Shown here: in pieces, positions 1-64,000 of the stretch
How the letters are laid out: each line of letters starts with the position of its first letter
Numbering within the stretch: position 1 is the stretch's first letter
Origin: Escherichia coli
GTDB taxonomy: Bacteria > Pseudomonadota > Gammaproteobacteria > Enterobacterales > Enterobacteriaceae
Direction: 5' to 3' (one strand)
NCBI RefSeq assembly: GCF_013122565.1
Contig: NZ_CP053258.1
Length of the DNA: 64,000 nucleotides
Notes under the pieces: generated by a model
Told to the model about the DNA's origin: nothing
The model's database searches: none
Seen by the model: the letters and a program-made list of their open reading frames with translations, nothing else
Translations under genes and position numbers: made by a program

Positions 1-177
1 TTGCGTGTTATTGGTCACGCTGAATCCACCCAGACTTCCTAACGTACCACCAGCACCTTCTGTTGGACGTACGGTTGCAGACCCTGCACGCATAAAAAAT
101 TCGCCTGCTTCATGCGCATAGGCACTGCCAGAGAGAAGAGTTGTTACTGCCAAAGCCGCCACTGTTAACTTTTTCAT
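1..177 (-). CDS. ompW: Outer membrane protein W, N-terminal portion (gene runs off the window start)
   Basis: Reverse-strand ATG at 175-177; translation begins MKKLTVAALAV, a signal peptide matching OmpW; synteny next to yciC. Confidence 0.85.
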   Translation of the reverse strand, partial: MKKLTVAALAVTTLLSGSAYAHEAGEFFMRAGSATVRPTEGAGGTLGSLGGFSVTNNTQ

Positions 178-533
178 ATCCGCTCCGTCGTTATGGTTAT
201 AAAAACGTGACGAATATACCTACATTGGAGTAACAAATGATCCTACATAGATCACATTACATATGATAATTCACCCTTTATTGATCTGGATTAATTTAGA
301 AGTTGTATTGAAAATCCTGGTTAATGTGATTTAAATCAATTTTTAAATATTTTCGCTACGCAAATATTAACTCGCTCGCCACTTGCCGCGGTTCGCCCAC
401 GCCTGAAGGCCAGCAATTACCTCCGCTTTACAAAGATATGCTTTTCCATACAAGACCTGATGCTGCCACCCGAGGCTTAACCAGGGTACAATTGCCCGCT
501 AATTAACACCTGCATAAAACTCAAGGAGAGTGC

Positions 534-1277
534 ATGTCTATCACGGCGCAGTCCGTATACCGTGACACCGGAAATTTCTTCCGTAATCAATTTATGACCA
601 TTCTGTTGGTATCGTTGCTATGTGCGTTTATCACAGTGGTGTTAGGGCATGTTTTCTCACCCAGTGATGCACAGCTTGCGCAGCTCAATGACGGCGTGCC
701 CGTTAGCGGCAGTAGTGGGTTGTTCGACCTGGTTCAGAATATGTCACCGGAACAGCAACAAATTTTGCTGCAGGCTTCAGCGGCGTCCACTTTTTCAGGA
801 TTAATCGGTAACGCCATTCTCGCCGGAGGCGTAATATTAATTATCCAGCTGGTGTCTGCGGGTCAGAGAGTCAGTGCGCTGCGAGCTATTGGTGCCAGTG
901 CGCCGATATTGCCAAAGTTATTTATTCTGATTTTTCTGACTACCCTTTTAGTACAGATTGGCATCATGCTGGTGGTCGTTCCGGGAATTATCATGGCCAT
1001 TTTACTGGCTCTGGCACCGGTGATGTTGGTACAGGACAAAATGGGCATTTTTGCCTCGATGCGTAGCAGTATGCGACTGACATGGGCGAATATGCGTCTG
1101 GTGGCGCCCGCAGTACTGAGCTGGTTGCTGGCAAAAACACTGTTGCTGCTTTTTGCCTCTTCTTTTGCCGCATTAACCCCGGAAATTGGTGCCGTACTGG
1201 CGAACACCTTGAGCAACCTGATCTCAGCCGTATTGCTCATCTATCTGTTCCGTCTGTATATGTTGATTCGCCAATAA
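534..1277 (+). CDS. yciC: UPF0259 inner membrane protein YciC
   Basis: 247-aa ORF from track, multi-TM hydrophobic protein, recognised sequence and synteny. Confidence 0.93.
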
Positions 1278-1306
1278 CCTTAAGCATTTGATTACGGAAT
1301 CGTAAA

Positions 1307-1846
1307 ATGAAGCAGTTTCTTGATTTTTTACCGCTGGTTGTCTTTTTCGCGTTTTACAAAATTTATGACATCTATGCGGCTACTGCGGCGCTGATCGTCG
1401 CCACGGCGATTGTGCTTATCTATAGCTGGGTTCGCTTTCGTAAGGTTGAGAAGATGGCCCTGATCACTTTTGTTCTGGTGGTCGTCTTCGGTGGCTTGAC
1501 GCTGTTCTTCCACAATGATGAGTTTATTAAATGGAAGGTTACAGTCATTTATGCTCTGTTTGCGGGAGCCCTGTTAGTCAGCCAATGGGTGATGAAAAAG
1601 CCGCTAATTCAGCGGATGCTGGGTAAAGAACTCACGCTGCCGCAACCGGTATGGTCGAAGCTAAATCTGGCCTGGGCTGTTTTCTTTATCCTTTGCGGTC
1701 TGGCAAACATCTACATCGCATTCTGGCTGCCGCAAAATATTTGGGTCAACTTTAAAGTCTTTGGCCTGACCGCCCTTACCTTAATCTTCACATTGTTAAG
1801 CGGTATCTATATCTACCGCCACATGCCGCAGGAAGATAAATCCTAA
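1307..1846 (+). CDS. yciB: Inner membrane protein YciB (intracellular septation protein A family)
   Basis: 179-aa [24 protein letters not shown], recognised YciB; synteny. Confidence 0.94.
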
Positions 1847-1950
1847 CCAGACTGCCAGTCCTTCGGGGCTGGCGCTGTATCTCCTCTGTTCTCCTCAGGA
1901 AAATCATAGTAGCATCGCGCCTGTGATTTTCCTTTTAAGTCGGTTTTACC

Positions 1951-2349
1951 ATGTCTACAACACATAACGTCCCTCAGGGCGATCTTGTTTTACGTACTTT
2001 AGCCATGCCCGCCGATACCAATGCCAATGGTGACATCTTTGGTGGTTGGTTAATGTCACAAATGGATATTGGCGGCGCTATTCTGGCGAAAGAAATTGCC
2101 CACGGTCGCGTAGTGACTGTGCGGGTTGAAGGAATGACTTTCTTACGGCCGGTTGCGGTCGGCGATGTGGTGTGCTGCTATGCACGCTGTGTCCAGAAAG
2201 GGACGACATCGGTCAGCATTAATATTGAAGTGTGGGTGAAAAAAGTAGCGTCTGAACCAATCGGGCAACGCTATAAAGCGACAGAAGCATTATTTAAGTA
2301 TGTCGCGGTTGATCCTGAAGGAAAACCTCGCGCCTTACCTGTTGAGTAA
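1951..2349 (+). CDS. yciA: Acyl-CoA thioesterase YciA (hotdog fold)
   Basis: 132-aa ORF, recognised YciA sequence; synteny. Confidence 0.93.
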   Translation: MSTTHNVPQGDLVLRTLAMPADTNANGDIFGGWLMSQMDIGGAILAKEIAHGRVVTVRVEGMTFLRPVAVGDVVCCYARCVQKGTTSVSINIEVWVKKVASEPIGQRYKATEALFKYVAVDPEGKPRALPVE

Positions 2350-2354
2350 TAATC

Positions 2355-2378
2355 AAAAGCCTCCGGTCGGAGGCTTTT
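2355..2378. terminator. Bidirectional Rho-independent terminator between convergent yciA and tonB
   Basis: Perfect hairpin aaaagcctccg-gtc-ggaggctttt with A-run on one side and T-run on the other, lying between the two stop codons. Confidence 0.8.
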
Positions 2379-2388
2379 GACTTTCTGC

Positions 2389-3108
2389 TTACTGAATTTC
2401 GGTGGTGCCGTTAATTTTAAACAGGATATTCACCACAATCCCACTGCCTGGCTTACCCGGCTCATAACGCCATCTGCGCATCGCATTTTTCACCTCACGC
2501 TCAAACATGTTCGCAGGCTTGGCTGAGAGGATTTGCACGTTATCCACGCGACCATCCGGCGTGACATCAAATTTAACTTTAACCTGCCCTTCAATGCGCA
2601 ATGCCTGTGCTCGTGCCGGATACTGCGGCTGATTACGGCTTAATGCGCGTGGTCCTGAAGCCACACTGGTAACCGGCTTGCTGGTTGCAGCCGTTGCCGT
2701 ACTTGATGTAGGGCGCGCGGGTGCCGTATTTTCAAACGGTGATGCCGGACGCGACTCTACGGGTTTGACATCGCGTTTTGGCTGCTCCTGTACCTTTTTC
2801 ACCGGCTTCGGTTTTGGCTTAGGTTTCGGCTTCGGCTTTTCAATGACCACCGGTGCTTCTTTTGGCGGTTCAGGAATCGGCTCAGGTTCCGGTTCTGGCT
2901 CTACCACCGGCTCCGGTGGCGGCTGAACGGCTTGTGGCGGTTCGAGATCAGCAGGCGCAACCATCGTAACAGAAATCGGCTGCGCAGGCGCAGGTAGTTC
3001 AATAACCTGATGTACCGAGGTATAGAGCAGACCCGCCACAACAGCACCATGAATGCAGACCGAAAGTAACGTCGGCCAGGGGAAGCGGCGAGGTAAATCA
3101 AGGGTCAT
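2389..3108 (-). CDS. tonB: TonB energy transducer (239 aa; internal start used, track ORF extends to 3159)
   Basis: [18 protein letters not shown]-terminus, (EP)n and (KP)n proline-rich repeats, C-terminal TonB domain. Confidence 0.95.
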
Positions 3109-3331
3109 TGAAGTCATAATCATTTCAGCAGAAAAACCAGGCCTCGATTTTAAATGCAAATAGCAATCATATTCAATAAGGCAAGACGATCAGGATCAGT
3201 GAAAATGTCATTTTTGGCGTAATTGACCTTACTTTATGCATGGTCTTAACAAAGACATCATCTTTCCGTTGCAGATCTTCGCCCTTTCAAATAACGTACT
3301 TTACAACTTTCCCGAACAAGGAGTTGTGCCC

Positions 3332-3628
3332 GTGTTGTATGTTATTTACGCTCAAGACAAAGCTGATAGCCTCGAAAAACGCCTTTCCGTTCGTCCGGCA
3401 CATTTAGCACGTTTACAGTTACTGCATGATGAAGGTCGTTTGTTGACAGCTGGTCCAATGCCAGCGGTAGACAGTAACGATCCAGGGGCTGCGGGATTTA
3501 CTGGCTCAACCGTTATTGCTGAATTTGAATCGCTGGAAGCAGCTCAGGCCTGGGCCGATGCTGACCCGTACGTAGCGGCAGGTGTCTATGAACACGTTTC
3601 AGTGAAACCATTTAAGAAAGTGTTCTGA
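3332..3628 (+). CDS. yciI: YciI-family protein (98 aa, GTG start preceded by AAGGAG)
   Basis: [18 protein letters not shown] sequence recognised as YciI; SD aaggag 9 nt upstream of GTG at 3332. Confidence 0.9.
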
Positions 3629-3650
3629 GTAGAGATCCAATATTTAAGGG

Positions 3651-3678
3651 CACGGTTTTTGCAACCGTGTTCTTGTTT
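3651..3678 (+). terminator. Rho-independent terminator after yciI
   Basis: Hairpin cacggtt-tttgc-aaccgtg followed by ttcttgttt. Confidence 0.7.
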
Positions 3679-3927
3679 GGCCTTTCCTTATAGCCGGTCA
3701 GTGCATTCACCACCACAAGCAGATAATAACTTTATCTGTATTTCTTTATATGATGTGAGCATATTCAGGAAAAATGACCTTTCCTGAGGTACAGTTGCTC
3801 GCTCAAAACCTTTGATTACTGCGGATAAAGTCATCTACTATTGTTTAACACATTCACGCGCTGCATGTATGTTCGGAAAATGTGCACGCTAAGATAATTA
3901 AACAAAATTGTGGTTACAGAGGTATCA

Positions 3928-5181
3928 GTGAGTCACTGGGCTACATTCAAACAAACAGCAACAAATTTATGGGTGACCCTACGGCACGACATGCTCGCGC
4001 TGGCCGTCTTTTTAAATGGATTGCTTATTTTTAAAACAATCTATGGTATGTCGGTCAATTTGCTTGATATTTTCCATATTAAAGCATTTTCAGAGCTGGA
4101 TCTCTCCTTGCTGGCAAACGCCCCACTATTTATGCTCGGCGTATTTCTTGTCCTGAACTCCATTGGCTTACTGTTCCGGGCAAAGCTCGCATGGGCAATC
4201 AGTATCATTTTGTTGTTGATAGCGCTAATTTACACCCTGCATTTTTATCCGTGGCTGAAATTCAGTATTGGATTTTGCATTTTTACGCTGGTGTTTTTGC
4301 TGATACTGCGCAAAGACTTCTCCCACAGTAGCGCCGCAGCCGGGACAATTTTCGCATTTATTAGTTTCACGACGTTACTGTTTTACTCCACCTACGGTGC
4401 GCTTTATTTAAGCGAAGGTTTTAATCCGCGAATAGAAAGTTTGATGACCGCGTTCTATTTTTCAATAGAAACCATGTCAACCGTCGGCTATGGCGATATT
4501 GTCCCTGTTTCTGAGTCAGCACGATTGTTCACTATTTCGGTCATTATTTCCGGCATTACCGTTTTTGCCACCTCTATGACCTCAATTTTTGGTCCGCTTA
4601 TCCGCGGGGGATTCAACAAACTTGTAAAAGGAAACAATCATACAATGCATCGTAAAGATCATTTTATTGTTTGCGGGCATTCGATTCTCGCCATCAATAC
4701 GATTCTGCAACTGAATCAACGCGGACAAAACGTAACGGTTATCAGCAACTTGCCTGAAGATGATATCAAGCAACTTGAGCAACGCTTAGGCGATAACGCT
4801 GATGTTATCCCCGGTGACAGTAATGACAGTTCAGTATTAAAGAAAGCGGGAATCGATCGTTGCCGGGCCATTCTGGCGCTGAGTGATAACGATGCAGATA
4901 ACGCGTTTGTTGTACTCTCGGCAAAAGATATGAGCAGTGATGTTAAAACAGTTCTCGCCGTCAGTGATAGCAAAAACCTGAATAAGATTAAGATGGTACA
5001 TCCGGATATCATTCTCTCACCGCAACTGTTTGGCAGCGAAATTCTGGCGCGAGTTTTAAATGGTGAAGAGATTAATAATGATATGCTCGTTTCAATGTTG
5101 TTGAACTCCGGTCATGGCATTTTCAGCGATAACGATGAACAAGAAACGAAAGCTGACAGTAAAGAATCGGCGCAAAAATAG
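3928..5181 (+). CDS. kch: Kch potassium channel homologue (417 aa, GTG start; track ORF begins at 3910)
   Basis: TM core with pore signature TVGYGD and C-terminal RCK/TrkA-like domain; sequence recognised as Kch. Confidence 0.93.
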   Translation: MSHWATFKQTATNLWVTLRHDMLALAVFLNGLLIFKTIYGMSVNLLDIFHIKAFSELDLSLLANAPLFMLGVFLVLNSIGLLFRAKLAWAISIILLLIALIYTLHFYPWLKFSIGFCIFTLVFLLILRKDFSHSSAAAGTIFAFISFTTLLFYSTYGALYLSEGFNPRIESLMTAFYFSIETMSTVGYGDIVPVSESARLFTISVIISGITVFATSMTSIFGPLIRGGFNKLVKGNNHTMHRKDHFIVCGHSILAINTILQLNQRGQNVTVISNLPEDDIKQLEQRLGDNADVIPGDSNDSSVLKKAGIDRCRAILALSDNDADNAFVVLSAKDMSSDVKTVLAVSDSKNLNKIKMVHPDIILSPQLFGSEILARVLNGEEINNDMLVSMLLNSGHGIFSDNDEQETKADSKESAQK

Positions 5182-5235
5182 AGTTTAAAGACGGAAGAGT
5201 AAACTTATTGGGCACCGCAATGGTGCCCAGTACAT

Positions 5236-5409
5236 TTAGATATTGTAGATCGCAAACAATAACGAGTTACGCTGTTTGTTTAGAATGCACTTCCTGATGC
5301 TGTGGATACGCATATTTCGGCGCGATTGCCCCTCAAGCCAACGCGATTTACGTCGGCTAGCCTGACGCTGCATGCGCCAGCGCCCCACTTCCGTTCTACT
5401 CCGCTTCAT
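5236..5409 (-). CDS. yciY: Small basic protein (57 aa), YciY-like
   Basis: ATG at 5409; MKRSRTEVGRWRMQRQASRRK arginine-rich product; I recall a small annotated gene at this position between cls and kch in K-12 but cannot verify. Confidence 0.4.
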   Translation of the reverse strand: MKRSRTEVGRWRMQRQASRRKSRWLEGQSRRNMRIHSIRKCILNKQRNSLLFAIYNI

Positions 5410-5551
5410 GTTAACTACTCTATGCAATAACAGAATGGTCATTATACCCCCGCCCCCGACGCTGACCAGTGCTTTTCCCGCGTTTTTATTTGCCAGATGA
5501 ATCCATATGCGTAAACTCATAACAATGCGCTTTCAAAAGGATTTCTAATCT

Positions 5552-7376
<1,825 letters not shown>

Positions 7377-7405
7377 CGCTTGCAATCGGATGTGACGCAG
7401 CTGCG

Positions 7406-8275
7406 TCACATCCGCTCTTCATTTTCCACATCTACCTTTTCCCTCCCCAGTTCATTGCCACAAATACGACAATACTTCGCATCCTGTGCATGATTTTGGG
7501 TATTGCATTTAGGACAACAGAGAAGTTTTTTAGTCTGTTCAAGTTCGCTGGTGAGTTGCGCAGTAATAATCCCCGTCGGAATTGCAATGACTGAGTAGCC
7601 AATTAAGATTAATACTGAGGCCACCATCCTTCCTGCCTCTGTATGCGGCGTAATATCCCCATATCCAACGGTAGTCACAGTCACTATCGCCCAGTAAACC
7701 GCTGTACCCAACGAGTTAAATCCGTTTGATGCGCCTTCTATAGCGTACATTAACGCCCCAGCGACGATCATCACAATTGCAATAAATGCATAAAAAAGAA
7801 TCAACTGATGTCGGGCATTTTTTATCGCCCGCCATAAACTGTTTAAGGCAGGCATAAAGCGAAGCAGGCGCAAAATTCGCAACGCGCGAATAGCTCTCAT
7901 CGCTCGCCAGGCAAATAAATAAGTAAAACCAATTTCAGGCCATAGCCACATAACATACAGCGGCAAAATGGTGGTCAGATCGATAATTCCCCAAAAGCTA
8001 AAAACATAACTTACCGGATTCGGCCAGCTTAATATCCGCAGGAAATACTCGATGGTGAAAATTAAGGTAAAGAAGAGTTCCACCCAGACAAAGATATGCC
8101 ATTCGTCGTAGGTTAACTGAAATTGCGATCCAATACCGGATTCTATGAAAACAACGCCAACACTTAACAATGCGAGAAAACCAAACAGCGCCTCGCATCG
8201 TCTACCGGTTTTTGTATGCCGATCAAAAAGAAAATGATAAAACCGCTGACGATAGCCTGAAAGTTGTCCTGTCAC
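7406..8275 (-). CDS. Kv-type voltage-gated potassium channel (6 TM, charged S4, TVGYGD pore) with C-terminal zinc-ribbon tail
   Basis: 289-aa ORF; S4 motif RAMRAIRALRILRLLR with R every third residue; selectivity filter TVGYGD; C-terminal CPKC-x12-CRIC; GGGAGG SD 5 nt upstream of GTG start. Confidence 0.8.
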   Translation of the reverse strand: MTGQLSGYRQRFYHFLFDRHTKTGRRCEALFGFLALLSVGVVFIESGIGSQFQLTYDEWHIFVWVELFFTLIFTIEYFLRILSWPNPVSYVFSFWGIIDLTTILPLYVMWLWPEIGFTYLFAWRAMRAIRALRILRLLRFMPALNSLWRAIKNARHQLILFYAFIAIVMIVAGALMYAIEGASNGFNSLGTAVYWAIVTVTTVGYGDITPHTEAGRMVASVLILIGYSVIAIPTGIITAQLTSELEQTKKLLCCPKCNTQNHAQDAKYCRICGNELGREKVDVENEERM

Positions 8276-8290
8276 CTGCGCCTCCCATGA

Positions 8291-8317
8291 AAAAGGGCCG
8301 GCAATTGACCAGCCCTT
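8291..8317 (-). terminator. Rho-independent terminator of the opp operon
   Basis: On minus strand GGGCUGG-ucaauug-CCGGCCC stem-loop followed by UUUUU, beginning 8 nt after the oppF stop. Confidence 0.7.
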
Positions 8318-8324
8318 AACCGCT

Positions 8325-9329
8325 TTATAACGGATCGACTTTCAGGCAAGAAACGGCGTGTCTGAAACTCCCCTCCAGCACAGGACGTGTTTTGGCACAC
8401 TCCGGACCGGCAATCGGGCAACGGGTACGGAAAACACAACCGGAAGGCGGGTTGATCGGCGACGGTAATTCCCCTTCCAGTAACTGGATGGTTTTGTTCT
8501 TCTCCAGATCCGGATCAGGTATGGGGACTGCCGACATCAATGCCCGGGTGTAAGGATGTAGTGGATTGTGGTAGACCTCATCATAGGTCCCCAGTTCTAC
8601 CGCATGGCCGAGATACATCACTAACACACGATCGGAAATGTGTTTTACCACGGCCAGGTCGTGAGCGATAAAAATTAATGACAATCCCATCTCACGTTGC
8701 AACTGCTGGAGCAGGTTGACCACCTGCGCCTGAATTGACACGTCCAGCGCCGACACCGGCTCATCACAGATAATCAGCTTCGGTTCAAGAATAAGAGCAC
8801 GAGCAATCCCGATACGCTGGCACTGCCCACCGGAAAATTCATGCGGATAGCGGTTAATCAGGTTAGGCAATAACCCGACTTTCAGCATCATCGCCTTCAC
8901 GCGCTCGCGAACTTCCTGGCGTGACATTTTCGGATGATAGGTACGCAGCGGTTCAGCGATAATCTCACCGATGGTCATACGCGGGTTTAGTGATGCTAAC
9001 GGATCCTGGAAAATCATCTGAATATCACTGCGAACGGCACGCCATTCATCGGGCTTCATGCCCAGCAACTCTTTACCTAACCAAGCAACATGACCGTCGG
9101 TCGCCTTGACCAAACCGATGATGGCGCGAGCAAAGGTGGACTTACCGCATCCCGATTCCCCTACCACACCTAATGTTTCCCCTTCATACAGGCGAAGAGT
9201 GACACCATCGACGGCTTTGAGCGTTTTCGGCGGTTGCCAGAACCACTGCTTGCCATCTTTGATTTCAAAGTGCACTTTTAGATCGGCGATTTCGAGGAGG
9301 ACTTTTCTTCCTTCGGTTACAGCATTCAT
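8325..9329 (-). CDS. oppF: Oligopeptide ABC transporter ATP-binding protein OppF
   Basis: 334-aa ORF with Walker A GESGCGKST and ABC signature LSGGQCQR. Confidence 0.96.
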   Translation of the reverse strand: MNAVTEGRKVLLEIADLKVHFEIKDGKQWFWQPPKTLKAVDGVTLRLYEGETLGVVGESGCGKSTFARAIIGLVKATDGHVAWLGKELLGMKPDEWRAVRSDIQMIFQDPLASLNPRMTIGEIIAEPLRTYHPKMSRQEVRERVKAMMLKVGLLPNLINRYPHEFSGGQCQRIGIARALILEPKLIICDEPVSALDVSIQAQVVNLLQQLQREMGLSLIFIAHDLAVVKHISDRVLVMYLGHAVELGTYDEVYHNPLHPYTRALMSAVPIPDPDLEKNKTIQLLEGELPSPINPPSGCVFRTRCPIAGPECAKTRPVLEGSFRHAVSCLKVDPL

Positions 9330-10339
9330 AACAGTTCCTCCACCGGTTTAAAGCAAGCACGCAGACGGCCAGGCGTAAACTCTTCCAGTGGCGGTGCGCT
9401 ACTACAAATTTCCATCGCATGTGGACAACGTGGCTGGAACGGGCAACCTTTCGGTAATCGCAGCAAGTTTGGTGGATTACCCGGGATGGTCAACATTGTT
9501 TCACCTTCCGCATCGAGACGCGGCACCGCGTTGAGCAAACCGATAGAATAAGGATGAACGGGTTGATAAAAGACATCGCGCGCGTTGCCATATTCCATCG
9601 TGCGCCCGGCATACATTACCAGCACTTTGTCGCAGATCCCCGCCACCACGCCAAGATCGTGGGTGATCATTATGATGGCGGTATTAAATTCCCGCTTCAG
9701 TTCATTCAATAGCGTCATGATCTGCGCCTGTACGGTGACGTCCAGCGCAGTAGTGGGTTCATCCGCAATCAGCAGCTTAGGTCGACATAGCAATGCCATC
9801 GCAATCATGACTCGCTGACGCATGCCGCCAGAAAATTCGTGCGGGTACATTTTCATGCGTTTACGCGCTTCCGGCATTTTTACCGCATCGAGCATCCGCA
9901 CCGACTCTTCAAACGCCTCAGCTTTGCTCATGTTCTTATGCAGCATCAGCACTTCCATTAACTGCTCACCGACACGCATATAGGGATTCAACGAAGTCAT
10001 TGGGTCCTGAAAAATCATTGAGATTTGTTCAGCGCGCAGTTTATTGAGTTCATGCTCTGGCAAATTGAGGATTTCACGCCCATTGAAGGTTGCCGAACCG
10101 CCAATACGTCCGTTGGCAGCCAACAGGCCCATCAACGCAAATGCAGTTTGCGATTTACCCGAACCAGACTCACCTACAATGCCCAACGTTTCTCCGGCTC
10201 GTAGGGAAAAATTCAAATCATTGACCGCCGTGACGTCGCCGTCCGGGGTACTAAAGGTGACACGCAAATCTTTCACGTTCAGCAGTGCGTCAGCCTGTTG
10301 TTGTGCGAGCGGCACAGTTGCAGTTTCAATTACGCTCAT
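9326..10339 (-). CDS. oppD: Oligopeptide ABC transporter ATP-binding protein OppD
   Basis: 337-aa ORF with Walker A GESGSGKSQ and ABC signature FSGGMRQR; 4-bp overlap with oppF. Confidence 0.96.
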   Translation of the reverse strand: MSVIETATVPLAQQQADALLNVKDLRVTFSTPDGDVTAVNDLNFSLRAGETLGIVGESGSGKSQTAFALMGLLAANGRIGGSATFNGREILNLPEHELNKLRAEQISMIFQDPMTSLNPYMRVGEQLMEVLMLHKNMSKAEAFEESVRMLDAVKMPEARKRMKMYPHEFSGGMRQRVMIAMALLCRPKLLIADEPTTALDVTVQAQIMTLLNELKREFNTAIIMITHDLGVVAGICDKVLVMYAGRTMEYGNARDVFYQPVHPYSIGLLNAVPRLDAEGETMLTIPGNPPNLLRLPKGCPFQPRCPHAMEICSSAPPLEEFTPGRLRACFKPVEELL

Positions 10340-10350
10340 GGCTGCACTCC

Positions 10351-11259
10351 TTAACGATCTTTCGGGTCGAGGGCATCACGCAAGCCATCGCCGATAAAGT
10401 TGAAACAAAACAGCGTCACCACGAGGAATCCCGCTGGGAACAACAGTAACCATGGAGAGACTTCCATCGAGTTCGCGCCATCACTCAGCAATGCACCCCA
10501 GCTGCTTAACGGCTCTTGCGTACCCAACCCCAGAAAGCTAAGGAAAGATTCAAAGAGGATCATGCTGGGCACCAGAAGTGATGCGTAGACCACCACCACA
10601 CCGAGTACATTCGGCACAATGTGGCGAATAACAATGCCCGACGTCGATACACCGCCAACTTGTGCCGCCTCAATAAACTCTTTGCGCTTCAGACTCAGGG
10701 TTTGCCCACGCACAATACGAGCCATATCCAGCCAGGAAACCATGCCTATCGCCACGAAAATCAGCAGGATGTTTTGACCGAAAAAGGTCACCAGCAAAAT
10801 GACGAAGAACATGAATGGGAAGGAGTTGAGGATTTCCAGCAGACGCATCATTACCGAATCCACTTTACCGCCCAGATAACCGGAAAGCGAACCATAAAGT
10901 GTCCCGACGACCACTGCCACCAGTGCCGCAGCAACACCAACCATGAGTGAGATACGCCCGCCAATCGCAACGCGCACAAGCAGGTCGCGACCGGATGAGT
11001 CAGTACCAAAGTAGTGACCGGACTCCATATCCGGGGCGCTGGACATCATCGCCCAGTCAGTATCATCATAGGCAAACTGCGAAAGCATCGGTGCCAGGAT
11101 TACAAATAACGCGATCAGCACCAGCACTATCAGACTGGCAACGGCCGCACGGTTATGCATAAAACGTCGACGTGCGTCCTGCCACAAGCTGCGCCCTTCG
11201 ACCTCCAGCTTTTCACTGAAATTTTCCAGCGTCTCGCTGTTTTTCTTACTTAACATCAT
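10351..11259 (-). CDS. oppC: Oligopeptide ABC transporter permease OppC
   Basis: 302-aa multi-TM permease; operon context. Confidence 0.95.
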   Translation of the reverse strand: MMLSKKNSETLENFSEKLEVEGRSLWQDARRRFMHNRAAVASLIVLVLIALFVILAPMLSQFAYDDTDWAMMSSAPDMESGHYFGTDSSGRDLLVRVAIGGRISLMVGVAAALVAVVVGTLYGSLSGYLGGKVDSVMMRLLEILNSFPFMFFVILLVTFFGQNILLIFVAIGMVSWLDMARIVRGQTLSLKRKEFIEAAQVGGVSTSGIVIRHIVPNVLGVVVVYASLLVPSMILFESFLSFLGLGTQEPLSSWGALLSDGANSMEVSPWLLLFPAGFLVVTLFCFNFIGDGLRDALDPKDR

Positions 11260-11273
11260 CGCGAGCTCCAGTA

Positions 11274-12194
11274 TCAGTAACGGATTTTCGGGTCGATAAC
11301 CGCATATAGCACATCGACAATGGCATTAAACAAAATGGTTAACGCGCCAACCAGAATGGTCAGACTTAACACTAAGGAATAGTCACGGTTCAATGCGCCA
11401 TTAACGAACAATTGTCCAATCCCCGGCAAACCATAAATGGTTTCGATGACCATAGAACCGGTAATAATGCCGACAAATGCGGGGCCCATATAGGAGAGCA
11501 CGGGTAACAGAGCAGGTTTTAAAGCGTGGCGTAAAATGATCCGCCGCATAGGTAACCCTTTCGCCCGGGCAGTGCGAATAAAGTTGGAGTGCAATACTTC
11601 AATCATAGAGCCACGGGTAATACGCGCAATACTGGCGATATAGGCGAGTGACAACGCCACCATTGGCAGTATCATGAATTTAAGCGCACCACCATTCCAG
11701 CCACCGCCCGGCAGCCAATGCAAAATGATCGCAAATATCATGACTAATAATGGCGCAACCACAAAACTGGGGATAACAACCCCGGTCATTGCCAGCCCCA
11801 TCACGGTATAGTCCCATTTGGTGTTTTGTTTTAATGCGGCAATAACGCCAGCACTAACACCCAGTATTACCGCAAGGAAAAATGCTGCGGCTCCCAGTTT
11901 GGCAGAAACGGGAAAACTGGATGCAACCAGGTCATTGACCGAATAATCTTTATATTTAAACGATGGACCGAAATCGCCATGCGCCAGTTGTTTCAGGTAG
12001 CTGAAATACTGTGTCATGATCGGATCATTAAGATGATATTTCGCTTCGATATTGGCCATTACTTCCGGTGGTAAAGTACGTTCGCCGGTAAAAGGGCTTC
12101 CCGGCGCGAGGCGCATCATAAAGAACGAAATAGTAATAAGAATAAATAGCGTCGGAATCGCTTCCAGACAGCGACGTAGAATAAATTTTAACAT
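11274..12194 (-). CDS. oppB: Oligopeptide ABC transporter permease OppB
   Basis: 306-aa multi-TM permease; operon context. Confidence 0.95.
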   Translation of the reverse strand: MLKFILRRCLEAIPTLFILITISFFMMRLAPGSPFTGERTLPPEVMANIEAKYHLNDPIMTQYFSYLKQLAHGDFGPSFKYKDYSVNDLVASSFPVSAKLGAAAFFLAVILGVSAGVIAALKQNTKWDYTVMGLAMTGVVIPSFVVAPLLVMIFAIILHWLPGGGWNGGALKFMILPMVALSLAYIASIARITRGSMIEVLHSNFIRTARAKGLPMRRIILRHALKPALLPVLSYMGPAFVGIITGSMVIETIYGLPGIGQLFVNGALNRDYSLVLSLTILVGALTILFNAIVDVLYAVIDPKIRY

Positions 12195-12279
12195 TGCCCT
12201 ACCTTCTGGCCTGTGCCTTCTGTAATGCGATAAAAATCAGACACCGTGGAGCAGGACACTCCTGCCCCACGTATTGCCA

Positions 12280-13911
12280 TTAGTGCTTCACAATGTACAT
12301 ATTCCGGGTGTAGGTATTATCCAGCGGATCTTTGCCGGTATAGCCACCAACCCACGGTTTCACCAGACGCGCATTCACGTAGTAATAAACAGGAACAATG
12401 GCCGAATCCTTATCCAGCTGTTGTTCTGCTTTAGTGTACAGAGCTGTGCGCTGCGCCTCGTCAGTCACTTTCAGCGTTTCCGCCATAATGCTGTCAAAGG
12501 CCGGGCTCTTATAATGCGCGGTATTCATCGAGCTGTTCGACAGCATGGTGTTCAGGAAGGAAGTTGGTTCGTTATAGTCTGCACACCAGCCTGCACGGGC
12601 CACATCAAAAGTGCCCTGATGACGGGTGTCGAGGAACGTTTTCCACTCCTGGTTAACCAGTTTGACGTTTACACCAATGTTTTTCTTCCACAATGAAGAG
12701 GCAGCAATCGCCAGCTTTTTATGCAGATCGGAGGTGTTATACAACAGGTTGATGGTCAACGGTTTGTCTGCGGTATAACCCGCTTCAGCCAGCAGTTTTT
12801 TTGCTTCTTCGTTACGTTTTTCCTGGCTCCAGCCAAACCATTCCGGCTGAGTCAATTTTGCGCCATCAGTATACGGTGGAGTGTAACCATAGGCGGGCAT
12901 GTCGCCCTGTGCTTTCACTTTATTAACAATGATATCGCGGTCCATACCCAGTTTCAGTGCGGTACGCACACGCACATCGTTGAATGGCGGTTTCTGGTTG
13001 TTAATTTCGTAATAGTAAGTGCACAGGTATGGATCAACGTGAACTTCGTCCGGGATCTCTTTTTTCAGCTTCTGGAACAATTCGATCGGCATATTGTTAT
13101 ACGTCATGTCGATTTCACCACTACGGTAGCGGTTGACATCAGTAACTTCAGAAGCAATAGGCAAATAGGTTACCTGGTTAATAACGGTTTTCGCGTTGTT
13201 CCAGTAGGTCGGGCTGCGTTCAAGAACGATTCGTTCGTTTACGACCCAATCTTTTAAGGTATAGGCACCGTTGGTGACGATATTACCAGGCTGGGTCCAT
13301 TTTTCGCCGAATTTCTCGATAGCGGCTTTTGGCACCGGTGAAGTTGATGGGTGAACAAGTAATTTATAGAAGTACGGAACGGGTTCACTTAAGGTGACTT
13401 CTAATGTGTGATCATCAATAGCTTTCACGCCGAGATCGGTAATCGGTTTTTTCCCTTCAAGAATTTCATCAATACCGGCGATATGCCCATATTGCAGATA
13501 ACTGGCATACGGAGAAGCGGTGTTTGGATCAACAGAACGTTGCCAGCTATACACAAAGTCTTGTGCTGTGACTGGCGTGCCATCAGACCATTTCGCATCT
13601 TTACGCAAATGGAAGGTCCAGACTTTCGCGTCTTTATTATCCCAGGATTCAGCGACGCCAGGTGCCGGATGACCGTCAAGGTCGCTGACCAGTAAGCCTT
13701 CAAACAGGTCCCGGCTGATATTAGACTCCGGCACACCTTCAATTTTGTGCGGATCTAATGACTGAACTTCTGAACCATTGTTACGTACCAGCGTTTGTTT
13801 TTCCGCCAGTGTGACGCCTGCGGGTACATCAGCTGCCAGCGCGACATTCCCTGCCATTAGCGCAGCCAGAACGCCAGCTGCTACTAAACTTCTCTTGGTG
13901 ATGTTGGTCAT
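12280..13911 (-). CDS. oppA: Periplasmic oligopeptide-binding protein OppA (543-aa precursor)
   Basis: MTNITKRSLVAAGVLAALMAGNVALA signal peptide then family 5 solute-binding domain; track ORF extends 15 codons upstream. Confidence 0.95.
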   Translation of the reverse strand: MTNITKRSLVAAGVLAALMAGNVALAADVPAGVTLAEKQTLVRNNGSEVQSLDPHKIEGVPESNISRDLFEGLLVSDLDGHPAPGVAESWDNKDAKVWTFHLRKDAKWSDGTPVTAQDFVYSWQRSVDPNTASPYASYLQYGHIAGIDEILEGKKPITDLGVKAIDDHTLEVTLSEPVPYFYKLLVHPSTSPVPKAAIEKFGEKWTQPGNIVTNGAYTLKDWVVNERIVLERSPTYWNNAKTVINQVTYLPIASEVTDVNRYRSGEIDMTYNNMPIELFQKLKKEIPDEVHVDPYLCTYYYEINNQKPPFNDVRVRTALKLGMDRDIIVNKVKAQGDMPAYGYTPPYTDGAKLTQPEWFGWSQEKRNEEAKKLLAEAGYTADKPLTINLLYNTSDLHKKLAIAASSLWKKNIGVNVKLVNQEWKTFLDTRHQGTFDVARAGWCADYNEPTSFLNTMLSNSSMNTAHYKSPAFDSIMAETLKVTDEAQRTALYTKAEQQLDKDSAIVPVYYYVNARLVKPWVGGYTGKDPLDNTYTRNMYIVKH

Positions 13912-14647
13912 TGTTTTTTGGACTCCCTCATTATAATTACTGGTAGTAACCAGCATGTGTAATCCCGGATTGGGACCCTGTACAGGCTCGGAGACTTTCT
14001 GCTGTCAGGTTACTTTATCGTTACGGATTGCTATCACCGACTTTATTTATTCTGGTGATTCAGACGATCACCTTATGTCGATTCGTACTGTGTCTCCCCT
14101 GTCGAGACACATTATTCTTTCGCGACGCTCTTTAATTGTTAATTATTCTCATTACCAATAAAAATCGTCTGGCGGTTGCCCGGAAAGTACCAAATGCGCT
14201 TCTTGCTCGCCAATACATTTTGCAAAATTGTTAAGCAATTCTCTTTTATTGACCGCAGCAGAATCTATAGCTTGCATCCATGTCTTAACAAACATCTTTC
14301 AATTCAATCAAATAGAGATTGGTTAAGCATGTCTATCTTTTCTGATTACAGTTCCCGTAGTGAAATGCACAATAATTTAACAATTGATTATTATTTAGCA
14401 CTTTCCTCTGCCAAAGGCAGTGGAATTACTAATATCATTTCAATTATTCTTCAGCAAGCCCAGGATTATGATGTGGTGAAAATAACATGATGGTGAGGAG
14501 AAGCAGTTAAGGAAATCCTTATAACTAACTGTAATTTGAGAAGAATATTTTTACCTATTCCTTTTGCTTTTGATAACTGCGTAGGAACAAAGTAAAAATA
14601 ATGACGAAGTAAACGGAGCATGGCGGCTCCGTTTCATTTGAAAGGAA

Positions 14648-15295
14648 TTAATTAAGCAGGCCGGGGAAAATCCCCTTAATACCAGTAACGATAAATTCAA
14701 TCCCCAATGCCATCAGCAATAGCCCCATAATACGCGTAATCACGTTGATGCCGGTCTGGCGTAAAACCCGTACCAGCCACGGTGCCATGCGGAACAATCC
14801 CCAGCAACATAAAGCGAACAACGCAATAGCCACAAAGAAACCAAACAGATAGCTAATGCTGTGATAACGCGTACCCCAGACGATGGTAGAACTGATCGCC
14901 CCTGGCCCCGCCATCAACGGCAACGCCAATGGCACCACACCAATGCTTTCACGTACCGCGGTTTCTGATTTTTCTTGCTTGTTCTGTTTATCCTCACCAA
15001 GCTTGCCGCTGATCATCGACATCGCTATTGTCACCACCAGGATGCCACCGGCGATACGGAATGAATCAATTGATATACCAAAAAGTTGTAGAATCGTGTC
15101 GCCGAGAAAAAGCGAGATCCACAAGATAATGGCCACAGACAGGTTGGCTGTAAGGTTAGTTTTGTTTCGCGCTGCCGCTGTCTGATAACTGGTCATGCTG
15201 ATAAAGACGGGAATAATCCCTACCGGGTTGACCAGCGCAAATAACCCGATGAAAAATTTGAAGTAAACGGGAAAATCAAAAAGGGTCTGAATCAC
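14648..15295 (-). CDS. ychE: MarC-family (UPF0056) inner membrane protein YchE
   Basis: 215-aa multi-TM ORF, recognised; synteny. Confidence 0.9.
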   Translation of the reverse strand: MIQTLFDFPVYFKFFIGLFALVNPVGIIPVFISMTSYQTAAARNKTNLTANLSVAIILWISLFLGDTILQLFGISIDSFRIAGGILVVTIAMSMISGKLGEDKQNKQEKSETAVRESIGVVPLALPLMAGPGAISSTIVWGTRYHSISYLFGFFVAIALFALCCWGLFRMAPWLVRVLRQTGINVITRIMGLLLMALGIEFIVTGIKGIFPGLLN

Positions 15296-15772
15296 GGTTA
15301 GCTCCGAAGCAAAAGCCGGATAATGTTAGCCATAAATAAGGTTGAAAAGACGCGCTGACAATACGCCTTTTGACGGCATTTTTCACCTCCTAACTACTTA
15401 AAATTGCTATCATTCGTTATTGTTATCTGGTTGTGCAAAACATGCTAATGTAGCCACCAAATCATACTACAATTTATTAACTGTTAGCTATAATGGCGAA
15501 AAGCGATGCTGAAAGGTGTCAGCTTTGCAAAAATTTGATTTGGATCACGTAATAAGTACCCAGAAGTGAGTAATCTTGCTTACGCCACCAGGAAGTGACG
15601 CATTAGAGATAAATAGCTCTAATGTTTAAACTCTTTTAGTAAATCACAGCGAGTGTGAGCGCGAGTAAGCTTTTGATTTTCATTGGTTAAGCAAATCATC
15701 ACCGCACTGACTATACTCTCGTATTCGAGCAGATGATTTACTAAAAAAGTTTAACATTATCAGGAGAGCATT

Positions 15773-18448
15773 ATGGCTGTTACTAATGTCGCTGAACTTA
15801 ACGCACTCGTAGAGCGTGTAAAAAAAGCCCAGCGTGAATATGCCAGTTTCACTCAAGAGCAAGTAGACAAAATCTTCCGCGCCGCCGCTCTGGCTGCTGC
15901 AGATGCTCGAATCCCACTCGCGAAAATGGCCGTTGCCGAATCCGGCATGGGTATCGTCGAAGATAAAGTGATCAAAAACCACTTTGCTTCTGAATATATC
16001 TACAACGCCTATAAAGATGAAAAAACCTGTGGTGTTCTGTCTGAAGACGACACTTTTGGTACCATCACTATCGCTGAACCAATCGGTATTATTTGCGGTA
16101 TCGTTCCGACCACTAACCCGACTTCAACTGCTATCTTCAAATCGCTGATCAGCCTGAAGACCCGTAACGCCATTATCTTCTCCCCGCACCCGCGTGCAAA
16201 AGATGCAACCAACAAAGCGGCTGATATCGTTCTGCAGGCTGCTATCGCTGCCGGTGCTCCGAAAGATCTGATCGGCTGGATCGATCAACCTTCTGTTGAA
16301 CTGTCTAACGCACTGATGCACCACCCAGACATCAACCTGATCCTCGCGACTGGTGGTCCGGGCATGGTTAAAGCCGCATACAGCTCCGGTAAACCAGCTA
16401 TCGGCGTAGGCGCGGGTAACACTCCGGTTGTTATCGATGAAACTGCTGATATCAAACGTGCAGTTGCATCTGTACTGATGTCCAAAACCTTCGACAACGG
16501 CGTAATCTGTGCTTCTGAACAGTCTGTTGTTGTTGTTGACTCTGTTTATGACGCAGTACGTGAACGTTTTGCAACCCACGGCGGCTATCTGTTGCAGGGT
16601 AAAGAGCTGAAAGCTGTTCAGGATGTTATCCTGAAAAACGGTGCGCTGAACGCGGCTATCGTTGGTCAGCCAGCCTATAAAATTGCTGAACTGGCAGGCT
16701 TCTCTGTACCAGAAAACACCAAGATTCTGATCGGTGAAGTGACCGTTGTTGATGAAAGCGAACCGTTCGCACATGAAAAACTGTCCCCGACTCTGGCAAT
16801 GTACCGTGCTAAAGATTTCGAAGACGCGGTAGAAAAAGCAGAGAAACTGGTTGCTATGGGTGGTATCGGTCATACCTCTTGCCTGTACACTGACCAGGAT
16901 AACCAACCGGCTCGCGTTTCTTACTTCGGTCAGAAAATGAAAACGGCTCGTATCCTGATTAACACCCCGGCTTCTCAGGGTGGTATCGGTGACCTGTATA
17001 ACTTCAAACTCGCACCTTCCCTGACTCTGGGTTGTGGTTCTTGGGGTGGTAACTCCATCTCTGAAAACGTTGGTCCGAAACACCTGATCAACAAGAAAAC
17101 CGTTGCTAAGCGAGCTGAAAACATGTTGTGGCACAAACTTCCGAAATCTATCTACTTCCGCCGTGGCTCCCTGCCAATCGCGCTGGATGAAGTGATTACT
17201 GATGGCCACAAACGTGCGCTCATCGTGACTGACCGCTTCCTGTTCAACAATGGTTATGCTGATCAGATCACTTCCGTACTGAAAGCAGCAGGCGTTGAAA
17301 CTGAAGTCTTCTTCGAAGTAGAAGCGGACCCGACCCTGAGCATCGTTCGTAAAGGTGCAGAACTGGCAAACTCCTTCAAACCAGACGTGATTATCGCGCT
17401 GGGTGGTGGTTCCCCGATGGACGCCGCGAAGATCATGTGGGTTATGTACGAACATCCGGAAACTCACTTCGAAGAGCTGGCGCTGCGCTTTATGGATATC
17501 CGTAAACGTATCTACAAGTTCCCGAAAATGGGCGTGAAAGCGAAAATGATCGCTGTCACCACCACTTCTGGTACAGGTTCTGAAGTCACTCCGTTTGCGG
17601 TTGTAACTGACGACGCTACTGGTCAGAAATATCCGCTGGCAGACTATGCGCTGACTCCGGATATGGCGATTGTCGACGCCAACCTGGTTATGGACATGCC
17701 GAAGTCCCTGTGTGCTTTCGGTGGTCTGGACGCAGTAACTCACGCCATGGAAGCTTATGTTTCTGTACTGGCATCTGAGTTCTCTGATGGTCAGGCTCTG
17801 CAGGCACTGAAACTGCTGAAAGAATATCTGCCAGCGTCCTACCACGAAGGGTCTAAAAATCCGGTAGCGCGTGAACGTGTTCACAGTGCAGCGACTATCG
17901 CGGGTATCGCGTTTGCGAACGCCTTCCTGGGTGTATGTCACTCAATGGCGCACAAACTGGGTTCCCAGTTCCATATTCCGCACGGTCTGGCAAACGCCCT
18001 GCTGATTTGTAACGTTATTCGCTACAACGCGAACGACAACCCGACCAAGCAGACTGCATTCAGCCAGTATGACCGTCCGCAGGCTCGCCGTCGTTATGCT
18101 GAAATTGCTGACCACCTGGGTCTGAGCGCACCGGGCGACCGTACTGCTGCTAAGATCGAGAAACTGCTGGCATGGCTGGAAACGCTGAAAGCTGAACTGG
18201 GTATTCCGAAATCTATCCGTGAAGCTGGCGTTCAGGAAGCAGACTTCCTGGCGAATGTGGATAAACTGTCTGAAGATGCATTCGATGACCAGTGCACTGG
18301 CGCTAACCCGCGTTACCCGCTGATCTCCGAGCTGAAACAGATTCTGCTGGATACCTACTACGGTCGTGATTATGTAGAAGGCGAAACTGCAGCGAAGAAA
18401 GAAGCTGCTCCGGCTAAAGCTGAGAAAAAAGCGAAAAAATCCGCTTAA
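15773..18448 (+). CDS. adhE: Bifunctional acetaldehyde-CoA / alcohol dehydrogenase AdhE
   Basis: 891-aa [29 protein letters not shown]; N-terminal ALDH and C-terminal Fe-ADH domains. Confidence 0.98.
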
Positions 18449-18543
18449 TCAGTAACGCTGTCTGGCAACATAAACGGCCACTTCTGGGCAATGCCGATCA
18501 GTTAAGGATTAGTTGACCGATCCTTAAACTGCGGCACTATAAC

Positions 18544-18570
18544 GGCTTCCACAACAGGGAGCCGTTTTCT
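18544..18570 (+). terminator. Rho-independent terminator downstream of adhE
   Basis: Hairpin ggcttcc-acaaca-gggagcc followed by gttttctt. Confidence 0.65.
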
Positions 18571-18571
18571 T

Positions 18572-19468
18572 ATGCCACTTCTCAATGATCTGCTCGATTT
18601 CAGTGACCATCCGCTTATGCCTCCGCCCTCTGCACAACTGTTTGCAGAACACCTTCCCACCGAGTGGATACAACACTGCCTGACGCTTTCTGCTCATGCG
18701 ACCGTTCGCCGCCGTCGTTTACCGGGGGACATGGTTATCTGGATGGTGGTGCAATGAGCCAATTACCGATGTTGTTCGCCGTCTGAACCTGAGCGCGGAT
18801 GGCGAAGCGGGGATGAACCTGCTGGTCCGCAGCGCTGTCACCCAGGCGCGTCAGCGCGTGGGGGCCGCCCCGGTGGAATGGCTCTTCCGCCAGACCGCAC
18901 AGACAGGGGCGCGGAACGTTACCTGAAGGATGACTGGCACGGCCTGCAACTTTTTGCCATTGATGGCGCACAGTTCAGGACACCTGATGAACCCGAGCTG
19001 CGTGAATATTATGGGTCTGCCAACACATCCACTAAGCGGCAGAGCGCCTACCCGGTTATGCGTCTGGTGGCCTTAATGAACCTGGGAAGTCACATTCTGC
19101 TGAATGCCGTGACCGCACCTTACCGGCAGAGCGAAACTGTGCTGGCCCACTCCATGCTCGCCACCATCCCGGATAACTCTATTACGTTGTTTGATAAGCT
19201 TTTTTACAGCGAAGACCTGCTGCTGACGCTGAACCAGAAGGGTTGTAACCGCCACTGGCTACTGCCTGCGTGGAAGAATATCGCATCAGAAATGATAGTG
19301 CTGGGAAACACGGCGTCACCAGGGACCATCCCGAAACGACTGGAGCATCTTCGGGGTGCTCTGGAAGTGGTGTTCATAACAAAACGCCCCCGACCATCAA
19401 GGCCGAGGGCGGTTAAGATATCAAAAACCCGTTATCCTGTGAAACATAGTGCCGCTCCTCTTAAGTGA
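18572..19468 (+). pseudogene. insZ: Degenerate IS4-family transposase remnant (insZ-like), split over three reading frames
   Basis: Three consecutive plus-strand ORFs (61, 76 and 196 aa) in different frames whose products read as transposase fragments; position between adhE and tdk matches the K-12 insZ pseudogene as I recall it. Confidence 0.65.
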
Positions 19469-19747
19469 ACGGCATTGCCCTTCTGGGACCGTTTTTTGTT
19501 TACCCAAAGCAACTTTTCCATAAACCGACAGCATTAGCCTTCATCATATTTGCGACGATGTATAACGCCTACACACAGCGATATTGTACTTTACAGGTCA
19601 CAAGTCAATGTCGGTGTATAAGCGCTCTGGGAGGCGTATAGCGGCGTTAAAAAACTGCCGAGAAGGGTGTATAGCCCGGAAGAAGTGCGTAAAACGAACT
19701 GACAGGATAAAAGCGCCCTGCTCACCCTGTCAGTAAAAAAATTCTTA

Positions 19748-20365
19748 TTAATCGTGGCGATGCCTTTCCTGAATAGCCGTTAATGAGCCGACTTCTAACG
19801 CCTCTTTATAGTGTTTACGGCATACAGAAACGTAGCGTTCATTACCACCAATAACCACCTGCTCACCTTCGTTATAAGGTCTGCCTGCTTGATCAAGACG
19901 CAGCACCATGCTTGCTTTACGGCCACAAAAACAGATGGTTTTTAATTCAACCAGTTTGTCGGACCATGCCAGTAAGTATTGGCTGCCAATAAATAATTCA
20001 CCTCGAAAATCGGTACGTAAACCATAACAAAGTACGGGTATATCGAGTTGATCGACAACCTCCGATAATTCATATACTTGTTGTCTGGTTAAAAACTGGC
20101 ATTCATCAACCAGTACGCAATGAATTGCCTGCTGTTCATGTTCCGCACGAATCTCATCAAATAATGATGAATTTTGGTTAAATAATTTTGCAGGCGATGA
20201 CAAACCTATACGCGAGCTGACTTTCCCGGCACCAAAGCGATCATCAATTTCTGCCGTATATACGACAGTGCTCATGCCGCGTTCCTGGTAATTGTATGAA
20301 GATTGCAACAATGCTGTAGACTTACCCGCATTCATTGCGGAATAGTAGAAATATAGCTGTGCCAT
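19748..20365 (-). CDS. tdk: Thymidine kinase
   Basis: 205-aa [20 protein letters not shown] with P-loop and C-terminal zinc-binding cysteines. Confidence 0.96.
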
Positions 20366-20968
20366 CAGCCACAGGCCCTCAATGATATGAAATAAAGTTG
20401 GCTGGAGTTTATCATAATTCGTCAGTTTTTCAGCTCAACAGTATGCACAGAAGTGGTATATGCGTTCTCCCTTACGAAGCCTTGCATAATCCTTCTGAGC
20501 TATCATTACAACTGCCTCGCTTGTTATAAGCGGGTAAATGACTGCTGGTAACTATTCACAATCTTTAACCTGTTGCGCAAGTAATAGCCCTCTGTTGATC
20601 TCCAGGAGATAGTGCAATACTAAGTCCCTGCTCTTATTGCGACTGTTCTACTTTTCATCATTCGCTTAATAGGGAATTCTCGTAAACACGACTAATACAG
20701 AAGACTGAAAGGTCGTCAGTCTACGATAATCTCCCCATAAAATGTGACATGAATCAGGAAGTTTTAACCTCACGAGCTGCGAAATCATCGGTGCAAATAG
20801 GGCTATATGCCGCGTCTTTTCTGGCTAATTTTATGAAAAGATATTTATTGGCGGCACAAAATAAAGAACAATTTTGAATTCCTTACATTCCTGGCTATTG
20901 CACAACTGAATTTAAGGCTCTATTATTACCTCAACAAACCACCCCAATATAAGTTTGAGATTACTACA

Positions 20969-21382
20969 ATGAGCGAAGCACTTAAAATTCTGAACAACAT
21001 CCGTACTCTTCGTGCGCAGGCAAGAGAATGTACACTTGAAACGCTGGAAGAAATGCTGGAAAAATTAGAAGTTGTTGTTAACGAACGTCGCGAAGAAGAA
21101 AGCGCGGCTGCTGCTGAAGTTGAAGAGCGCACTCGTAAACTGCAGCAATATCGCGAAATGCTGATCGCTGACGGTATTGACCCGAACGAACTGCTGAATA
21201 GCCTTGCTGCCGTTAAATCTGGCACCAAAGCTAAACGTGCTCAGCGTCCGGCAAAATATAGCTACGTTGACGAAAACGGCGAAACTAAAACCTGGACTGG
21301 CCAGGGCCGTACTCCAGCTGTAATCAAAAAAGCAATGGATGAGCAAGGTAAATCCCTCGACGATTTCCTGATCAAGCAATAA
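20969..21382 (+). CDS. hns: Nucleoid-associated protein H-NS
   Basis: 137-aa [44 protein letters not shown], unmistakable H-NS. Confidence 0.98.
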
Positions 21383-21406
21383 TCTTTTGTAGATTGCACT
21401 TGCTTA

Positions 21407-21432
21407 AAATCCCGCCATCGGCGGGATTTTTT
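21407..21432 (+). terminator. Rho-independent terminator of hns
   Basis: Hairpin aaaatcccgcc-atcg-gcgggatttttt 25 nt after the stop codon. Confidence 0.85.
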
Positions 21433-21469
21433 ATTGTCCGGTTTAAGACAATTTAATAAGAATAAGCTA

Positions 21470-21500
21470 TAAAAAAACGGCGTCGATTGCTCAACGCCGT
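21470..21500 (-). terminator. Rho-independent terminator of galU
   Basis: Minus-strand hairpin ACGGCGU-ugagcaaucg-ACGCCGU followed by U7. Confidence 0.8.
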
Positions 21501-21525
21501 TTCGTGGATAACACCGATATGGATG

Positions 21526-22434
21526 TTACTTCTTAATGCCCATCTCTTCTTCAAGCCAGGCTTTAAATTCCGTGCCAAGGGTGTTATGACGAATACCGTA
21601 TTCAACGAAGGCCTGCATGTAACCTAATTTATTACCGCAGTCATGGCTCTTCCCTTTCATATGATAGGCTTCAACCGTTTCTTTTTCGATCAGCATATCA
21701 ATTGCGTCGGTGAGCTGAATTTCATCACCAGCTCCCGGAGGTGTTTTTGCCAGCAACGGCCAAATATCCGCGCTAAGTACGTAACGACCCACGATAGCGA
21801 GATTAGACGGCGCAACATCCGCTTTTGGTTTTTCAACCACGCCAACCATAGGTACGCTTTCACCCGGCGCTAATTCAACGCCTTTGCAATCCACAACGCC
21901 ATATGCGGTCACATCAGCAACCGGTTCAACCATGATCTGGCTATGACCCGTTTCATCAAAGCGGCGGATCATCTCTGCCAGGTTATCCTGTGACAAATCG
22001 GATTCATATTCATCCAGAATAACGTCAGGCAAAATAACAGCCACAGGTTCATCACCCACTACCGGGTGAGCACACAATACCGCGTGTCCCAGGCCTTTCG
22101 CCAGCCCCTGACGAACTTGCATAATAGTCACGTGCGGCGGACAAATAGACTGCACTTCATCAAGCAGTTGACGTTTTACACGTTTTTCCAGCATTGCTTC
22201 CAGTTCAAAACTGGTATCAAAGTGGTTTTCAATCGAGTTTTTAGATGAGTGCGTAACCAGCACAATTTCAGTAATGCCAGCCGCAATACATTCATTCACG
22301 ACGTATTGAATTAATGGCTTATCGACAAGTGGCAGCATCTCTTTCGGGATGGCTTTCGTCGCCGGCAACATCCTGGTTCCTAATCCCGCAACGGGGATAA
22401 CGGCTTTTTTGACTTTCGTATTAATGGCAGCCAT
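21526..22434 (-). CDS. galU: UTP--glucose-1-phosphate uridylyltransferase GalU
   Basis: 302-aa [38 protein letters not shown] recognised. Confidence 0.97.
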
Positions 22435-22635
22435 TTAAATTCTCCTGGACTGTTCGTGTTTTGAACGTGTTCATATTTCTGTATCGCATCCCAGTATATC
22501 AGCACCCCGAAGGGGCTAAGTTCTGAAAAGGATGCGAGTTAGCATAATTAAGACAATTACTTATACGAATGGCGACGATAGTACCACCAGCCGACATTAG
22601 CAGGTAATGCAAATTTAGCCCGCGTTATCGTTTGC

Positions 22636-23649
22636 TCATTCTGCAGACAACATCAAGCGCAGCCGACCACCGGTTCCCCATATTTGGCATTGCCAGGCAT
22701 CGCATCGCTGGCTAAATTGATTCAAATAAGCGTTACCTAAAGTGCCTAACGGAACACCATTACTGATTTGCACCTGGTGTTCGCCGGTATTTAACGTCGC
22801 ATTCAGACCCGCAGAAACCAGAATGAGATTTTTCAGTTCGCGATGATAATAGCCAACTAATAGCGGAAACTGCCCCGGCAGATTGGCCTGACGGAGTAAA
22901 TGGTTTACCTGCTTCAATAACGCGCCCAACTCTGGCAACCGTTGATTTTGGTGTGCAAGCTGTTCCTGTAATAATCCGTTAAACAATGCGCGTAATAACA
23001 AGGCAGCAAGTACGCCATTATGTCCAGCTCGGGTGACATCAAGGCAATAAAATGCCAGATCGTTTTCCGAAAGTGCGGCAATATCAAGCACCAGGCCGGG
23101 TTTGTCCGCGGCAACCAATTGACGATAATTAACCCGGCAATGGGAAATCACCTGCTGAACCGGCGGTTGTAGTTCCTGTAATAATTTCGCCGCTGCGGCA
23201 GGGTTATCAACCATTGCATCCCAGTCGCGAAAAAGTCTTTCCTCTTCCTCAACGCGGGAATTAAACATACTGGGATAGAGACAGGCAAAAACCATCTCGC
23301 GCAAGCGATTCAGATCTTTAACTGGTTTCAGCAAAACATCTTCAACGCCCAGACGTAACGCTTTGGCAATATCTGCCATATTTTCGGTGGCAGATATCAC
23401 CAGAACCGGTGTCTGGTCACCTCTGTTGCGTATATGTTCCAGCAGTTTAAGCCCGTTCATTCGTGGCATCGCGATATCACATATCATCAGGTCTGGAGTG
23501 AAACCTCCCAGCAACTCAAGGGCATCCACCCCATCAGCCGCCAGTACCGTTGTCGCTCCCAATGAGGAAAACCACGAATCCAGAAGCGAGCGAAATACCT
23601 GCTCATCTTCAACAATGAGAATCTGTTTTCCGACCAATGGCTGCGTCAT
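22636..23649 (-). CDS. rssB: RpoS-proteolysis adaptor response regulator RssB
   Basis: 337-aa ORF with N-terminal receiver domain (ILIVEDEQVFRSLL, conserved Asp) and PP2C-like C-terminus. Confidence 0.95.
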   Translation of the reverse strand: MTQPLVGKQILIVEDEQVFRSLLDSWFSSLGATTVLAADGVDALELLGGFTPDLMICDIAMPRMNGLKLLEHIRNRGDQTPVLVISATENMADIAKALRLGVEDVLLKPVKDLNRLREMVFACLYPSMFNSRVEEEERLFRDWDAMVDNPAAAAKLLQELQPPVQQVISHCRVNYRQLVAADKPGLVLDIAALSENDLAFYCLDVTRAGHNGVLAALLLRALFNGLLQEQLAHQNQRLPELGALLKQVNHLLRQANLPGQFPLLVGYYHRELKNLILVSAGLNATLNTGEHQVQISNGVPLGTLGNAYLNQFSQRCDAWQCQIWGTGGRLRLMLSAE

Positions 23650-23740
23650 GTTCTCTCCCCTGACTGGCTTTACTCAATAGTGGCATGCTATTGCCACCTG
23701 CGCCTGTCAGAATTAACTTAAGTGTAGATAAAAATTCTGG

Positions 23741-24646
23741 TCAAATGTTGGTGCGTACCAACGGCAAAAGTTCGTCTATTTTCTTTTCCACTGCCAGCTG
23801 CCCGGCCGCAATGGCAGCGTGCGCGCGATGGAAATCAAGCGTAGATATTTGCGGGCAAACAGGTTGAATCAGAATATCGGGCGGATCACCTGCCATGCGG
23901 TTCCTTTTAAGGCGGTTCTCCAGCACCTGGATAGAAGTGGTCATAATCTCTGTTGCCGTTGGCGCTGTCACCGCCCGACGTGTTGTTATGCTGCCTAACC
24001 TTTCTTTCAGACGCGCATGCCACGGCAAAGATTCACCATTCTCGCTATTTTCTTCACTGACATTAAAGGAGAGCAAATCTTGTTGCATCAAATGAGCATC
24101 GTGCTGCAGGTCGACCGCTATCACAATATCAGCCCCCAATGCACGCGTGAGGGAAATAGGAATTGGGTTAACTACTGCTCCATCAACCAGCCAGTAGCCG
24201 TTATGTGCAACAGGTGCCATGAGTCCTGGAATACTGCATGATGCGCGAATAGCAAGATGGAGATCGCCTTCAGTAAACCATAATTCACGTCCCGTACTTA
24301 AATTGGTGGCAACAGCCGCAAAGCGACGGGAACAATTTTCGATCTCTGTTTCCGGCATTATTTCGCGGTATTGATTGAAGACACGCTCGCCGCGCAGTAA
24401 CCCACCGCGCTGCCAGGAGAGATCCATCAGGCGTAAAACATCCCAATAACTGAAAGAGGTCACCCAATCTTCCAGCGCAGATAATCGATCGCATGCATAG
24501 GCAGCGCCCACCAGCGAACCAATTGAACATCCTGCAACGATATCAATTTCAATACCCACTTTTTTTAGCGCATTAATAACGCCAATATGCGACCAACCTC
24601 TTGCCGCGCCAGATCCCAGCGCCAGCCCTATTTTTATCTTTCTCAT
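23741..24646 (-). CDS. rssA: Patatin-like phospholipase RssA (301 aa; track ORF extends to 24685)
   Basis: GxGxxRG oxyanion motif GSGAARGWSHIG and GxSxG lipase motif GCSIGS. Confidence 0.92.
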   Translation of the reverse strand: MRKIKIGLALGSGAARGWSHIGVINALKKVGIEIDIVAGCSIGSLVGAAYACDRLSALEDWVTSFSYWDVLRLMDLSWQRGGLLRGERVFNQYREIMPETEIENCSRRFAAVATNLSTGRELWFTEGDLHLAIRASCSIPGLMAPVAHNGYWLVDGAVVNPIPISLTRALGADIVIAVDLQHDAHLMQQDLLSFNVSEENSENGESLPWHARLKERLGSITTRRAVTAPTATEIMTTSIQVLENRLKRNRMAGDPPDILIQPVCPQISTLDFHRAHAAIAAGQLAVEKKIDELLPLVRTNI

Positions 24647-24758
24647 TATTCCCGCAAGATTCCCCTGGAATGCAATCGTAGCCACATCGCTACTGCTCGG
24701 TTAACATAGTGCTACTCAGGCGGTTAATACGCCGTTATTGTTTCCAGGGAGATTATTT

Positions 24759-25217
24759 GTGTCTCAGCTTTGTCCCTGTGGTAGTGCTGTCGAGTATAGC
24801 CTATGTTGCCACCCTTATGTGTCTGGTGAAAAGGTTGCACCTGATCCAGAACATCTCATGCGTTCGCGTTACTGCGCTTTTGTGATGCAAGACGCAGATT
24901 ATTTAATAAAGACCTGGCATCCATCTTGTGGAGCAGCGGCGTTACGTGCCGAATTGATTGCCGGATTTGCGCATACTGAATGGTTGGGATTGACCGTATT
25001 TGAACATTGTTGGCAGGACGCCGACAATATCGGATTTGTCAGTTTTGTTGCTCGATTTACCGAAGGTGGCAAAACAGGTGCAATAATTGAACGTTCGCGA
25101 TTTTTGAAAGAAAACGGTCAATGGTACTATATTGACGGTACACGTCCGCAGTTTGGCCGCAACGATCCCTGCCCTTGTGGTTCAGGTAAAAAATTTAAAA
25201 AGTGCTGCGGCCAATAA
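24759..25217 (+). CDS. ychJ: UPF0225 protein YchJ (SEC-C metal-binding motifs, 152 aa, GTG start)
   Basis: CPCGS motifs at both ends (N-terminal [14 protein letters not shown]-terminal [13 protein letters not shown]). Confidence 0.9.
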
Positions 25218-25266
25218 TGGTTGACGGTACGGTTTAGCAAACACTCTCAACAAGGTTTTTCCAGCA

Positions 25267-26109
25267 ATGCATTCACTCCAACGTAAAGTTCTGCGTACTA
25301 TTTGTCCGGACCAAAAAGGTCTGATCGCACGTATTACCAATATTTGCTACAAGCACGAGTTAAATATCGTACAGAACAATGAATTTGTTGATCACCGTAC
25401 CGGGCGCTTTTTTATGCGCACGGAACTGGAAGGGATTTTTAATGATTCCACCCTGCTGGCGGATCTCGATAGCGCATTGCCAGAAGGCTCCGTGCGTGAG
25501 CTGAATCCTGCCGGTCGTCGCCGGATAGTGATTCTGGTCACTAAAGAAGCGCATTGCCTTGGCGATTTGTTGATGAAAGCCAATTATGGCGGCCTGGATG
25601 TCGAAATCGCGGCAGTGATTGGTAACCACGATACTTTACGTTCTCTGGTTGAGCGTTTTGATATACCGTTTGAGCTGGTAAGCCATGAAGGGTTAAGCCG
25701 CAACGAGCACGATCAAAAGATGGCGGATGCCATTGATGCTTATCAACCTGACTACGTGGTGCTGGCGAAGTATATGCGGGTATTAACACCGGAATTTGTG
25801 TCACGCTTCCCGAATAAAATCATCAATATTCACCATTCCTTCCTGCCAGCGTTTATCGGCGCACGTCCTTATCACCAGGCCTATGAACGTGGCGTGAAGA
25901 TTATTGGCGCAACCGCTCACTATGTGAATGACAATCTGGACGAAGGCCCAATCATCATGCAGGACGTTATTCATGTCGATCATACCTACACAGCTGAAGA
26001 TATGATGCGCGCAGGTCGTGACGTCGAGAAAAACGTCTTAAGTCGTGCGCTTTACAAAGTACTGGCGCAGCGCGTCTTTGTTTACGGTAATCGCACGATT
26101 ATTCTTTAA
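25267..26109 (+). CDS. purU: Formyltetrahydrofolate deformylase PurU
   Basis: 280-aa ORF with N-terminal ACT domain and formyltransferase core. Confidence 0.95.
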   Translation: MHSLQRKVLRTICPDQKGLIARITNICYKHELNIVQNNEFVDHRTGRFFMRTELEGIFNDSTLLADLDSALPEGSVRELNPAGRRRIVILVTKEAHCLGDLLMKANYGGLDVEIAAVIGNHDTLRSLVERFDIPFELVSHEGLSRNEHDQKMADAIDAYQPDYVVLAKYMRVLTPEFVSRFPNKIINIHHSFLPAFIGARPYHQAYERGVKIIGATAHYVNDNLDEGPIIMQDVIHVDHTYTAEDMMRAGRDVEKNVLSRALYKVLAQRVFVYGNRTIIL

Positions 26110-26190
26110 TCACCAGCAAAAATAACTGGTTACCTTTAATCCGTTACGGCTGAAAATTACGCAACCAGTTCATTTTTCTCAACGTAACAC

Positions 26191-26218
26191 TTTACAGCGG
26201 CGCGTCATTTGATATGAT
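26191..26218 (+). promoter_or_regulatory. tyrT-type tRNA promoter (-35 TTTACA, 16-bp spacer, -10 TATGAT, GC-rich discriminator)
   Basis: tttacagcggcgcgtcatttgatatgat followed by gcgccccgcttcccg; about 45 nt upstream of the mature tRNA 5' end. Confidence 0.85.
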
Positions 26219-26268
26219 GCGCCCCGCTTCCCGATAAGGGAGCAGGCCAGTAAAAAGCATTACCCCGT

Positions 26269-26353
<85 letters not shown>

Positions 26354-26530
26354 TCACTTTCAAAAGTTCCTGAACTCTCAAGCGAATCCGCAATTAAATA
26401 TTCTGCCCAAGCGGTGAAGGATGAGAAGATTCGACCAAGGTTCGACTCGAGCGTCAGCGAGAGAGCGTTGCCGCAGGCAACGACCCGAAGGGCGAAGCGC
26501 GCAGCGCTAGTAATCCTTCCCCCACCACCA
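26354..26530 (+). repeat. rtT-type repeat unit downstream of tRNA-Tyr, ending in a copy of the tRNA 3' end
   Basis: Unit ends with aatccttcccccaccacca, identical to the last 19 nt of the tRNA; the following ~50 bp re-start the unit in degenerate form. Confidence 0.75.
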
Positions 26531-26668
26531 TTACTTCCTGAAATACTCAAACCCTGTTACTCCGAGCTAATTCTGCCCGATGGCACCGCGTTTACCGGAC
26601 CTAAAATATCCTCCCCTGAAGTTCGGATAAGCGAAGCGCATCCGACAACTCACCCCGCACCGTGCCCA

Positions 26669-26694
26669 TAAAAAAACCCCGCCGAAGCAGGGTC
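26669..26694 (-). terminator. Rho-independent terminator of the narGHJI operon
   Basis: Minus-strand hairpin CCCUGC-uucg-GCGGGG followed by U7, 20 nt after the narI stop. Confidence 0.7.
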
Positions 26695-26713
26695 TATGTG
26701 AACTAAAATTCGC

Positions 26714-27391
26714 TTAGTGACGGGCGCGCACCAGCTGATACTTACGTGTCAGATACTCCACCGGGACGCTCCAGATGTGCACCAGACGCGAGAACGGGAA
26801 CAGCAGGAATAACGTCATCCCCAGCACCAGGTGCAGACGGAAGATAAACGCCACGCCATCAAGATGTTGAGAAGCACCACCGTGGAAGGTCACTACCGAC
26901 TGCGCCCAGCCAACCAGTTTCATCATCTCGCTACCGTCCATATGTTGGGCGGAGAACGGAATGGTCAACAGGCCCAGCGCGCACTGGATAACGAGCAGCG
27001 ACAGGATCAGGATATCCGCTCCGGTAGTGGTTGCACGCACGCGTGGGCTGAACAGACGACGCTTCAGCAACAGCACGCCGCCAATCAGACACAGCACACC
27101 GCTGGCACCACCAGCAAACATCGCCATTTTCTGTTTCACTTCAATCGGCAGCCAGGCTTCATACATCCAGTGCGGCGTCAGCATACCGAAGAAGTGACCA
27201 ACAAAAATCCCCAGAATCCCGATATGGAACAGGTTCGACGCCAGGTTCATCCCTTTGCGATCCAGCATCTGGCTGGACGCCGCGCGCCAGGTGTACTGCC
27301 CGTAGTCATAACGCAGCCAGCTACCAATCAGGAAGACCGCTCCGGCTATGTACGGGTAGATATCAAAGAAGAACATATTCAGGAATTGCAT
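26714..27391 (-). CDS. narI: Respiratory nitrate reductase gamma subunit (cytochrome b) NarI
   Basis: 225-aa multi-TM ORF, recognised; operon context. Confidence 0.96.
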
Positions 27392-28101
27392 TAGTGCTGT
27401 CCTCCGGTGGTGATATTCAGATATTGCGGCGCGACGGCACCGGCAAAGCGACGCTGATGAGCAGTGATTGCTGAATCACCGCAGCCTTTGTCAGCAAAGA
27501 ATTTAACCTGCTCTTCTTCCCAGACGGCATCCAGCGCCTGCGGCGTATCGTCGCGTGCTTCGTCGGCAATTTTTTCCGCCACTTTGTCGCTGTCGATAGC
27601 GGTATTCGCCAGTTTCAGCAGCAGATCAAACAGCACGGCATAACGGCTTTCACGCTGTTGCAGACGCGCACTCAGCAATGCCAGAATCGGCGCAATATCT
27701 TTCAAACCCTCCACGGCTTCGCTTTGCGGCAGCTGCGCCAGGTACTCCAGATACAGCGGCAGATGGTCCGGCAATTCGCGGCTGTTTAACTGCAAGCCGT
27801 GCTGCTCATACTGCGCCAGCAGGTCCACCATCGCCTGACCGCGGTCGCGGGATTCGCCGTGCACATGTTCAAACAGCAACAACGACGTGGCGCGGCCACG
27901 GTCGAACAGTTCGCTGTACTGCGCCTGGGCATCGAGCGGATCCATCGTCGTTAAATCGCGCAGGAAAATGCCCAGCGCATGGGCATCCTCTTTTGGCAGA
28001 TTTTTCGACGCGGCAATCGCCTCAAACATCTCTTGTTGATGCTGCCATAAGGCAGCATCCGGATATTCAAGGAGACGCGATACAATCACGAGTTCGATCA
28101 T
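27391..28101 (-). CDS. narJ: Nitrate reductase molybdenum cofactor assembly chaperone NarJ
   Basis: 236-aa [23 protein letters not shown]; operon context. Confidence 0.95.
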
Positions 28102-29636
28102 GGATGCGGCTCCGTTTTGCTGGTCACATCGATGGCATCGATACGACGGCTGTTGAACAGATTGAATTTGGTATCTGAACCGTGGCAGCCATCACCAAAG
28201 GTAAAGCCGCAGCCATTTTTCTCCGGGAAGGCTTCCCGTGCCAGTTCACGATGACTACTCGGCACCACAAAGCGATCTTCGTAGTTAGCAATCGCCAGAT
28301 AACGGTACATCTCCTGTGCCTGGGCTTCGGTCAGACCGACCTCTTCCAGCGCACGGGTATCAACTTTACCGTCAACGGTTTCAGCACGTTTGTAATGACG
28401 CATCGCCAGCATACGTTTCAGCGCGCGCAGTACCGGTTTGGTATCACCGGCGGTCAGCAGATTCGCCAGATACTGTACCGGAATACGCAGGCTTTCGACG
28501 TCTGGCAGAATGCCGTTGCTGCCCAGCTCACCCGCATCTGCTGCAGACTGAATCGGAGACAGAGGCGGCACGTACCAGACCATCGGCAGTGTGCGATATT
28601 CTGGATGCAGCGGCAGCGCCAGTTTCCATTCCATTGCCATTTTATAAACCGGCGACTGCTGTGCGGCTTCAATAACGCTCAGCGGAATACCGTCTTTAAT
28701 CGCCTGCTCGATGACTTTCGGATCGTTCGGATCGAGGAACACGTCCAGCTGACGCTGGTAAAGATCTTTCTCGTTCTCGGTGCTGGCTGCACGTTCAATC
28801 GCGTCGGCATCGTATAACAGCACGCCGAGATAACGGATACGACCGACACAGGTTTCTGAGCACACGGTCGGCTGACCCGCTTCAATACGCGGATAGCAGA
28901 AGATGCACTTCTCAGACTTACCGCTCTTCCAGTTGAAGTAGATTTTTTTGTACGGGCATCCAGTGATGCACATACGCCAGCCACGGCATTTATCCTGGTC
29001 GATCAGGACGATGCCATCTTCTTCACGCTTGTAAATCGCACCGCTCGGGCAGGTCGCCACACATGCCGGGTTCAGGCAGTGTTCGCACAGGCGCGGCAAA
29101 TACATCATGAAGGTGTTTTCGAACTGGCTATACATCGCCTTCTGGATGTTGTCGAAGTTCTTGTCTTTCGCCAGTTTGTCAAACTCACCGCCCAGGTCAT
29201 CTTCCCAGTTCGGCCCTTTTTCGATTTTTGCCATCCGTTCGCCGGTAATCAGCGAACGCGGACGGGCAATCGGCTGCGCTTTGCTGCCTTCCGGCGCGGT
29301 ATGCAGGTTCTGATAATCAAAATCGAACGGCTCGTAATAATCGTCGATCCCCGGCAGATGCGGGTTAGCAAAGATTTTACCCAGCAGCATGGCTCGGTTA
29401 CCCATGCGCGGTTGCAGTTTGCCATTGATTTTACGGATCCAGCCGCCTTTGTATTTTTCCTGGTTTTCCCAGTCAGTCGGGAAGCCCTGGCCCGGCTTGG
29501 TTTCCACGTTGTTGAACCACGCGTATTCCACGCCTTCACGGCTGGTCCAGACGTTTTTACAGGTAACTGAACAGGTGTGGCAGCCGATGCACTTATCGAG
29601 ATTCAGCACCATGCCGACTTGTGAACGAATTTTCAT
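28098..29636 (-). CDS. narH: Respiratory nitrate reductase beta subunit (Fe-S) NarH
   Basis: 512-aa ORF with multiple CxxCxxCxxxC ferredoxin-type clusters. Confidence 0.97.
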   Translation of the reverse strand: MKIRSQVGMVLNLDKCIGCHTCSVTCKNVWTSREGVEYAWFNNVETKPGQGFPTDWENQEKYKGGWIRKINGKLQPRMGNRAMLLGKIFANPHLPGIDDYYEPFDFDYQNLHTAPEGSKAQPIARPRSLITGERMAKIEKGPNWEDDLGGEFDKLAKDKNFDNIQKAMYSQFENTFMMYLPRLCEHCLNPACVATCPSGAIYKREEDGIVLIDQDKCRGWRMCITGCPYKKIYFNWKSGKSEKCIFCYPRIEAGQPTVCSETCVGRIRYLGVLLYDADAIERAASTENEKDLYQRQLDVFLDPNDPKVIEQAIKDGIPLSVIEAAQQSPVYKMAMEWKLALPLHPEYRTLPMVWYVPPLSPIQSAADAGELGSNGILPDVESLRIPVQYLANLLTAGDTKPVLRALKRMLAMRHYKRAETVDGKVDTRALEEVGLTEAQAQEMYRYLAIANYEDRFVVPSSHRELAREAFPEKNGCGFTFGDGCHGSDTKFNLFNSRRIDAIDVTSKTEPHP

Positions 29637-32600
29637 TTTACGCTCTCCTGTACCTGGTCATTGCCTTCGCCATCTAACCAGTCAATGTTCTTCATCTTAC
29701 GCACTACAACAAACTCATCGCGGTTAGAACCTACGGTGCCGTAGTAGTTAAAGCCGTATGCCAGATGGGCATAGCCGCCGATCATATGCGTCGGTTTCGG
29801 CGTGATACGGGTGACCGAGTTATGGATACCACCACGCTGTTGGGTAATTTCCGAACCAGGCAGGTTAACGATACGTTCCTGCGCGTGGTACATCATGGTC
29901 ATCCCTGCCGGAACACGCTGGCTGACAACCGCACGGGCAGTCAGAGCACCGTTGCTGTTGAATACTTCAATCCAGTCGTTATCGGCGATACCCAGATCTT
30001 TGGCATCGGCTTCACTCAACCAGACCACCGGACCACCGCGACCTAAAGTTAGCATCAGCAGGTTGTCGCTGTAGGTGGAGTGGATACCCCACTTCTGGTG
30101 CGGCGTCAGGAAGTTGAGCGCTTTTTCCGGGTTGCCGTTGGATTTCTGGCCCATCACTTCTTTCACCGAACGGGTGTCGATCGGCGGACGATAAACCAGC
30201 AAGCTTTCACCGAAATCACGCATCCACTGGTGATCCTGATACAGTTGCTGACGGCCCGAGAGCGTACGCCACGGGATCAGCTCGTGAACGTTGGTGTAAC
30301 CGGCGTTGTAAGAAACGTGTTCATCTTCAAGGCCAGACCAGGTCGGGCTGGAGATAATTTTGCGCGGCTGTGCCTGAATATCGCGGAAGCGAATCTTCTC
30401 GTCTTCTTTATTCAGCGCCAGATGCGTATGGTCACGACCGGTAAACTCGCTCAGGGCAGCCCAGGCTTTCACGGCTACCTGACCGTTGGTTTCCGGTGCC
30501 AGCGTCAGGATCATGTCTGCCGCATCAATTGCGGTGTTCAGCATGGGCTGGCCTTTTGCCGGACCTTCCGCTTTGGTGTAGTTGAGCTTACGCAGCAGAT
30601 CCATCTCGCTCTGGGTGTTCCAGGCAATCCCTTTACCGCCATTACCTATTTTCTCCATCAGCGGGCCGATAGAGGTAAAGCGTTCGTAAGTCGCCGGATA
30701 ATCGCGCTCTACGACCATAATGTGTGGCGCGGTTTTACCTGGGATCAGGTCGCACTCGCCTTTTTTCCAGTCTTTCACATCCAGCGGCTGCGCCAGTTCA
30801 GCGGCAGAGTCGTGCTGGATAGGCAGCGTGACGATGTCGGTTTCTTTACCCAGATGACCGACGCACACTTCGGAGAATTTCCTGGCAATGGCTTTGTAGA
30901 TTTCCCAGTCGCTTTTCGCTTCCCAGGCCGGATCGACCGCCGCAGACAGCGGGTGAATAAACGGATGCATATCCGAAGTATTCATGTCGTCTTTTTCGTA
31001 CCAGGTCGCCGTCGGCAAAATGATGTCGGAATAGAGACAGGTGCTCGACAGACGGAAGTCCAGCGTCACCACCAGATCCAGCTTGCCTTCCAAACCATTG
31101 TCCTGCCAGTCCACTTCTTCCGGCTTCACGCCGCCCTGCTGCCCCAGATCTTTACCCTGGATACCGTGCTCCGTCCCCAGCAGGTACTTGAGCATAAACT
31201 CATGACCTTTACCGGAAGAACCGAGCAGGTTAGAACGCCAGATGAACAGGTTGCGCGGGTGGTTTTTACCGTTTTCTGGTTGTTCTGCCGCAAAACGGAT
31301 GGAACCCTCTTTCAGGGATTTCACCGTATAGTCCACCGGATTCATCCCGGCTTTTTCCGCTTCTCCAGCGATAGTCAGCGGGTTAGTGCCTAACTGCGGT
31401 GCAGACGGCAGCCAGCCCATGCGTTCTGCACGGACGTTAAAGTCGATCAGGTGTCCGGTATAACGGGATTTATCCGCCATCGGCGACAGCAACTCTTCCG
31501 CAGTCACGGTTTCATAACGCCACTGGCTGGAGTGGTTATAGAAATAAGAAGTGCTGTTCATGTGACGCGCCGGACGCTGCCAGTCAAGGGCAAACGCCAG
31601 CGGCTGCCAGCCGGTTTGCGGACGCAGTTTTTCCTGACCTACATAGTGCGCCCAGCCGCCCCCGCTCTGACCGACACAGCCGCAGAAAATCAGCATGTTG
31701 ATCAGACCACGATAGTTCATATCGAGGTGATACCAGTGGTTCAGCCCCGCACCGACGATAATCATCGAACGACCGTGCGTTTTATCAGCGTTATCGGCAA
31801 ATTCACGGGCGATGCGAATAATCTGGCTGCGAGAAACGCCGGTAATCTGCTCGGCCCAGGCCGGGGTATAAGCTTTCACATCGTCATAGCTGGTTGCACA
31901 GTTAACGTCGTTCAGGCCACGTTCCAGACCATAGTTTGCCAGCGTCAGATCATAAACGGTGGTCACCAGGGCGGTGCTGCCATCAGCCAGTTGCAGGCGT
32001 TTAACCGGCAGTTTGTGTAGCAGAATGTTTTCCAGTTCCACTTTGTTGAAGTGTTCCGTGCCGTCGCCACCAAAGTACGGGAAGCCCACCTCAGCGATCT
32101 CATCCTGGCTACCCAGCAGGCTCAGTTGCAGCTCGGTTTCTTCGCCAGTTTTGCCGTCGCGCTGCTCAAGATTCCATTTGCCCTTCTCGCCCCAGCGGAA
32201 GCCAATAGAACCGTTCGGCGCAACCATTTCGCCATTGGTATTAAAGGCGACAGTTTTCCATTCCGGATTGTTTTCCTGGCCCAGCGCATCAACCAGATCA
32301 GCTGCGCGCAGCATACGACCTGCAGCGTAGTAACCGTCGCGTTCTTCCAGCATCACCAGCATCGGCATGTCGGTATAGCGACGCACATAGTCGGTGAAAT
32401 ACTGGCTTGGGTTGTCGAGGTGGAATTCACGCAGCATTACGTGGCCCATCGCCAGCGCCATTGCCGCATCGGTGCCTTGTTTTGGGGCCAGCCATAGATC
32501 GCACAGTTTGGCGATTTCAGCGTAGTCTGGTGTGACGGCAACAGTCTTGGTGCCTTTGTAACGCACTTCAGTAAAGAAGTGAGCATCCGGGGTTCGCGTC

Positions 32601-33376
32601 TGCGGCACGTTTGAACCCCAGGCGATGATGTAGCTGGAGTTGTACCAGTCAGCAGATTCCGGTACGTCAGTTTGCTCGCCCCAGGTTTGCGGAGACGCAG
32701 GAGGCAGGTCGCAGTACCAGTCGTAGAAGCTTAAGCAAGTACCGCCAATCAGCGAGAGATAGCGCGCACCCGACGCGTAAGAAACCATCGACATTGCCGG
32801 AATTGGCGAGAAACCAGCGACACGGTCCGGGCCGTAGTTTTTGATGGTGTAAACGTTAGATGCGGCGATCAGTTCGTTCACTTCCTGCCAGGAAGAACGA
32901 ACAAAACCACCGCGTCCACGCGCCTGCTTAAAGCTTTTCGCTTTATCGGCGTCTTCAATGATAGAAGCCCATGCCTCAACCGGATCGCTATGCAGCGCCT
33001 TCGCTTCACGCCACATTTTCATCAGGCGTTTGCGCATCATCGGGTATTTCAGGCGGTTGGCACTGTAAAGATACCAGGAGTAGCTGGCACCGCGCGGGCA
33101 GCCGCGAGGTTCATGGTTTGGCAGATCCGGACGGGTACGCGGATAGTCAGTCTGCTGGGTTTCCCAGGTGACCAGACCGTTTTTGACGTAGATTTTCCAG
33201 CTGCAGGAGCCGGTGCAGTTTACCCCGTGGGTAGAGCGGACGATTTTGTCATGCTGCCAACGCTGGCGATATCCATCCTCCCAGTCACGGTTGGTATTGA
33301 GAAGCTGGCCATGCCCATCGGCAAAGGTTTCACCCTTCTGTTTGAAGTAGCGAAACCGGTCCAGGAATTTACTCAT
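29633..33376 (-). CDS. narG: Respiratory nitrate reductase alpha subunit NarG
   Basis: 1247-aa ORF MSKFLDRFRYFKQKGETFADGHGQ, molybdopterin oxidoreductase. Confidence 0.98.
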   Translation of the reverse strand: MSKFLDRFRYFKQKGETFADGHGQLLNTNRDWEDGYRQRWQHDKIVRSTHGVNCTGSCSWKIYVKNGLVTWETQQTDYPRTRPDLPNHEPRGCPRGASYSWYLYSANRLKYPMMRKRLMKMWREAKALHSDPVEAWASIIEDADKAKSFKQARGRGGFVRSSWQEVNELIAASNVYTIKNYGPDRVAGFSPIPAMSMVSYASGARYLSLIGGTCLSFYDWYCDLPPASPQTWGEQTDVPESADWYNSSYIIAWGSNVPQTRTPDAHFFTEVRYKGTKTVAVTPDYAEIAKLCDLWLAPKQGTDAAMALAMGHVMLREFHLDNPSQYFTDYVRRYTDMPMLVMLEERDGYYAAGRMLRAADLVDALGQENNPEWKTVAFNTNGEMVAPNGSIGFRWGEKGKWNLEQRDGKTGEETELQLSLLGSQDEIAEVGFPYFGGDGTEHFNKVELENILLHKLPVKRLQLADGSTALVTTVYDLTLANYGLERGLNDVNCATSYDDVKAYTPAWAEQITGVSRSQIIRIAREFADNADKTHGRSMIIVGAGLNHWYHLDMNYRGLINMLIFCGCVGQSGGGWAHYVGQEKLRPQTGWQPLAFALDWQRPARHMNSTSYFYNHSSQWRYETVTAEELLSPMADKSRYTGHLIDFNVRAERMGWLPSAPQLGTNPLTIAGEAEKAGMNPVDYTVKSLKEGSIRFAAEQPENGKNHPRNLFIWRSNLLGSSGKGHEFMLKYLLGTEHGIQGKDLGQQGGVKPEEVDWQDNGLEGKLDLVVTLDFRLSSTCLYSDIILPTATWYEKDDMNTSDMHPFIHPLSAAVDPAWEAKSDWEIYKAIARKFSEVCVGHLGKETDIVTLPIQHDSAAELAQPLDVKDWKKGECDLIPGKTAPHIMVVERDYPATYERFTSIGPLMEKIGNGGKGIAWNTQSEMDLLRKLNYTKAEGPAKGQPMLNTAIDAADMILTLAPETNGQVAVKAWAALSEFTGRDHTHLALNKEDEKIRFRDIQAQPRKIISSPTWSGLEDEHVSYNAGYTNVHELIPWRTLSGRQQLYQDHQWMRDFGESLLVYRPPIDTRSVKEVMGQKSNGNPEKALNFLTPHQKWGIHSTYSDNLLMLTLGRGGPVVWLSEADAKDLGIADNDWIEVFNSNGALTARAVVSQRVPAGMTMMYHAQERIVNLPGSEITQQRGGIHNSVTRITPKPTHMIGGYAHLAYGFNYYGTVGSNRDEFVVVRKMKNIDWLDGEGNDQVQESVK

Positions 33377-33467
33377 CGGTTTTCTCCTGTGGGAGCCTGT
33401 CGGCCCTCTGATAAATCGACATTGCTAATGTTTAAGGGCAAGGTAACGCTCTGAAACAGCGTGGGAA

Positions 33468-33481
33468 TTGATAACGATCAA
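33468..33481. promoter_or_regulatory. FNR box (TTGAT-N4-ATCAA) in the narG promoter
   Basis: Perfect ttgataacgatcaa about 90 bp upstream of the narG start codon. Confidence 0.8.
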
Positions 33482-33891
33482 GAGTGATGGGGATGAAAAA
33501 TAAAGTAAATTCCTAAGATACCCCTTTAGGATAATTAACAGCCACAACATAACAGACTGTAAATTAAGACATTTTATACCTGTAGTTATTTAAACTATTG
33601 AGATTTTTATGCAGATGGGTATTAAGGAGTATTCCCCATGGGTAACATATTAATGGCTCTTAATGAAATCCGGCGAAATAAACCATATAACATTAGTATG
33701 TTGTAACTAAATAACGCATAAAAAAAGCGCGACATCATGCCGCGCAAAGGATAATCAAATATTTTACTCTATATAATTCGGTTTACAGGAAGGCGGCAAG
33801 TGAATGAATCCCAGGAGCTTACTAAAGTAAGTGACTGGGGTGAATGAACGCAGCCGCAGCACATGTAACCCGAAGTATGACGAGTAACGGT

Positions 33892-35283
33892 TTATTTTTT
33901 AGAATGCCGACCATATACCGCCCAGGTAATCACTACGCAGGCGATATAGAAAATCAAAAATACCTTCATTGCGCCGACTGGCGAACCCGTTAATGCCAGC
34001 GAGCTACCAAACGCTTTCGGGATAAAGAAGCCACCAATCGCGCCAATCGCAGAGATGAAACCCAGCGCCGCCGCCGTGTCGGTTGCCGCTTCACGCATCG
34101 CACGTTCGTCAGAACCCCCTTCTGCTTTCACGCGATCCATTGTCAGTTTACGGAAGATCACTGAAATCATCTGGAAAGTGGAACCACTACCCAGCCCAGC
34201 TGTCAGGAACAGCGCCAGGAAGACCGCGAAGAACGCCATGAAGCTTCCGCCCTGCCCGTCAGTCGGTAAGGTCAGGAACAGCAGGCCGCTGAAAATCGCC
34301 ATCAGAATAAAGTTCACCAGCGTGACACGAGTTCCGCCCAGACGGTCAGATAATGCACCACCTGCAGAACGCGCCAGCGCACCAATAAACGGCCCGAAGA
34401 AAGCGTATTGCAGAATCTGAACATCCGGGAACTGCGTTTTTGACAGCATCGCAAAGCCCGCGGAGAAGCCGATAAAGGAGCCGAAGGTTGCCAGATACAG
34501 CAGGCTCATAATCCACAGATGACCCCGTTTGAGTACCGGCAACTGCTCCTTGATGGAGGCTTTCGAGGTAGCAAGATCGTTCATGCCAAACCACGCCGCA
34601 ATGGTGAAGATGGCAAGGAACGGCACCCATATCCAGGACGCATTCGCCAGATACAGCTCAGTCCCATCCGGCTGTTTGACGCCCTGGCTACCAAATACTG
34701 CGAAAATCGACAGTGATACCACCAGCGGAGCAACCAACTGCATGACGCTGACGCCCATATTTCCCAGACCACCATTCAGACCCAGCGCGCCACCCTGCTT
34801 CTGTTTCGGAAAGAAGAAGCTGATGTTTGCCATACTGGATGCGAAGTTCGCGCCAGCAAAGCCGCACAGCAGAGAGATGATGATGAAGACGCTATAAGGC
34901 GTGGAGGTATCCTGCACGGCAAAACCCAGCCAGACGCAAGGAATAATCAGAATACCGGTGCTGAACGCCGTCCAGCGACGACCACCGAAGATAGGAACCA
35001 TAAAAGAGTATGGAACACGTAATAACGCGCCAGAAACCGAAGGCAGCGCAGTCAACATAAATAGCTGATCGGTCGTAAAATTAAAACCGACTTTCGGTAA
35101 GTTCACCGCAACAGCGCTGAACAACATCCATACGCAAAACGCCAGCAGCAGACAGGGAACGGAAATCCACAGGTTGCGGCTGGCAATACGTTGACCGCGT
35201 TGTTGCCAGAACGCAGGATCTTCCGGTCGCCAATCTGTAATGACAGCTCCAGTAGCCCTTTCGGGGGCGGATGAGTGACTCAT
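33892..35283 (-). CDS. narK: Nitrate/nitrite antiporter NarK (MFS, 463 aa)
   Basis: MSHSSAPERATGAVITDWRPEDPAFWQ, 12-TM MFS; track ORF starts 2 codons upstream. Confidence 0.96.
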   Translation of the reverse strand: MSHSSAPERATGAVITDWRPEDPAFWQQRGQRIASRNLWISVPCLLLAFCVWMLFSAVAVNLPKVGFNFTTDQLFMLTALPSVSGALLRVPYSFMVPIFGGRRWTAFSTGILIIPCVWLGFAVQDTSTPYSVFIIISLLCGFAGANFASSMANISFFFPKQKQGGALGLNGGLGNMGVSVMQLVAPLVVSLSIFAVFGSQGVKQPDGTELYLANASWIWVPFLAIFTIAAWFGMNDLATSKASIKEQLPVLKRGHLWIMSLLYLATFGSFIGFSAGFAMLSKTQFPDVQILQYAFFGPFIGALARSAGGALSDRLGGTRVTLVNFILMAIFSGLLFLTLPTDGQGGSFMAFFAVFLALFLTAGLGSGSTFQMISVIFRKLTMDRVKAEGGSDERAMREAATDTAAALGFISAIGAIGGFFIPKAFGSSLALTGSPVGAMKVFLIFYIACVVITWAVYGRHSKK

Positions 35284-35342
35284 AGACACCTCTGATACTC
35301 GTTTCGATGTCTGCCACCTTAGTGTCTGTAGCTAAAGGCAAT

Positions 35343-35356
35343 TTGATGTAAATCAA
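35343..35356. promoter_or_regulatory. FNR box 1 of narK promoter (TTGAT-GTAA-ATCAA)
   Basis: Perfect inverted repeat tttgatgtaaatcaaa ~65 bp upstream of the narK start. Confidence 0.8.
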
Positions 35357-35380
35357 ACGATAAGATAACTTTATCTATCA

Positions 35381-35394
35381 TTGATATTTATCAT
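35381..35394. promoter_or_regulatory. FNR box 2 of narK promoter (TTGAT-ATTT-ATCAT)
   Basis: Near-consensus site centred 38 bp upstream of box 1, the spacing expected for tandem -41.5/-79.5 FNR sites. Confidence 0.7.
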
Positions 35395-35621
35395 TACCCA
35401 TAGTGAGTACAGTGATTTCATAAAAATTATGAGATTTTTCACGGTGCTGTAAAATCCCTACCCTTACCGATGTAAAGCGACTAACCACACGGCAAATAAG
35501 GAGTAACTCTTTCCGGGTATGGGTATACTTCAGCCAATAGCCGAGAATACTGCCATTCCAGAATGCATCGTCACATTCATTAAGGTTATTGCTCATTTAA
35601 AGCCTGAAGGAAGAGGTTTAC

Positions 35622-37418
35622 ATGCTTAAACGTTGTCTCTCTCCGCTCACCCTGGTTAATCAGGTTGCGCTTATTGTGTTGCTTTCTACTGCTATTGGAC
35701 TGGCAGGGATGGCGGTTTCTGGCTGGCTGGTGCAAGGCGTTCAGGGCAGCGCCCATGCGATCAACAAAGCGGGATCGCTGCGCATGCAAAGTTACCGTCT
35801 GTTGGCGGCAGTGCCATTAAGCGAGAAAGACAAACCCTTAATTAAAGAGATGGAACAAACGGCATTTAGCGCCGAGTTGACTCGAGCAGCAGAACGAGAC
35901 GGACAACTGGCGCAATTACAGGGTTTACAAGATTACTGGCGTAATGAACTGATCCCTGCGCTGATACGTGCACAAAACCGCGAAACGGTGTCAGCGGATG
36001 TCAGCCAGTTTGTTGCCGGGCTTGATCAGCTGGTATCTGGTTTTGACCGCACCACGGAAATGCGCATTGAGACAGTGGTACTAGTCCATCGGGTAATGGC
36101 GGTATTTATGGCACTTTTACTGGTGTTCACTATTATTTGGTTGCGGGCGCGACTGCTACAACCGTGGCGGCAACTGCTGGCAATGGCGAGTGCCGTCAGC
36201 CATCGCGATTTTACCCAACGCGCGAACATCAGCGGGCGCAACGAAATGGCGATGCTTGGAACTGCATTGAACAATATGTCTGCAGAACTGGCCGAAAGTT
36301 ATGCCGTACTTGAGCAGCGGGTTCAGGAGAAAACCGCCGGGCTGGAGCATAAAAATCAGATCCTCTCTTTTTTATGGCAGGCCAACCGCCGATTGCATTC
36401 CCGCGCCCCGCTGTGTGAACGCCTGTCACCTGTACTCAACGGCTTACAGAATTTAACCCTGCTACGTGATATCGAACTGCGGGTGTATGACACTGATGAT
36501 GAAGAGAATCATCAGGAGTTTACCTGCCAGCCAGATATGACTTGTGATGATAAAGGCTGCCAGCTCTGCCCGCGCGGCGTATTACCCGTTGGTGATCGCG
36601 GCACGACCCTGAAGTGGCGGCTGGCTGACTCTCATACGCAGTACGGTATTTTGCTGGCGACCCTGCCGCAGGGGCGTCATCTTAGCCATGATCAACAACA
36701 ACTGGTGGATACCCTGGTTGAACAACTCACCGCCACGCTGGCGCTGGATCGCCATCAGGAACGTCAGCAACAGTTGATCGTGATGGAAGAGCGTGCCACC
36801 ATTGCGCGCGAACTGCATGATTCTATTGCCCAATCTCTCTCTTGCATGAAGATGCAGGTGAGTTGTTTACAGATGCAGGGCGATGCGCTGCCAGAAAGCA
36901 GCCGCGAACTGTTAAGTCAGATCCGTAACGAACTGAATGCATCCTGGGCGCAGTTGCGTGAATTGCTCACCACATTCCGCTTGCAGCTCACCGAGCCTGG
37001 ATTACGTCCGGCGCTGGAGGCGAGTTGCGAAGAGTACAGCGCCAAATTTGGCTTCCCGGTGAAGCTGGATTATCAATTGCCGCCTCGCCTGGTGCCTTCG
37101 CATCAGGCAATCCACTTGTTGCAAATTGCCCGTGAGGCATTAAGTAACGCCCTCAAACATTCGCAAGCGAGTGAAGTCGTGGTGACGGTGGCGCAAAACG
37201 ATAATCAGGTCAAACTGACCGTCCAGGATAACGGCTGCGGCGTGCCTGAAAATGCCATCCGCAGCAATCACTACGGCATGATAATAATGCGCGACCGTGC
37301 GCAAAGTTTACGAGGCGATTGCCGCGTCCGCCGTCGTGAATCAGGTGGCACCGAAGTGGTGGTCACCTTTATTCCCGAAAAAACTTTCACAGACGTCCAA
37401 GGAGATACCCATGAGTAA
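35622..37418 (+). CDS. narX: Nitrate/nitrite sensor histidine kinase NarX
   Basis: 598-aa ORF with two TM helices flanking a periplasmic domain, HAMP, and HisKA_3/HATPase ([11 protein letters not shown]). Confidence 0.97.
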
Positions 37419-38061
37419 TCAGGAACCGGCTACTATCCTGCTGATTGACGATCACCCGATGCTGCGAACTGGCGTAAAACAGCTTATCAGTATGGCACCA
37501 GATATCACCGTGGTTGGCGAAGCGAGTAATGGCGAACAGGGTATTGAACTGGCGGAATCTCTTGATCCCGATCTGATCCTGTTAGATCTCAATATGCCCG
37601 GCATGAACGGTCTGGAAACGCTGGATAAACTGCGCGAAAAGTCCCTCTCAGGGCGCATTGTGGTATTCAGCGTCTCTAACCATGAAGAAGATGTGGTCAC
37701 CGCACTGAAACGCGGCGCGGATGGTTATCTGTTAAAAGATATGGAACCGGAAGATCTGCTGAAAGCATTGCATCAGGCAGCTGCTGGCGAAATGGTATTA
37801 AGCGAAGCATTAACGCCTGTTCTGGCCGCCAGCTTGCGCGCTAACCGTGCCACTACTGAGCGCGATGTTAACCAGTTAACCCCACGCGAGCGCGATATTC
37901 TCAAGCTGATTGCCCAGGGTTTGCCGAACAAGATGATTGCCCGCCGCCTGGATATCACCGAAAGCACAGTAAAAGTGCACGTCAAGCACATGCTGAAGAA
38001 AATGAAGCTCAAGTCTCGCGTGGAAGCAGCGGTATGGGTGCATCAGGAGCGCATTTTCTGA
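37411..38061 (+). CDS. narL: Nitrate/nitrite response regulator NarL (216 aa)
   Basis: [24 protein letters not shown] receiver domain plus LuxR-type HTH; start overlaps narX end by 8 bp. Confidence 0.97.
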
Positions 38062-39456
38062 TTACGGTTCCCAGCGCAGTTCGTCGTTTGACAATGCATC
38101 GAACGGTTCGACAAGCGTTAGCGTGATCTCATTGGAGGAGACACGCTGCCCCTGGTTATCTTCCACCACCACCGACAATCGCCAGTGATTGCTCGCCCCT
38201 TCCCCGTTCTGCCAGTCAGGCATGATCAGCGTCCAGCCCTCCGCGCTGTTGGCTTGTGCGCCCGGCGTCAAACTTAATATCTGCGTATCGCCCTGCCAAA
38301 TCAGTTGCCGAATACCGTAACGACTGCGGATTTGTAATTTCAGCGGCACTGTTTCGCCAGGTTTTAGATCCCACGGCGGTGTCGCCAGAAACACCGTTAA
38401 CGTTTTTCGCTGTCGGTACTCAAGAGTCGGTAGATTATTTCGCTGCGGATTATCATAGCGACTACCACGTAACGACTGACTTTCGGCAACCTCGCCCGCA
38501 GAAAGTTGTTTTTTGAGCGGTACACCAAAGCGGTAATTAAGATTCAGTCCGAGGTTATTTTGATTTTCGCCACTTTCACCCTGTTTATGCTGGGCCGTCA
38601 CAGTGACTAATGGCACAGGGGTGTAATTTAATCCCAGACTCAACGCGACGGGATTGTGATAACCCGTACCAGAGTTAAACAAATCAACACGCTCACCAAA
38701 ATACTGTTCTACCCTGACACTGGTATTGAGGTGTTGATAGAACGGCATGCGCATCCGGGCTGTCAGGTCATACCCGCGCGCCATCCGTTGTTCCTGCGTG
38801 GCTGTCTGTTCATGCCATGCAGCAAACGGCTGATAAAAGTTTGCCGATAGTCGCAAATATTCGCCCCACGCTTCGGCACCAAAGCCCGCTCGCTGAAGAT
38901 TTTCGTCCAGCAAGTTGTCATAAAAAGTGTTATAACCCACCAGCCAGTTGCCGCGCGCCCAGCGTTGCCCAACGCCCACATTGCTCACCAACCCATCATC
39001 CTGCTGAGTAAGACCAAGCTGGCTCCAGGTGAGATAACGATCATTATCTTGTAACGGCACAAACCAGCTTCCACGACTGCCGGTGAAATGTCCTTCGTTA
39101 TCCACTTTGACGTCAACACTGGCATTTCCCCACGGTGATAGCCAGGACTCTACGTGCTGATTAACCTGTTGACTAAGCGCGTCGCGGACTTTTCCCAATG
39201 CGAAAGCTTTTGCCTGCTCGCCAGTATCCAGCCCGTTATCATTCATACTGGTTTCGCCGAAATCTTTCACAATTTCAGCAAAGTGTTTTTCCCCATCATG
39301 ATTTTCGGGAGCCATGCCTAAATCCGGCAGACCATCATTGTTATTATCAAAGGGATTTGCCGCTTTTTGCTCGAAGGTAGATTGTGCGTTAGCTGTACCG
39401 CCTGCTACAAGCAAGAGTAAATAAAACGGGATAATGCGAGGAACGAAACGGCTCAA
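38062..39456 (-). CDS. ychO: Invasin/intimin-family outer membrane protein YchO
   Basis: 464-aa ORF with signal peptide and intimin/invasin-like beta-barrel region; synteny. Confidence 0.85.
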   Translation of the reverse strand: MSRFVPRIIPFYLLLLVAGGTANAQSTFEQKAANPFDNNNDGLPDLGMAPENHDGEKHFAEIVKDFGETSMNDNGLDTGEQAKAFALGKVRDALSQQVNQHVESWLSPWGNASVDVKVDNEGHFTGSRGSWFVPLQDNDRYLTWSQLGLTQQDDGLVSNVGVGQRWARGNWLVGYNTFYDNLLDENLQRAGFGAEAWGEYLRLSANFYQPFAAWHEQTATQEQRMARGYDLTARMRMPFYQHLNTSVRVEQYFGERVDLFNSGTGYHNPVALSLGLNYTPVPLVTVTAQHKQGESGENQNNLGLNLNYRFGVPLKKQLSAGEVAESQSLRGSRYDNPQRNNLPTLEYRQRKTLTVFLATPPWDLKPGETVPLKLQIRSRYGIRQLIWQGDTQILSLTPGAQANSAEGWTLIMPDWQNGEGASNHWRLSVVVEDNQGQRVSSNEITLTLVEPFDALSNDELRWEP

Positions 39457-39478
39457 AACGTCGGTAACTTCCGGTAAT

Positions 39479-39518
<40 letters not shown>

Positions 39519-39519
39519 A

Positions 39520-39623
<104 letters not shown>

Positions 39624-39640
39624 GAATACAGGAGTAAATA

Positions 39641-39994
39641 ATGCAAAAAATCGTGATCGTTGCCAATGGCGCACCTTACGGGAGCGAATCCTTGTTTAAC
39701 AGCTTGCGGCTGGCCATTGCGTTACGAGAGCAGGAGAGCAATCTGGATCTGCGTCTGTTCCTCATGTCTGATGCGGTCACAGCCGGGTTGCGCGGGCAAA
39801 AACCAGGGGAAGGCTACAACATTCAGCAAATGCTGGAGATCCTTACCGCTCAGAATGTACCGGTGAAATTGTGCAAAACCTGTACCGACGGGCGCGGGAT
39901 TAGCACACTTCCTCTTATTGATGGGGTGGAAATCGGTACTCTTGTGGAACTGGCGCAATGGACGCTGTCAGCCGATAAAGTGCTCACATTTTAA
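39641..39994 (+). CDS. ychN: DsrE/DsrF-like protein YchN
   Basis: 117-aa ORF MQKIVIVANGAPYGSESLFNSLRLAIAL recognised. Confidence 0.9.
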   Translation: MQKIVIVANGAPYGSESLFNSLRLAIALREQESNLDLRLFLMSDAVTAGLRGQKPGEGYNIQQMLEILTAQNVPVKLCKTCTDGRGISTLPLIDGVEIGTLVELAQWTLSADKVLTF

Positions 39995-40037
39995 TGTTTG
40001 AGGGGGCGTCTGACGCCCCACTATGAGGGAAGTTTAC

Positions 40038-40733
40038 TCAGGCGAATCCCGGCCGTAACACACCATCCGGATAATTCTCCGCCAGCAGTTTTTTTACCGA
40101 TACCAGCAAATCATTCAGCCCATCGTCCTGCATTCCCAGTTTGATAAGCTCCTGTTCCAGTGAAAACAGGTATTGTGCGTTGGTTCCCAGCGGACCGCTC
40201 GCCGCCGCAATCAACGGCGCGATGACCTGAGCGCGAGTGTCAGATTCATATTCTGGATGTCGCGGGTCCATAATAAACACAATGGCGTTTACTGTGCGTC
40301 CATCATCAAGATCAAGCTGACACCAGGTTGGCAGATAACAGCCGGTAATCATCTCGCGCTTCCACAACAGGGTTAGTTCCTGCTCCAGCGTCTCTTCTGG
40401 CAGTCGATAGGCGACGCCTGTGGTGCGTCCGCCCTCTTTCAGTGCAAGCATCCGTCCCGGCTGGTGCGCAGTCCCGCGCCCGGCGGTCAGGCGCAGGCAA
40501 AACGCGCGATGCCATCCAACCAGTGTACCGGTGCACGACTCGGTAAACTCCAGTGCCGGATTCCACATCAACGATCCATAACCGAAGATCCACACCGGTC
40601 CCTCATCAGGTCGACAAGCCAGCGTCGCCGCCAGCGAAGCCGCCCGTTGTTCTGCTGACCATAAGAGTGATTCTTCAATGGCACCAAATGCCGTTTTACA
40701 ATCGGCATTCATCAAGAAATCACGCGTTATCAC
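40038..40733 (-). CDS. chaC: Glutathione-specific gamma-glutamylcyclotransferase ChaC (231 aa, GTG start)
   Basis: YGSLMWNP motif and recognised ChaC sequence. Confidence 0.9.
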   Translation of the reverse strand: MITRDFLMNADCKTAFGAIEESLLWSAEQRAASLAATLACRPDEGPVWIFGYGSLMWNPALEFTESCTGTLVGWHRAFCLRLTAGRGTAHQPGRMLALKEGGRTTGVAYRLPEETLEQELTLLWKREMITGCYLPTWCQLDLDDGRTVNAIVFIMDPRHPEYESDTRAQVIAPLIAAASGPLGTNAQYLFSLEQELIKLGMQDDGLNDLLVSVKKLLAENYPDGVLRPGFA

Positions 40734-40890
40734 CTTACACCTCCGCCACTGCATGCTTCCCTGCGACAACTTTTTGGTGTCTTCCGGACATTTTTACTGC
40801 TCATTTTGAAACCACTAACGCGACAATATGCAATCCGCGGACCACTTGCAAGGCAACACCGCACAAATAGCTTTAACTAAGCTACCGGTT

Positions 40891-41121
40891 TTACGATTTT
40901 TTATGCCATTTATCATCATCCCCTTTGGCATATTCATGCTTCACAGCAGCCCAGGCCACTTTATGCGCGGTTTCTTCGCGACTGGCGTCATCACGCCGAT
41001 CTTCTTTATCTTTATATTGATCCCATGCGCTGTTGAACGCTTCTTTATAGATATCCTGGGCATGAGACGGTAGAACGTGCTTTACGCTTTCCGGCAGGTC
41101 GCTTTTCGTTTTATACGGCAT
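40891..41121 (-). CDS. chaB: Cation transport regulator ChaB
   Basis: 76-aa ORF MPYKTKSDLPESVKHVLPSHAQDIYKEAFNSAWDQYKDK recognised. Confidence 0.93.
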   Translation of the reverse strand: MPYKTKSDLPESVKHVLPSHAQDIYKEAFNSAWDQYKDKEDRRDDASREETAHKVAWAAVKHEYAKGDDDKWHKKS

Positions 41122-41390
41122 CGTTGACTCCTTTTACAAAGTTGAACACTAAGTGTGGTCAACAATATCTACTCTTGCCAAAACATAAGAATTTTCATGT
41201 CAGACTGTTCTTAAGAAACGCTAAAACAAACATTGTCTAAACGTATTACTTATTTTTATGCCCAAATGAGTAAAAAATCGACAGCGCGGTAAAAATTCGT
41301 AAAATGTTACCGATATCCAGACACTTTCTGTTATTTTTCCTACCTATTTTTTACATTTTCGATAAATTCATCTGCAAAGGGATAACCATA

Positions 41391-42491
41391 ATGTCAAATG
41401 CTCAAGAGGCGGTAAAAACCCGCCACAAGGAGACTTCGCTTATTTTCCCGGTTCTGGCGCTGGTAGTGCTGTTCCTGTGGGGAAGCAGCCAGACACTACC
41501 AGTGGTCATTGCCATCAATCTTCTTGCGCTTATTGGTATTTTAAGTAGCGCCTTTAGTGTTGTCCGTCATGCGGACGTATTAGCCCATCGCCTGGGAGAA
41601 CCTTACGGTTCGCTTATTCTTAGCCTTTCAGTGGTTATTCTTGAAGTCAGTTTGATTTCAGCTTTAATGGCAACCGGCGACGCCGCGCCAACGCTAATGC
41701 GTGATACGCTCTATTCGATCATTATGATTGTTACCGGTGGGCTGGTCGGCTTTTCATTATTGTTGGGCGGTCGTAAGTTTGCCACCCAATATATGAATCT
41801 GTTTGGTATCAAGCAGTATTTAATTGCGCTGTTCCCCTTGGCGATAATCGTACTGGTATTTCCAATGGCTCTGCCTGCGGCGAATTTTTCAACCGGTCAG
41901 GCGTTACTGGTAGCATTAATTTCTGCGGCAATGTATGGCGTATTTTTGCTGATCCAGACCAAAACGCATCAAAGTTTGTTTGTCTACGAGCACGAAGATG
42001 ACAGTGATGACGACGACCCGCATCACGGTAAACCGTCTGCCCATAGCAGCCTGTGGCATGCTATCTGGTTGATTGTCCATCTGATTGCTGTTATTGCAGT
42101 CACCAAAATGAACGCCAGCCCGCTGGAGACTTTGCTCGACAGCATGAATGCCCCTGTCGCCTTTACTGGCTTCCTGGTGGCACTGTTGATTCTGTCGCCG
42201 GAAGGTTTAGGTGCGTTAAAAGCAGTGTTGAACAACCAGGTTCAGCGCGCGATGAATCTGTTCTTTGGTTCAGTGTTAGCAACCATTTCGCTTACCGTAC
42301 CTGTCGTGACGCTAATTGCCTTTATGACGGGTAACGAATTGCAGTTTGCACTTGGTGCGCCAGAAATGGTGGTGATGGTGGCCTCTTTAGTGCTGTGCCA
42401 TATCTCCTTCTCCACCGGACGTACTAACGTGCTCAATGGCGCAGCGCATCTGGCACTGTTTGCCGCCTATTTGATGACGATATTTGCCTGA
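41391..42491 (+). CDS. chaA: Ca2+/H+ (Na+/H+) antiporter ChaA (366 aa)
   Basis: MSNAQEAVKTRHKETSLIFPVLALVVLF; multi-TM with acidic HEDDSDDDDPHH loop; ATG at 41391. Confidence 0.95.
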   Translation: MSNAQEAVKTRHKETSLIFPVLALVVLFLWGSSQTLPVVIAINLLALIGILSSAFSVVRHADVLAHRLGEPYGSLILSLSVVILEVSLISALMATGDAAPTLMRDTLYSIIMIVTGGLVGFSLLLGGRKFATQYMNLFGIKQYLIALFPLAIIVLVFPMALPAANFSTGQALLVALISAAMYGVFLLIQTKTHQSLFVYEHEDDSDDDDPHHGKPSAHSSLWHAIWLIVHLIAVIAVTKMNASPLETLLDSMNAPVAFTGFLVALLILSPEGLGALKAVLNNQVQRAMNLFFGSVLATISLTVPVVTLIAFMTGNELQFALGAPEMVVMVASLVLCHISFSTGRTNVLNGAAHLALFAAYLMTIFA

Positions 42492-42780
42492 CAGTTATAT
42501 CTCCTCCGATGACGAAAATCGGGGGAGATAATGTAAATTCCTGCTTATTTTATTTCTTCATACTACCTGGACAGGTCGTTAATCAGAATTGCGAGCCTGT
42601 ACCACAACCTGCACGAAAACACTGCAACAGCTGTTGAAAAACCGGAATGTACTCTTTATTGCAAACATTTCAGGAATGAAGTGAAGATGAATTGAGACGT
42701 AGTATCCACACCAAGCCGGCGTTATCCGGTGAGGCGCAATGTTGCGGGGGCTTTATCCCTGGTGGCATTGGTTGCTGGAA

Positions 42781-42848
42781 AGAGAAAACCCCCGCACGTT
42801 GAGAGGTACAACCTGACAACAGAACGGGGGCTAATCTTGAACCAGAAC
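42781..42848 (-). ncRNA. rdl: Candidate Rdl-type antisense RNA (antitoxin of Ldr), ~66 nt; ends approximate
   Basis: Minus strand has -35 TTGTAA / 17 bp / -10 TATTCT, then a ~66-nt unit ending in CCCCCG...CGGGGG hairpin plus UUUUCUCUUU, placed antisense in the ldr leader. Confidence 0.45.
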
Positions 42849-42895
42849 AATTCAAGAATAGCCGCAAAATGTTGTCATTACAACAAGGCGGCTAT

Positions 42896-43003
42896 ATGAC
42901 GCTCGCGCAGTTTGCCATGATTTTCTGGCACGACCTGGCAGCACCGATCCTGGCGGGAATTATTACCGCAGCGATTGTCGGCTGGTGGCGTAACCGGAAG
43001 TAA
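42896..43003 (+). CDS. ldr: Ldr-family type I toxin peptide (35 aa)
   Basis: ATG at 42896; translation MTLAQFAMIFWHDLAAPILAGIITAAIVGWWRNRK, a single TM helix with basic tail; below the ORF-track length cutoff. Confidence 0.85.
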   Translation: MTLAQFAMIFWHDLAAPILAGIITAAIVGWWRNRK

Positions 43004-43151
43004 GGTGAAAACGGGCGTCAGGCTGCCGTGATGGCAATATGCGCCCGAAACCGGCCGCAGGGGTAACAGCCTGCGGCCTTTTTTGTATCCGGCACCCATG
43101 AAAAAAGTCTTAACGCAGAACGCTAATACTTTATTTTTCAAGCAAAAAAAA

Positions 43152-44015
<864 letters not shown>

Positions 44016-44041
44016 TTAATCTTGAGTAAAATGTCGATTAA

Positions 44042-44851
44042 TTAATGCAGCACAATATGTTTATGCGCGATGTTATTTATTTGCGCACGGATCATTTCGC
44101 TGATCGGGTCTTCCGGACACTGTTCAACGAAATAACTTAAATCGTTCAACGCAACGTGTTCGCAATCCAGTTGCGCATAAATCAACCCGCGATCGCGAAT
44201 TTCATAGGGATCTTCAGGGTTGAATTGTAATAAAGCTTCGCTGGTGCGTAACGCCAGCTCCATCTGATTTTCTTCCATCAACGAGGCTTTGAGTGTATCC
44301 AGCAATTTGCGGATTACCTCAATGTTATCAGCTTCATCAAGGTCTTCATAAAACAGTTCCGCTGACGGGCTGATATTTCCCTTTAACCATACGTCCAGCA
44401 TATGTTCGCTTAACGATTCACCGTTAAAAGGATTAATCAGCCAAATTTCGCCATCCGGACATTCAATGCGCAATATCAGCTGCGTAGGAAAAATCACCGG
44501 CAGCAGCGGCAAATCAAGACGATTCGCGACCCATAATAAAACGGCACCTAATGATACCGCACTGCCCTGTCGATTCTTTAACACCTGGTCCAGCCATAAC
44601 GCATCGGAAAGACGATAAACGCCGCGTGAGGCTTTAAATCCCCAGTCGCCGTAAAATAGCGCGATCAGTTTTTCCAGCTGCTCTTCTAAAGGCAGAAGCT
44701 GGCTGATTTCTTCCTTCGCCAGACTAACGAGACGCTCCAGTTCGTCGTAAACATCTTGCGAGGGAAAATCGCGGCGGATTGCTTCGCAAGCCAGGATCAT
44801 GCCTTCGCACAATGGCGCTTTATTAAATTCGAAATCAGCTAACGATCTCAT
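44042..44851 (-). CDS. ychA: Transglutaminase-like/TPR protein YchA (SirB1)
   Basis: 269-aa ORF recognised; synteny in prfA-prmC-ychQ-ychA-kdsA cluster. Confidence 0.88.
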   Translation of the reverse strand: MRSLADFEFNKAPLCEGMILACEAIRRDFPSQDVYDELERLVSLAKEEISQLLPLEEQLEKLIALFYGDWGFKASRGVYRLSDALWLDQVLKNRQGSAVSLGAVLLWVANRLDLPLLPVIFPTQLILRIECPDGEIWLINPFNGESLSEHMLDVWLKGNISPSAELFYEDLDEADNIEVIRKLLDTLKASLMEENQMELALRTSEALLQFNPEDPYEIRDRGLIYAQLDCEHVALNDLSYFVEQCPEDPISEMIRAQINNIAHKHIVLH

Positions 44852-44854
44852 GAC

Positions 44855-45247
44855 TTACCCCAGTAACGGTACTTTTGTGGTGGCGAGTTTAATGATGATG
44901 TACAGCACCACCAACGCCAGCGGGAAGGCAATAATGCGCGCCTGCTGACTGTGCATACGACGATAATCGAGTGCAATAAAACCCAAAACGATATAAATGA
45001 TAACTCCAAACAGCTTTTCAGTCAGCCACTGTGCCTGCCCGGAAAATGGCAGGATGTGCGCTTTAGCCATCAACGCAATGCCGCTTAACAATAACAGCGT
45101 ATCGACAACCGGCGGCACAATGCGCGTCCAGCGAGCAAATGCCTGTGGATGCTTCTGATAACGTAGCCAGAAACGTAAGGTTAATAGCCCAACAGAAAGC
45201 GCGATACTAATAAGATGAACACTAAGCAGTGTAGAAAAACTTGTCAT
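44855..45247 (-). CDS. ychQ: Inner membrane protein YchQ (SirB2)
   Basis: 130-aa four-TM ORF; synteny. Confidence 0.88.
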   Translation of the reverse strand: MTSFSTLLSVHLISIALSVGLLTLRFWLRYQKHPQAFARWTRIVPPVVDTLLLLSGIALMAKAHILPFSGQAQWLTEKLFGVIIYIVLGFIALDYRRMHSQQARIIAFPLALVVLYIIIKLATTKVPLLG

Positions 45248-46077
45248 TGATAATAGCGGCCGAGCGTTACGCGCTCGTTATCACCATAGTCACGGCAGGT
45301 TTCGACGTCATGATACCCCGCGAGGATAAATGCTTGTCGCACCGCTTCGCCCTGCTGCCAGCCATGTTCCAGAAGCAGAAAGCCGCCGGATACCAGCGCG
45401 TTACGCGACTGTTCGATGATATGCACGATGTCTGCCATTCCACTGTCTGCCGCAACCAGCGCAGTGAGCGGCTCAAAGCGGACATCGCCTTGTTGAAGAT
45501 GAGGATCCTGCTCGTCAATATACGGCGGGTTACTGACAATCATCGCAAACTGCTGCCCGGCTAGCGCGCTAAACCAGTCGCTTTGCAGAATGTGGATATT
45601 TTTGATCGCCAGATGCTGGGCATTACGTTGTGCCAGGGCGACAGCATCGGGCATACGATCTACAGCGGTAATTTCGCAGTCCGGGCGCTCGCTAGCCAGC
45701 GCAAGCGCAATCGCCCCGGTACCCGTCCCGAGATCGAGAATACGGCAAGGTTGTTCAGGCAACCGCGCCAGTGCCTGCTCCACCAGACACTCCGTATCCG
45801 GGCGCGGAATTAAGGTCGCTGGCGAAACAAATAACGGCAACGACCAAAACTCTCGCACCCCGGTTAAATGAGCAATGGGTTCACCATCGCGACGACGTGT
45901 CAGTAGCGCATCAAGTTGCTGACATTGTTCGTCAGTCAGCTGCGTTTCACCAAAGGCGAGAATAAAAGTACGTCCTCTGCCGGTAACATGCTCCAGCAGG
46001 ATTTCAGCATCACGCCGCGGGCTTTCGCTCGCCTGAAGTTGGCTTATTGCTTCACGTAACCAGTGTTGATATTCCAT
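45244..46077 (-). CDS. prmC: Release factor glutamine N5-methyltransferase PrmC (HemK)
   Basis: 277-aa ORF with SAM-binding LDLGTGTGAIALA and catalytic NPPY motif. Confidence 0.96.
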   Translation of the reverse strand: MEYQHWLREAISQLQASESPRRDAEILLEHVTGRGRTFILAFGETQLTDEQCQQLDALLTRRRDGEPIAHLTGVREFWSLPLFVSPATLIPRPDTECLVEQALARLPEQPCRILDLGTGTGAIALALASERPDCEITAVDRMPDAVALAQRNAQHLAIKNIHILQSDWFSALAGQQFAMIVSNPPYIDEQDPHLQQGDVRFEPLTALVAADSGMADIVHIIEQSRNALVSGGFLLLEHGWQQGEAVRQAFILAGYHDVETCRDYGDNERVTLGRYYQ

Positions 46078-47159
46078 TATTCCTGCTCGGACAACGCCGC
46101 CAGTTGGTCGGCCTGATGTTCCTGGATAATCGGTTCAATCAGCATATCCAGCTTACCTTCCATCACTTCATCCAGACGGTAGAGCGTAAGGTTGATGCGG
46201 TGATCGGTAACGCGCCCCTGCGGGAAGTTGTAAGTCCGGTTACGGTCGCTGCGATCGCCACTCCCCAGCAGGTTACGACGGGTAGACGCTTCGGCCTGTT
46301 GGCGTTTTGCCATTTCAGCAGCGTGGATGCGAGCACCGAGTACAGAAAGTGCTTTAGCTTTGTTTTTATGTTGTGAACGTTCGTCCTGACATTCAACAAC
46401 AATCCCGGTCGGCAAGTGAGTAATACGAATTGCCGAATCGGTGGTGTTAACGTGCTGACCACCCGCCCCTGACGAGCGGAAAGTATCAATGCGTAAATCT
46501 GCTGGGTTGATGTCCGGCAGTTCTGCGTCAGGCAGTTCTGGCATTACCGCAACGGTACAAGCAGAAGTATGAATACGACCCTGCGATTCCGTAGCAGGAA
46601 CACGCTGCACGCGATGACCGCCAGATTCAAATTTCAGACGACCATACACACCATCACCGCTAATTTTGGCGATGATCTCTTTATAACCACCATGTTCACC
46701 CTCGCTGGCGCTCATGATTTCTACACGCCAGCGGCGGGCTTCGGCGTAACGGCTGTACATACGGAACAGATCGCCAGCGAACAGCGCTGCTTCGTCGCCG
46801 CCGGTTCCGGCACGGACTTCGAGGAAGGCGTTACGTTCGTCATCAGGATCTTTTGGTAGTAATAGAACCTGTAATTGCTGTTCCAGTTGCTCGCTTTTTT
46901 CTTTAGCTTCGCGCAGTTCATCCTGCGCCATCTCACGCATTTCAGGATCGTCGAGCATCATCTGTGCGGTTTCGATATCTTCCTGAACCTGTTGCCAGTC
47001 GGTAAAACAGCGCGAAACATCACTTAACTGCGCATATTCGCGTGATAATGCGCGAAAACGTTCCTGGTCGGCGATAGTTTGCGCGTCACCCAGCAACGCC
47101 TGAACTTCTTCATGGCGTTCATGCAGGGCTTCCAGTTTGGCAACGATAGAAGGCTTCAT
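46077..47159 (-). CDS. prfA: Peptide chain release factor 1
   Basis: 360-aa ORF with GGQ motif ([11 protein letters not shown]) and PxT-type codon-recognition region. Confidence 0.98.
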
Positions 47160-47200
47160 AGGCGTAAATGCACCCTGTAAAAAAAGAAAATGATGTACTG

Positions 47201-48457
47201 CTACTCCAGCCCGAGGCTGTCGCGCAGAATATTCAGGCGTTCGTTATCCCCGTCACGGGCGGCCTGTTGAAGTGATTTCGTTGGCGCATGGATCAAGCGG
47301 TTAGTCAGTTTCCATGCCAGATCCTGCATAATGGCTTGTGCGTCGCCGCCCTGCTCAAGGGCCGCTAACGCTTTGGCGGTTAACTCATCGCGAACTTGCT
47401 CTGCCTGGCTGCGATACTCGCGAATGGTTTCGCTGGCGCTTTGTGCACGCAGCCACGCCATAAATTCGCTGGTTTCCTGAGCGACAATAGTTTCCGCCTC
47501 AACTGCTGCGGCTTTACGCTGGGCAAGGTTATGCGAAATGATGCTTTGCAGATCGTCCACGCTATAAAGATAAGCATTCGCCAGTTTGCCAACTTCCGGC
47601 TCAACATCGCGCGGAACGGCAATATCCACCAACAGCATTGGTTGGTTGCGACGGCTTTTTAATGCGCGCTCCACCATGCCTTTCCCGATAATCGGTAACG
47701 GGCTGGCGGTGGAACTGATGATGATATCGGCTTCGCGCAGACGTTCGTCGATATCACTCAGGGCAATCACTTCCGCGCCGACTTCATCTGCCAGAATTTG
47801 GGCACGTTCGCGAGTGCGGTTGGCGATAATCATCTTCTGTACTTTGTGTTCGCGCAGATGACGCGCTACCAGCTCGATGGTTTCGCCCGCGCCTACCAGC
47901 AACACTGTGACCGTAGAGAGCGATTCAAAGATCTGCCGCGCCAGCGTACAAGCCGCAAAAGCGACAGACACAGCGCTGGCACCGATATCTGTTTCAGTGC
48001 GAACGCGTTTCGCTACAGAGAAAGATTTCTGGAACATGCGTTCCAGTTCGCTGGCCTTCATATGACCTTTTTGCGAATCGGCAAACGCTTTTTTAACCTG
48101 ACCGAGGATCTGCGGCTCCCCAAGAACCAGTGAATCCAGGCCGCTGGCAACACGCATTAAATGGCTAACCGCGTCGTTATCCTGATGCCAGTAAAGGCTT
48201 TTACGCAGATCTTCTTCATTAAGATTGTGATAATCGCAAAGCCAGCGGATTAACGCCTCTTGCAGGTTGTCCTGCTCTTCAACGCTAAGATAAAGTTCCG
48301 TGCGATTGCACGTCGACAGCACCACGCCGCCCTGCACCATCGGCTGCGCAAGCAGGCTGTCAAGCGCCTGATCGAGCTTATCCGGCGAAAACGATACACG
48401 TTCTCGCAGCGATACAGGTGCCGTTTTATGGTTGATACCGAGTGCTAAAAGGGTCAT
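47201..48457 (-). CDS. hemA: Glutamyl-tRNA reductase HemA (418 aa; track ORF extends to 48655)
   Basis: [21 protein letters not shown] with catalytic Cys in [10 protein letters not shown]. Confidence 0.96.
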
Positions 48458-48601
48458 GTCTGCGGGAAATAATACCAACGTTGATAGGGTTAGTCTGCTT
48501 GCATCATACAGGATGCGTAAGATCAATAAAAGAGAGCGCCCCCTTTTGGAGTAATTGCCGAAAGCCGTTAGATTCTGGCAATTAAGACAACTTGAACATA
48601 G

Positions 48602-49293
<692 letters not shown>

Positions 49294-49294
<1 letters not shown>

Positions 49295-50145
49295 TGCGGA
49301 CACAGTGGCCCTCTCCGGCAAAACTTAATCTGTTTTTATACATTACCGGTCAGCGTGCGGATGGTTACCACACGCTGCAAACGCTGTTTCAGTTTCTTGA
49401 TTACGGCGACACCATCAGCATTGAGCTTCGTGACGATGGGGATATTCGTCTGTTAACGCCCGTTGAAGGCGTGGAACATGAAGATAACCTGATCGTTCGC
49501 GCAGCGCGGTTGTTGATGAAAACTGCGGCAGACAGCGGGCGTCTTCCGACGGGAAGCGGTGCGGATATCAGCATTGACAAGCGTTTGCCGATGGGCGGCG
49601 GTCTCGGCGGTGGTTCATCCAATGCCGCGACGGTCCTGGTGGCATTAAATCATCTCTGGCAATGCGGGCTAAGCATGGATGAGCTGGCGGAAATGGGGCT
49701 GACGCTGGGCGCAGATGTTCCTGTCTTTGTTCGGGGGCATGCCGCGTTTGCCGAAGGCGTTGGTGAAATACTCACGCCGGTGGATCCGCCAGAGAAGTGG
49801 TATCTGGTGGCACACCCTGGTGTAAGTATTCCGACTCCGGTGATTTTTAAAGATCCTGAACTCCCGCGCAATACGCCAAAAAGGTCAATAGAAACGTTGC
49901 TAAAATGTGAATTCAGCAATGATTGCGAGGTTATCGCAAGAAAACGTTTTCGCGAGGTTGATGCGGTGCTTTCCTGGCTGTTAGAATACGCCCCGTCGCG
50001 CCTGACTGGGACAGGGGCCTGTGTCTTTGCTGAATTTGATACAGAGTCTGAAGCCCGCCAGGTGCTAGAGCAAGCCCCGGAATGGCTCAATGGCTTTGTG
50101 GCGAAAGGCGTTAATCTTTCCCCATTGCACAGAGCCATGCTTTAA
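49294..50145 (+). CDS. ispE: 4-diphosphocytidyl-2-C-methyl-D-erythritol kinase IspE
   Basis: 283-aa GHMP kinase with [14 protein letters not shown] motif; start overlaps lolB stop. Confidence 0.96.
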
Positions 50146-50169
50146 GCCGGGCAAGCTGAGTTTCGGTGA

Positions 50170-51243
<1,074 letters not shown>

Positions 51244-51261
51244 TCGAACCCGGCTCAAAGA

Positions 51262-51282
51262 CCCGCTGCGGCGGGTTTTTTT
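51262..51282 (+). terminator. Rho-independent terminator of prs
   Basis: Hairpin cccgc-tgcg-gcggg followed by T7, 19 nt after stop. Confidence 0.85.
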
Positions 51283-51367
51283 GTCTGTAATATCCATTTG
51301 TATGACCTATGCCTCCTTCACCTGCCATTTAGTTGACAGATGATGCGCTCACGGATGAAACATTATT

Positions 51368-53047
51368 GTGAACAAAATATTTTCCTCACATGTGATGCCT
51401 TTCCGCGCTCTGATCGACGCTTGCTGGAAAGAAAAATATACTGCCGCACGGTTTACCCGTGACCTCATTGCCGGGATAACCGTCGGGATTATTGCTATCC
51501 CGCTGGCGATGGCGTTGGCTATTGGTAGTGGTGTGGCACCCCAGTACGGTTTATATACCGCAGCTGTTGCGGGGATTGTCATTGCTCTGACGGGGGGGTC
51601 ACGCTTTAGCGTTTCCGGTCCGACTGCGGCATTTGTGGTAATTCTCTATCCCGTTTCGCAACAGTTTGGACTGGCAGGACTGCTGGTTGCGACCTTGCTG
51701 TCGGGGATCTTTTTGATTCTGATGGGTCTGGCACGCTTTGGTCGCCTGATTGAGTATATTCCGGTTTCCGTTACCTTAGGTTTCACCTCGGGTATCGGGA
51801 TCACCATCGGTACCATGCAGATTAAAGATTTTCTCGGTCTGCAAATGGCCCATGTCCCGGAACATTATCTACAAAAAGTCGGCGCATTATTTATGGCGCT
51901 GCCGACCATTAATTTGGGTGATGCTGCCATTGGCATTGTGACGCTTGGCATTCTGGTTTTCTGGCCGCGTCTGGGCATTCGTTTACCCGGCCACCTTCCG
52001 GCCTTGCTGGCTGGTTGCGCGGTGATGGGGATTGTTAATCTGCTCGGCGGACATGTTGCTACCATCGGTTCGCAATTCCACTACGTGCTGGCCGATGGTT
52101 CTCAGGGTAACGGTATTCCGCAACTGCTGCCGCAACTGGTGCTGCCGTGGGATCTGCCTGATTCAGAATTCACGCTAACCTGGGATTCTATTCGCACACT
52201 GCTGCCTGCGGCATTCTCAATGGCAATGCTCGGCGCAATCGAATCTCTGCTCTGCGCCGTGGTGCTGGATGGTATGACCGGGACGAAACACAAGGCGAAT
52301 AGCGAACTGGTTGGACAGGGACTGGGGAATATCATCGCTCCGTTCTTTGGTGGTATTACCGCTACAGCTGCCATCGCGCGTTCTGCCGCTAACGTCCGTG
52401 CCGGGGCAACGTCCCCTATCTCGGCGGTGATCCACTCTATTCTGGTTATTCTTGCCCTGCTGGTACTGGCACCGCTGCTCTCCTGGCTGCCGCTTTCCGC
52501 TATGGCAGCCCTGCTGTTGATGGTGGCGTGGAACATGAGTGAAGCGCATAAAGTGGTCGACTTGCTGCGTCATGCGCCGAAAGATGACATCATTGTCATG
52601 CTGTTGTGCATGTCGCTGACCGTGCTGTTTGATATGGTTATTGCCATCAGCGTGGGGATCGTGCTGGCATCGCTGCTGTTTATGCGTCGTATCGCACGTA
52701 TGACTCGCCTGGCACCGGTAGTCGTAGATGTTCCAGACGATGTTCTGGTACTGCGCGTTATTGGCCCGCTGTTTTTTGCTGCTGCTGAAGGCTTATTCAC
52801 AGACCTGGAGTCACGTCTTGAAGGCAAACGGATTGTGATTCTGAAGTGGGATGCCGTTCCGGTACTTGATGCTGGTGGTCTTGATGCGTTCCAGCGTTTT
52901 GTGAAGCGTCTGCCCGAAGGATGTGAACTGCGCGTGTGCAACGTGGAATTCCAGCCACTGCGCACTATGGCTCGCGCAGGCATTCAACCGATCCCGGGAC
53001 GCCTGGCGTTCTTCCCGAATCGTCGCGCGGCGATGGCGGATTTATAA
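51368..53047 (+). CDS. dauA: SulP-family C4-dicarboxylate transporter DauA (YchM) with C-terminal STAS domain
   Basis: 559-aa [36 protein letters not shown] recognised. Confidence 0.95.
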
Positions 53048-53101
53048 GTACGAGATTGACCAGTCAGCGCAAACTGACTGGTCAGCAAACTGCAGTATTT
53101 G

Positions 53102-53380
53102 TTAGCTATGACGGCGATTATCGCTACGGCGGCAACGTTTGTCATAGTGGCGAACCCACCAGTAACGGTCGCACACCTGTTCATGCCCGCCAACACGGGC
53201 ACCCGCCAGCCAGAGAATGGCACCGACGAAAATACTTAGCACTGCACCATGTGCGAAATACTGGGGCATATTAAACTGTGGTAACTGGTTGAGGATTGAA
53301 TACCCCACGCCGACCACCATTACCACCAGACCCAACCCCATGAGCACGTTACCGAGTAACGAAGCGTTTTTGCGTTTCAT
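53102..53380 (-). CDS. ychH: Small inner membrane protein YchH
   Basis: 92-aa ORF MKRKNASLLGNVLMGLGLVVMVVGVGYSIL recognised. Confidence 0.9.
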   Translation of the reverse strand: MKRKNASLLGNVLMGLGLVVMVVGVGYSILNQLPQFNMPQYFAHGAVLSIFVGAILWLAGARVGGHEQVCDRYWWVRHYDKRCRRSDNRRHS

Positions 53381-53658
53381 ATGTCACCTCCGGAACTTTC
53401 TGGGTTGTAACAGGGAATACCCCTCTTCCTTATGTGTAAAGTATAGACAACACCCTGTGGGTTATGTGCGGGCGTGATCACAATTACAACCCTTATTTCA
53501 ACAAAACTTTACAAATAAACGTCTGAACACCTTGACTTTCTAATAGTCCACTCAGGCAATTATTACGTTATCTGCATTTGATACGCAGTTTTTTGTCAAG
53601 CGGGGCCGCAACCAGTAAACTACGCGCCAGTTATGTACACACTCAGGACAAAAAAAAC

Positions 53659-54243
53659 GTGACGATTAAATTGATTGTCGGCCTGGCGAACCCCGGTGCT
53701 GAATACGCCGCAACGCGACATAATGCTGGTGCCTGGTTCGTTGACTTACTGGCAGAGCGTTTGCGCGCTCCGCTGCGCGAAGAGGCTAAATTCTTTGGTT
53801 ATACTTCGCGAGTCACCCTTGGAGGTGAAGATGTCCGCCTGTTAGTCCCGACTACATTTATGAATCTCAGCGGCAAAGCCGTTGCGGCGATGGCCAGTTT
53901 TTTCCGCATTAATCCGGACGAAATTCTGGTGGCCCACGACGAACTGGATCTGCCTCCTGGCGTCGCCAAATTTAAGTTGGGCGGTGGCCATGGTGGTCAC
54001 AATGGACTGAAAGACATCATCAGTAAATTGGGTAATAACCCTAACTTTCACCGTTTACGCATCGGAATTGGTCATCCAGGCGATAAAAATAAAGTTGTCG
54101 GTTTTGTGTTAGGCAAACCGCCTGTTAGTGAACAGAAGTTAATTGATGAAGCCATCGACGAAGCGGCACGTTGTACTGAAATATGGTTTACAGATGGCTT
54201 GACCAAAGCAACGAACCGATTGCACGCCTTTAAAGCGCAATAA
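53659..54243 (+). CDS. pth: Peptidyl-tRNA hydrolase (194 aa, GTG start)
   Basis: [33 protein letters not shown] recognised. Confidence 0.96.
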
Positions 54244-54359
54244 GTCGTTGTCTGCGGCATTTTTGCCGAGTGCCGTGTATAATAGGCAAAGTTATTTCCA
54301 TTTCTGCAATCTGTTAGCAATAACAGGTTGATTATTAAGATATTAAGGTGATTTAAATC

Positions 54360-55451
54360 ATGGGATTCAAATGCGGTATCGTCGGTTTGCCCAACGTCGG
54401 GAAATCTACCCTGTTCAACGCGCTGACCAAAGCCGGTATTGAAGCGGCCAACTTTCCATTCTGCACCATTGAGCCAAACACAGGCGTCGTACCAATGCCT
54501 GATCCTCGCCTGGATCAACTGGCTGAAATCGTAAAACCGCAACGTACGCTTCCCACGACCATGGAATTTGTCGATATCGCCGGTCTGGTAAAAGGCGCAT
54601 CGAAAGGCGAAGGTCTGGGTAACCAGTTCCTGACTAACATCCGTGAAACCGAAGCGATCGGTCACGTTGTTCGCTGCTTTGAAAATGACAACATCATTCA
54701 CGTTTCCGGCAAAGTTAACCCAGCGGACGATATTGAAGTTATCAACACCGAACTGGCGCTGGCAGACCTCGACACCTGCGAACGTGCGATTCATCGCGTA
54801 CAGAAGAAAGCCAAAGGTGGCGATAAAGACGCGAAAGCTGAGCTGGCGGTACTGGAAAAATGCCTGCCGCAGCTGGAAAACGCAGGTATGCTGCGCGCGC
54901 TGGATTTAAGCGCTGAAGAGAAAGCGGCTATTCGTTACCTGAGCTTCCTGACGCTGAAACCAACAATGTACATCGCCAACGTTAACGAAGACGGTTTTGA
55001 AAACAACCCGTATCTTGACCAGGTGCGTGAAATCGCGGCGAAAGAAGGTTCTGTTGTGGTTCCGGTTTGTGCTGCTGTTGAAGCAGACATTGCCGAACTG
55101 GACGACGAAGAACGTGACGAGTTTATGCAGGAGCTTGGGCTGGAAGAGCCGGGCCTGAACCGTGTGATCCGTGCCGGTTATAAGCTGCTGAACCTGCAAA
55201 CTTACTTCACCGCTGGAGTGAAAGAAGTGCGTGCATGGACAATTCCGGTTGGTGCAACCGCGCCGCAGGCAGCGGGCAAAATCCATACTGATTTTGAAAA
55301 AGGCTTTATCCGTGCACAAACCATCTCGTTTGAAGATTTCATCACTTACAAAGGTGAACAAGGCGCGAAAGAAGCAGGCAAAATGCGTGCAGAAGGTAAA
55401 GATTACATCGTTAAAGATGGCGATGTGATGAACTTCCTTTTCAACGTCTAA
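54360..55451 (+). CDS. ychF: Ribosome-binding ATPase YchF (Obg-family)
   Basis: 363-aa [26 protein letters not shown] with P-loop and C-terminal TGS domain. Confidence 0.97.
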
Positions 55452-55507
55452 TTAATTTGTTGTCTCATGAGGTTTCGCTAAATCTCATGAAGAGCGCAAA
55501 AGTATAT

Positions 55508-55536
55508 AAAATCCACGCAATTGCGTGGATTTTTCA
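55508..55536 (+). terminator. Rho-independent terminator of pth-ychF
   Basis: Perfect palindrome atccacgcaattgcgtggat followed by ttttt. Confidence 0.85.
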
Positions 55537-56295
55537 TTTCACCGAGTCCTAACCATTCTTGTAACATCCTACACTTTTGTGCTTATTGCCTACAGTGACC
55601 ACGAGAATAATTAAAGACATAAGTGTTCAGATGACGGATATCTCATTAGCAGTGGATATAACGTAAGTTTGTGTTCCACTACACATCAGCCCTCTTCACA
55701 GCTGATCAATATTGATCACGCTCCAATATGCTGGCGAGAAAAGGACTTACCTGAAGGGTAATATCCCGCAGATAAAGTCCCCGAATAACGAGATTACGTG
55801 CGATCCTGGCAAGATGAAAATGATAACCAATAGCACGATAATAACGATATGCCAGAAAATCCATTGATCAAAAATGAATATCGATGTTTTTTGCTTTTTC
55901 TTATTAGTAATGCAAAAATGGCGCATATTGTTTTTGTTATGCAGATACATCAAGCGAAAATCCCATAACTAATTAGGATTATTACCAAAAAATATTCACC
56001 AAATTATTTAACCGCTGTTTGTTGTAATGTTTTTGTCATATTCATAGTAACGAATTGGAATAAGTAACGACAACTTAGGGAATAACTCGATCTAAACTCA
56101 CCTTTGTAAGGGGGATGTTAAATATATATTAATTCCTGTGTTCCTGATTTTGCCCGGTAATAGAGAATTATTCTCAGAGAAGCTCATCATGATTGCACCA
56201 TACAAATATCATGATGATAAGAGGATATTATTCATTGACTTAAACAAAATGACAAAATCCATAGACCCATAGCCTGGGTACTATATAGGAGTGGT

Positions 56296-59181
56296 ATGGG
56301 CATCAAACAACACAATGGGAATACCAAAGCCGATCGTCTCGCTGAATTAAAAATCCGTTCGCCCTCAATTCAACTGATAAAATTTGGCGCTATTGGTTTG
56401 AATGCAATTATCTTTTCCCCCCTGCTGATAGCTGCTGATACAGGAAGTCAATATGGCACCAATATTACTATTAATGATGGTGACAGAATTACAGGAGATA
56501 CCGCCGATCCATCAGGAAACCTCTATGGTGTAATGACCCCAGCAGGAAACACGCCTGGCAATATCAACCTGGGTAATGATGTCACCGTCAATGTCAACGA
56601 CGCCTCTGGATATGCAAAAGGAATCATTATTCAGGGCAAAAACAGCTCCCTGACAGCTAACCGACTCACAGTAGATGTTGTTGGTCAAACCTCTGCCATC
56701 GGCATTAATTTAATTGGTGACTATACCCATGCTGACTTAGGCACAGGCAGCACCATTAAGAGTAACGATGACGGCATCATTATTGGGCATAGCTCAACAC
56801 TAACAGCCACTCAATTCACCATTGAAAACTCGAACGGTATAGGCCTAACCATCAATGACTATGGCACCAGTGTCGATCTTGGAAGCGGAAGTAAAATCAA
56901 GACCGATGGAAGTACAGGTGTTTATATCGGTGGTCTCAACGGCAATAACGCCAATGGTGCTGCGCGTTTTACGGCGACAGACCTGACAATCGATGTTCAG
57001 GGCTACAGCGCCATGGGGATAAACGTACAGAAAAACTCTGTTGTCGATCTCGGAACAAACAGTTCCATTAAAACCAGTGGCGATAATGCACACGGCCTCT
57101 GGAGCTTTGGCCAGGTTAGCGCGAATGCACTCACTGTTGATGTAACTGGAGCCGCGGCCAATGGCATCGAAGTTCGTGGTGGTACAACCACTATCGGTGC
57201 AGATAGCCATATTTCTTCCGCGCAGGGCGGTGGTCTCGTAGCCAGTGGTTCAGACGCGACAATCAATTTTTCTGGCACGGCAGCGCAACGAAACAGCATC
57301 TTTTCCGGCGGTTCTTATGGTGCATCAGCCCAGACGGCAACGGCTGTTATCAACATGCAAAATACCGATATTACGGTTGATCGTAATGGCAGTCTGGCGC
57401 TGGGGTTGTGGGCGCTCAGCGGCGGTAGAATAACCGGAGACAGTTTGGCTATCACCGGCGCGGCAGGAGCCAGGGGGATTTATGCCATGACCAACAGCCA
57501 GATCGATCTCACGAGCGATCTGGTCATTGATATGAGTACACCCGACCAGATGGCCATCGCAACGCAACATGACGATGGTTATGCCGCCAGCCGCATCAAC
57601 GCCTCGGGTCGTATGCTTATCAACGGTAGCGTTCTCTCCAAAGGTGGGCTAATCAATCTGGATATGCACCCTGGGTCGGTTTGGACAGGTTCCTCCCTCA
57701 GCGATAATGTCAATGGCGGGAAACTGGACGTTGCAATGAATAACAGCGTCTGGAACGTAACAAGTAATTCTAATCTCGACACGCTGGCGCTGAGCCATTC
57801 AACTGTCGATTTTGCCAGCCACGGGTCAACTGCCGGCACATTTACCACATTAAACGTAGAGAACCTGAGCGGTAACAGTACCTTTATTATGCGTGCTGAT
57901 GTTGTTGGCGAGGGTAATGGCGTTAATAATAAAGGGGATTTATTGAATATCAGCGGGAGTAGTGCTGGTAATCACGTATTGGCTATCCGCAACCAGGGCA
58001 GCGAGGCCACTACGGGAAATGAAGTTCTGACAGTGGTAAAAACCACTGACGGTGCGGCCTCGTTCAGCGCGTCTTCTCAGGTTGAGTTGGGAGGATATCT
58101 GTACGATGTGCGTAAAAATGGCACTAACTGGGAGCTTTACGCTTCCGGGACAATTCCGGAGCCGACTCCAAATCCTGAACCAACGCCGGCTCCCGCTCAG
58201 CCTCCCATAGTCAACCCCGATCCTACGCCTGAACCCGATCCTACGCCTACCCCCACTCCCACACCTAAACCCACCACGACCGCAGATGCTGGCGGCAATT
58301 ATCTCAATGTCGGTTATTTATTGAACTATGTTGAAAACCGTACGCTGATGCAACGGATGGGTGACCTGCGAAATCAGAGTAAAGACGGTAATATCTGGCT
58401 GCGCAGTTATGGGGGAAGCCTGGACTCCTTCGCCAGTGGCAAACTTAGCGGCTTTGACATGGGTTACAGCGGTATCCAGTTTGGTGGGGATAAACGTCTC
58501 TCTGATGTAATGCCGTTGTATGTCGGTCTGTATATTGGCTCAACACATGCATCGCCGGACTATAGCGGAGGCGACGGTACCGCACGTTCAGACTACATGG
58601 GAATGTACGCCAGTTACATGGCACACAACGGTTTTTACAGCGATCTCGTTGTAAAAGCATCGCGCCAGAAAAATAGCTTCCACGTACTGGACAGTCAGAA
58701 CAACGGCGTTAACGCCAACGGCACTGCGAATGGATTGAGCATCTCCCTGGAAGCCGGGCAGAGGTTCAACCTGACCCCTACTGGTTATGGGTTCTATATA
58801 GAGCCGCAAACCCAGCTCACATACAGCCACCAGAATGAGATGGCTATGAAGGCGAGTAATGGTCTCAATATACATCTGAATCACTACGAATCGCTGCTGG
58901 GGCGTGCCAGTATGATACTGGGATATGACATCACCGCAGGCAACAGCCAGCTGAATATGTATGTGAAGACTGGCGCTATCCGCGAGTTTTCAGGGGATAC
59001 AGAATATCTGTTGAACAACTCCCGGGAGAAGTACAGTTTCAAAGGTAATGGCTGGAATAACGGCGTGGGAGTCAGTGCACAGTATAACAAACAGCACACA
59101 TTCTACCTCGAAGCGGATTACACGCAGGGTAACCTCTTTGATCAGAAGCAAGTCAACGGAGGATATCGCTTCAGCTTTTAA
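56296..59181 (+). CDS. ycgV: Type Va autotransporter adhesin (YcgV-like): passenger beta-helix, Pro/Thr linker, C-terminal beta-barrel
   Basis: 961-aa ORF with repetitive G/T/N/S-rich passenger, PEPTPNPEPTP...TPTPTPTPKP linker, and barrel ending in aromatic-terminal GGYRFSF. Confidence 0.9.
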   Translation: MGIKQHNGNTKADRLAELKIRSPSIQLIKFGAIGLNAIIFSPLLIAADTGSQYGTNITINDGDRITGDTADPSGNLYGVMTPAGNTPGNINLGNDVTVNVNDASGYAKGIIIQGKNSSLTANRLTVDVVGQTSAIGINLIGDYTHADLGTGSTIKSNDDGIIIGHSSTLTATQFTIENSNGIGLTINDYGTSVDLGSGSKIKTDGSTGVYIGGLNGNNANGAARFTATDLTIDVQGYSAMGINVQKNSVVDLGTNSSIKTSGDNAHGLWSFGQVSANALTVDVTGAAANGIEVRGGTTTIGADSHISSAQGGGLVASGSDATINFSGTAAQRNSIFSGGSYGASAQTATAVINMQNTDITVDRNGSLALGLWALSGGRITGDSLAITGAAGARGIYAMTNSQIDLTSDLVIDMSTPDQMAIATQHDDGYAASRINASGRMLINGSVLSKGGLINLDMHPGSVWTGSSLSDNVNGGKLDVAMNNSVWNVTSNSNLDTLALSHSTVDFASHGSTAGTFTTLNVENLSGNSTFIMRADVVGEGNGVNNKGDLLNISGSSAGNHVLAIRNQGSEATTGNEVLTVVKTTDGAASFSASSQVELGGYLYDVRKNGTNWELYASGTIPEPTPNPEPTPAPAQPPIVNPDPTPEPDPTPTPTPTPKPTTTADAGGNYLNVGYLLNYVENRTLMQRMGDLRNQSKDGNIWLRSYGGSLDSFASGKLSGFDMGYSGIQFGGDKRLSDVMPLYVGLYIGSTHASPDYSGGDGTARSDYMGMYASYMAHNGFYSDLVVKASRQKNSFHVLDSQNNGVNANGTANGLSISLEAGQRFNLTPTGYGFYIEPQTQLTYSHQNEMAMKASNGLNIHLNHYESLLGRASMILGYDITAGNSQLNMYVKTGAIREFSGDTEYLLNNSREKYSFKGNGWNNGVGVSAQYNKQHTFYLEADYTQGNLFDQKQVNGGYRFSF

Positions 59182-59394
59182 GTACGGGGTAGACAAGCCC
59201 TTAAACGATGCTGAAAAATGTTAGCGTGCGCCGGAATGAAATATAGATCATCCTGGTGTAATTAAGATCATGCGGAGGTGCGTCAACGCCTCCGCGCCTT
59301 TCACCAAAAAGTCATTGATGGAGGGGCAGGGTGATTACTCAGTCTCATTGGAATAATCTTTGTAAATTAACAAACTTGATCGTAAGGATATCAG

Positions 59395-59688
59395 ATGGCT
59401 ATTACCTATATCGTTGTTTTAACCTATGTAAAACCACTCAGCGAAGTCGATGAGCAAATTCCGGCTCATATCGAATGGTTAAAAAAAGGTTATTCAGATG
59501 GTGTTTTTCTCGCATCTGGAAGAAGAGTACCCCGCAATGGGGGCATCATTCTAGCTCAATGCAATGATATTCATGCTTTAGAACAACGCCTGAGTCAGGA
59601 TCCATTCCGAAAGAGTGGGATCGCGGAGTCAGTAATTATTCCGTTTGAAGCCAGTATGAAATCAGAAGCATTACAGGATATTTTTTAG
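59395..59688 (+). CDS. YciI-family (Dabb-like) small protein, 97 aa
   Basis: ATG at 59395 preceded by aaggatatcag; product ITYIVVLTYVKPLSEVDEQIPAHIEWLKKGY...DPFRKSGIAESVIIPFEA parallels yciI motifs (PAHxxxL, DPY/F, VxPF). Confidence 0.7.
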   Translation: MAITYIVVLTYVKPLSEVDEQIPAHIEWLKKGYSDGVFLASGRRVPRNGGIILAQCNDIHALEQRLSQDPFRKSGIAESVIIPFEASMKSEALQDIF

Positions 59689-59949
59689 TTATCACATGGA
59701 TGAGGTGAACCATCGATTTGGTTCAACTCACCGAAATAATTACACCTATTACGTGGTGGGTAAATGCGAACGTTATCGTGCCACAGAACCGGCCTGTATA
59801 ACTATTTTCAGATAAGCTCCTGCCGATAATTCTGCGGATCATGATATTCTTGACTATCTATCGTCAGTTATCACCCGTGATTTACTGCTTAGATACCGGT
59901 GAGGACTAAAAAACTATTATGTGGCGCACATAATGATTTTTTCTATCTT

Positions 59950-61869
59950 TCATACCCGGCGCTTAAACTGCCCTGCATCAATGCCATGTTGCTTCATTTT
60001 CCGCCACAGCGTAGTGCGGCCGATTCCAAGTAAAGCCGACATTTCCTGAATGCGACCGCCTGTGACCTGGGCTGCGTTAATAATTGCCTCTTTTTCAACT
60101 TCCGCAAATGACAGACTGGTGGAAAGGCGTGTGGCGCTGACATCATCTGTCGCCTGCTCGGTAAACAGATGTTCCGGCAAATCACTGACGCGAATGCGCC
60201 CATTATCACTACTCAGAGCAAGATTCTCGATGACGCTGTAAAGTTCAAAATCGTTGCCTGGCCATGCACAAGAAACCAGGCGAGCGAGGGCATCGTCATC
60301 AATTTTCAGCCGCGTAGAGAAGCGTTTTTCAAGACTGAGTAATTTGTTATTCACCAACGCCGGAATGCTGCCACGCCGCATACGCAGAGGCGGGATGGTA
60401 ATTTCAAATGCATGCAACGCGTAATACAGCTGGCGACTAAAACGATTTTGTTCCACCAGCATTGCGAGGTCCGCGGTCGTTGTGGCAATCACTTTGACAT
60501 CAATTGGTATTAAACGCCGCGCATCCAGTCGCGTGATAACACCCTGCTTGATAACCTGAAGCAAAGCAGACTGTAACTCCACCGCCAGATATTCAATCTT
60601 TTCAAGAAACAGCGTGCCGCCGTGCGCCAGTTCCAGCCGACTCAGACGGCCATTTTCATTGTCCGTGCGATCGCCACCAATAAATTCTTCCACCAGCGCC
60701 GCATCACCATATAACTCACAATTGACGGCGATATAAGGACCTGCAGCACGCTCGCTTTCATTATGAATTGCCTGACTTAGCAGTGCCTTTCCCACGCCCT
60801 CTTCTCCACAAAGCAGGACAGGAAAGCTACTGCGCGCCGCCTGGCGACCAAAATGAATCAAGCGGCGGGTTTGCGGATCGTCCTGTGGCATATGAGCGAA
60901 GGTATGGCTGACTTTTCCTAATTGACTGGTCATTAACTGCCGCATCTGTTCCACAGGATGGAGCAACAAAATAAAGCTGGTTCCCTGCGTTTCTATTATC
61001 GGTTTAAGGGTTATCACCGCATCAATAAACTGGTGCTGGCTTTCAAAGGTTGCTTCTACGTGTTTGAGCGGATGTGCCTGTTTTATTGCTTGTTGCAATA
61101 CGGCGGGTAACGTTAAGAGTTCAGTGATTGCCCTTCCCTGACTTGCCGTCGCGTCAAGGCGCAAGACCCGCGCCGCCTGGGCATTGATAAATTGCAAATT
61201 ACCCTGCTCGTCCCAGCTAATCACGCCATCATCCATACTTTCTAACAGGGCATTAAGTTGATTTAAATGACGGTTAGTTTCAGCGAGCAAACTGTCCGTC
61301 AGCAGTAAATTTCCGACCTCGCGGGCGATTGCCAACGTCAACGGCAAATCAGCTGCGGTAGTTTGCTCAACCGGACACGCCAGCGCTATTGTTCCCGTCA
61401 ATCGGCCCTTGCTGTCAAACAACGGCGTTGCACAAAAGGCCCAGTTCCAGAGTGCCTGTTTGAAATGTTGATCGGCCATCGTTTTCACGGCCTGACCAGA
61501 GATAGCCGCTAACGATAGCGCACAAGTACCAATAATTCCCTCGGCGCAATACGTGCCGTCATTGAATCCCAGTGCACTTAGCTGCTGCAAGGTTTGCGGA
61601 TCGCCATTACGGCTGAGAATGCAGGCGGTTTCATCGAGAATAAACAGCGCACACTCTCGCGGTGCCATATATTCCCAGGCATCTTCCAGCGCAGCCTGCC
61701 CGAGCGTCAGCATCGCTTTCTTACGCCGATAAATAGAAGCAAATGTCACGCCCTGGGCCTGATGTGGTACGTTCCATGTCTCCCGTTTCATCAGTTTATT
61801 GCATCGCTCCCAGGAGGTTGCAATTAAGGGTGATATGCCCCGACCATCGTTGTTAAAAGCGCCACTCAT
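59950..61869 (-). CDS. dhaR: Dihydroxyacetone kinase operon activator DhaR (639 aa; alternative ATG 3 codons upstream at 61878)
   Basis: GAF/PAS N-terminus, AAA+ central domain (GEEGVGK), C-terminal HTH; recognised sequence. Confidence 0.93.
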   Translation of the reverse strand: MSGAFNNDGRGISPLIATSWERCNKLMKRETWNVPHQAQGVTFASIYRRKKAMLTLGQAALEDAWEYMAPRECALFILDETACILSRNGDPQTLQQLSALGFNDGTYCAEGIIGTCALSLAAISGQAVKTMADQHFKQALWNWAFCATPLFDSKGRLTGTIALACPVEQTTAADLPLTLAIAREVGNLLLTDSLLAETNRHLNQLNALLESMDDGVISWDEQGNLQFINAQAARVLRLDATASQGRAITELLTLPAVLQQAIKQAHPLKHVEATFESQHQFIDAVITLKPIIETQGTSFILLLHPVEQMRQLMTSQLGKVSHTFAHMPQDDPQTRRLIHFGRQAARSSFPVLLCGEEGVGKALLSQAIHNESERAAGPYIAVNCELYGDAALVEEFIGGDRTDNENGRLSRLELAHGGTLFLEKIEYLAVELQSALLQVIKQGVITRLDARRLIPIDVKVIATTTADLAMLVEQNRFSRQLYYALHAFEITIPPLRMRRGSIPALVNNKLLSLEKRFSTRLKIDDDALARLVSCAWPGNDFELYSVIENLALSSDNGRIRVSDLPEHLFTEQATDDVSATRLSTSLSFAEVEKEAIINAAQVTGGRIQEMSALLGIGRTTLWRKMKQHGIDAGQFKRRV

Positions 61870-62096
61870 ATCCCGCATCCCTTATGACAAAAGGTGTTCC
61901 GGCTCGCAATTTTAAGTATTAATACACGTATAAGTTTCAATATGGAACATTCATTAAAGCATATGTTTCACTATGAAACATAATTTGGGCTAATTTTCTT
62001 TTCCCTTGCCTGATGCACAATGGATTCATCGGCAGTCAGTGGTCGCCGTGTCGTTGAACATCATCCATGCCCTACCGTAATTGCTGGAGCAAAATA

Positions 62097-63167
62097 ATGA
62101 AAAAATTGATCAATGATGTGCAAGACGTACTGGACGAACAACTGGCAGGACTGGCGAAAGCGCATCCATCGCTGACACTGCATCAGGATCCGGTGTATGT
62201 CACCCGAGCTGATGCCCCCGTGGCAGGAAAAGTCGCCCTGCTGTCGGGCGGCGGCAGCGGACACGAGCCGATGCACTGTGGTTATATTGGTCAGGGGATG
62301 CTTTCGGGGGCCTGTCCGGGCGAAATTTTCACCTCACCGACGCCCGATAAAATCTTTGAATGCGCCATGCAAATTGATGGCGGCGAAGGTGTACTGTTGA
62401 TTATCAAAAATTACACCGGAGATATTCTTAACTTCGAAACAGCAACCGAGTTACTGCACGATAGCGGCGTAAAAGTGACCACTGTGGTCATTGATGACGA
62501 CGTTGCAGTAAAAGACAGTCTTTATACCGCCGGGCGACGCGGCGTTGCCAACACCGTATTAATTGAAAAACTCGTAGGCGCAGCGGCGGAACGTGGCGAC
62601 TCACTGGACGCCTGTGCGGAACTGGGGCGTAAGTTGAATAATCAAGGCCACTCAATAGGTATCGCTCTCGGTGCCTGTACCGTTCCTGCCGCGGGCAAAC
62701 CTTCTTTTACCCTTGCGGATAATGAGATGGAGTTTGGCGTCGGCATTCATGGTGAGCCGGGTATTGACCGCCGTCCCTTCTCTTCCCTTGATCAAACCGT
62801 CGATGAAATGTTCGACACCCTGCTGGAAAATGGCTCATACCATCGCACTTTGCGTTTCTGGGATTATCAACAAGGCAGCTGGCAGGAAGAACCACAAACC
62901 AAACAACCGCTCCAGTCTGGCGATCGGGTGATTGCGCTGGTTAACAATCTTGGCGCAACTCCGCTTTCTGAGCTGTACGGCGTCTATAACCGCCTGACCA
63001 CACGTTGCCAGCAAGCAGGATTGACTATCGAACGTAATTTAATTGGCGCGTACTGCACCTCACTGGATATGACCGGTTTCTCAATCACCTTACTGAAAGT
63101 TGATGACGAAACGCTGGCACTCTGGGACGCCCCGGTCCACACCCCGGCCCTTAACTGGGGTAAATAA
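62097..63167 (+). CDS. dhaK: PTS-dependent dihydroxyacetone kinase, DHA-binding subunit DhaK (356 aa)
   Basis: MKKLINDVQDVLDEQLAGLAKAHPSLTL recognised; ATG at 62097. Confidence 0.95.
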   Translation: MKKLINDVQDVLDEQLAGLAKAHPSLTLHQDPVYVTRADAPVAGKVALLSGGGSGHEPMHCGYIGQGMLSGACPGEIFTSPTPDKIFECAMQIDGGEGVLLIIKNYTGDILNFETATELLHDSGVKVTTVVIDDDVAVKDSLYTAGRRGVANTVLIEKLVGAAAERGDSLDACAELGRKLNNQGHSIGIALGACTVPAAGKPSFTLADNEMEFGVGIHGEPGIDRRPFSSLDQTVDEMFDTLLENGSYHRTLRFWDYQQGSWQEEPQTKQPLQSGDRVIALVNNLGATPLSELYGVYNRLTTRCQQAGLTIERNLIGAYCTSLDMTGFSITLLKVDDETLALWDAPVHTPALNWGK

Positions 63168-63177
63168 GGAGAAAGCA

Positions 63178-63810
63178 ATGTCACTGAGCAGAACTCAAAT
63201 TGTTAACTGGCTCACTCGTTGTGGCGATATTTTCAGCACCGAGAGCGAGTATCTTACCGGACTGGATCGCGAGATTGGCGACGCTGACCACGGGCTAAAT
63301 ATGAACCGAGGCTTTAGCAAAGTGGTGGAAAAACTCCCTGCTATCGCAGATAAAGATATCGGTTTCATTCTCAAGAATACTGGTATGACGCTGCTTTCCA
63401 GCGTCGGTGGTGCCAGTGGTCCGCTGTTCGGTACCTTCTTTATCCGCGCCTCACAGGCGACCCAGGCACGGCAAGGCCTGACGCTGGAAGAGCTTTATCA
63501 GATGTTCCGCGATGGTGCGGACGGCGTAATTAGTCGCGGGAAAGCCGAACCTGGCGATAAAACCATGTGTGATGTGTGGGTGCCGGTGGTGGAATCGTTA
63601 CGTCAGTCCAGCGAGCAAAATCTCTCTGTTCCGGCGGCGCTCGAAGCTGCCAGTAGCATCGCCGAATCCGCTGCACAAAGTACGATTACGATGCAAGCCC
63701 GCAAAGGCCGCGCCAGTTATCTCGGTGAACGCAGTATTGGTCACCAGGATCCCGGCGCGACCTCGGTGATGTTTATGATGCAAATGTTGGCGTTAGCCGC
63801 AAAAGAGTAA
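63178..63810 (+). CDS. dhaL: PTS-dependent dihydroxyacetone kinase, ADP-binding subunit DhaL (210 aa)
   Basis: MSLSRTQIVNWLTRCGDIFSTESEYLTGLDREIGDADHG recognised; ATG at 63178. Confidence 0.95.
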   Translation: MSLSRTQIVNWLTRCGDIFSTESEYLTGLDREIGDADHGLNMNRGFSKVVEKLPAIADKDIGFILKNTGMTLLSSVGGASGPLFGTFFIRASQATQARQGLTLEELYQMFRDGADGVISRGKAEPGDKTMCDVWVPVVESLRQSSEQNLSVPAALEAASSIAESAAQSTITMQARKGRASYLGERSIGHQDPGATSVMFMMQMLALAAKE

Positions 63811-63820
63811 GGAATTGGTG

Positions 63821-64000
63821 ATGGTAAACCTGGTCATAGTTTCACATAGCAGCCGACTGGGAGAAGGTGTCGGTGAATTAGCCCGTCAGATGTTAATGAG
63901 TGATAGTTGTAAAATCGCCATTGCTGCGGGAATTGACGATCCACAAAATCCCATTGGTACCGATGCCGTCAAAGTGATGGAGGCCATAGAATCTGTTGCC
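63821..64000 (+). CDS. dhaM: PTS phosphotransferase subunit DhaM, N-terminal portion (runs off window end)
   Basis: ATG at 63821; MVNLVIVSHSSRLGEGVGELARQM EIIA-Man-like start; operon context. Confidence 0.88.
   Translation, partial: MVNLVIVSHSSRLGEGVGELARQMLMSDSCKIAIAAGIDDPQNPIGTDAVKVMEAIESVA

Follow-up and report, generated by a model that had tools for sequence, protein, structure and literature searches.

The 515-bp interval at positions 33377..33891 of the window, a 64,000-nt stretch of the Escherichia coli chromosome, is the intergenic region between narK and narG, and it holds the control region of narG within a composite architecture comprised of FNR, NarL and IHF sites, the replication terminator TerD, the end of the small RNA NarS and an ERIC-like insertion. 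The probability of this reading, identity and architecture taken together, is put at about 97%, and nothing was found that contradicts the assignment to the narG control region. Both genes lie on the minus strand. The open reading frame of narG, encoding nitrate reductase A (29633..33376, start codon ATG at 33374..33376), was located from the list of open reading frames and from the RefSeq annotation of matching E. coli loci; narK (33892..35289) was located from the same list, and narX begins beyond it at 35622 on the plus strand. When a 661-bp segment spanning the region was used as query, 5,412 of the 5,426 complete E. coli genomes aligned to 80% or more of its length, and the top matches, annotated as narK and narG, were 99.4-99.5% identical. 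This identity and the published sites bear out the preliminary description of the region, which had regarded it as an instance of established narG regulation and not as novel. In E. coli P276M (NZ_CP044293.1) an IS1 element lies inside the stretch matched by the query, which was recovered in two pieces with the IS1 transposase between them.

The intergenic length in MG1655 is likewise 515 bp. Pairwise alignment of the spacer with that of MG1655 revealed four SNPs, at 33713 (position 23 of the Ter site), 33600 (-167), 33571 (-138) and 33546 (-113). The FNR box and the NarL heptamers contain none of the four, and those at 33571 and 33546 flank the IHF core. The G+C content of the spacer is 39% compared with 49.6% for the window, and falls to 30% in 33500..33720. 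Coordinates of K-12 were obtained as 1313240 minus the window coordinate, and sites reported for U00096.2 were mapped with the offset of +777 between the genome versions. The positions, sequences and spacing of the regulatory sites, their conservation across genera and their identity with the footprinted and ChIP-positive sites of K-12 were observed directly in the present analysis and are given below.

The transcription start of narG was fixed independently. The full-length narG promoter has been defined as -223 to +70 (Hothersall et al. 2022, PMC9314961), and the primers narGup223 and narGDown start at window positions 33656 and 33364, so that both published ends place +1 at 33433 on the minus strand with a 5' UTR of 57 nt (33377..33433). 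An anaerobic sigma70 ChIP-seq peak of K-12 (PMC3688515) maps to ~33438, ~5 bp from this +1. Counted from +1, the -10 hexamer TACCTT (33440..33445, minus strand) occupies -12..-7, and the -10 element GTTACCTT is kept across genera. The perfect TTGAT-N4-ATCAA box TTGATAACGATCAA, which reads TTGATCGTTATCAA in the narG sense, lies at 33468..33481. Its centre at 33474.5 is at -41.5 and precedes the narG ATG (33376) by 98 bp. The site overlaps the -35 region, as class II geometry asks, and has the inverted repeat of an FNR site.

The strength of the box was evaluated with a weight matrix built from 61 ChIP-positive sites other than narG and narK, taken from Table S6 of Myers et al. 2013 (PMC3688515). 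The box scored 14.85 bits, ranking 6th among 63,987 positions, and was the sole site in the spacer above 7.1 bits. The 64 kb contain three perfect TTGAT-N4-ATCAA boxes compared with 0.21 expected from shuffles; the two others are the known site of the narK promoter (35343..35356) and a site internal to purU (25733..25746) that is silent by ChIP in K-12. Further strong sites of the FNR type in the window, all present in the K-12 tables, are two at ompW (281..339) and one at adhE/ychE (15535..15548). The FNR sequence of narG is identical in K-12, where it is found at U00096.2 1278982 under an FNR ChIP-seq peak (PMC3688515), a position that maps to window 33481..33468, and narGHJI is listed as activated by FNR in K-12 (Myers et al. 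2013, PMC3688515, Tables S5, S6 and S8). The preliminary description had placed the perfect box at these coordinates and had judged its distance to be that of a class II promoter; both the placing and the distance proved correct, and the weight-matrix scan that it had recommended put no FNR site elsewhere in the spacer. The box is assigned as the FNR site of a class II promoter, at which FNR binding and the resulting expression in this strain would be those described in the K-12 literature. Myers et al. 2013 also report an anaerobic H-NS ChIP-chip region at U00096.2 1278987-1279463, corresponding to window ~33000..33476, which takes in the core promoter of narG and ~380 bp from the beginning of the gene.

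Relatives were surveyed in the genomes of species representatives by one scan for a degenerate pattern covering narG codons 1-12, which yielded 120 loci. The conservation profile was computed from the 73 loci, representing 33 genera, in which narG has its own FNR box, and was anchored on that box. A TTGAT-N4-RTCAA box was present 93-127 bp from the ATG in 73 of 73 spacers with an internal narG promoter (33 genera); the distance in relatives is mostly 93-102 bp, and in Vibrio 109-111 bp. The profiles of the 73 loci peaked sharply at -195, -185 and -98/-89 and, for IHF, at -123, with background frequencies of 0.1-1.8% according to motif, strand and tolerance. In Proteus, Providencia, Morganella, Moellerella, most Pantoea, Erwinia and Yersinia, the spacer between narK and narG measures 50-101 bp and is devoid of an FNR box or NarL heptamers (loci L017, L020, L038, L043, L046, L050, L054, L058, L063, L065, L078, L086, L093, L096, L107 and L109). 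In these short-spacer genera narG probably depends on the narK promoter and is co-transcribed with narK.

The spacer contains four exact TACYYMT heptamers compared with 0.35 expected (Poisson P = 4.5e-4). A lone heptamer is not significant, given that 43 occur in the window against 33 expected. The heptamer TACCCCT (33519..33525, plus strand) is centred at -89, and the distal block at 33615..33644 contains three heptamers on the minus strand: TACCCAT (33638..33644, centre -208), TACTCCT (33625..33631, centre -195) and a second TACCCAT (33615..33621, centre -185). The 7-2-7 inverted pair of heptamers is typical of many NarL targets and dispensable at narG. A degenerate partner of the -89 heptamer, TTATCCT (33528..33534, minus strand), forms with it a poor 7-2-7 site centred at -93.5, and the best 7-2-7 16-mer in the spacer, TACCCCTTTAGGATAA, carries two mismatches, consistent with the reported absence of 7-2-7 sites from narG (PMC4549865). 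Footprints of phospho-NarL at narG have been published with high affinity at -89 and lower affinity at -195 (PMC4549865), and TACYYMT heptamers are present in both footprinted regions, as in a NarL-activated promoter. The preliminary description had recognized TACCCCT as a NarL heptamer ~45 bp upstream of the FNR box; the distance is 47.5 bp from centre to centre and the heptamer coincides with the published -89 footprint, so that the comparison with footprints which it had advised is in agreement at both -89 and -195. The distal NarL sites that it had invoked do exist, at -185, -195 and -208, and their positions, which it had not given, are those listed above.

The heptamer positions differ in how closely they are kept. 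On the sense strand, the -195 heptamer was exact in 49 of the 73 loci and had at most one mismatch in 61, while the -185 heptamer was exact in 7 and within one mismatch in 38. At -98, 9 bp upstream of the -89 heptamer, a heptamer on the sense strand with at most one mismatch was found in 34 of 73 loci. The -89 heptamer on the antisense strand was exact in 13 and within one mismatch in 37, with its GGTA core kept, and other genera come nearer to a 7-2-7 arrangement at -93.5 than does E. coli. The distance from the -195 heptamer to the centre of the FNR box is a rigid 153.5 bp, Vibrio included. The -195 heptamer is therefore the most constrained NarL element over the 33 genera, and the -89 heptamer is more variable.

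The idea that box and heptamer arose by coincidence in an AT-rich intergenic sequence and have no regulatory role, which might draw on the commonness of single heptamers and on the perfect FNR box inside purU, one of three in the window and without a ChIP signal in K-12, has virtually no standing and is already refuted by ChIP data and conservation, since the same K-12 sequence lies under an FNR ChIP-seq peak, the distances of -41.5 and -89 from a +1 that was itself fixed independently are exact, box and heptamer recur at fixed offsets across 33 genera, and the footprints are published (PMC4549865).

Between the distal NarL block and the promoter lies an IHF-type core, TTACAGTCTGTTA (33550..33562, minus strand), centred at -123 with an A-tract upstream. 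The E. coli core has three mismatches to the consensus WATCAANNNNTTR, matching it at 6 of the 9 specified positions, and was for that reason missed by a window scan allowing up to two mismatches; it surfaced through the cross-genus profile, in which WATCAANNNNTTR with no more than two mismatches was present on the sense strand at -123 in 57 of 73 loci and 23 of 33 genera against a background of 1.3%. The hits that the window scan did return, at -135, -161/-164, -216 and elsewhere, were rejected as none was conserved. A published summary of narG sites lists NarL at -190, IHF at -125 and Fnr at -41 (PMC4682653). A text search of the IHF ChIP-chip data of Myers et al. (PMC3688515), obtained anaerobically and free of nitrate, returned no entry starting 12786-12790, the U00096.2 range of the spacer, a result that is not conclusive. 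The core near -123 is a conserved candidate IHF site predicted from its sequence and its position. The FNR box, the -195 heptamer at 153.5 bp and the IHF core at -123 are the most constrained of the classical parts.

Occupancy of these sites and the mechanism of activation in this strain can be drawn from the literature. In the absence of oxygen, FNR would bind the box at -41.5 and recruit RNA polymerase as a class II activator, according to established work. In the presence of nitrate, phospho-NarL would be expected to bind the heptamers around -89 and around -195, and IHF near -125 would bend the AT-rich DNA between the two NarL regions, allowing distal NarL to act on the promoter.

The spacer as a whole is longer than this control region. 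Read in the direction of narG, it is comprised of the 3' UTR of narK with the ERIC-like insertion, the NarS seed and the terminator, followed by TerD, the activating region, the core promoter and the leader. The upstream activating region of narG extends from approximately -211 to -35, and the classical control region ends at approximately -223, equivalent to window 33656. The upstream ~235 bp (33657..33891), nearly half of the spacer, are occupied by TerD, the narK terminator with the 3' end of NarS, and the ERIC-like insertion. The published fragments that represent the full-length narG promoter end at -223 or -236 (PMC9314961, PMC4549865).

The 3' UTR of narK is narS as annotated in MG1655 (b4813, 184 nt); the corresponding sequence at 33720..33903 on the minus strand, known from RefSeq, was identical here by pairwise alignment. 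NarS was described in Salmonella as an Hfq-dependent sRNA that is processed by RNase E from the narK 3' UTR and represses nirC (Wang et al. 2020, PMC7038943). The intrinsic terminator shared by narK and NarS (33720..33745, minus strand) is composed of a stem at 33745..33727 and a T-run at 33726..33720; the terminator scan returned 8 pairs, 6 of them G-C, a loop of 3 and a run of seven T, and the terminator is conserved across genera. Immediately upstream lies the single-stranded stretch TTGATTATCCTTT (33746..33758, minus strand), identified as the NarS seed region by its conservation and in agreement with the published description of NarS (PMC7038943). This stretch, which contains TTGATTATCC, is kept in Escherichia, Salmonella, Citrobacter, Enterobacter and Kosakonia and is not kept in Klebsiella and Kluyvera. 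A scan of 33000..36000 against Rfam revealed nothing at threshold and no family for the NarS region; the sole hit of note, the ERIC-like insertion against V_AS5, was below the gathering cutoff. For K-12, Myers et al. 2013 (PMC3688515) reported a strong sigma70 ChIP-seq peak, recorded under anaerobiosis, at U00096.2 1278711, equivalent to window ~33752; it falls in the same part of the narK 3' UTR, after the ERIC-like insertion and ahead of the NarS terminator. The height of this peak is 1242 compared with 437 at the narG promoter. A perfect TATAAT is present at 33772..33777 on the plus strand, antisense to narK, without a good -35 element.

Directly after the narK stop codon lies an insertion of 122 bp (33770..33891, boundaries accurate to a few bp) that forms an imperfect palindrome and resembles an ERIC/IRU element. 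The ERIC/IRU repeat is an imperfect palindrome of ~127 bp with many copies per genome. The centre of the insertion matches, with few mismatches, the sequences of the ERIC1R and ERIC2 primers. An insertion is noted in the paper describing NarS (PMC7038943). E. albertii and two divergent species representatives labelled 'E. coli' lack the 122 bp and have spacers of 392-393 bp. Within 1 Mb of local DNA, homologues were found only at the same site in Citrobacter and once elsewhere (locus L051). In several Citrobacter species (loci L002, L040, L049, L072 and L119) the homologue occupies this position in reverse orientation, suggesting that the Citrobacter and E. coli elements are independent insertions at a preferred site.

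Downstream of the terminator, in the direction of narG, lies the 23-bp Tus-binding replication terminator TerD, CATTAGTATGTTGTAACTAAATA (33691..33713, plus strand). The Ter core has been defined by its conserved positions 6 and 8-18 (PMC8347550). The core AGTATGTTGTAACTAA at 33695..33710 matches AGNATGTTGTAACTAA with no mismatch and with G6 intact, and no second match occurred in the 64 kb, even at a tolerance of two mismatches. For the TerDF and TerDR primers of a published ChIP-qPCR assay (Toft et al. 2021, PMC8707476 supplement), the matching positions are 33717..33741, over the narK terminator, and 33617..33641, over the distal NarL heptamers. Since these published TerD primers flank the 23-mer, the site is TerD. 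The single difference from MG1655, at position 23, is outside the conserved core. Coordinate mapping revealed that Ter position 1 and G6 are on the narG side, and the non-permissive face is therefore directed to narG and the permissive face to the narK terminator. TerD starts 6 bp after the T-run of that terminator and is located ~47 bp upstream of the -208 heptamer. Among related spacers, 46 carry the 14-mer AGTTACAACATACT (33708..33695 in the narG sense) unchanged and a further 6 carry it with one mismatch, both flanks varying freely. The Ter core follows the T-run by 10-12 bp in ~50 genomes in which the intervening bases are variable, and it is missing from Vibrio, Pantoea, Mixta and Buttiauxella and from some Cedecea, Pluralibacter and Raoultella.

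Other assignments of the conserved 14-mer were considered and dropped. A binding site for a transcription factor (ArcA, OmpR, NikR, ModE, NorR or an extra NarL heptamer at -262) was rejected on finding that the reverse complement of AGTTACAACATACT is the Ter core, and a promoter or a small ORF was rejected once the Ter core was recognized and confirmed by the published TerD primers. A full-text literature search gave no match to the TerD sequence string and, among the papers searched, none linking TerD with narG.

These elements bear on whether the entire 515-bp spacer is one extended narG enhancer, the length of which is required for DNA looping. Such an enhancer is highly improbable. The spacer is indeed AT-rich, with 39% G+C, and a conserved block does exist as far upstream as -258 to -280. 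However, that block is TerD, the narK terminator takes up the 26 bp that follow (33720..33745), the 122-bp ERIC-like insertion is missing from the closest sister species with the promoter architecture otherwise the same, and fragments beginning at -223 or -236 are treated as full-length in the literature. The spacer holds a replication terminator, the 3' end of an sRNA and a mobile repeat, and its length is therefore not creditable to the promoter. DNA bending accounts for approximately -100 to -180 only and not for the full length. The preliminary description had explained the long AT-rich spacer by the need for bending between distal NarL sites and the promoter, an explanation that stands for this interval, where IHF is placed at -123/-125, and fails for the upstream ~235 bp of TerD, terminator with NarS, and ERIC-like insertion. 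For annotation in general, the result is a caution that a long AT-rich stretch ahead of a regulated gene can contain several functional elements with no relation to one another.

Within the composite reading, Tus at TerD and the narK terminator could be a functional unit that couples replication termination with expression of nitrate respiration genes. In one version the terminator would shield TerD from narK transcription reaching the permissive face, and in the other a Tus roadblock would help termination of narK or affect the action of distal NarL. Mohanty, Sahoo and Bastia reportedly found in 1996 that transcription entering Ter from the permissive side abolishes fork arrest, a finding in favour of such a unit, as are the near-constant spacing of 10-12 bp between core and T-run in ~50 genomes with the bases between them free, the location of TerD ~47 bp upstream of the -208 heptamer, and the membership of TerD in the set of just six Ter sites (TerA-E and TerG) to which Tus binds in vivo. 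Against it, classical constructs ending at -223, which are devoid of TerD, are fully regulated (PMC9314961), and the constant spacing could reflect shared ancestry of a short region between two constrained elements. On balance, a functional coupling of this kind is rather unlikely.

At the opposite end of the spacer, the 57-nt leader of narG is highly conserved. The Shine-Dalgarno sequence AGGAG (33384..33388, minus strand) is kept, with few exceptions, across 106 distinct narG leaders. Just upstream of it the sequence GGGCC-GACA-GGCTC (33393..33406, minus strand) could form a hairpin. Different stem sequences occur at the same place in different genera, and folding of each sequence gave a median z of -0.9, weak compared with shuffles. 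RNAalifold applied to 20 diverse leaders gave no consensus structure, the alignment being out of register.

Further upstream, the motif AGCAATGTCG (33417..33426, minus strand; +8..+17) is a perfect 10-nt complement of nt 37-46 of RyhB, the sequence of which was taken from MG1655, and is a candidate pairing site facing the RyhB segment CGACAUUGCU. Its core GCAATGT was present at most 120 nt from the narG ATG in 95 of 117 loci compared with 0.013 expected per locus, and was found also in the short-spacer genera that are devoid of an internal narG promoter. With full-length RyhB and the narG leader, RNAduplex gave -38.3 compared with -34.4 ± 4.8 for shuffles, 20% of which were as good. In ribosome profiling with RyhB, narG was repressed and was classed as a previously predicted target (PMC4666370), and another study put forward narGHJI and narK as new candidate targets of RyhB in anaerobic growth (PMC4676285). 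narG is missing from the RyhB targets listed in a 2021 review, and validation of the pairing by compensatory mutation was not found in the papers searched. The candidate motif fits the published hints of RyhB pairing.

In a further, joint reading, the terminator and TerD would form a module in which the terminator keeps strong narK transcription from stripping Tus, or in which Tus aids formation of the narK and NarS 3' ends or influences distal NarL, and AGCAAUGUCG in the leader would be a direct RyhB site tying nitrate reductase to the supply of iron. This combination is offered tentatively, as a doubtful proposition.

The narG control region is textbook material, among the best-characterised of co-activated bacterial promoters and already known, and all of the elements of the spacer have been described previously. 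What was unstated in the papers searched is modest: that terminator and TerD stay together in synteny across many genera, and how deeply the leader motif complementary to RyhB is conserved. The rediscovery of this promoter is a positive control for recognizing FNR and NarL sites from sequence alone and for judging novelty correctly.

Geissmann and Touati reportedly showed in 2004 that RyhB pairs at sodB with AGCAAUGUC, around the start codon of that gene. In the narG leader, AGCAAUGUCG is complementary to this RyhB core, nt 37-46. The sodB site covers the start codon, whereas the narG motif is 41-50 nt upstream of the start codon and its interaction is predicted or a candidate in the literature. 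The ERIC-like insertion is similar to ERIC/IRU elements in being an imperfect palindrome of ~120 bp in a transcribed intergenic region, and differs in that its Rfam match is below threshold and to V_AS5, a Vibrio family. In comparison with NarS of Salmonella (PMC7038943), the region here agrees in place, in terminator and in the conserved stretch that precedes it; the Salmonella locus is without the insertion after the narK stop codon, in contrast to E. coli which has it. The orientation of TerD agrees with arrest of the anticlockwise fork, the function reported for the TerA/D/E/I/H cluster to which TerD belongs. Finally, compared with the narGHJI promoter of K-12, a class II FNR promoter co-activated by NarL and IHF, the FNR box, the -10 element, the four exact NarL heptamers and +1 are all identical here.

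Follow-up and report, generated by a model that had tools for sequence, protein, structure and literature searches.

The divergent narK/narX control region of Escherichia coli: a family-wide FNR site for narK and an Escherichia-only FNR-type site over a weak narX promoter

Related FNR promoters and the locus

The narK promoter of Escherichia coli K-12 (Kolesnikow 1992; Bonnefoy & DeMoss 1992; Li 1994; Myers et al., 2013) is among the most thoroughly studied anaerobic promoters of E. coli, and the region analysed here is the same locus. Its FNR 14-mer, the -41.5 position of that 14-mer and its ChIP occupancy are as published, and the only difference from K-12 is a T/C exchange at 35416, which is nothing of substance; taken by itself, the region has little significance of its own. 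The narG promoter resembles it in having a perfect, ChIP-bound FNR box and in being co-regulated with narK by FNR, but that box is single and no promoter of a divergent gene lies in a shared region. The promoters of ompW, yfiD, and cydA resemble it in that two FNR-type 14-mers lie in one ChIP peak region. In those three promoters both motifs exceed the threshold of Myers et al. (2013), whereas at narK only the promoter-proximal motif (Box 1) does and the distal one (Box 2) does not. FNR-repressed promoters, namely that of fnr (autoregulation) and that of narX according to Takahashi et al. (1994), offer a further likeness: Box 2 overlies the -35/spacer region of the detected narX starts, and FNR repression of narX in vitro has been reported, although the expression lists of Myers et al. 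(2013) show no evident repression in vivo.

The window, that is, the whole stretch of DNA analysed, comprises 64 kb. Its segment 35200..35700 (501 bp) is 100% identical to E. coli chromosomes annotated with narK and narX, which bears out the gene names given in an initial annotation of this DNA, and the same stretch was found in 5415 of 5426 complete E. coli genomes. As a side observation, 13 of the 5421 narK-narX matches in complete E. coli assemblies sit on plasmid-labelled records. The start coordinate of the initial annotation, 35290, falls 6 bp inside the divergent spacer, whose true start is 35284 (Table 1). The narK translation begins MSHSSAPERATG. Published genome positions (x) were converted to window positions by w = 35622 - (x - 1276841), a conversion that lands exactly on the ATG codons of narK and narX and on Box 1. 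Over 35361..35420, the window equals the 51-mers of K-12 given by Kim et al. (2012) save one base, at 35416, where the present strain has T and K-12 has C; this base lies between the narX start at 35420 and its candidate -10 hexamer, TACAGT. No known RNA family was found in 33300..35700 by an Rfam scan. The region is the divergent narK/narXL control region of E. coli, and is already known as such.

Table 1. Features of the narK/narX locus and other FNR sites of the 64-kb window (window coordinates)
Feature	Coordinates	Strand	Position or length	Sequence	Remark
narG	29633..33376	-			RefSeq annotation of identical record
narK CDS, nitrate/nitrite transporter	33892..35283	-			ORF list and RefSeq annotation of identical record
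narK/narX divergent spacer	35284..35621		338 bp		
narX CDS, nitrate sensor kinase	35622..37418	+			ORF list and RefSeq annotation
narL, downstream of narX	37411..38061	+			RefSeq annotation of identical record
narK 5' UTR	35284..35308	-	25 nt	GAGGTG	ribosome-binding site
narK -10 hexamer	35321..35316	-	start 35308 comes 7 nt after	TAAGGT	read from sequence
Box 1, FNR site	35343..35356		-41.5 of narK	TTGATGTAAATCAA	class II activator position
Box 2, weaker FNR-type site	35381..35394		-79.5 of narK; -32.5 / -23.5 of narX starts 35420 / 35411	TTGATATTTATCAT	
NarL heptamer, perfect	35395..35401		-90 of narK	TACCCAT	
NarL heptamer, near-perfect	35403..35409		-98 of narK	GTGAGTA	TACTCAC on minus strand
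NarL heptamer, perfect	35505..35499	-	-194 of narK	TACTCCT	
NarL heptamer, near-perfect	35519..35513	-	-208 of narK	TACCCGG	
NarL heptamer, perfect	35525..35519	-	-214 of narK	TACCCAT	
Conserved A/T-rich block	35421..35443		centre about -124 of narK	AAAAATTATGAGATTTTTCAC	candidate IHF bending site
Weak narX promoter(s)	35399..35420	+		CATAGT; TACAGT	candidate -10 hexamers at 35399..35404 and 35408..35413
ompW promoter FNR sites	281..294; 326..339			TTGATCTGGATTAA; GTGATTTAAATCAA	both ChIP-bound (Myers et al., 2013, Table S6: 1311927, 1311882)
adhE/ychE FNR site	15535..15548				ChIP-bound (Myers et al., 2013, Table S6)
FNR box inside purU, perfect	25733..25746			TTGATGCTTATCAA	unbound in ChIP-seq (Myers et al., 2013, Table S6: 1287368)
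narG promoter FNR box, perfect	33468..33481				ChIP-bound (Myers et al., 2013, Table S6)

Core promoter of narK and its NarL/IHF region

Box 1 is recorded by Myers et al. (2013) as its reverse complement, TTGATTTACATCAA, at 1277107 (PatSer 17.06, narX/narK, Table S6) under a ChIP-seq peak. In their Table 1, for which start sites were taken from EcoCyc and Kim et al., the position of the box is -41.5 of narK. From this placement we infer a narK start at 35308 (A, minus strand), with which the box positions of the initial annotation are compatible. FNR peaks at narK have been reported at 1277080-82 by ChIP-seq (Myers et al., 2013) and at 1277131 by ChIP-chip in an earlier study, and narK carries the label 'Activated' in the differential-expression operon list of Myers et al. 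(2013), with a value of 0.068 in the supplementary expression table. At the -35 position of narK, 35343..35338, the sequence is AATTGC and no -35 hexamer was recognisable, as expected for an activator-dependent promoter.

For the comparison of orthologous spacers, a NarX scan with one genome per species returned 80 loci, 79 of them usable, which together with the E. coli reference gave 80 spacers. NarX identity in the 80 loci was 67-99%, and the genera included Escherichia, Citrobacter, Salmonella, Enterobacter, Klebsiella, Kosakonia, Kluyvera, Cedecea, and others. The divergent narK/narX order was kept in all 80, with spacers of 294-354 bp, and none of the 80 had a mismatch in either half-site of Box 1, which lay 62.5-68.5 bp from the narK ATG. 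The narK -10 was likewise conserved in all 80 loci, with the pattern TAAnGT kept across Enterobacteriaceae, and 35284..35296 was kept in at least 80% of the 80 species, except for one column at 60-80%. With its consensus box, the -41.5 position, a -10 without a -35, and this conservation, together with occupancy and expression from the literature, the narK promoter is of the class II FNR type. Under anaerobiosis, an FNR dimer occupies Box 1 and recruits RNA polymerase as a class II activator of narK.

The sole sigma-70 consensus match in the spacer is TTTACA-16-CATAAT (35453..35426, minus strand), directed toward narK; its start would fall near 35419 and abut the narX start 35420, the two pointing away from each other. 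This candidate was rejected, as such matches showed no excess over shuffles and it is not conserved in other genera.

Upstream of the core promoter, a pattern scan for perfect NarL heptamers (TACYYMT) found three in the spacer against 0.52 expected (P = 0.017), accompanied by near-perfect ones (Table 1). A canonical 7-2-7 NarL site at 35395..35409 was rejected because the heptamers there are separated by 1 bp, not 2. In the right heptamer, TGAGTA was kept by 80% or more of the 80 species, with four of the six columns reaching 95% or more; the left one, TACCCAT, showed loose conservation. Next to this pair stands TACAGTG (35408..35414; CACTGTA when read on the opposite strand), which PMC2718512 gives as a NarL site annotated from Li et al. 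1994. A C/T polymorphism at 35397, with about 1002 of 5417 E. coli records carrying the variant, turns the perfect heptamer at -90 into TATCCAT. The heptamers and the A/T-rich block all fall in conserved stretches, 35395..35409, 35421..35443, and 35497..35533, and in the upstream one the core GGTATGGGTATAC was kept in at least 95% of the 80 species, the flanks less so. Outside Escherichia (L008-L081), the block corresponding to 35421..35443 is near-invariant as AAAAAAgnTGTGGTTTTTCAC, with a GTG...CAC inverted repeat.

We take narK to require IHF, with a site near -125 (presumably that of Kolesnikow 1992 and RegulonDB). The A/T-rich block 35421..35443 is the probable IHF bending site, and IHF ChIP-chip enrichment is flagged at the narK locus in Table S6 of Myers et al. 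(2013). Heptamer enrichment, conserved blocks, and the IHF flag together give this region the properties of a NarL/IHF nitrate-induced promoter. During nitrate induction, NarL-P binds the heptamers near -90/-98 and those from -194 to -214 of narK, and the A/T-rich block near -124 probably provides an IHF bend between the two heptamer groups. The neighbouring narG promoter follows the same NarL/IHF logic, its NarL sites presumably lying about 200 bp upstream with IHF between. We hold this core, FNR activation of narK from Box 1 and nitrate induction by NarL and IHF, to be shown or established with high confidence.

The FNR box pair and the narX promoter

The two FNR boxes stand exactly where the initial annotation had put them. 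Box 1 is a perfect TTGAT-N4-ATCAA and Box 2 departs from it at one base, the last; their centres, 35349.5 and 35387.5, are 38 bp apart as claimed. A position weight matrix (PWM) was built, symmetrised, from 62 ChIP-bound sites in Table S6 of Myers et al. (2013), with the narK site left out, and the scan that the initial annotation had proposed as a check identified both boxes as FNR matches. Box 1 (20.6 bits) was the top match in the 64 kb, and Box 2 (13.9 bits) ranked eighth in the window and outscored 16 of the 62 training sites. When up to one mismatch was allowed, the window contained eight consensus matches; shuffles gave 3.0 +/- 1.7, and none of 100 reached eight. In 338-bp sequences simulated by a first-order Markov model built on the spacer, a second site as good as Box 2 arose in 0.8% (P = 0.008). 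The FNR box observation is more than chance. Table S6 of Myers et al. (2013) includes five of the other six matches in the window, and four of these are ChIP-bound; the purU box is perfect and yet unbound, and a perfect consensus is therefore insufficient for occupancy. The ompW sites, 45 bp apart, form a second FNR box pair, at the window edge. A further 14-mer, GTGATTTAAATCAT at 54348..54361, approximately inside the ychH CDS, scored 14.6 bits, above Box 2.

The initial annotation considered 38 bp to be the spacing expected for tandem FNR sites. The ChIP-bound pairs in Table S6 of Myers et al. (2013) do not support such a general spacing, being 45 bp (ompW), 52 bp (cydA), and 53 bp (yfiD) apart. 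The 38 bp correspond to 3.6 helical turns. They are simply the difference between -41.5 and -79.5, which we take to be the positions of the narK FNR sites in EcoCyc/RegulonDB.

The comparative spacers separated the two boxes. Box 2 was intact in five of seven Escherichia species-level loci, the E. coli reference included; it was weakened in L003 (TTGATATTTATGAT, 8.4 bits, the key C changed to G) and destroyed by three changes in L002 (TGAATATTTATTAT). A counterpart of at least 8 bits was found in none of the 73 non-Escherichia loci, where the same place reads, for example, CTAAAATTTATCAT in Citrobacter and AAAAAAAAGTCAT in Enterobacter. In the column profile of Box 2, only A, A, and the final CAT were conserved, and this CAT leads into the conserved NarL element. 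Taken over the whole spacer, 20% of the columns differ among the seven species of Escherichia. By this measure Box 2 varied at the background rate (3 of 14 columns), Box 1 in one of 14 columns (in the non-contact N4), the narK -10 in none of six, and the upstream NarL block in two of 37. Within E. coli, two 70-mers, both with intact boxes and differing only at 35397, account for 4380 + 1002 of 5417 records (about 99%); this fixation is compatible with constraint, within-species diversity being too low to tell.

Two other elements of the Escherichia spacers may be mentioned. Between the boxes, at 35359..35379, lies an Escherichia-only, GATAA-rich imperfect palindrome (GATAAGATAAC / TTTATCTATC) that weakly resembles Fur-box hexamers. 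Three loci (L002, L004, and L005) carry an FNR-like 14-mer whose place, 190.5 bp ahead of the narK ATG, corresponds to about 35467..35480 of the window: CTGATGTAAATCAC (11.4 bits) in E. whittamii and Escherichia sp. E1V33, and CTGATGTAAAGCAA (9.7 bits) in Escherichia sp. MOD1-EC7003, where E. coli has CCGATGTAAAGCGA, which is no match.

The initial annotation also reasoned that the spacer must hold the narXL promoter, and narX start sites are indeed found in it. Kim et al. (2012, Table S1) reported narX starts at 1277043 (3 reads, leader of 202 nt) and 1277052 (2 reads, 211 nt), from cultures not grown for nitrate respiration, and their printed 51-mers place these starts at 35420 and 35411 of the window. 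Each start has a candidate -10 hexamer 6 nt before it (Table 1) and a poor -35 region, and genera other than Escherichia do not conserve the TACAGT hexamer. The narK and narX promoters face away from each other, their starts separated by about 110 bp. A conserved TATACT (35524..35529, plus strand) lies inside the most conserved block of the spacer and overlaps the NarL heptamer at -214 of narK. To judge from its sequence and conservation, it could be the main narX -10 instead; no start for it was found in the start-site data examined. Relative to the starts of Kim et al. (2012), Box 2 overlies the -35/spacer region of both (3 and 2 reads), and Box 1 lies at -70.5 and -61.5.

Possible roles of the distal box

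The initial annotation called the box pair established architecture. This holds for Box 1, which is listed at -41.5 under a ChIP peak, but is unsupported for Box 2, which is below the PWM threshold used by Myers et al. (2013) and not in their Table S6; they recognise a single FNR motif at narK, and Box 2 occurs in none of the 73 loci outside Escherichia. Set against what characterises a tandem FNR arrangement, Box 2 has a matrix match beyond chance and lacks both recognition as a motif genome-wide and conservation in orthologs. The ChIP-seq summit at 1277082 (window 35381) lies closer to Box 2 than to Box 1. We rejected the summit as a guide to the occupied box, since summit-motif offsets at other promoters in the same data are 8-50 bp; ChIP-seq cannot separate sites 38 bp apart, and occupancy of Box 2 is possible at that resolution. 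A full-text literature search outside the 1992/1994 primary papers found no mention of Box 2 or of -79.5 at narK. The 1992 work of Kolesnikow and of Bonnefoy & DeMoss reportedly describes a -79.5 box of narK. Nothing on narK/narX regulation was found in PMC11363960, PMC4280137, or PMC3974632. A comparative-genomics paper states that Fnr represses narXL transcription, with citation of the in vitro study of Takahashi et al. (1994); narX is missing from the FNR-dependent operons that Myers et al. (2013) list, where narK appears as activated, and repression in vivo may therefore be negligible.

We propose that Box 2 is an FNR-type site of lower affinity that the Escherichia lineage acquired and that stands outside the conserved narK activation module. 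When occupied, it would most likely hinder RNA polymerase at the narX promoter, which would correspond to the FNR repression reported in vitro, and its effect on narK would probably be at most modulatory. Since the narX core promoter and Box 2 overlap, the box may act for narX and not for narK; a dimer of FNR bound there would explain the in vitro repression of narX, which a dimer on Box 1 would not obviously do. To this account of Box 2, drawn from its sequence and placement, we give even odds. Taken as a whole, the known control region with its core and this reading of Box 2 has a probability of about 0.5.

The initial annotation implied a different role, in which both boxes bind FNR and jointly activate narK, the dimer at -79.5 contacting the alpha C-terminal domain of RNA polymerase and raising anaerobic induction. 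The score of Box 2 relative to the 16 weaker ChIP-bound sites, its P value of 0.008, the intact pair in about 99% of E. coli records, the summit between the boxes, and the listing of narK FNR sites at -41.5 and -79.5 in EcoCyc/RegulonDB would all agree with joint activation. However, Box 2 is missing from 73 of 73 non-Escherichia orthologs that keep all the other elements, and within Escherichia it is lost or damaged in two species, with variation at the background rate. Salmonella lacks Box 2, yet its narK expression requires FNR and NarL (spacer comparison and literature). Moreover, Myers et al. (2013) count a single motif, a separation of 3.6 turns would set the dimers on different faces of the helix, and natural FNR pairs share no common spacing. 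Joint activation of narK is thus unlikely. Rather than a regulatory site, Box 2 might be a young look-alike in A/T-rich DNA, made by about three substitutions beside a pre-existing ATCAT and without regulatory consequence in vivo. The Citrobacter sequence at the same place, three changes away, fits this origin, as do the background-rate variation within the genus, the score under the threshold of Myers et al. (2013), the many higher-scoring sites of Table S6 that are unbound (the perfect purU site included), and the absence of narX from the list of FNR-dependent operons. Against it stand the P value of 0.008 for such a match in the spacer, the location of Box 2 in an open promoter region adjoining a strongly occupied FNR site, and the in vitro repression of narX, which needs an operator near the narX promoter, Box 2 being the sole candidate besides Box 1. 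A look-alike without consequence is rather unlikely. As an Escherichia-only element varying at the background rate on a weak narX promoter, Box 2 is likelier to be a narX operator particular to this lineage, or else a neutral look-alike, than a conserved site of narK co-activation.

It is very improbable that the FNR resemblance is incidental and that another binder of A/T-rich DNA (Fis, IHF, or a Fur-like protein) recognises the GATAA/TATC repeats at 35359..35394. The Escherichia-specific, GATAA-rich imperfect palindrome does run into Box 2, and IHF enrichment is flagged at the locus. In PMC1805755, Kolesnikow 1992 is cited for Fis acting with Fnr/ArcA at narK, and the title of that work, as cited there, names iron as a regulatory signal. 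A Fur box, however, was matched by the GATAA repeats at only about 11 of 19 positions by hand, and the Fur-box reading was rejected. FNR itself carries an Fe-S cluster, which explains an iron effect more simply.

Returning to Box 2 as an FNR-type site acting on narX, a bolder form can be offered only tentatively from the sequence comparison: a recent, Escherichia-specific gain may have made the shared spacer bifunctional, with an extra FNR dimer on the narXL core promoter flanking the narK complex. The only point here beyond the textbook is a modest one, namely that the distal box is an Escherichia-only, background-rate element on a weak narX promoter. It illustrates that close agreement with the consensus next to a genuine site is no guarantee of a conserved mechanism, as Box 1 is invariant in the family and Box 2 belongs to one genus. 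If the bifunctional spacer is real, it would amount to a minor, lineage-specific change in the wiring of a textbook regulon, in which oxygen status would directly trim the synthesis of the nitrate sensor in Escherichia and not in Salmonella, Citrobacter, Klebsiella, or Enterobacter.

Follow-up and report, generated by a model that had tools for sequence, protein, structure and literature searches.

How does transcription of the narXL operon end when the stop codon of narL directly abuts that of a gene running in the opposite direction? This question is raised by a 64,000-nucleotide stretch of Escherichia coli DNA (hereafter the window), in which narX (35622..37418, + strand), the first gene of the narXL operon, overlaps the start of narL by 8 nt according to both the ORF list and the RefSeq annotation. 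narL (37411..38061, + strand) runs from the ATG at 37411 to the TGA at 38059-38061 and encodes a 216-residue response regulator with Pfam matches to Response_reg (E 6e-31) and GerE (E 4e-23); a receiver domain followed by a LuxR/GerE helix-turn-helix domain fits the NarL/FixJ type and the RefSeq name narL. The convergent gene ychO (38062..39456, - strand) begins with a TTG start codon and encodes an inverse autotransporter of 464 residues ending in ...ELRWEP, of which residues 64-341 match PF11924 IAT_beta (E 6e-103) and the C-terminal ~120 residues, encoded by the segment that contains the hairpin and the C-rich stretch described below, are without a Pfam match. The ychO stop codon TAA is the reverse complement of tta at 38062-38064; positions 38059-38064 read TGATTA, and the gap between the two genes is 0 nt. 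RefSeq/PGAP places the ends of both genes identically in a 100% identical genome, and the RefSeq annotation of K-12 MG1655 (ychO 1273784..1275178, narL 1275179..1275829) has the same abutment. The first-pass annotation had described narL and ychO as convergent genes with abutting stop codons and no room for a terminator between them, and both statements are borne out by the sequence as read, the ORF translations and the two annotations, as well as by a consensus scan without a terminator site at the junction.

The abutment is real and evolutionarily old, yet ordinary, and it is already present in public annotation and transcriptome catalogs. Among the 13 annotated convergent gene pairs in the window, narL-ychO is the only one without room for a hairpin, the gaps being 0, 39, 43, 45, 52, 54, 54, 99, 143, 148, 157, 183, and 302 nt. 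The abutment is no accident of a single strain: 5384 of 5423 E. coli records match the 121 nt spanning it at 99% identity or more. Across 62 ychO-bearing enterobacterial species, the genes abut (0 nt) in 12, lie 1-11 nt apart in 19 and 21-46 nt apart in five, and overlap by 4 nt in 23 and by 48-54 nt in three; 57 of the 62 species thus have a gap of at most 11 nt or a gene overlap. As judged from these sequence comparisons, the tight junction is ancient, a point that is new in the present analysis. It is a general pattern that genes meeting tail to tail overlap briefly by way of complementary stop codons (CTAA, CTAG, TTAA). The junction follows this pattern in the 23 species with a 4-nt overlap, where the ychO stop falls on the final narL codon and the narL stop; in contrast, the E. 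coli version is non-overlapping (0 nt), with TGA directly followed by TTA.

Searches for an intrinsic terminator at the junction were negative. A consensus scan found no terminator-like site there, the nearest sites both being intragenic (38315 on the + strand and 37993 on the - strand), and the number of consensus sites equals that expected from shuffled sequence. Folds of both strands were likewise empty (z +0.2 and -0.2), and between 37993 and 38315 the E. coli sequence holds no G+C-rich hairpin followed by a U-run; an intrinsic terminator at or near the junction was therefore rejected. A search of 37300-39700 against Rfam gave no match at E<=1 and thus no known RNA family. We also rejected an embedded ychO terminator inside narL, consisting of the hairpin at 37993..37977 with ACUUUUAC, as it has no structure beyond that required by coding, with a mean z of -0.67 to 0 and ranks of 14-71 out of 102 in species with and without ychO. 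As the two genes are 0 nt apart and the junction lacks an intrinsic terminator, transcription has to stop within the neighboring gene.

On the narL strand, published transcription data agree with this expectation. Adams et al. 2021 (PMC7815308, Supplementary file 2) list a Rho termination region at MG1655 position 1274961 on the - strand, described as "antisense ychO", with a Rho score of 10.6 (p 5e-14) and upstream/downstream reads of 101/6 without and 649/408 with bicyclomycin, i.e., read-through at this position increases about tenfold when bicyclomycin is present. Moved to the window by an indel-free alignment, this peak corresponds to approximately 38279 on the + strand, about 218 nt past the narL stop, with the reservation that the Rho scores were computed in 800-nt windows and are coarse, placing the region within a few hundred nt. 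The Term-seq tables of the same study contain no precise 3' ends of narL or ychO at MG1655 12748xx-12753xx, and narL-strand reads in LB are low. ExcludonFinder 2025 (PMC12288877) includes ychO-narL among 165 overlapping convergent pairs in MG1655, the criterion being transcript overlap in at least 50% of 58 RNA-seq samples. Thus, the claim of the first-pass annotation that transcripts must terminate inside the opposing coding sequence is supported by data for the narL strand, and for the ychO strand it follows from the structure of the locus. We interpret the narL-strand signal of the Rho region as narXL read-through; an antisense promoter could in principle be its source. Most simply, the published region "antisense ychO" is the narXL terminator.

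What might guide Rho to this region? Inside the ychO coding sequence, 19-29 codons from its end, lies a 30-nt hairpin at 38119..38148 (+ strand, narL sense; +58 to +87 after the narL stop), which we identified by folds, recoding scans, and covariation counts. It consists of 11 pairs (UAGCGUG-A-UCUC, loop AUUGGAG, GAGA-CACGCUG) without a U-run, and the opposite strand of the same segment encodes ..QRVSSNEITL.. of YchO. Its stability is moderate, with a fold energy of -16.9 kcal/mol for 58 nt and a z of -1.3 against dinucleotide shuffles. When the synonymous codons of ychO were recoded in 60 species, the hairpin window ranked first of 228 along the gene for structure beyond coding, with a mean z of -1.51 and a median of -2.18 against a background of -0.20 +/- 0.35; in E. 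coli alone, it was first of 233 windows. The identical recoding scan of the narL antisense strand, which served as a negative control, gave no comparable window. In the 50 closer species (63 aligned sequences less 13 distant ones), 85% of the hairpin cells pair, and double changes occur at five hairpin pairs compared with 2.1 in shuffles, none of 500 shuffles reaching the observed value. At paired third positions, Glu is encoded by GAG in 35 of 37 species and Val by GTC in 33 of 44, and the Val codons neighboring the hairpin's Val are mostly GTG. RNAalifold returned a consensus with zero pairs both for the 63 sequences and for the 50 closer ones, the hairpin is absent in Pseudocitrobacter, Cedecea, Serratia, and others, and the codon conservation of its window ranks only 53rd of 422. 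Moreover, the hairpin folds equally well on the ychO strand; G.U and A.C combinations number 49 and 32, the species that pair well are equally many for both strands, and these counts do not decide on which strand it acts. We regard the hairpin as a candidate 3'-end-protecting or pausing stem-loop of the narXL mRNA.

In some other genera, a T-run comes after the hairpin (Klebsiella indica, CTTTTTTA; Pluralibacter and Phytobacter, CCTTTTTC; Salmonella, ACCTTTTTC), which there resembles an intrinsic terminator. In contrast, the E. coli tail CCCCUGGUUAUCUU has four U in its best 8-nt window, which begins 3 nt past the stem, and the consensus scan is silent. Of the 39 species with the hairpin, 21 have at least five T after it. 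Because the U-run varies in this way between species instead of being conserved, we rejected the hairpin as a conserved intrinsic terminator. Several genera that lack ychO, e.g., Hafnia and Dickeya, have strong hairpins 5-50 nt past narL. A loose scan for a hairpin followed by T was too permissive, as 77% of loci with ychO and 50% of those without it passed, and it served for finding candidates only. In E. albertii, ychO is nearly all lost and a 144-nt remnant is kept, in which the hairpin is identical at 31 of 31 positions, the spacer before it carries 16 mismatches in 56 positions, and a 13-nt frame-breaking deletion lies just past it; this contrast is owed in part to the variable C-terminal tail of YchO, which was weakly constrained before the gene was lost.

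Adjoining the hairpin is a C-rich, G-poor stretch at 38141..38239 in the narL-sense RNA (+ strand; +80 to +178 past the narL stop), which we call rut-like by composition alone. It contains 44% C and 18% G, a composition ranking among the top ~0.9% of all + strand windows of the 64 kb; 34 C against 13 G fall in its peak 78-nt window, and the C/G ratio reaches 2.4-2.6. Most species have the C>G peak at about +95, but its height does not exceed that of peaks elsewhere along ychO antisense, and this antisense strand as a whole contains more C than G (ratio 1.14). We dropped the claim of a selected rut site, the position of the peak being kept and its strength being unexceptional within ychO antisense. 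Altogether, the absence of a terminator noted in the first-pass annotation holds for the intergenic space only, and the hairpin and the rut-like stretch inside ychO are a plausible candidate for a dedicated narXL terminator.

We consider it likely that narXL and ychO are spacer-free convergent units in which narXL transcription is ended by Rho inside ychO, by way of the embedded stem-loop and the rut-like stretch. In this model, RNA polymerase transcribing narXL would run past the narL stop into ychO antisense, where the RNA would be untranslated. About 58-87 nt downstream, a stem-loop without a U-run would form in the read-through RNA, and right behind it the C-rich, G-poor stretch would be exposed, on which Rho could load, so that transcription would halt ~150-250 nt beyond the narL stop. 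The protective stem-loop and the rut site would be written wholly within the last ~220 nt of the ychO coding sequence, and it is because this 3'-end layout sits inside ychO that the spacer-free junction could last over long evolution. In the opposite direction, ychO transcripts would enter narL antisense, where no dedicated element is visible; there, non-specific action of Rho on the untranslated RNA would probably end them. The overlap of 3' ends that results would be a by-product. The anatomy of the junction, the published bicyclomycin sensitivity, the overlap in RNA-seq, and the conservation are shown; the origin of the narL-strand signal in narXL read-through, a functional role of the hairpin and of the C-rich stretch, and the way in which ychO transcripts end are inferred. 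That the narXL stem-loop and rut site have long been maintained by synonymous-codon selection in ychO, and that they outlive ychO in E. albertii, is a more tentative proposition, to which we give somewhat less than an even chance. If true, the last ~70 codons of ychO would carry two messages, one per strand.

Several other explanations can be weighed against this model. The hairpin could be a by-product of the peptide QRVSSNEITL and of shared ancestry, with Rho loading anywhere and no dedicated element in ychO, and we take this to be a serious possibility that is nevertheless rather doubtful. It would account for the recoded sequences that still fold (-7 to -12 kcal/mol), the empty RNAalifold consensus, the modest stability of the hairpin, the several genera without it, and the unexceptional C/G peak in an antisense strand that is C>G throughout; however, it sits poorly with the first rank of the hairpin window for structure beyond coding, the double changes above all shuffles, the third-position preference for GAG and GTC next to Val codons that are mostly GTG, and the perfect retention of the hairpin in the non-coding E. 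albertii remnant. The tight junction, conserved across many genera and listed in the MG1655 "excludome", might instead suggest a regulatory excludon, in which narXL and ychO would be mutually exclusive through polymerase interference or RNase III cutting of double-stranded 3' ends. We find this unlikely: the listing rests on coverage thresholds, by which any 3' UTR counts as overlap at a 0-nt gap, ~75% of convergent operons overlap regardless, we found no reciprocal expression data for the pair, polymerase collisions should be rare given the low narL-strand reads in LB, and E. albertii and other lineages have lost ychO and retained narXL. Transcriptional interference between narL and ychO, also raised in the first-pass annotation, is a possibility.

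Even less probable, in our opinion, is bidirectional termination driven by collision (Ju 2019 type), in which polymerases pausing at the hairpin element would dislodge each other without Rho. The mechanism has been described for hundreds of E. coli pairs, the genes here are convergent, and the near-palindromic element gives a hairpin in both RNAs; yet bicyclomycin raises read-through about tenfold and the collision class is described as Rho-independent, a stop at the hairpin 19-29 codons inside ychO would truncate the ychO mRNA, and the mechanism works best with high polymerase traffic, where coverage here is low. Finally, we see next to no chance that the abutment is an annotation artefact, either because the stop or frame of ychO is wrong or because ychO is no true gene. 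ychO is poorly characterized and its start is annotated as TTG, but no support for an artefact was found; rather, alignments over 60 species agree on the ORF, on its frame, and on its C-terminus, the IAT_beta match is strong (E 6e-103), the K-12 and PGAP annotations concur, and a ychO mutant phenotype with complementation has been published.

Termination of narXL by Rho inside ychO, as we propose, has close relatives among known systems. Dar & Sorek 2018 (PMC6061677) described Rho-dependent 3' ends at which a stem-loop protects the RNA and the rut site lies directly behind it, and narXL is similar in having a stem-loop without a U-run, an adjoining C-rich, G-poor stretch, and bicyclomycin-sensitive read-through further downstream; unlike these ends, which lie in intergenic 3' UTRs, the narXL unit lies wholly in the coding sequence of a convergent gene. 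Overlapping 3' ends are the norm in E. coli, occurring in 276 of 370 convergent operons (Conway 2014, PMC4161252). As in such overlapping operons and excludons (PMC4161252, PMC12288877), the 3' ends of narL and ychO are complementary, and the pair is named in the 2025 list; in contrast, most such pairs are spaced (mean 95 nt for excludons) and have leaky or shared terminators, whereas at narL-ychO the distance is 0 nt and the overlap obligatory. Like the Ju 2019 collision terminators (bioRxiv 10.1101/2022.10.23.513370), the locus combines genes that converge with an element that encodes a hairpin lacking a U-run, but that class is Rho-independent and intergenic while the narXL element is Rho-sensitive and inside ychO, which sets it outside the class. 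Current understanding is unchallenged, as convergent transcripts that overlap are well established and so are Rho-dependent ends protected by a stem-loop; what is new here is the ancient tight junction, the post-narL hairpins in genera without ychO, and the embedded hairpin with its C-rich stretch.

In practical terms, a clean deletion of ychO would remove the site where narXL transcription ends. In a published APEC ΔychO mutant, the homology arm ends exactly at the narL TGA, and the "pleiotropic" phenotypes therefore need to be checked for altered narXL 3' ends or for transcription running on into the resistance cassette and ychN; that the mutant could be complemented from a plasmid speaks against a large narXL effect. 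More generally, narXL illustrates that many "antisense" Rho sites beside convergent genes are ordinary operon ends. If the hairpin is functional, it would clearly exemplify how a non-coding signal can restrict the codons used on the opposite strand, and it would help to explain the stability of a spacer-free tail-to-tail junction over many genera.

Altogether, the evidence favours a model whereby RNA polymerase transcribing the narX-narL operon (narXL) would be stopped by Rho within the convergent gene ychO. Given published bicyclomycin data, we consider Rho-dependent termination of narXL inside ychO highly probable and the most likely mechanism. Two features lying within the ychO coding sequence, a hairpin and a C-rich stretch, would act as elements of this termination; because their role is read from sequence, we hold this part of the model to be evenly balanced.

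The narL open reading frame (+ strand; 216 aa, receiver domain and GerE helix-turn-helix domain) runs from the ATG at 37411 to the TGA at 38059-38061, and ychO (38062-39456, − strand; 464 aa, inverse-autotransporter beta domain) ends in a TAA that is the complement of 38062-38064, so that direct reading gives TGATTA at 38059-38064. The same ends are annotated in a RefSeq genome 100% identical to the window, and the K-12 MG1655 annotation is concordant (ychO 1273784..1275178, narL 1275179..1275829). The gap is therefore 0 nt, as the first-pass annotation had stated, and an annotation artefact behind the abutment is a less likely explanation. That annotation's second claim, that there is no intergenic terminator, is also borne out: near the junction a consensus scan found no terminator-like site, with the region's site count at shuffle expectation, folds of about 200 nt on either strand were not more stable than shuffled sequence, and an Rfam search of the region returned no match. 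Upstream, the narX stop and narL start overlap by 8 nt at 37411-37418 (ATGAGTAA), a typical translational-coupling junction inside an operon.

Support for termination inside ychO comes from Adams et al. (eLife 2021, PMC7815308, Supplementary file 2), who list a Rho termination region, classed as 'antisense ychO', at MG1655 1274961 on the − strand (Rho score 10.6, p 5e-14). Reads upstream/downstream of this position in 800-nt windows were 101/6 without and 649/408 with bicyclomycin. The window aligns to MG1655 without indels here, so 1274961 falls on the narL strand at about 38279, which is 218 nt beyond the narL stop. The proposal that transcripts terminate inside the opposing gene is thus supported for the narL strand; the same tables contain no Rho region antisense to narL, and their Term-seq data no 3' end in the junction area. 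No dedicated termination element for ychO transcripts is visible, and we therefore assume by default that these are ended by Rho on untranslated antisense RNA. ychO-narL is among 165 convergent pairs with overlapping transcripts in ExcludonFinder, whose criterion is that the overlap is seen in 50% or more of 58 MG1655 RNA-seq samples (NAR 2025, PMC12288877), as a regulatory excludon of narXL and ychO would have it. However, overlap per se is the rule, since 276 of 370 convergent E. coli operons have overlapping 3' ends, by a mean of 286 nt (Conway et al. 2014). We regard such an excludon, and likewise collision-type termination at narL-ychO, as less likely than Rho-dependent termination; the suggested transcriptional interference between narXL and ychO is no more than a possibility. 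The same situation seems to recur at ychN-chaC (43-nt gap), the convergent pair that follows: a Rho region 'antisense chaC' is published at MG1655 1272857(−) (Rho score 12.3), which, if collinear, corresponds to about 40383 (+) inside chaC (40038-40733, −).

Among the 13 annotated convergent pairs in the 64-kb window (gaps 0, 39, 43, 45, 52, 54, 54, 99, 143, 148, 157, 183 and 302 nt), narL-ychO is the only one without space for a hairpin. Nor is the arrangement peculiar to one strain: of 5423 E. coli records, 5384 share at least 99% identity over the 121 nt spanning the junction. In the E. coli genome collection, 13 of the roughly 5430 hits for this stretch of chromosome come from plasmid-labelled records, and one genome, MS 115-1 (H15), is missing the narL side of the query.

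When a single genome per species was scanned (80 narL loci), a convergent ychO homologue directly followed narL in 62. The gap is 0 nt in 12 species (e.g. Escherichia, Salmonella, Yokenella, Trabulsiella, Kosakonia), 1-11 nt in 19 (Enterobacter, Lelliottia, others) and 21-46 nt in five (Citrobacter youngae, C. werkmanii; Kluyvera), while 23 species have a 4-nt overlap (CTAA, CTAG or TTAA; e.g. Klebsiella, Pluralibacter, Cedecea, Serratia, Mangrovibacter, Rouxiella) and three a 48-54-nt overlap. This distribution indicates that the spacer-free junction is old and stable. In the last three (L016, an uncultured Enterobacter-like MAG; L054 and L055, the other two being Shimwellia and Entomohabitans), ychO lacks its usual stop and its frame continues through 48-54 nt of narL on the other strand; provided that these assemblies are sound, the two coding sequences truly overlap. 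Spacers are widest in Kluyvera (43-46 nt; L022, L035, L037; bases 4652-4700), where an extended inverted repeat, cttaattgtcgtgacagg...cctgtcacgcacaattaagg, takes up the space and resembles an independent hairpin element introduced between the genes. In C. amalonaticus (L014:4652-6625), ychO is collinear with that of E. coli (74% identity) and the frame open up to its stop is only 96 codons, a sign that the gene is a pseudogene or that the sequence contains an error. Several ychO-less genera have strong hairpins 5-50 nt past narL, including Hafnia (AAAAGCCCG...CGGGCUUUU), Dickeya and two further loci whose stems fold at −28 and −41 kcal/mol; in contrast to ychO-bearing species, L073 (Hafnia), L059 and L064 (Dickeya), L071 and L075 all carry hairpins in the first 5-60 nt.

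On the narL strand, the transcript could fold into an 11-pair hairpin (UAGCGUG-A-UCUC / AUUGGAG / GAGA-CACGCUG) at 38119-38148 (+58 to +87 past the narL stop); the sequence after it, CCCCUGGUUAUCUU, does not constitute a U-run. A C-rich, G-poor stretch (+80 to +178, 38141-38239; 44% C, 18% G), among the highest-ranking ~0.9% of 78-nt windows on the + strand of the 64 kb, ends just before the published Rho-sensitive drop. The same order of elements, a stable stem-loop without U-rich sequence after it and a rut site immediately downstream, was described for Rho-dependent transcripts (Dar & Sorek 2018); here the unit is located wholly within the last ~70 codons of ychO. The hairpin resembles an intrinsic terminator in Klebsiella indica, Pluralibacter, Phytobacter and Salmonella; because the U-run varies among genera, we reject a conserved intrinsic terminator.

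Is the hairpin more than a by-product of the YchO peptide? We recoded 13-codon windows synonymously with each species' own ychO codon usage and folded the narL-sense strand. The hairpin segment alone gave −14.1 kcal/mol in E. coli versus −7.5 ± 3.6 recoded (median z −1.2 over 63 sequences), indicating that the peptide already favours a weaker hairpin. In a scan along the whole gene in all 60 species with an intact frame, the hairpin's position had the lowest mean z among 228 windows (−1.51, median −2.18; background −0.20 ± 0.35), falling in its own gene's top 5% in 30 species and ranking 1/233 in E. coli. In 50 closer species, 85% of cells were paired (slid controls 24-52%), and double-sided changes occurred at five pairs versus 2.1 in shuffles, a count reached by 0/500. 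One pair links third-codon positions of Glu GAG (35/37 species) and Val GTC (33/44; neighbouring Val codons are mostly GTG), and is C-G in 37 species, U-G in two, U-A in one and G-C in one. The narL antisense strand has no comparable window, and a terminator-like hairpin on the ychO strand (37993..37977) shows no excess structure. Against a function, RNAalifold predicted no consensus structure from either 63 sequences or the 50 closer ones, stability is modest, codon conservation ranks only 53rd/422, several genera lack the hairpin, and the ychO strand can form it just as well.

E. albertii (L004) has lost nearly all of ychO (window ~38206-39475), leaving a 144-nt 3' remnant adjoining narL (L004:4652-4790, window 38062-38205). 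Here all 31 hairpin positions match E. coli, the spacer before it has 16 mismatches in 56 nt and the C-rich stretch 4 in 40; just past the hairpin, a 13-nt deletion breaks the frame. The hairpin-spacer contrast (Fisher p 0.0004) is weaker than the p-value suggests, since the spacer encodes the variable YchO C-terminal tail, weakly constrained even prior to ychO loss. The remnant points to a function independent of YchO.

We conclude that the narL-ychO arrangement is real, old and in line with known biology; it adds a case not described before to a known kind, and its basic facts were already public. In an avian pathogenic (APEC) ΔychO mutant (PMC4787180), the homology arm corresponds to 38012-38061 and ends exactly at the narL TGA, so that the deletion takes out the entire narXL termination region. 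Although plasmid complementation was reported for this mutant (PMC4787180), loss of that region is a possible confounder of its 'pleiotropic' phenotype.

What the first reader, a model, noticed from the sequence alone, without database searches (positions are those of the whole stretch)
42781..43003. Single-copy ldr/rdl type I toxin-antitoxin module between chaA and kdsA, invisible to the ORF track
A 35-codon ORF (42896..43003) encodes MTLAQFAMIFWHDLAAPILAGIITAAIVGWWRNRK, the hallmark of Ldr membrane toxins. On the opposite strand, in the toxin leader, there is a promoter-like TTGTAA/17 bp/TATTCT followed by a ~66-nt unit ending in a GC hairpin and U-run, consistent with an Rdl antisense RNA. 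From memory K-12 carries three tandem long-direct-repeat copies here; this window has room for only one (chaA-kdsA gap ~660 bp), so copy number differs.
Basis: partly seen in the sequence, partly recalled or inferred. Interest (0 to 1): 0.5.

Follow-up and report, generated by a model that had tools for sequence, protein, structure and literature searches.

The report
Known ldr/rdl toxin-antitoxin, single copy
This is an ordinary, intact copy of the well-known E. coli Ldr/Rdl module, a 35-residue membrane toxin gene held in check by a small antisense RNA; it is present once here instead of three times as in the K-12 lab strain, and about a quarter of complete E. coli genomes have the same one-copy arrangement.

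Summary
The ORF at 42896..43003 encodes a full-length Ldr toxin (Pfam Ldr_toxin, E=5e-25). It is one residue from K-12 LdrA/LdrC (S29G) and one from LdrB (T9I). On the opposite strand, 42783..42848 is a full-length Rfam rdlD match (86 bits; threshold 50). It is identical to K-12 rdlA over 66/66 nt and has a conserved promoter and terminator.

The chaA-kdsA gap is 660 bp with one repeat unit (42612..43086). K-12 MG1655 has 1729 bp and three units.

Single copy is not unusual. In a systematic sample of 59 chromosomes from 5,426 complete E. coli genomes, 14 had one copy, 17 had two, and 28 behaved like three-copy K-12. Five of eight other species-level genomes carrying this locus also have one copy. 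The exact peptide occurs on at least 1000 public contigs and is routinely annotated.

Across 48 homologous transcripts, the Rdl promoter spacing, a 5' leader hairpin and a 3'-UTR element that pairs with the ldr ribosome-binding site and start codon are all conserved. This fits the published hok/sok-like model, which remains unproven.

Verdict: real, correctly interpreted, already known, low interest.

The parts
42612..43086 (.). One long-direct-repeat (LDR) unit, flanked by a unique 120-bp chaA-side segment (42492-42611) and a unique 65-bp kdsA-side segment (43087-43151)
   Evidence: blastn against the K-12 chaA-kdsA spacer: window gap positions 121-595 match each of the three K-12 units at 97.0-98.3%. 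The K-12 repeat period is 535 bp (alignment).
42676..42705 (+). Inferred ldr promoter: -10 TAGTAT at 42700-42705, weak -35 ATGAAG/TGAAGT around 42676-42682
   Evidence: TAG(A/T)AT is the only strongly conserved upstream element in about 48 homologues. It is not called by the simple consensus scan. Inferred, not mapped.
42713..43086 (+). Inferred ldr mRNA (~374 nt): 183-nt 5' UTR, 35-codon ORF, ~83-nt 3' UTR
   Evidence: The start is placed 7-8 nt after the conserved -10, where conservation begins (AAGCCGG). The end is at the terminator. MFE -165.9 kcal/mol, z=-6.7. It differs from the K-12 ldrA transcript by 1 nt.
42715..42730 (+). 5'-terminal hairpin of the mRNA (GCCGG/CCGGU)
   Evidence: Predicted. 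The Kluyvera copies read AATCCCG...CGGGAG in its place in alignment A1. This was read by eye from the alignment and not counted formally.
42739..42816 (+). 25-codon leader ORF (MLRGLYPWWHWLLERENPRTLRGTT) preceded by GAGG at 42731-42734; candidate for the 'ldrX' leader ORF proposed in the literature
   Evidence: Across 48 homologues the start is ATG in 40, GTG in 5, ACG in 2 and GCG in 1. The length is 14-33 codons, or the ORF is fused in frame to ldr. It is therefore not conserved as a coding sequence.
42738..42800 (+). Conserved leader hairpin (AAUGUUGCGGGGG...CCCCCGCACGUU); its 3' half is part of the Rdl target
   Evidence: RNAalifold consensus, columns 27-92. Changes at columns 28/29 and 90/91 keep the pairs (AU->GU, UG->UA or CG). 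Mean column identity over 42730-42782 is 0.94.
42783..42848 (-). Rdl antisense RNA (antitoxin), 66 nt: single-stranded 5' tail plus a long GC-rich terminator hairpin and U-run
   Evidence: Rfam RF01813 at 86.3 bits, model 1-66/66. Fold z=-4.55. Terminator-like site 42807..42788. 66/66 identical to K-12 rdlA.
42855..42883 (-). Rdl promoter: -35 TTGTAA (42883..42878), 17-bp spacer, -10 TATTCT (42860..42855)
   Evidence: Sequence. The spacer is 17 bp in 48/48 homologues and both hexamers are conserved.
42885..42891 (+). Shine-Dalgarno region AAGGCGG of ldr
   Evidence: 4-8 nt upstream of the ATG. Mean column identity over 42885-42898 is 0.92.
42896..43003 (+). ldr toxin gene, 35 codons plus TAA
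   Evidence: Pfam Ldr_toxin PF13940, E=5.4e-25, 1-35/35. Matches PDB 5LBJ LdrD at E=2e-10. Differs from LdrA/C by S29G and from LdrB by T9I. The third codon position is the most variable across homologues: 0.73, against 0.80 and 0.89 for positions 1 and 2.
43014..43045 (+). Conserved 3'-UTR element predicted to pair with the start-codon region (42898-42903), the SD (42888-42892), the stretch upstream of the SD (42871-42879) and the 5' leader (42733-42737)
   Evidence: MFE fold and RNAalifold consensus of 48 sequences. 98.2% of 1199 cells are paired, against 30-61% in slid controls. 7 cells changed on both sides (0/500 shuffles reached this), but only 3 pairs did (76/500).
43053..43086 (+). Intrinsic terminator of the ldr mRNA (GGCCGCAGG...CCUGCGGCC + U6)
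   Evidence: The stem keeps pairing through both-side changes at several positions in homologues (columns 356-383).

Best explanation
The chaA-kdsA spacer holds one intact Ldr/Rdl type I toxin-antitoxin module, essentially the K-12 LDR-A copy.

The plus strand gives a long, highly structured mRNA (about 42713-43086). It encodes a 35-residue inner-membrane peptide that arrests growth and drains ATP when over-made. The minus strand gives a 66-nt antisense RNA, Rdl (42848->42783). It comes from its own promoter inside the toxin leader and is perfectly complementary to the 5' UTR, 48-113 nt upstream of the start codon.

Rdl pairing with the leader keeps the toxin untranslated, and the duplex is a substrate for RNase III. 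In addition, the ldr ribosome-binding site and AUG are predicted to be masked within the mRNA itself by a conserved 3'-UTR element. This would make the full-length transcript translationally inert, as in hok/sok.

What is shown here: identity of both genes, the anatomy, conservation of promoters, helices and ORF, and copy number. What comes from experiments on K-12 LDR-D and LDR-A: toxicity, Rdl expression and repression. What is inferred: the transcript ends, the 3'-UTR masking, and any role of the leader ORF.

The single copy is a common natural allele of a locus whose copy number changes by unequal recombination between 535-bp tandem units.
For: - Toxin: Pfam Ldr_toxin full length, E=5.4e-25. 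One residue from K-12 LdrA/C and from LdrB. Full-length match to the solved LdrD structure 5LBJ. The exact peptide is on at least 1000 contigs named Ldr-family toxin.
- Antitoxin: Rfam rdlD at 86.3 bits against a threshold of 50. 66/66 identical to rdlA. Stable fold, z=-4.55.
- The whole transcript differs from K-12 ldrA mRNA by 1 nt.
- The Rdl promoter spacer is 17 bp in 48/48 homologues from five genera. The ldr -10 is conserved.
- Long-range masking helices are paired in 98.2% of cells across 48 sequences, against 30-61% in slid controls.
- Copy number: K-12 has 3. In the sample of 59 E. coli chromosomes, 14 had one copy, 17 had two and 28 behaved like K-12. The complete genome HH97 has the same 681-bp arrangement without indels and the same peptide.
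- Literature: LdrD is toxic and RdlD represses it (Kawano 2002, as summarised in PMC4147584 and PMC8309996). LdrA causes an ATP drop within 2 min (PMC8309996). RNase III-cut dsRNA forms at the rdlD/ldrD overlap (PMC7373196). A hok-like organisation with a leader ORF has been proposed (PMC4147584, PMC8594479).
Against: - Nothing here shows transcription, toxicity or repression in this strain.
- Reviews state that the molecular mechanism of Rdl action is 'currently unknown' (PMC8309996).
- Covariation support for the 3'-UTR masking helices is weak. Most changes are one-sided (G-C/G-U/A-U), only 3 pairs change on both sides (76/500 shuffles reach that), and shuffled columns pair nearly as often (97.9%) because the columns are so conserved.
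- A local alternative hairpin (42858-42865 with 42888-42895) could also mask the SD, and it shows no covariation.
- The leader ORF loses its start codon in 3 of 48 homologues and has no conserved length or frame. K-12 LDR-C carries a frameshift in it.
- NCBIfam has no HMM for the peptide, so that library gives no support.
Confidence: 0.92

Rival explanations
1. The single copy is an assembly artefact: two or three nearly identical 535-bp tandem units were collapsed into one consensus unit by a short-read assembler.
For: The units are 97% alike in K-12. Relative to K-12 the window's unit is a mosaic: C-like at its 5' edge, B-like at 42657, 42697 and 42980, and A-like in the Rdl region and at its 3' edge. 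No complete E. coli genome matches the 681-bp region better than 98.2%.
Against: About 24% of complete, mostly long-read E. coli genomes have exactly this one-unit arrangement. Strain HH97 aligns over all 681 bp without indels and has the same I9/G29 peptide. The surrounding 14 kb is also only 99.2% identical to the best genome, so the divergence reflects lineage and not a chimeric consensus. Five of eight other species-level genomes are also single copy.
Confidence: 0.04
2. The module is a decaying relic: the sequence is recognisable, but the toxin or antitoxin is no longer functional in this strain.
For: Chromosomal type I loci do decay in some lineages (PMC2887945). One homologue at the same locus, Pseudocitrobacter vendiensis L037, has a premature stop. 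No deletion phenotype is known for any Fst/Ldr system (PMC7472228).
Against: The ORF is intact. The only coding difference from LdrA (S29G) is the residue found in K-12 LdrB, and position 29 varies naturally (S/G/N) among homologues. Rdl, both promoters, the SD and both terminators are identical or near-identical to K-12 LDR-A.
Confidence: 0.03
3. The real product is the 44-residue protein starting at the upstream in-frame ATG 42869 (MLSLQQGGYMTLAQ...), not the 35-residue peptide.
For: the ORF listing gives 42869..43003 as the ORF. Some older database entries carry a 44-aa version (P0007).
Against: ATG 42869 has no SD. It lies inside the Rdl promoter spacer and is not conserved outside the E. 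coli A/B/C-type copies; the homologues read ACG, CAG or CGG there. The 35-aa start has AAGGCGG 4-8 nt upstream and is invariant. The Pfam model and the solved LdrD peptide are both 35 residues and match end to end. PGAP aa.
Confidence: 0.02
4. Mechanistic rival: Rdl acts through the leader ORF, the hok/mok/sok-style 'ldrX' model. Ldr translation would depend on ribosomes translating the 25-codon leader ORF (42739-42816), and Rdl would block that translation. In this model Rdl does not act directly on mRNA structure or stability.
For: The leader ORF has a GAGG 4 nt upstream. It runs into the Rdl-complementary region. It starts with ATG or GTG in 45 of 48 homologues. The model was proposed by Gerdes & Wagner 2007 and Kawano 2012, as cited in PMC4147584 and PMC8594479. 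A weak Rfam hit of the hok/sok leader model covers 42746-42898 and ends at the ldr AUG (31 bits, below threshold).
Against: The start codon is ACG or GCG in 3 homologues. Each change preserves pairing in the leader hairpin, so the hairpin appears to be what selection maintains. The stop position and frame are not conserved: 14-33 codons, or fused to ldr. K-12 LDR-C is frameshifted. Rdl does not cover the leader ORF's start: its target begins 44 nt downstream. The ORF's stop at 42816 is 80 nt from the ldr AUG, so classical coupling is not obvious.
Confidence: 0.3

Closest known systems
E. coli K-12 LDR-A (ldrA/rdlA, b4419/b4420), the kdsA-proximal unit of the chaA-kdsA tandem array
   Same: Same locus and orientation. 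Rdl is 66/66 identical. The transcript differs by 1 nt, and the peptide by S29G. The 3' junction with the kdsA flank is the same.
   Different: The unit here abuts the chaA flank directly, with no LDR-B or LDR-C. There are eight substitutions upstream of the transcript (42614-42697), several of them matching K-12 LDR-B or LDR-C.
E. coli K-12 LDR-D (ldrD/rdlD) at bcsG-yhjV, the experimentally characterised member (Kawano et al. 2002)
   Same: Same architecture: leader, antisense RNA in the 5' UTR, 35-aa ORF, conserved 3'-UTR element and terminator. The leader at 42726-42800 is nearly identical.
   Different: A different chromosomal locus and a separate paralogue group. The peptide is 57% identical and the transcript 78% identical. 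The Rdl apical loop and 5' tail differ.
hok/mok/sok of plasmid R1 and its chromosomal homologues
   Same: A long, stable, structured toxin mRNA. The antisense RNA targets the leader upstream of the toxin start. There is a leader ORF and predicted 5'-3' and 3'-UTR pairing that masks the translation start (PMC4147584, PMC8594479).
   Different: The toxin family is unrelated (Ldr belongs to Fst/Ldr, not Hok). Rdl does not cover the leader ORF's start. The leader ORF does not overlap the toxin ORF here. No 3' processing or activation step has been shown for ldr. The Rfam hok/sok leader model scores only 31 bits against a threshold of 59.
Fst/RNAII (par of pAD1) and other Fst/Ldr-superfamily toxins of Firmicutes
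   Same: The peptide carries the superfamily signature: a transmembrane helix with PxxxG (P17-G21), a conserved tryptophan (W30/W31), then a basic C-terminus RNRK (sequence; PMC2887945, PMC7472228).
   Different: In Fst systems the antisense RNA is encoded at the 3' end of the toxin gene, and regulation differs (PMC2887945, PMC7472228).

Membership tests
Ldr toxin family (Pfam PF13940) | About 35-residue peptide matching the Ldr_toxin profile end to end | tested here: met
   E=5.4e-25, query 1-35, model 1-35/35. One residue from K-12 LdrA/C and from LdrB.
Ldr toxin family (Pfam PF13940) | Fst/Ldr signature: hydrophobic transmembrane helix, conserved Trp after it, and a cluster of charged residues at the C-terminus | tested here: met
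   The sequence AAPILAGIITAAIVGWWRNRK has W30/W31 followed by R32, R34 and K35. The feature is defined in PMC2887945. The peptide aligns over 35/35 residues with the solved helical LdrD peptide 5LBJ.
Ldr toxin family (Pfam PF13940) | Over-expression arrests growth or kills the cell | not testable with these tools
   Shown for K-12 LdrD and LdrA (PMC4147584, PMC8309996, PMC12643268). Inferred here from the single-residue difference.
Rdl antisense RNA (Rfam RF01813 rdlD) | Sequence and structure match above the curated gathering score | tested here: met
   86.3 bits against 50, model 1-66/66. 66/66 identical to rdlA.
Rdl antisense RNA (Rfam RF01813 rdlD) | Encoded opposite the 5' UTR of the ldr mRNA, with its own promoter and terminator, and not overlapping the SD or start codon | tested here: met
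   Rdl is at 42783-42848 and the ldr AUG at 42896. The promoter is at 42855-42883, with a 17-bp spacer conserved in 48/48 homologues. The terminator was found.
Rdl antisense RNA (Rfam RF01813 rdlD) | Actually transcribed as a short-lived RNA of about 66 nt | not testable with these tools
   Known for K-12 (Kawano 2002 via PMC4147584; PMC7373196). No expression data are available for this strain.
Type I toxin-antitoxin system | The antisense RNA represses synthesis of the toxin from its mRNA | not testable with these tools
   RdlD co-expression relieves LdrD toxicity in K-12 (PMC4147584). Here only perfect complementarity and conservation are shown.
Long direct repeat (LDR) array as defined in K-12 | Several ~535-bp units repeated in tandem between chaA and kdsA | tested here: not met
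   One unit in a 660-bp gap, and no other copy in the 64-kb window. It is a member of the repeat family by sequence but is not repeated at this locus. This is a common allele.
hok/sok-type regulation | Conserved leader ORF whose translation is required for toxin translation and whose start is the antisense target | tested here: inconclusive
   A leader ORF is present (42739-42816). However, its start is lost in 3/48 homologues, its length and frame vary, and Rdl does not cover its start.
hok/sok-type regulation | Long-range pairing of the 3' end with the 5' leader or translation start, keeping the full-length mRNA inert | tested here: inconclusive
   The pairing is predicted and 98.2% conserved across 48 sequences. 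Covariation is weak: 7 cells changed on both sides (0/500 shuffles), but only 3 pairs did (76/500).

The most novel reading that the evidence does not exclude
The most novel reading still open concerns the family's mechanism, not this locus. First, the ldr mRNA may be kept silent by the conserved 3'-UTR element (43014-43045), which pairs with the SD, the AUG and the 5' leader. Toxin synthesis would then need a 3'-processing or refolding step, as in hok or aapA1. Second, the hypervariable patch under the Rdl 5' tail (42831-42848) may set copy-specific recognition between paralogous Rdl RNAs and ldr mRNAs. Neither has been shown experimentally for Ldr/Rdl, and reviews call the mechanism unknown. 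A naturally single-copy strain such as this one would be a cleaner background for testing both than three-copy K-12.
Probability: 0.35. Interest if true: 0.3.

Novelty: already known. Interest (0 to 1): 0.08.

Why it matters
It matters little as a discovery. The module, its locus, its peptide allele and its copy-number variability are all on record.

It has some practical value. It shows that ORF-length filters hide 35-codon toxin genes. It also shows that automated RefSeq annotation lists the toxin but not its antisense antitoxin. Finally, K-12's three tandem copies are one state among several: roughly a quarter of complete E. coli genomes, and most related genera, have one copy at chaA-kdsA. 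A single-copy strain is a simpler genetic background for deleting the chaA-kdsA module or dissecting Rdl control, whose mechanism is still unresolved.

Tried and rejected
- NCBIfam HMM scan of the 35-aa peptide, the 44-aa extension and the 56-aa leader-frame ORF gave no hits. The library has no Ldr HMM, so this is uninformative.
- The simple sigma-70 scan found no promoter in 42480-43160. I therefore relied on conservation across 48 homologues instead.
- The 56-codon GTG ORF 42729..42899, which ends in ATGA overlapping the ldr start, looked like a mok-style coupling ORF. I rejected it: K-12 LDR-B and LDR-C have an early stop in it, and in LDR-D that frame is fused to ldrD.
- The local SD-masking hairpin 42858-42865/42888-42895 is 94% paired across homologues but shows no covariation. 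Its 5' arm overlaps the Rdl -10, so its conservation is uninformative.
- Three papers could not be read: Kawano 2012 (RNA Biol) and Masachis & Darfeuille 2018 were looked up and are not held, and Kawano 2002 (Mol Microbiol) was not looked up. Their content is cited only through reviews that summarise them.
- The mSystems 2024 BLASTn paper on type I TA copy number does not treat ldr.
- My first hand-count of the Rdl promoter coordinates was off by one; it was corrected.
- I did not determine the strain or phylogroup of the window beyond E. coli. The best match is 99.2% over 14 kb.

Full report

- ATG 42896 to TAA 43003 encodes MTLAQFAMIFWHDLAAPILAGIITAAIVGWWRNRK.
- The mechanical ORF list shows only a 44-codon version from an upstream in-frame ATG at 42869. 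Both versions are below the 60-aa default, which explains the "invisible to the ORF track" remark.
- On the minus strand, Rfam's rdlD model (RF01813) matches 42783..42848 over its full 66 positions, at 86.3 bits against a gathering score of 50. It is the only such match in the 64 kb.
- The promoter-like TTGTAA/17/TATTCT lies at 42883..42878 and 42860..42855. The transcript start is at 42848.
- The RNA ends in a GC-rich hairpin and U-run. It folds at -26.7 kcal/mol, z=-4.55.
- The chaA-kdsA gap is exactly 660 bp.

**Identity.**

- The peptide matches Pfam Ldr_toxin end to end, E=5.4e-25. It also matches the solved LdrD peptide 5LBJ.
- It differs from K-12 LdrA/LdrC only by S29G and from LdrB only by T9I.
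- The exact sequence is already in public collections on at least 1000 contigs, under the name "type I toxin-antitoxin system toxin Ldr family protein".
- The antisense RNA is 66/66 identical to K-12 rdlA. The whole inferred transcript (42713-43086) differs from the K-12 ldrA transcript by one nucleotide, 42980.
- The window is E. coli, 99.2% identical over 14 kb to the nearest complete genome.

**Copy number.** K-12 MG1655 has ldrA/rdlA, ldrB/rdlB and ldrC/rdlC in a 1729-bp spacer with a 535-bp period. The window has one unit (42612-43086) between a 120-bp chaA-side flank and a 65-bp kdsA-side flank. No other copy exists in the window.

This is not rare.

- I took 60 records at even steps through the ranking of 5,440 matching records from 5,426 complete genomes; 59 of them were chromosomes with the locus. 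Of those, 14 had one copy and 17 had two. In the remaining 28 the two flanks were not joined, as for K-12 itself.
- A shorter query gave the same result: 7 of 29 were single copy.
- Single-copy genomes include ST131. Strain HH97 has the same 681-bp arrangement without indels and the same peptide.
- Among eight further species-level genomes with an LdrA-type module at chaA-kdsA, five have one copy: two Pseudocitrobacter, two Kluyvera and E. coli E69. Three have two copies: a Pseudocitrobacter MAG, E. whittamii and Escherichia sp. E1V33.
- One copy is therefore probably the older state. The tandem arrays are lineage-specific amplifications, as Fozo et al. concluded for type I loci in general (PMC2887945).
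- Relative to K-12, the window's unit is a mosaic of A-, B- and C-type sites. This fits recombination or gene conversion among units. I cannot tell whether this particular lineage kept one copy or lost extra ones.

**Anatomy and mechanism.** I collected 48 distinct LDR transcripts from Escherichia, Citrobacter, Kluyvera, Pseudocitrobacter and Salmonella. Several features are conserved across them.

- The ldr -10 (TAGTAT here; TAG(A/T)AT generally) is conserved, and sequence conservation begins just downstream at AAGCCGG. This places the mRNA start near 42713.
- The Rdl promoter has an invariant 17-bp spacer, with -10 TATTCT or TATCCT.
- The untranslated leader is more conserved than the coding sequence (0.94 against 0.80 mean column identity). 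The coding sequence varies most at third codon positions, as expected for a real gene.
- The full-length mRNA folds far better than shuffles, z=-6.7.
- In both the single-sequence fold and the 48-sequence consensus, a 3'-UTR element (43014-43045) pairs with four regions: the region just after the AUG, the Shine-Dalgarno sequence, the stretch upstream of it, and the 5' leader.
- These 25 pairs are formed in 98.2% of cells, against 30-61% when partners are slid. Nearly all variation is one-sided, however, so covariation support is modest: 7 cells changed on both sides (0/500 shuffles), but only 3 pairs did (76/500).
- Without the 3' UTR, a local hairpin is predicted to mask the SD instead. It shows no covariation, and its 5' arm overlaps the Rdl -10.

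A 25-codon leader ORF (42739-42816, GAGG upstream) is the likely "ldrX" of the literature. Its start is ATG in 40 homologues, GTG in 5, ACG in 2 and GCG in 1, and each change preserves the leader hairpin. Its length and frame vary, and it is frameshifted in K-12 LDR-C. The hairpin therefore looks more constrained than the ORF.

**What the literature adds.**

- LdrD over-production is toxic and RdlD counteracts it. Gerdes & Wagner and Kawano proposed a hok/sok-like mechanism through ldrX, still unconfirmed (PMC4147584, PMC8594479).
- A 2021 review calls the mechanism "currently unknown" (PMC8309996).
- RNase III-cut dsRNA accumulates at the rdlD/ldrD overlap in vivo (PMC7373196).
- LdrA sits in the inner membrane, drops ATP within 2 minutes, and is counteracted by YajC (PMC8309996, PMC12643268).

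My best account is therefore as follows. Rdl pairs with the leader and prevents translation, with duplex cleavage by RNase III. On top of that, the mRNA masks its own start site. The first part rests on K-12 experiments and near-identity. The second is a conserved prediction.

**Rivals.**

- Assembly collapse of tandem units is unlikely, given identical arrangements in complete genomes.
- A dead relic is unlikely, given the intact ORF and K-12-identical control elements.
- The 44-aa start is unlikely, because its ATG is unconserved and has no SD.
- The ldrX-coupling model remains a live mechanistic alternative.

**Verdict.** The observation and the interpretation are both right, but the feature is already known and the copy-number difference is a common polymorphism. 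Interest is low. The only open question it touches is the unresolved mechanism of Rdl control, for which a naturally single-copy strain would be a convenient background.

Noticed in passing
window 26269-26530 (+): A tRNA gene (26269-26350) followed by an RtT RNA element (RF00391, 121.5 bits, 26400-26530), a tRNA/rtT-type locus.
   Followed up: no
window 42746-42898 (+): The Rfam 'sok' model RF01794 weakly matches the ldr leader (31.4 bits, threshold 59, E=1.9e-4). The match ends exactly at the ldr AUG. The T1TAdb paper reports the same kind of Ldr/Hok cross-classification by RNA features (PMC8594479).
   Followed up: partly
window 42831-42848: The target of the Rdl 5' tail and transcription start is the most variable patch of the whole transcript across 48 homologues (mean column identity 0.79, against 0.88-0.94 elsewhere in the UTRs). 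K-12 copy A versus copies B/C, and strain HH97, differ from one another exactly there. This could give copy-specific Rdl recognition.
   Followed up: partly
L037:1443-1535 (Pseudocitrobacter vendiensis, chaA-kdsA locus): The ldr homologue has a premature stop (30 aa; TGG->TAG at codon 31), an example of decay at the same locus.
   Followed up: no
L047 (503-bp contig labelled Bacillus sp. EB106-08-02-XG196): The contig carries an E. coli-type LdrD gene (MPFAELGMAFWHDLAAPVIAGILASMIVNWLNKRK) and is labelled with coverage 0.66. It is very probably enterobacterial contamination of that assembly.
   Followed up: no
L002 (E. coli HH97, RefSeq/PGAP) versus L001 (MG1655): PGAP-annotated genomes list the 35-aa Ldr CDS but no rdl RNA gene, whereas curated MG1655 lists both. 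The antitoxin is therefore systematically missing from routine annotation.
   Followed up: partly
L040:4800-5990 (Escherichia sp. E1V33): This genome has two tandem LDR units at chaA-kdsA. The second encodes FWHNLAAP instead of the otherwise invariant FWHDLAAP, so the pattern search missed it. Pattern-based copy counts can therefore undercount.
   Followed up: yes
window 41304-42491 (+): The mechanical ORF call extends chaA 29 codons upstream. The ChaA homologue starts at 41391 (MSNAQ...), giving the 366-aa protein annotated in other E. coli.
   Followed up: partly
rows H69 and H81 (E. coli strains 98190 and G5): IS200C and IS1A insertions lie within the chaA-kdsA LDR region in some complete genomes, a further source of length variation at this locus.
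   Followed up: no

Follow-up and report, generated by a model that had tools for sequence, protein, structure and literature searches.

Organisation of the ychF-ycgV locus

In the E. coli window analysed here (a stretch of 64,000 nucleotides), the genes are arranged in the order pth, ychF, an 844-bp spacer, ycgV and, on the minus strand, dhaR. The features of this locus are listed in Table 1. The ycgV gene encodes an autotransporter adhesin and is preceded by a Shine-Dalgarno sequence, AGGAG, at positions 56287-56291. The initial annotation had described the DNA ahead of ycgV as strongly AT-rich, and this was confirmed: the G+C content of the 759 bp in front of the gene is 0.356 compared to 0.496 for the whole window, only 0.3% of all 759-bp segments are as low, and the minimum (0.30) falls at 55800-56100. 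The only other part of the window with a G+C content of at most 0.40 over 759 bp is 13851-14860, the long stretch between oppA and ychE that lies upstream of oppA.

Table 1. Features of the ychF-ycgV locus (positions of the window)
Feature	Position	Strand	Description
ychF	54360-55451	+	
Full ychF-ycgV spacer	55452-56295		844 bp, G+C 0.355
ychF terminator hairpin	55508..55533	+	13-nt perfect inverted repeat followed by a T run; just left of 55537-56295
AT-rich spacer upstream of ycgV	55537..56295		759 bp, G+C 0.356
Decayed IS6/IS26-family transposase fragment	55699..55840	+	residues ~132-187; one frameshift, small deletions
Segment missing from K-12-type alleles	55731..55805		75 bp; from alignments
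ORF with hydrophobic stretch	55747..55953	-	68 codons from TTG; judged a chance, non-coding ORF
Equivalent of K-12 promoter island 1255333_301	55837..56138		most AT-rich part, G+C 0.30-0.34
ycgV-proximal regulatory region, travels with ycgV	55956..56295	+	collinear blastn blocks, alignment
Equivalent of the 126-bp YbdO EMSA probe	56170..56295	+	primers of PMC11681634 located in the window
ycgV autotransporter adhesin gene	56296..59181	+	961 aa

When complete E. coli genomes were searched with megablast, the spacer was found in 4726 of 5426, and in 4091 of these at a coverage of at least 80%. The best match was only 98.3% identical and the window therefore carries its own allele of the spacer. 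The counterpart in the RefSeq sequence of K-12 MG1655 (1255953-1256720) is 768 bp long and holds no annotated feature; none was annotated under the spacer match either in 30 genomes listed across the identity ranking. Paralogues of the spacer were found neither in the window nor in the B2 island, and a phage collection gave no match. In a plasmid collection nine long matches were obtained (92-100% of the query), all of them to E. coli sequences that had been classed as plasmids; three of these, at more than 4.7 Mb, are clearly chromosomes.

Variable gene content between ychF and dhaR

About 700 of the 5426 E. coli genomes lack both the spacer and ycgV. In ST131-type strains the similarity to the window is lost directly downstream of the ychF terminator (query positions 3-89), and in one such strain ycgV is replaced by a 26-kb island in the ychF-dhaR slot (NZ_CP019008.1 2895000-2940000, about 400-26600). 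This island carries two tyrosine recombinases (integrases), IS3 and IS91 remnants, a reverse transcriptase of the retron Ec67 family and an ABC-three-component system. The variable ychF-dhaR slot, in which ycgV is accessory DNA, acts as a hotspot of defence and adhesin islands. A Citrobacter MAG and Leminorella have homologues of ycgV, with 80% and 60% identity, respectively, and in each case the gene neighbourhood is a different one. The region 55956-56295 is patchily conserved upstream of the Citrobacter gene. According to reviews that cite Roux et al. (2005), YcgV promotes adhesion and biofilm formation.

Three further observations were made around ycgV. First, the gene is flagged as a pseudogene (frameshift, internal stop or truncation) in 5 of 15 fetched E. 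coli genomes, O157:H7 included. Such a pattern would fit a cryptic gene that is only weakly selected, and some of the frameshifts are maybe assembly errors. Second, about 690 bp between the stops of ycgV and dhaR (59261-59949) are missing from K-12 and strain 190, in which just the first 79 nt downstream of ycgV align with the window. This DNA appears to be further accessory cargo of the ychF-dhaR slot, additional to ycgV; an ORF at 59395..59688 (plus strand, 97 aa) has a YCII-related domain (Pfam E = 1.2e-13). Third, contigs labelled as an 'Actinomycetes bacterium' MAG and as Nocardioides malaquae contain ychF-ycgV DNA that is 97-100% identical to E. coli, with a K-12-type spacer, and are almost certainly assemblies contaminated with E. 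coli.

Properties of the 68-codon minus-strand ORF

The initial annotation had also reported a minus-strand ORF with a hydrophobic stretch, which is present exactly as stated (Table 1). Counted from the adjacent ATG at 55950 the ORF has 67 codons, and its hydrophobic stretch is IFWHIVIIVLLVIIFILPG. The spacer was shuffled 2000 times with its dinucleotides preserved; the longest ORF then had a mean length of 65 codons (sd 17.5), and one of at least 68 codons was obtained with P = 0.38. Unlike the AT-rich composition, the length of the ORF is thus what is expected by chance. Over 19 residues the Kyte-Doolittle mean of the ORF reached 2.97 (P = 0.002 in shuffles), which predicts a transmembrane helix, and T was found at 49% of its second codon positions.

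A hydrophobic stretch that is so rare in shuffles speaks for a genuine protein, namely a young inner-membrane protein restricted to E. coli and Shigella, with a core of about 49 residues and one transmembrane helix, that would be made only when H-NS silencing is lifted. A weak GGGA, which precedes the ATG by about 10 nt, also fits such a protein. Its pairing energy of -4.0 kcal/mol, the best that we found for the ORF, lies between the median for random sites (-2.2) and that for long ORFs (-4.8), so that the earlier remark that the ORF has no convincing Shine-Dalgarno sequence was a fair one. In addition, the ORF is labelled 'membrane protein' in some submitters' annotations. We nevertheless consider a young membrane protein very unlikely. 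The length of the ORF is no greater than chance would give, and neither RefSeq for K-12 nor PGAP annotates anything at 55747..55953. The peptide string did not occur in a full-text literature search.

Relatives of the ORF were found only at its own locus. A word-indexed search of 5.8 billion proteins yielded 91 matches and an exhaustive phmmer scan of 1.84 billion representative proteins yielded 14, all of which are alleles of the same E. coli/Shigella locus; in the phmmer scan no homologue was found outside E. coli/Shigella, which again argues against a young membrane protein. Frameshifts, stop loss and deletions make the matches vary in length from 49 to 103 residues. Searches of the ORF and of two plus-strand ORFs against Pfam and NCBIfam gave noise and no family. 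The collinearity of the Citrobacter MAG with the E. coli spacer is limited to about 55956-56295 and begins immediately outside the ORF, and in the region upstream of the Citrobacter ycgV no trace of the ORF was detected by tblastn.

Small size, hydrophobicity, an intergenic location and a narrow distribution characterise the known type I toxins. The ORF shares all of these features and might in principle encode such a peptide, repressed by an antisense RNA. We regard this as extremely unlikely. An E-value scan of positions 55000-57000 against Rfam returned only two sub-threshold Leu_leader look-alikes, located on the ychF terminator, and no family on either strand beyond these. The ORF is present as a single copy, and neither the window nor the B2 island contains a paralogue of it. 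Moreover, no promoter-terminator unit for an antisense RNA was found: a terminator-like site on the ORF's own strand lies within the ORF and a promoter-like site lies on the opposite strand, so that the two do not form a pair. Finally, inactivated alleles of the ORF are common, and its sequence shows no constraint.

The distal spacer contains an IS6/IS26-family transposase relic

A previously unnoted transposase fragment is located in the distal spacer. In a sensitive blastn search against plasmids, positions 55765-55829 matched an IS6 transposase gene of Serratia (81.5% over 65 nt, E = 2e-7), which was the only match of the spacer outside E. coli. At a relaxed threshold, eleven more records from Salmonella, Klebsiella, Erwinia and Duffyella matched the same 65 nt at 74-77%, and those that are annotated are all IS6-family or 'transposase' genes. 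The alignment score was 41, compared to 11.4±1.2 (maximum 16) in shuffles. The homology follows one diagonal only, between about 55760 and 55835, with a robust nucleotide core at 55765-55830; beyond about 55840 a weak, non-significant trace continues on the same diagonal to about 55875. At the protein level, the stitched plus-strand translation aligned with residues 132-187 of the transposase (Smith-Waterman score 82, z = 9.3) with one frameshift and two short deletions. In this alignment, INIDHAP of the relic is opposite INTDKAP of the transposase, and QIKSPNNEITCDPGKMKMI is opposite QIKYRNNVIECDHGKLKRI.

When the stitched relic was searched against the profile HMMs of Pfam and NCBIfam, no IS6 model was matched, so the identification rests on BLAST and Smith-Waterman comparisons. 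An intact DDE transposase ORF was not found at the relic, which is frameshifted and has its homology confined to about 70-140 bp. Terminal inverted repeats around the relic were not found either. Given the lack of a family HMM score and of inverted repeats, the relic is a fragment and not an element.

The K-12-type allele is the result of a repeat-mediated 75-bp deletion within this IS6-family fragment. The missing segment is bounded by the direct repeats CTGGCGAGA (55731-55739) and CTGGCAAGA (55806-55814), and its loss takes away the last 19 codons and the stop of the ORF. The deletion was present in 5 of the 16 aligned sequences, K-12 being a carrier. In the complete genomes the segment was found in 1841 compared to 4091 that hold the spacer, which makes the deletion allele the commoner one (about 55% of spacer carriers). 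As the K-12 deletion falls inside the transposase fragment, the long allele is the ancestral one. The C-terminus of the ORF is replaced in most strains, which also speaks against a young membrane protein.

The last 94 of the 207 nt of the ORF (55747-55840, about 45%), including part of the hydrophobic stretch, are antisense to the relic. The second codon position of the ORF pairs with the first position of plus-strand ANN codons, which form the run AAG ATG AAA ATG ATA ACC AAT AGC ACG ATA ATA ACG ATA. Because the ORF is antisense to this run, which is partly relic, its second positions are rich in T and a run of Ile, Val, Leu and Phe results. Likewise, the third-position G+C of the ORF is higher because the wobble positions of both frames coincide. 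The periodicity of the ORF is hence explained by the relic on the opposite strand, a further argument against a membrane protein. It is also conceivable that the antisense of the IS6 relic has given rise to a gene in the making, an E. coli-specific small membrane peptide with a functional N-terminal core of 49 residues and a variable C-terminus that would be translated only upon relief of the H-NS silencing of the ycgV region, which we judge to be highly improbable.

The ORF evolves like its non-coding surroundings

To compare alleles, 13 sequences taken at even intervals from the identity ranking, and thus selected without regard to the ORF, were combined with K-12 and the best match. This is a small sample of 15 haplotypes, with 16 sequences aligned. 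The ORF contained 21 variable sites, distributed over the first, second and third codon positions as 11:3:7. Among the 15 haplotypes, about 16 nonsynonymous changes and one nonsense change were counted compared to 6 synonymous ones; in the first 50 codons the numbers were about 13 and 3. Within the hydrophobic 'helix', His35 is changed to Pro, Leu or Ser among the sampled alleles. Disrupted alleles in the 16 sequences comprised one with a stop at W31, one with a 1-bp frameshift and two with the stop changed to Gln. The first 49 codons, including the hydrophobic stretch, were open in 15 of the 16 sequences, which speaks for a young membrane protein with a core of this length.

In the ORF frame the pN/pS ratio was 0.74 and the nucleotide diversity (pi) 0.032. 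The other five frames over the same interval gave pN/pS values of 0.31-1.72, two of them below that of the ORF frame, and pi in the flanking spacer was 0.033-0.043. The last 100 nt of ychF (pN/pS 0.00, pi 0.020) and the first 100 nt of ycgV (pN/pS 0.18, pi 0.016) served as comparison. Within the ycgV-proximal regulatory region, pi was lowest at the end next to ycgV (0.019 for 56138-56295), and the value for 55954-56137 (0.033) was no lower than that of the ORF. No frame-specific purifying selection on the ORF was seen in the 15 haplotypes, its ratio of 0.74 being indistinguishable from those of the other five frames, and a weak constraint may be compatible with a sample of this size.

A synonymous-substitution signal over 55747..55953 had been set beforehand as a test of the proposal that the ORF encodes a small membrane protein. 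With a pN/pS of 0.74 this signal is absent. Together with the broken or truncated ORF in many strains, this speaks against the proposal, and the accompanying caveat that the ORF may be noise turns out to be the better reading. A young membrane protein likewise is at odds with the missing frame-specific constraint, with a Pro in the helix and with the nonsense allele.

The AT-rich block corresponds to a K-12 promoter island reported to be bound by H-NS

The AT-rich block upstream of ycgV is already known and has been catalogued as bound by H-NS in K-12. Between ycgV and ychF of K-12, the 301-bp 'promoter island' 1255333_301 (U00096.2) has been listed as one of 78 such islands (PMC3661553, Table 1). 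It was associated with a predicted foreign gene, and it is marked as bound by H-NS 'according to all studies', these being the ChIP studies compiled there (column H = 'A'; PMC3661553). Promoter islands have been reported to bind RNA polymerase and yet to be transcriptionally suppressed (PMC3661553). The island was located in the window with a 777-bp shift between U00096.2 and U00096.3, which was checked against the coordinates of ycgV. The evidence for H-NS occupancy comes from a secondary compilation on K-12 and refers to that strain and not to the strain of the window.

It had been proposed that the AT-rich DNA ahead of ycgV is typical of H-NS-silenced adhesin promoters. The published K-12 island at 55837-56138 and the accessory status of ycgV support this idea. 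As ycgV and the AT-rich DNA upstream of it are accessory cargo in a variable slot, silencing by H-NS is to be expected, and from the literature we infer that ycgV is probably silenced in this way. The high-affinity H-NS motif TCGATAAATT, searched with up to two mismatches, was not enriched, and no copy was found inside 55537-56295. A scan of the spacer for terminators detected nothing above shuffles.

YbdO represses ycgV and shifts a 126-bp ycgV promoter probe in EMSA (PMC11681634). Inside the equivalent of this probe we observed a perfect 10-nt inverted repeat with a 14-nt spacer (56184-56193 and 56208-56217; TCATCATGAT ... ATCATGATGA). The repeat is invariant in three E. coli alleles (window, K-12 and strain 190) and not conserved in the upstream region of the Citrobacter ycgV. 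It could be an operator or a hairpin in the 5'-UTR.

A non-coding transcript might also start divergently from ycgV at 56255..56227 on the minus strand and run antisense across the ORF region, modulating ycgV and making the ORF incidental. At this position 10 of 12 nucleotides match a sigma-70 promoter. The reported binding of RNA polymerase to promoter islands (PMC3661553) and a genomic-SELEX peak of RNA polymerase holoenzyme listed for the ycgV-ychF spacer (PMC5493296) point in the same direction. However, sigma-70 consensus matches are fewer in the spacer than in shuffles (2 promoter-like sites compared to 4.7 in a simple scan, whereas the published island call used a different algorithm). 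The islands are also described as transcriptionally suppressed (PMC3661553), and the region is poorly conserved. Such a transcript is in our view very improbable.

Discussion

Taken together, the interval is very probably a non-coding ychF-ycgV spacer of three parts, in which the 68-codon ORF is a by-product and not a gene. The first part would be a fast-evolving distal spacer, from 55541 to about 55955, that holds the debris of an IS6/IS26-family transposase. The second, partly overlapping the first, would be the very AT-rich block at 55837-56138, which in K-12 is a promoter island occupied by H-NS. As suggested by the literature, H-NS would polymerise on such AT-rich foreign DNA and thereby keep the downstream gene silent. 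The third part, 55956-56295, appears to be more conserved and to move between genera with ycgV, and would carry the ycgV Shine-Dalgarno sequence and the published YbdO-binding fragment. The hydrophobic 'helix' of the ORF would then be the antisense, offset by one base, of a series of ANN codons that is partly relic.

The overall significance of this finding is small. The result for the ORF stops the further spread of a spurious 'membrane protein', which some submitter annotations already contain, and the AT-rich region upstream of ycgV is now tied to the existing literature on H-NS and promoter islands. The IS6 fragment and the 75-bp deletion may help studies on the silencing of ycgV or on the exchange of islands between ychF and dhaR.

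The AT-rich block resembles the published promoter islands in that it is the same locus as in K-12, is AT-rich, adjoins an accessory adhesin gene and is listed as bound by H-NS (PMC3661553). It differs from them in that the strain of the window has the long allele with an extra 75 bp, and in that the high density of promoter-like sites was not reproduced by a simple sigma-70 scan.

Like members of the IS6/IS26 family, the relic covers the INTDKAP and NNVIExDHxxLK regions of the transposase, and its core is 74-81.5% identical to several of them. In contrast to these members, only about 140 bp of an 820-bp element are left, the frame is broken, and Thr is found at the position of the catalytic Glu.

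Small membrane proteins and type I toxins that have been validated in E. coli, such as those of the Ldr, Ibs, ShoB and DinQ classes, are kept intact and conserved from strain to strain, and their translation or RNA partners are documented. The ORF is similar to these classes in its size, its single hydrophobic helix, its intergenic site and its narrow taxonomic range. Unlike them, it evolves in the same way as the non-coding DNA on either side of it, and many strains have a truncated or broken version.

Follow-up and report, generated by a model that had tools for sequence, protein, structure and literature searches.

Proline-rich segments of related autotransporters

The proline-rich tract described here, in the autotransporter YcgV, has its closest analogues in the proline-rich domain of TibA and the R1/R2 repeats of pertactin. 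TibA, which groups phylogenetically with YcgV among autotransporters (PMC9289746), carries its proline-rich domain at residues 627–677, between the junction region and the membrane domain (PMC3835316); this Pro-rich segment is similar to the YcgV linker in size and placement but differs in sequence. In Bordetella pertactin, the number of R1 (GGXXP) and R2 (PQP) proline-rich repeats varies between alleles, of which 13 have been reported (PMC8931430). YcgV, the C-terminal passenger of which matches the Pertactin Pfam family and the structure 1dab, likewise has an allele-dependent repeat number, with two, three or four imperfect copies of tandem Pro-rich units (PDPTPE/PDPTP(T/N)/PTPTPK). However, the pertactin repeats are described as large variable loops of the β-helix and have shorter and more regular units, whereas those of YcgV are degenerate 18-nt units, in three lengths, within the linker to the barrel helix. 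The (EP)n(KP)n region of TonB and the OmpA hinge are Pro-rich rigid spacers thought to serve as extended connectors; these belong to other proteins and other compartments and resemble the YcgV tract in alternating P-X composition only.

K-12 YcgV (P76017/AAC74286) is an autotransporter adhesin of the AIDA-I type and has been linked to biofilm formation. SignalP 6.0 gave no reliable signal peptide prediction for YcgV and its surface display required an exogenous one; an anchor lacking residues 1–621 (334 aa comprising linker, helix and barrel) displayed surface cargo when such a signal peptide was supplied (PMC13101318). The linker boundary is the site at which YcgV-based surface-display anchors are cut.

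We examined the ycgV locus in a 64,000-nt stretch of Escherichia coli DNA (hereafter, the window; NZ_CP053258.1), where all features described below lie on the plus strand. The open reading frame at 56296–59181 encodes 961 aa plus a stop, is the E. coli ycgV orthologue and specifies a classical type Va (AIDA-I/pertactin-like) autotransporter. It shares 97.6% DNA identity (100% coverage) and 98% protein identity with MG1655 ycgV, along with domain order and the ychF–ycgV–dhaR locus; ychF lies upstream and dhaR downstream, an order also seen in the loci for which both flanks were read. The window protein and YCGV_ECOLI form one 90% cluster, and the identical database protein is WP_171459467.1 (Escherichia coli). 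What distinguishes the window allele from K-12 YcgV is an extra 18-nt linker unit (PDPTPT), together with scattered substitutions.

Composition and structural context of the linker

The initial annotation placed a Pro/Thr-rich linker between the passenger and the barrel, and this assignment held: the 39-residue peptide that it quoted, PEPTPNPEPTPAPAQPPIVNPDPTPEPDPTPTPTPTPKP, corresponds to aa 621–659 (58156–58272), within 58150–58285 and at the Pertactin/barrel junction. Translation of 58150–58287 gives TIPEPTPNPEPTPAPAQPPIVNPDPTPEPDPTPTPTPTPKPTTTAD. The linker contains 19 Pro and 7 Thr among its 39 residues, compared with 1.2% Pro in the remaining protein (binomial P about 1.5e-26); its GC content is 63% versus 50% for the gene, and its Pro codons are mixed (CCT 7, CCC 7, CCG 3 and CCA 2). 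A match to trypanosome procyclin (PF05887 Trypan_PARP) scored 23.2 bits, far below the Pfam gathering threshold of 100, and was rejected as compositional (EP/DP repeats) only. A search of the opposite strand of the tract found no open reading frame of 40 aa or more.

The tract had also been described as a short-period nucleotide repeat, which is true in part: it does contain repeats, in the form of 18-nt units and a degenerate 6-nt P-X periodicity, but no perfect short-period array. At lags 6 and 18, self-identity was 0.53 and 0.56, respectively, compared with approximately 0.3 at other lags, and the longest exact period-6 self-match was 5 nt. We dropped the microsatellite reading because Tandem Repeats Finder, run over 56000–59400 with a minimum score of 30, reported no array in the tract.

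On its amino-terminal side, the linker follows a pertactin-like C-terminal passenger (junction/autochaperone) domain (aa 494–615; 57775–58140; PF03212 Pertactin, E=1.9e-37), which was modelled by AlphaFold as β-strands with high pLDDT and matched pertactin P.69 (1dab) in Foldseek over 139 aligned columns (rmsd 2.0, 29% identity). The protein thus has the β-helical passenger with C-terminal junction/autochaperone domain of type Va autotransporters. The linker itself is predicted to be extended or disordered: the model (in which protein residue equals model residue plus 479) shows coil across aa 617–658, with pLDDT below 50 for aa 622–637 and 639–653. There follows a predicted α-helix, TTADAGGNYLNVGYLLNYVENRTLMQRMGDLRN (aa 661–693; 58276–58374; H182–188 and H190–214 in model numbering), which directly precedes the first barrel strand in the model and which, by analogy with solved autotransporter β-domains, is taken to be the barrel-plugging pore helix. 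The β-barrel starts at approximately aa 699 in the model and was assigned by Pfam to aa 700–941 (58393–59118; PF03797, E=2.4e-37, 129.5 bits; cut-off 26), with modelled strands reaching aa 960. Its top Foldseek matches were the β-domains of BrkA (3qq2; TM 0.89 on target), EspP (3slt), Hbp (3aeh), NalP (1uyn) and AIDA-I (4mee), with E values of 1e-11 to 1e-20, and pre-cleavage EspP structures also aligned with the YcgV model. Motifs flanking the tract/helix region are kept across homologues. The tract segment is bounded by the conserved anchors ATAGTCAAC and CCCACCACGACCGCAGATGC.

An 18-nt repeat array with two, three or four units

The 3′ half of the Pro/Thr tract is an array of three imperfect 18-nt (6-codon) units at 58216–58269: unit 1, CCCGATCCTACGCCTGAA (PDPTPE; 58216–58233); unit 2, CCCGATCCTACGCCTACC (PDPTPT; 58234–58251); and unit 3, CCCACTCCCACACCTAAA (PTPTPK; 58252–58269), with 100, 83 and 72% identity to unit 1, respectively. 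Units 1 and 2 share a 15-nt exact repeat, the sole long exact repeat, with a period of 18. In most three-unit alleles, unit 2 terminates in AAC (Asn).

Comparison with K-12 located the difference in protein length inside this array. The stated K-12 length of 955 aa proved correct (2868 nt in MG1655; the same length in PMC13101318), as did the 961-aa length of the window protein, and the proposal that the tract accounts for the discrepancy was borne out: protein and DNA alignments both contained a single indel, of 6 aa (aa 647–652) and 18 nt, respectively. The 18 nt present in the window and absent from K-12 align to 58238–58255, with equivalent placements within 58234–58256. That the two lengths differ for reasons unrelated to the tract, such as annotation, use of another start codon or an indel in some other part of the gene, is almost certainly wrong, as both proteins begin with MGIKQHNG and finish with GGYRFSF, and the gap at columns 647–652 is the only one in the protein alignment, mirrored by the same lone gap in the DNA.

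We then surveyed 5,426 complete E. coli genomes with a 231-nt probe. Around 3,940 carry the tract part of ycgV (3,942 records matched the probe: 1,270 at 95–99% identity, 39 at 90–95% and 2,633 at 80–90%). Of 60 rows sampled at even spacing, 59 spanned 231 or 213 nt and one was a truncated gene. Allele types were told apart by identity bands and ranked rows, as BLAST alignments ran through mismatches. Two-unit alleles (955 aa) make up about 68% and three-unit alleles like that of the window (961 aa) about 32%; four-unit alleles (967 aa; gene of 2,904 nt) were found in six enterotoxigenic (ETEC) genomes, three of which were fetched and encode one protein, WP_001612852.1. The two-unit alleles comprise at least three junction types, of which junction-specific probes found exact matches in 2,220 (K-12-type), 215 (042-type) and 36 (E200086-type) genomes; other junctions with frequencies below roughly 1–2% may have gone unseen both in the sampled rows and with these probes. 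Each junction type is common to many genomes. K-12 laboratory derivatives all carry the same allele. Across the roughly 3,940 genomes, tract length takes three values, always in frame and in multiples of 18 nt. The tract is a real but ordinary Pro/Thr-rich flexible spacer that differs between strains in having two, three or four units. The suggestion that such tracts change length by slippage therefore stands insofar as length alleles exist among strains, but the unit is 18 nt, not a microsatellite, and with a handful of events across these genomes the tract cannot be called hypervariable. Three strains with gene lengths of 2867 or 2869 nt, considered as possible cases of slippage in C-runs of the tract, instead carry frameshifts outside it, at gene positions 121, 552 and 2698.

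These alleles account for the three lengths (955, 961 and 967 aa) under which E. coli databases list YcgV; the variants are intact, not errors or pseudogenes. Beyond correct annotation the variation matters little, although it offers a small, clean case of a degenerate 18-nt coding repeat changing its copy number in frame.

Direction of length change and proposed role of the spacer

The four-unit allele of O169:H41 is clearly an expansion, as its array is that of the window with unit 1 duplicated exactly and in tandem; duplication of unit 2 (in its AAC form) had no match when probed in the 5,426 genomes. The 042-type array equals the common three-unit array minus unit 1, exactly, and is clearly what the loss of one unit would leave. 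We infer the ancestral state behind the K-12-type and E200086-type alleles from parsimony only. The K-12-type and 042-type alleles keep different units, and their contractions would therefore be independent. The opposite polarity, in which E. coli ancestrally had a two-unit, K-12-like array and a duplication that later diverged gave the three units of the window, is unlikely, although several observations lean towards it: expansion does occur, as the four-unit allele attests; 042 and E200086, the most divergent ycgV sequences sampled, both have two units; and the nearest outgroup protein, from Citrobacter farmeri (84% identity), has a tract that is shorter still, and its PVPAPKP end resembles the PAPTPKP of K-12. 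In a search for outgroups that covered a single genome of each species, a degenerate pattern for GNYLNVGYLLNY matched two Leminorella grimontii autotransporters only and no Escherichia relative. The substitution counts argue for a longer ancestor. Duplication to three units would cost 4 extra substitutions in 18 nt from the K-12-type and 2 from the 042-type, whereas passing from the three-unit array costs none for the 042-type and one for the K-12-type. Furthermore, after their common 15-mer the K-12-type and 042-type alleles differ at 4 of 18 nt, where divergence across the whole gene predicts 0.39 (Poisson P=7e-4), a tenfold excess that is explained if the two retain different units of a longer ancestor.

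We consider it highly probable that the tract is a proline-rich spacer that slowly gains and loses units in frame, most likely as near-neutral drift of a loosely constrained length. The spacer runs from the pertactin-like junction domain, with which the folded β-helical passenger closes, to the α-helix taken to sit in the C-terminal β-barrel. It is most likely extended, because alternating P-X sequence forms neither helix nor sheet; as such it could traverse the barrel pore during secretion and afterwards act as a short stalk that keeps the passenger away from the outer membrane. At approximately 3 Å per residue, the 39 aa would span up to approximately 12 nm and each 6-residue unit would add approximately 2 nm. 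Misalignment of the 18-nt units during replication or recombination would lead to gain or loss of whole units, always in frame, at a rate expected to be low because the units are degenerate and their codons mixed, and homologous recombination may also move alleles between backgrounds.

YcgV is a surface adhesin, and a low-complexity repeat tract in it that differs in length between strains could also be a contingency locus, a hypermutable simple repeat that switches expression or epitopes at high frequency for phase or antigenic variation, and the report of ycgV as positively selected (PMC9110714), which tells against assuming strict neutrality, may be read in its favour. We regard this as exceedingly improbable. 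The tract lacks a perfect short (1–9 nt) tandem repeat, its exact period-6 runs do not exceed 5 nt and only three lengths, in steps of 18 nt, occur among the approximately 3,940 genomes, with frameshifts falling outside the tract. Nor do the alleles look labile: one identical junction recurs in 2,220 genomes and junctions are common to tens to thousands, the fetched four-unit genomes share one protein and the allele is unchanged in K-12 laboratory derivatives. Alternatively, the tract might be a specific functional module, a ligand or adhesion motif or an O-glycosylation cluster, with length alleles selected, for example, to match O-antigen or capsule thickness. Thr-rich P-X tracts could in principle be glycosylated. 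The same positive-selection scans (PMC9110714) would also fit such a module, but the variability of the tract among homologues does not. Their segment from WELY to MGDLR varies from 42 to 96 aa and from 0 to 20 Pro between flanks that are both conserved; tracts of 0 to ~55 residues are unrelated in sequence or absent, several have peptide repeats of their own (for example, EKPTPPD four times or ANEPAATP three times) and the pattern differs even among close homologues. Such variability is more typical of a composition-constrained spacer than of a binding site and, with the tract having no defined structure in the AlphaFold model, makes a functional module improbable.

Amino acid differences at unit junctions (E/N/A/T and A/T) arise because different repeat units have been retained, and codon-based scans that align such non-orthologous units as orthologous may therefore overstate positive selection on ycgV. 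It is conceivable, but very unlikely, that linker length is itself a tunable trait, in which two-, three- and four-unit alleles set the reach of the passenger past lipopolysaccharide or capsule and are co-selected with surface-polysaccharide type, the comparison of non-orthologous units adding to the 'positive selection' signal.

A proline-rich connector in the autotransporter YcgV

The ycgV open reading frame (961 aa, 56296–59181, + strand) is flanked upstream by ychF (54360–55451) and downstream by dhaR (59950–61878, minus strand), and encodes a Pertactin domain (aa 494–615, Pfam, E=1.9e-37) and an Autotransporter beta-domain (aa 700–941, E=2.4e-37). Its exact product has the database entry WP_171459467.1 [Escherichia coli] and shares a 90%-identity cluster with YCGV_ECOLI; by megablast, the gene is 97.6% identical to that of K-12 MG1655 over its full length, and the N-terminus of the protein (56296–56450) is identical to that of K-12. 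Annotated ycgV was matched in 4,118 of 5,426 complete E. coli genomes (megablast), with no match at all in about 1,300. SignalP 6.0 reportedly finds no reliable signal peptide in YcgV, and surface display required an exogenous one (PMC13101318). A 10-nt motif, CTGCTGATAG, occurs in 1.9 copies in the 5′ part of the gene (56422–56440).

Positions 58150–58287 translate to TIPEPTPNPEPTPAPAQPPIVNPDPTPEPDPTPTPTPTPKPTTTAD. The 39-residue segment within it (aa 621–659, nt 58156–58272) contains 19 Pro and 7 Thr, compared with 1.2% Pro elsewhere in YcgV (binomial P about 1e-26), and its opposite strand carries no ORF of at least 40 aa. In an AlphaFold model of aa 480–961 (alignment of 29 homologues, mean pLDDT 85.6), confident beta structure extends to about aa 616, aa 617–658 are coil (pLDDT <50 at aa 622–637 and 639–653), a helix spans aa 661–693 and barrel strands begin at about aa 699. 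The top structural matches were the beta-domains of BrkA, EspP (pre-cleavage), Hbp, NalP and AIDA-I, and P.69 pertactin (1dab) was also matched. The modelled coil and the structural matches identify the tract as the unstructured connector from the folded passenger to the pore helix and barrel, bearing out its initial annotation as a Pro/Thr-rich linker between passenger and barrel.

Both flanks were recognizable in 38 of the retrieved homologues, down to 26% identity (passenger side ...ELGGYLYDVRKNGTNWELY; helix side ...TTTADAGGNYLNVGYLLNY..MGDLR). Between them, the WELY-to-MGDLR segment ranged from 42 aa without Pro to 96 aa and carried lineage-specific repeats (EKPTPPD x4, ANEPAATP x3, PDPTPT/S runs). 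A single Leminorella grimontii genome encodes two related autotransporters with flanks near-identical to those of YcgV (YLYDVRKNG..WELY and ADAGGNYLNVGYLLNY) and Pro-rich segments of 81 aa and 58 aa (locus L012, 5083–5118, − strand; locus L013, 8919–8954, + strand). Variable length and sequence between conserved flanks marks a spacer constrained in composition rather than in sequence or length.

Repeat units and the length difference from K-12

The tract had been described as a short-period nucleotide repeat, which holds only loosely: self-identity rises from a background of about 0.3 to 0.53 at lag 6 and to 0.56 at lag 18, but Tandem Repeats Finder (minimum score 30) reported no array in the tract, no exact self-match at period 6 exceeds 5 nt and Pro codons are mixed (CCT 7, CCC 7, CCG 3, CCA 2). 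The true DNA repeat consists of three 18-nt units: U1 (58216–58233, CCCGATCCTACGCCTGAA, the 100% reference), U2 (58234–58251, CCCGATCCTACGCCTACC, 83% identical to U1) and U3 (58252–58269, CCCACTCCCACACCTAAA, 72%). U1 and U2 share a 15-nt exact repeat.

K-12 ycgV is 2868 nt and encodes 955 aa, a length also given in PMC13101318. In both protein and DNA alignments, the sole indel between the window and K-12 was 6 aa/18 nt (aa 647–652; nt 58238–58255 as aligned), and the K-12 array has two units, CCCGATCCTACGCCTGAA followed by CCCGCTCCCACGCCTAAA. Because this only indel lies within the tract, the proposal that the tract accounts for the 961 versus 955 aa difference stands, and an origin elsewhere in ycgV is refuted.

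Alleles with two, three and four units

A 231-nt probe (58100–58330) matched 3,942 records, 1,270 at 95–99% identity, 39 at 90–95% and 2,633 at 80–90%. Among 60 evenly spaced rows, 19 spanned 231 nt, 40 spanned 213 nt and one was a truncated gene; fetched examples showed the 213-nt class to be heterogeneous. It includes three two-unit alleles that differ at the junction between units: K-12-type (K-12, O104:H4; ...CCTGAA then CCCGCTCCCACGCCTAAA), 042-type (042, and TB06051 with one extra SNP; ...CCTAAC then CCCACTCCCACACCTAAA) and E200086-type (E200086; ...CCTGCC then CCCGCTCCCACGCCTAAA). Junction-specific probes counted 2,220, 215 and 36 exact alleles, respectively. A U1–U1 junction probe matched perfectly in six genomes (ETEC O169:H41 F6326-C1 and 2014EL-1345-2; 88-3493, F9792, F8111-1SC3 and L7_E1373), and a U2(AAC)–U2 duplication probe had no match. 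In three of three fetched U1–U1 genomes, ycgV is 2,904 nt and encodes one 967-aa protein (WP_001612852.1), with an array, U1-U1-U2(ACC)-U3, that is the window array plus an exact 18-nt duplication; this allele is unambiguously a recent expansion. The fetched alleles and probe counts therefore define a series of two, three and four units, encoding 955, 961 and 967 aa, in roughly 68%, 32% and 0.15% of tract-carrying genomes. The tract changes by whole 18-nt units, in frame, and has done so several times independently, at a low rate.

Taking U1 away from the common three-unit array (U2 ending AAC) gives the 042-type array with nothing else altered, as expected from misalignment at the 15-nt repeat of U1 and U2. 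K-12-type retains the GAA of U1, followed by a U2/U3 hybrid. In the 18 nt after the shared 15-mer, K-12-type and 042-type show 4 differences, versus 0.39 expected from gene-wide divergence (Poisson P=7e-4). The best explanation is that the two have kept different units of a three-unit ancestor and are thus independent contractions. An outgroup scan covering one genome per species returned Leminorella only, and in a Citrobacter farmeri homologue (84% identity) the tract is shorter still. By parsimony, the K-12-type and E200086-type alleles are probably contractions, the reverse polarity being less parsimonious. TB06051 and 042 share a junction on different flanking haplotypes, suggesting either a recurrent event or allele transfer. 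Such transfer does take place: on the 5′ side of the tract (1,860 nt), LH09-a ycgV differs from O104:H4 by 1 SNP, whereas on the 3′ side (roughly 900 nt) it differs by 20 SNPs and is identical to O111:H8 (loci L006, L010 and L011 compared). The gene is thus a mosaic with a recombination breakpoint at or near the linker.

We considered whether the tract is a contingency locus. This idea is not supported, as the tract lacks a perfect short repeat, showed only three lengths in the survey, all in frame, and has junctions that recur in tens to thousands of genomes. A role in specific binding, or one for which tract length is selected, is putative; ycgV has been listed as positively selected (PMC9110714), but that signal could partly stem from aligning non-orthologous units. 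Allelic amino-acid differences cluster at unit ends (E/N/A/T, then A/T; 58231–58256) because alleles retain different units, and the selection signal may in part be an alignment artefact of the tract.

The tract would remain extended, pass through the pore early in secretion and afterwards form a stalk of roughly 10–12 nm, with each unit altering reach by about 2 nm; its length alleles are probably near-neutral. A 334-aa YcgV anchor, in which removal of residues 1–621 leaves tract, helix and barrel, displays cargo with an exogenous signal peptide (PMC13101318). TibA, from the same phylogenetic group of autotransporters (PMC9289746), has a proline-rich domain (residues 627–677) that separates its junction region from the membrane domain (PMC3835316), and pertactin carries proline-rich R1/R2 repeats whose copy number differs among alleles, R2 being unresolved in the crystal (PMC8931430). 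The initial annotation was correct but ordinary: the gene and this kind of linker were known, the window allele was already in databases, and the small addition here is the two-, three- and four-unit series with its junction types.

Neighbouring insertions and inactivated copies

Candidate length variants of 2867/2869 nt in three strains proved to result from frameshifts that lie outside the tract, at gene positions 121, 552 and 2698; that at 121 is a C6-to-C7 change (run at 56417–56422 in the window). The ycgV gene is often inactivated in other strains (related loci L003, L004 and L017–L019): besides these frameshifts, it is truncated by IS600 in 2018-05-2CC and has an internal stop at aa 424 in WCHEC035148. 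In an O157:H7 strain, the match is restricted to the first 57% of the gene.

An insert of about 680 nt (59260–59940) separates the ycgV and dhaR stop codons in the window, making the gap 768 nt (GC 41%) versus 99 nt in the eleven other E. coli loci in which it was read. It encodes a 97-aa YCII-domain protein (59395–59688, + strand; PF03795, E=1.2e-13). Megablast and blastn found the insert in none of the 5,426 complete E. coli genomes, and it is missing from GCA_052983875.1, an NCBI assembly with an identical YcgV protein; the exact 97-aa protein turned up once, at the same locus, in a read contig (Logan SRR11451224). Relative to K-12, the ychF–ycgV intergenic region has a 75-nt insertion (about 55737–55811) adjoining a short repeated CTGGC motif, present in the two assemblies with identical YcgV (L014 and L015) and absent from K-12, PE164 and O169:H41. 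In PE164, an IS3 element lies directly upstream of an intact ycgV.
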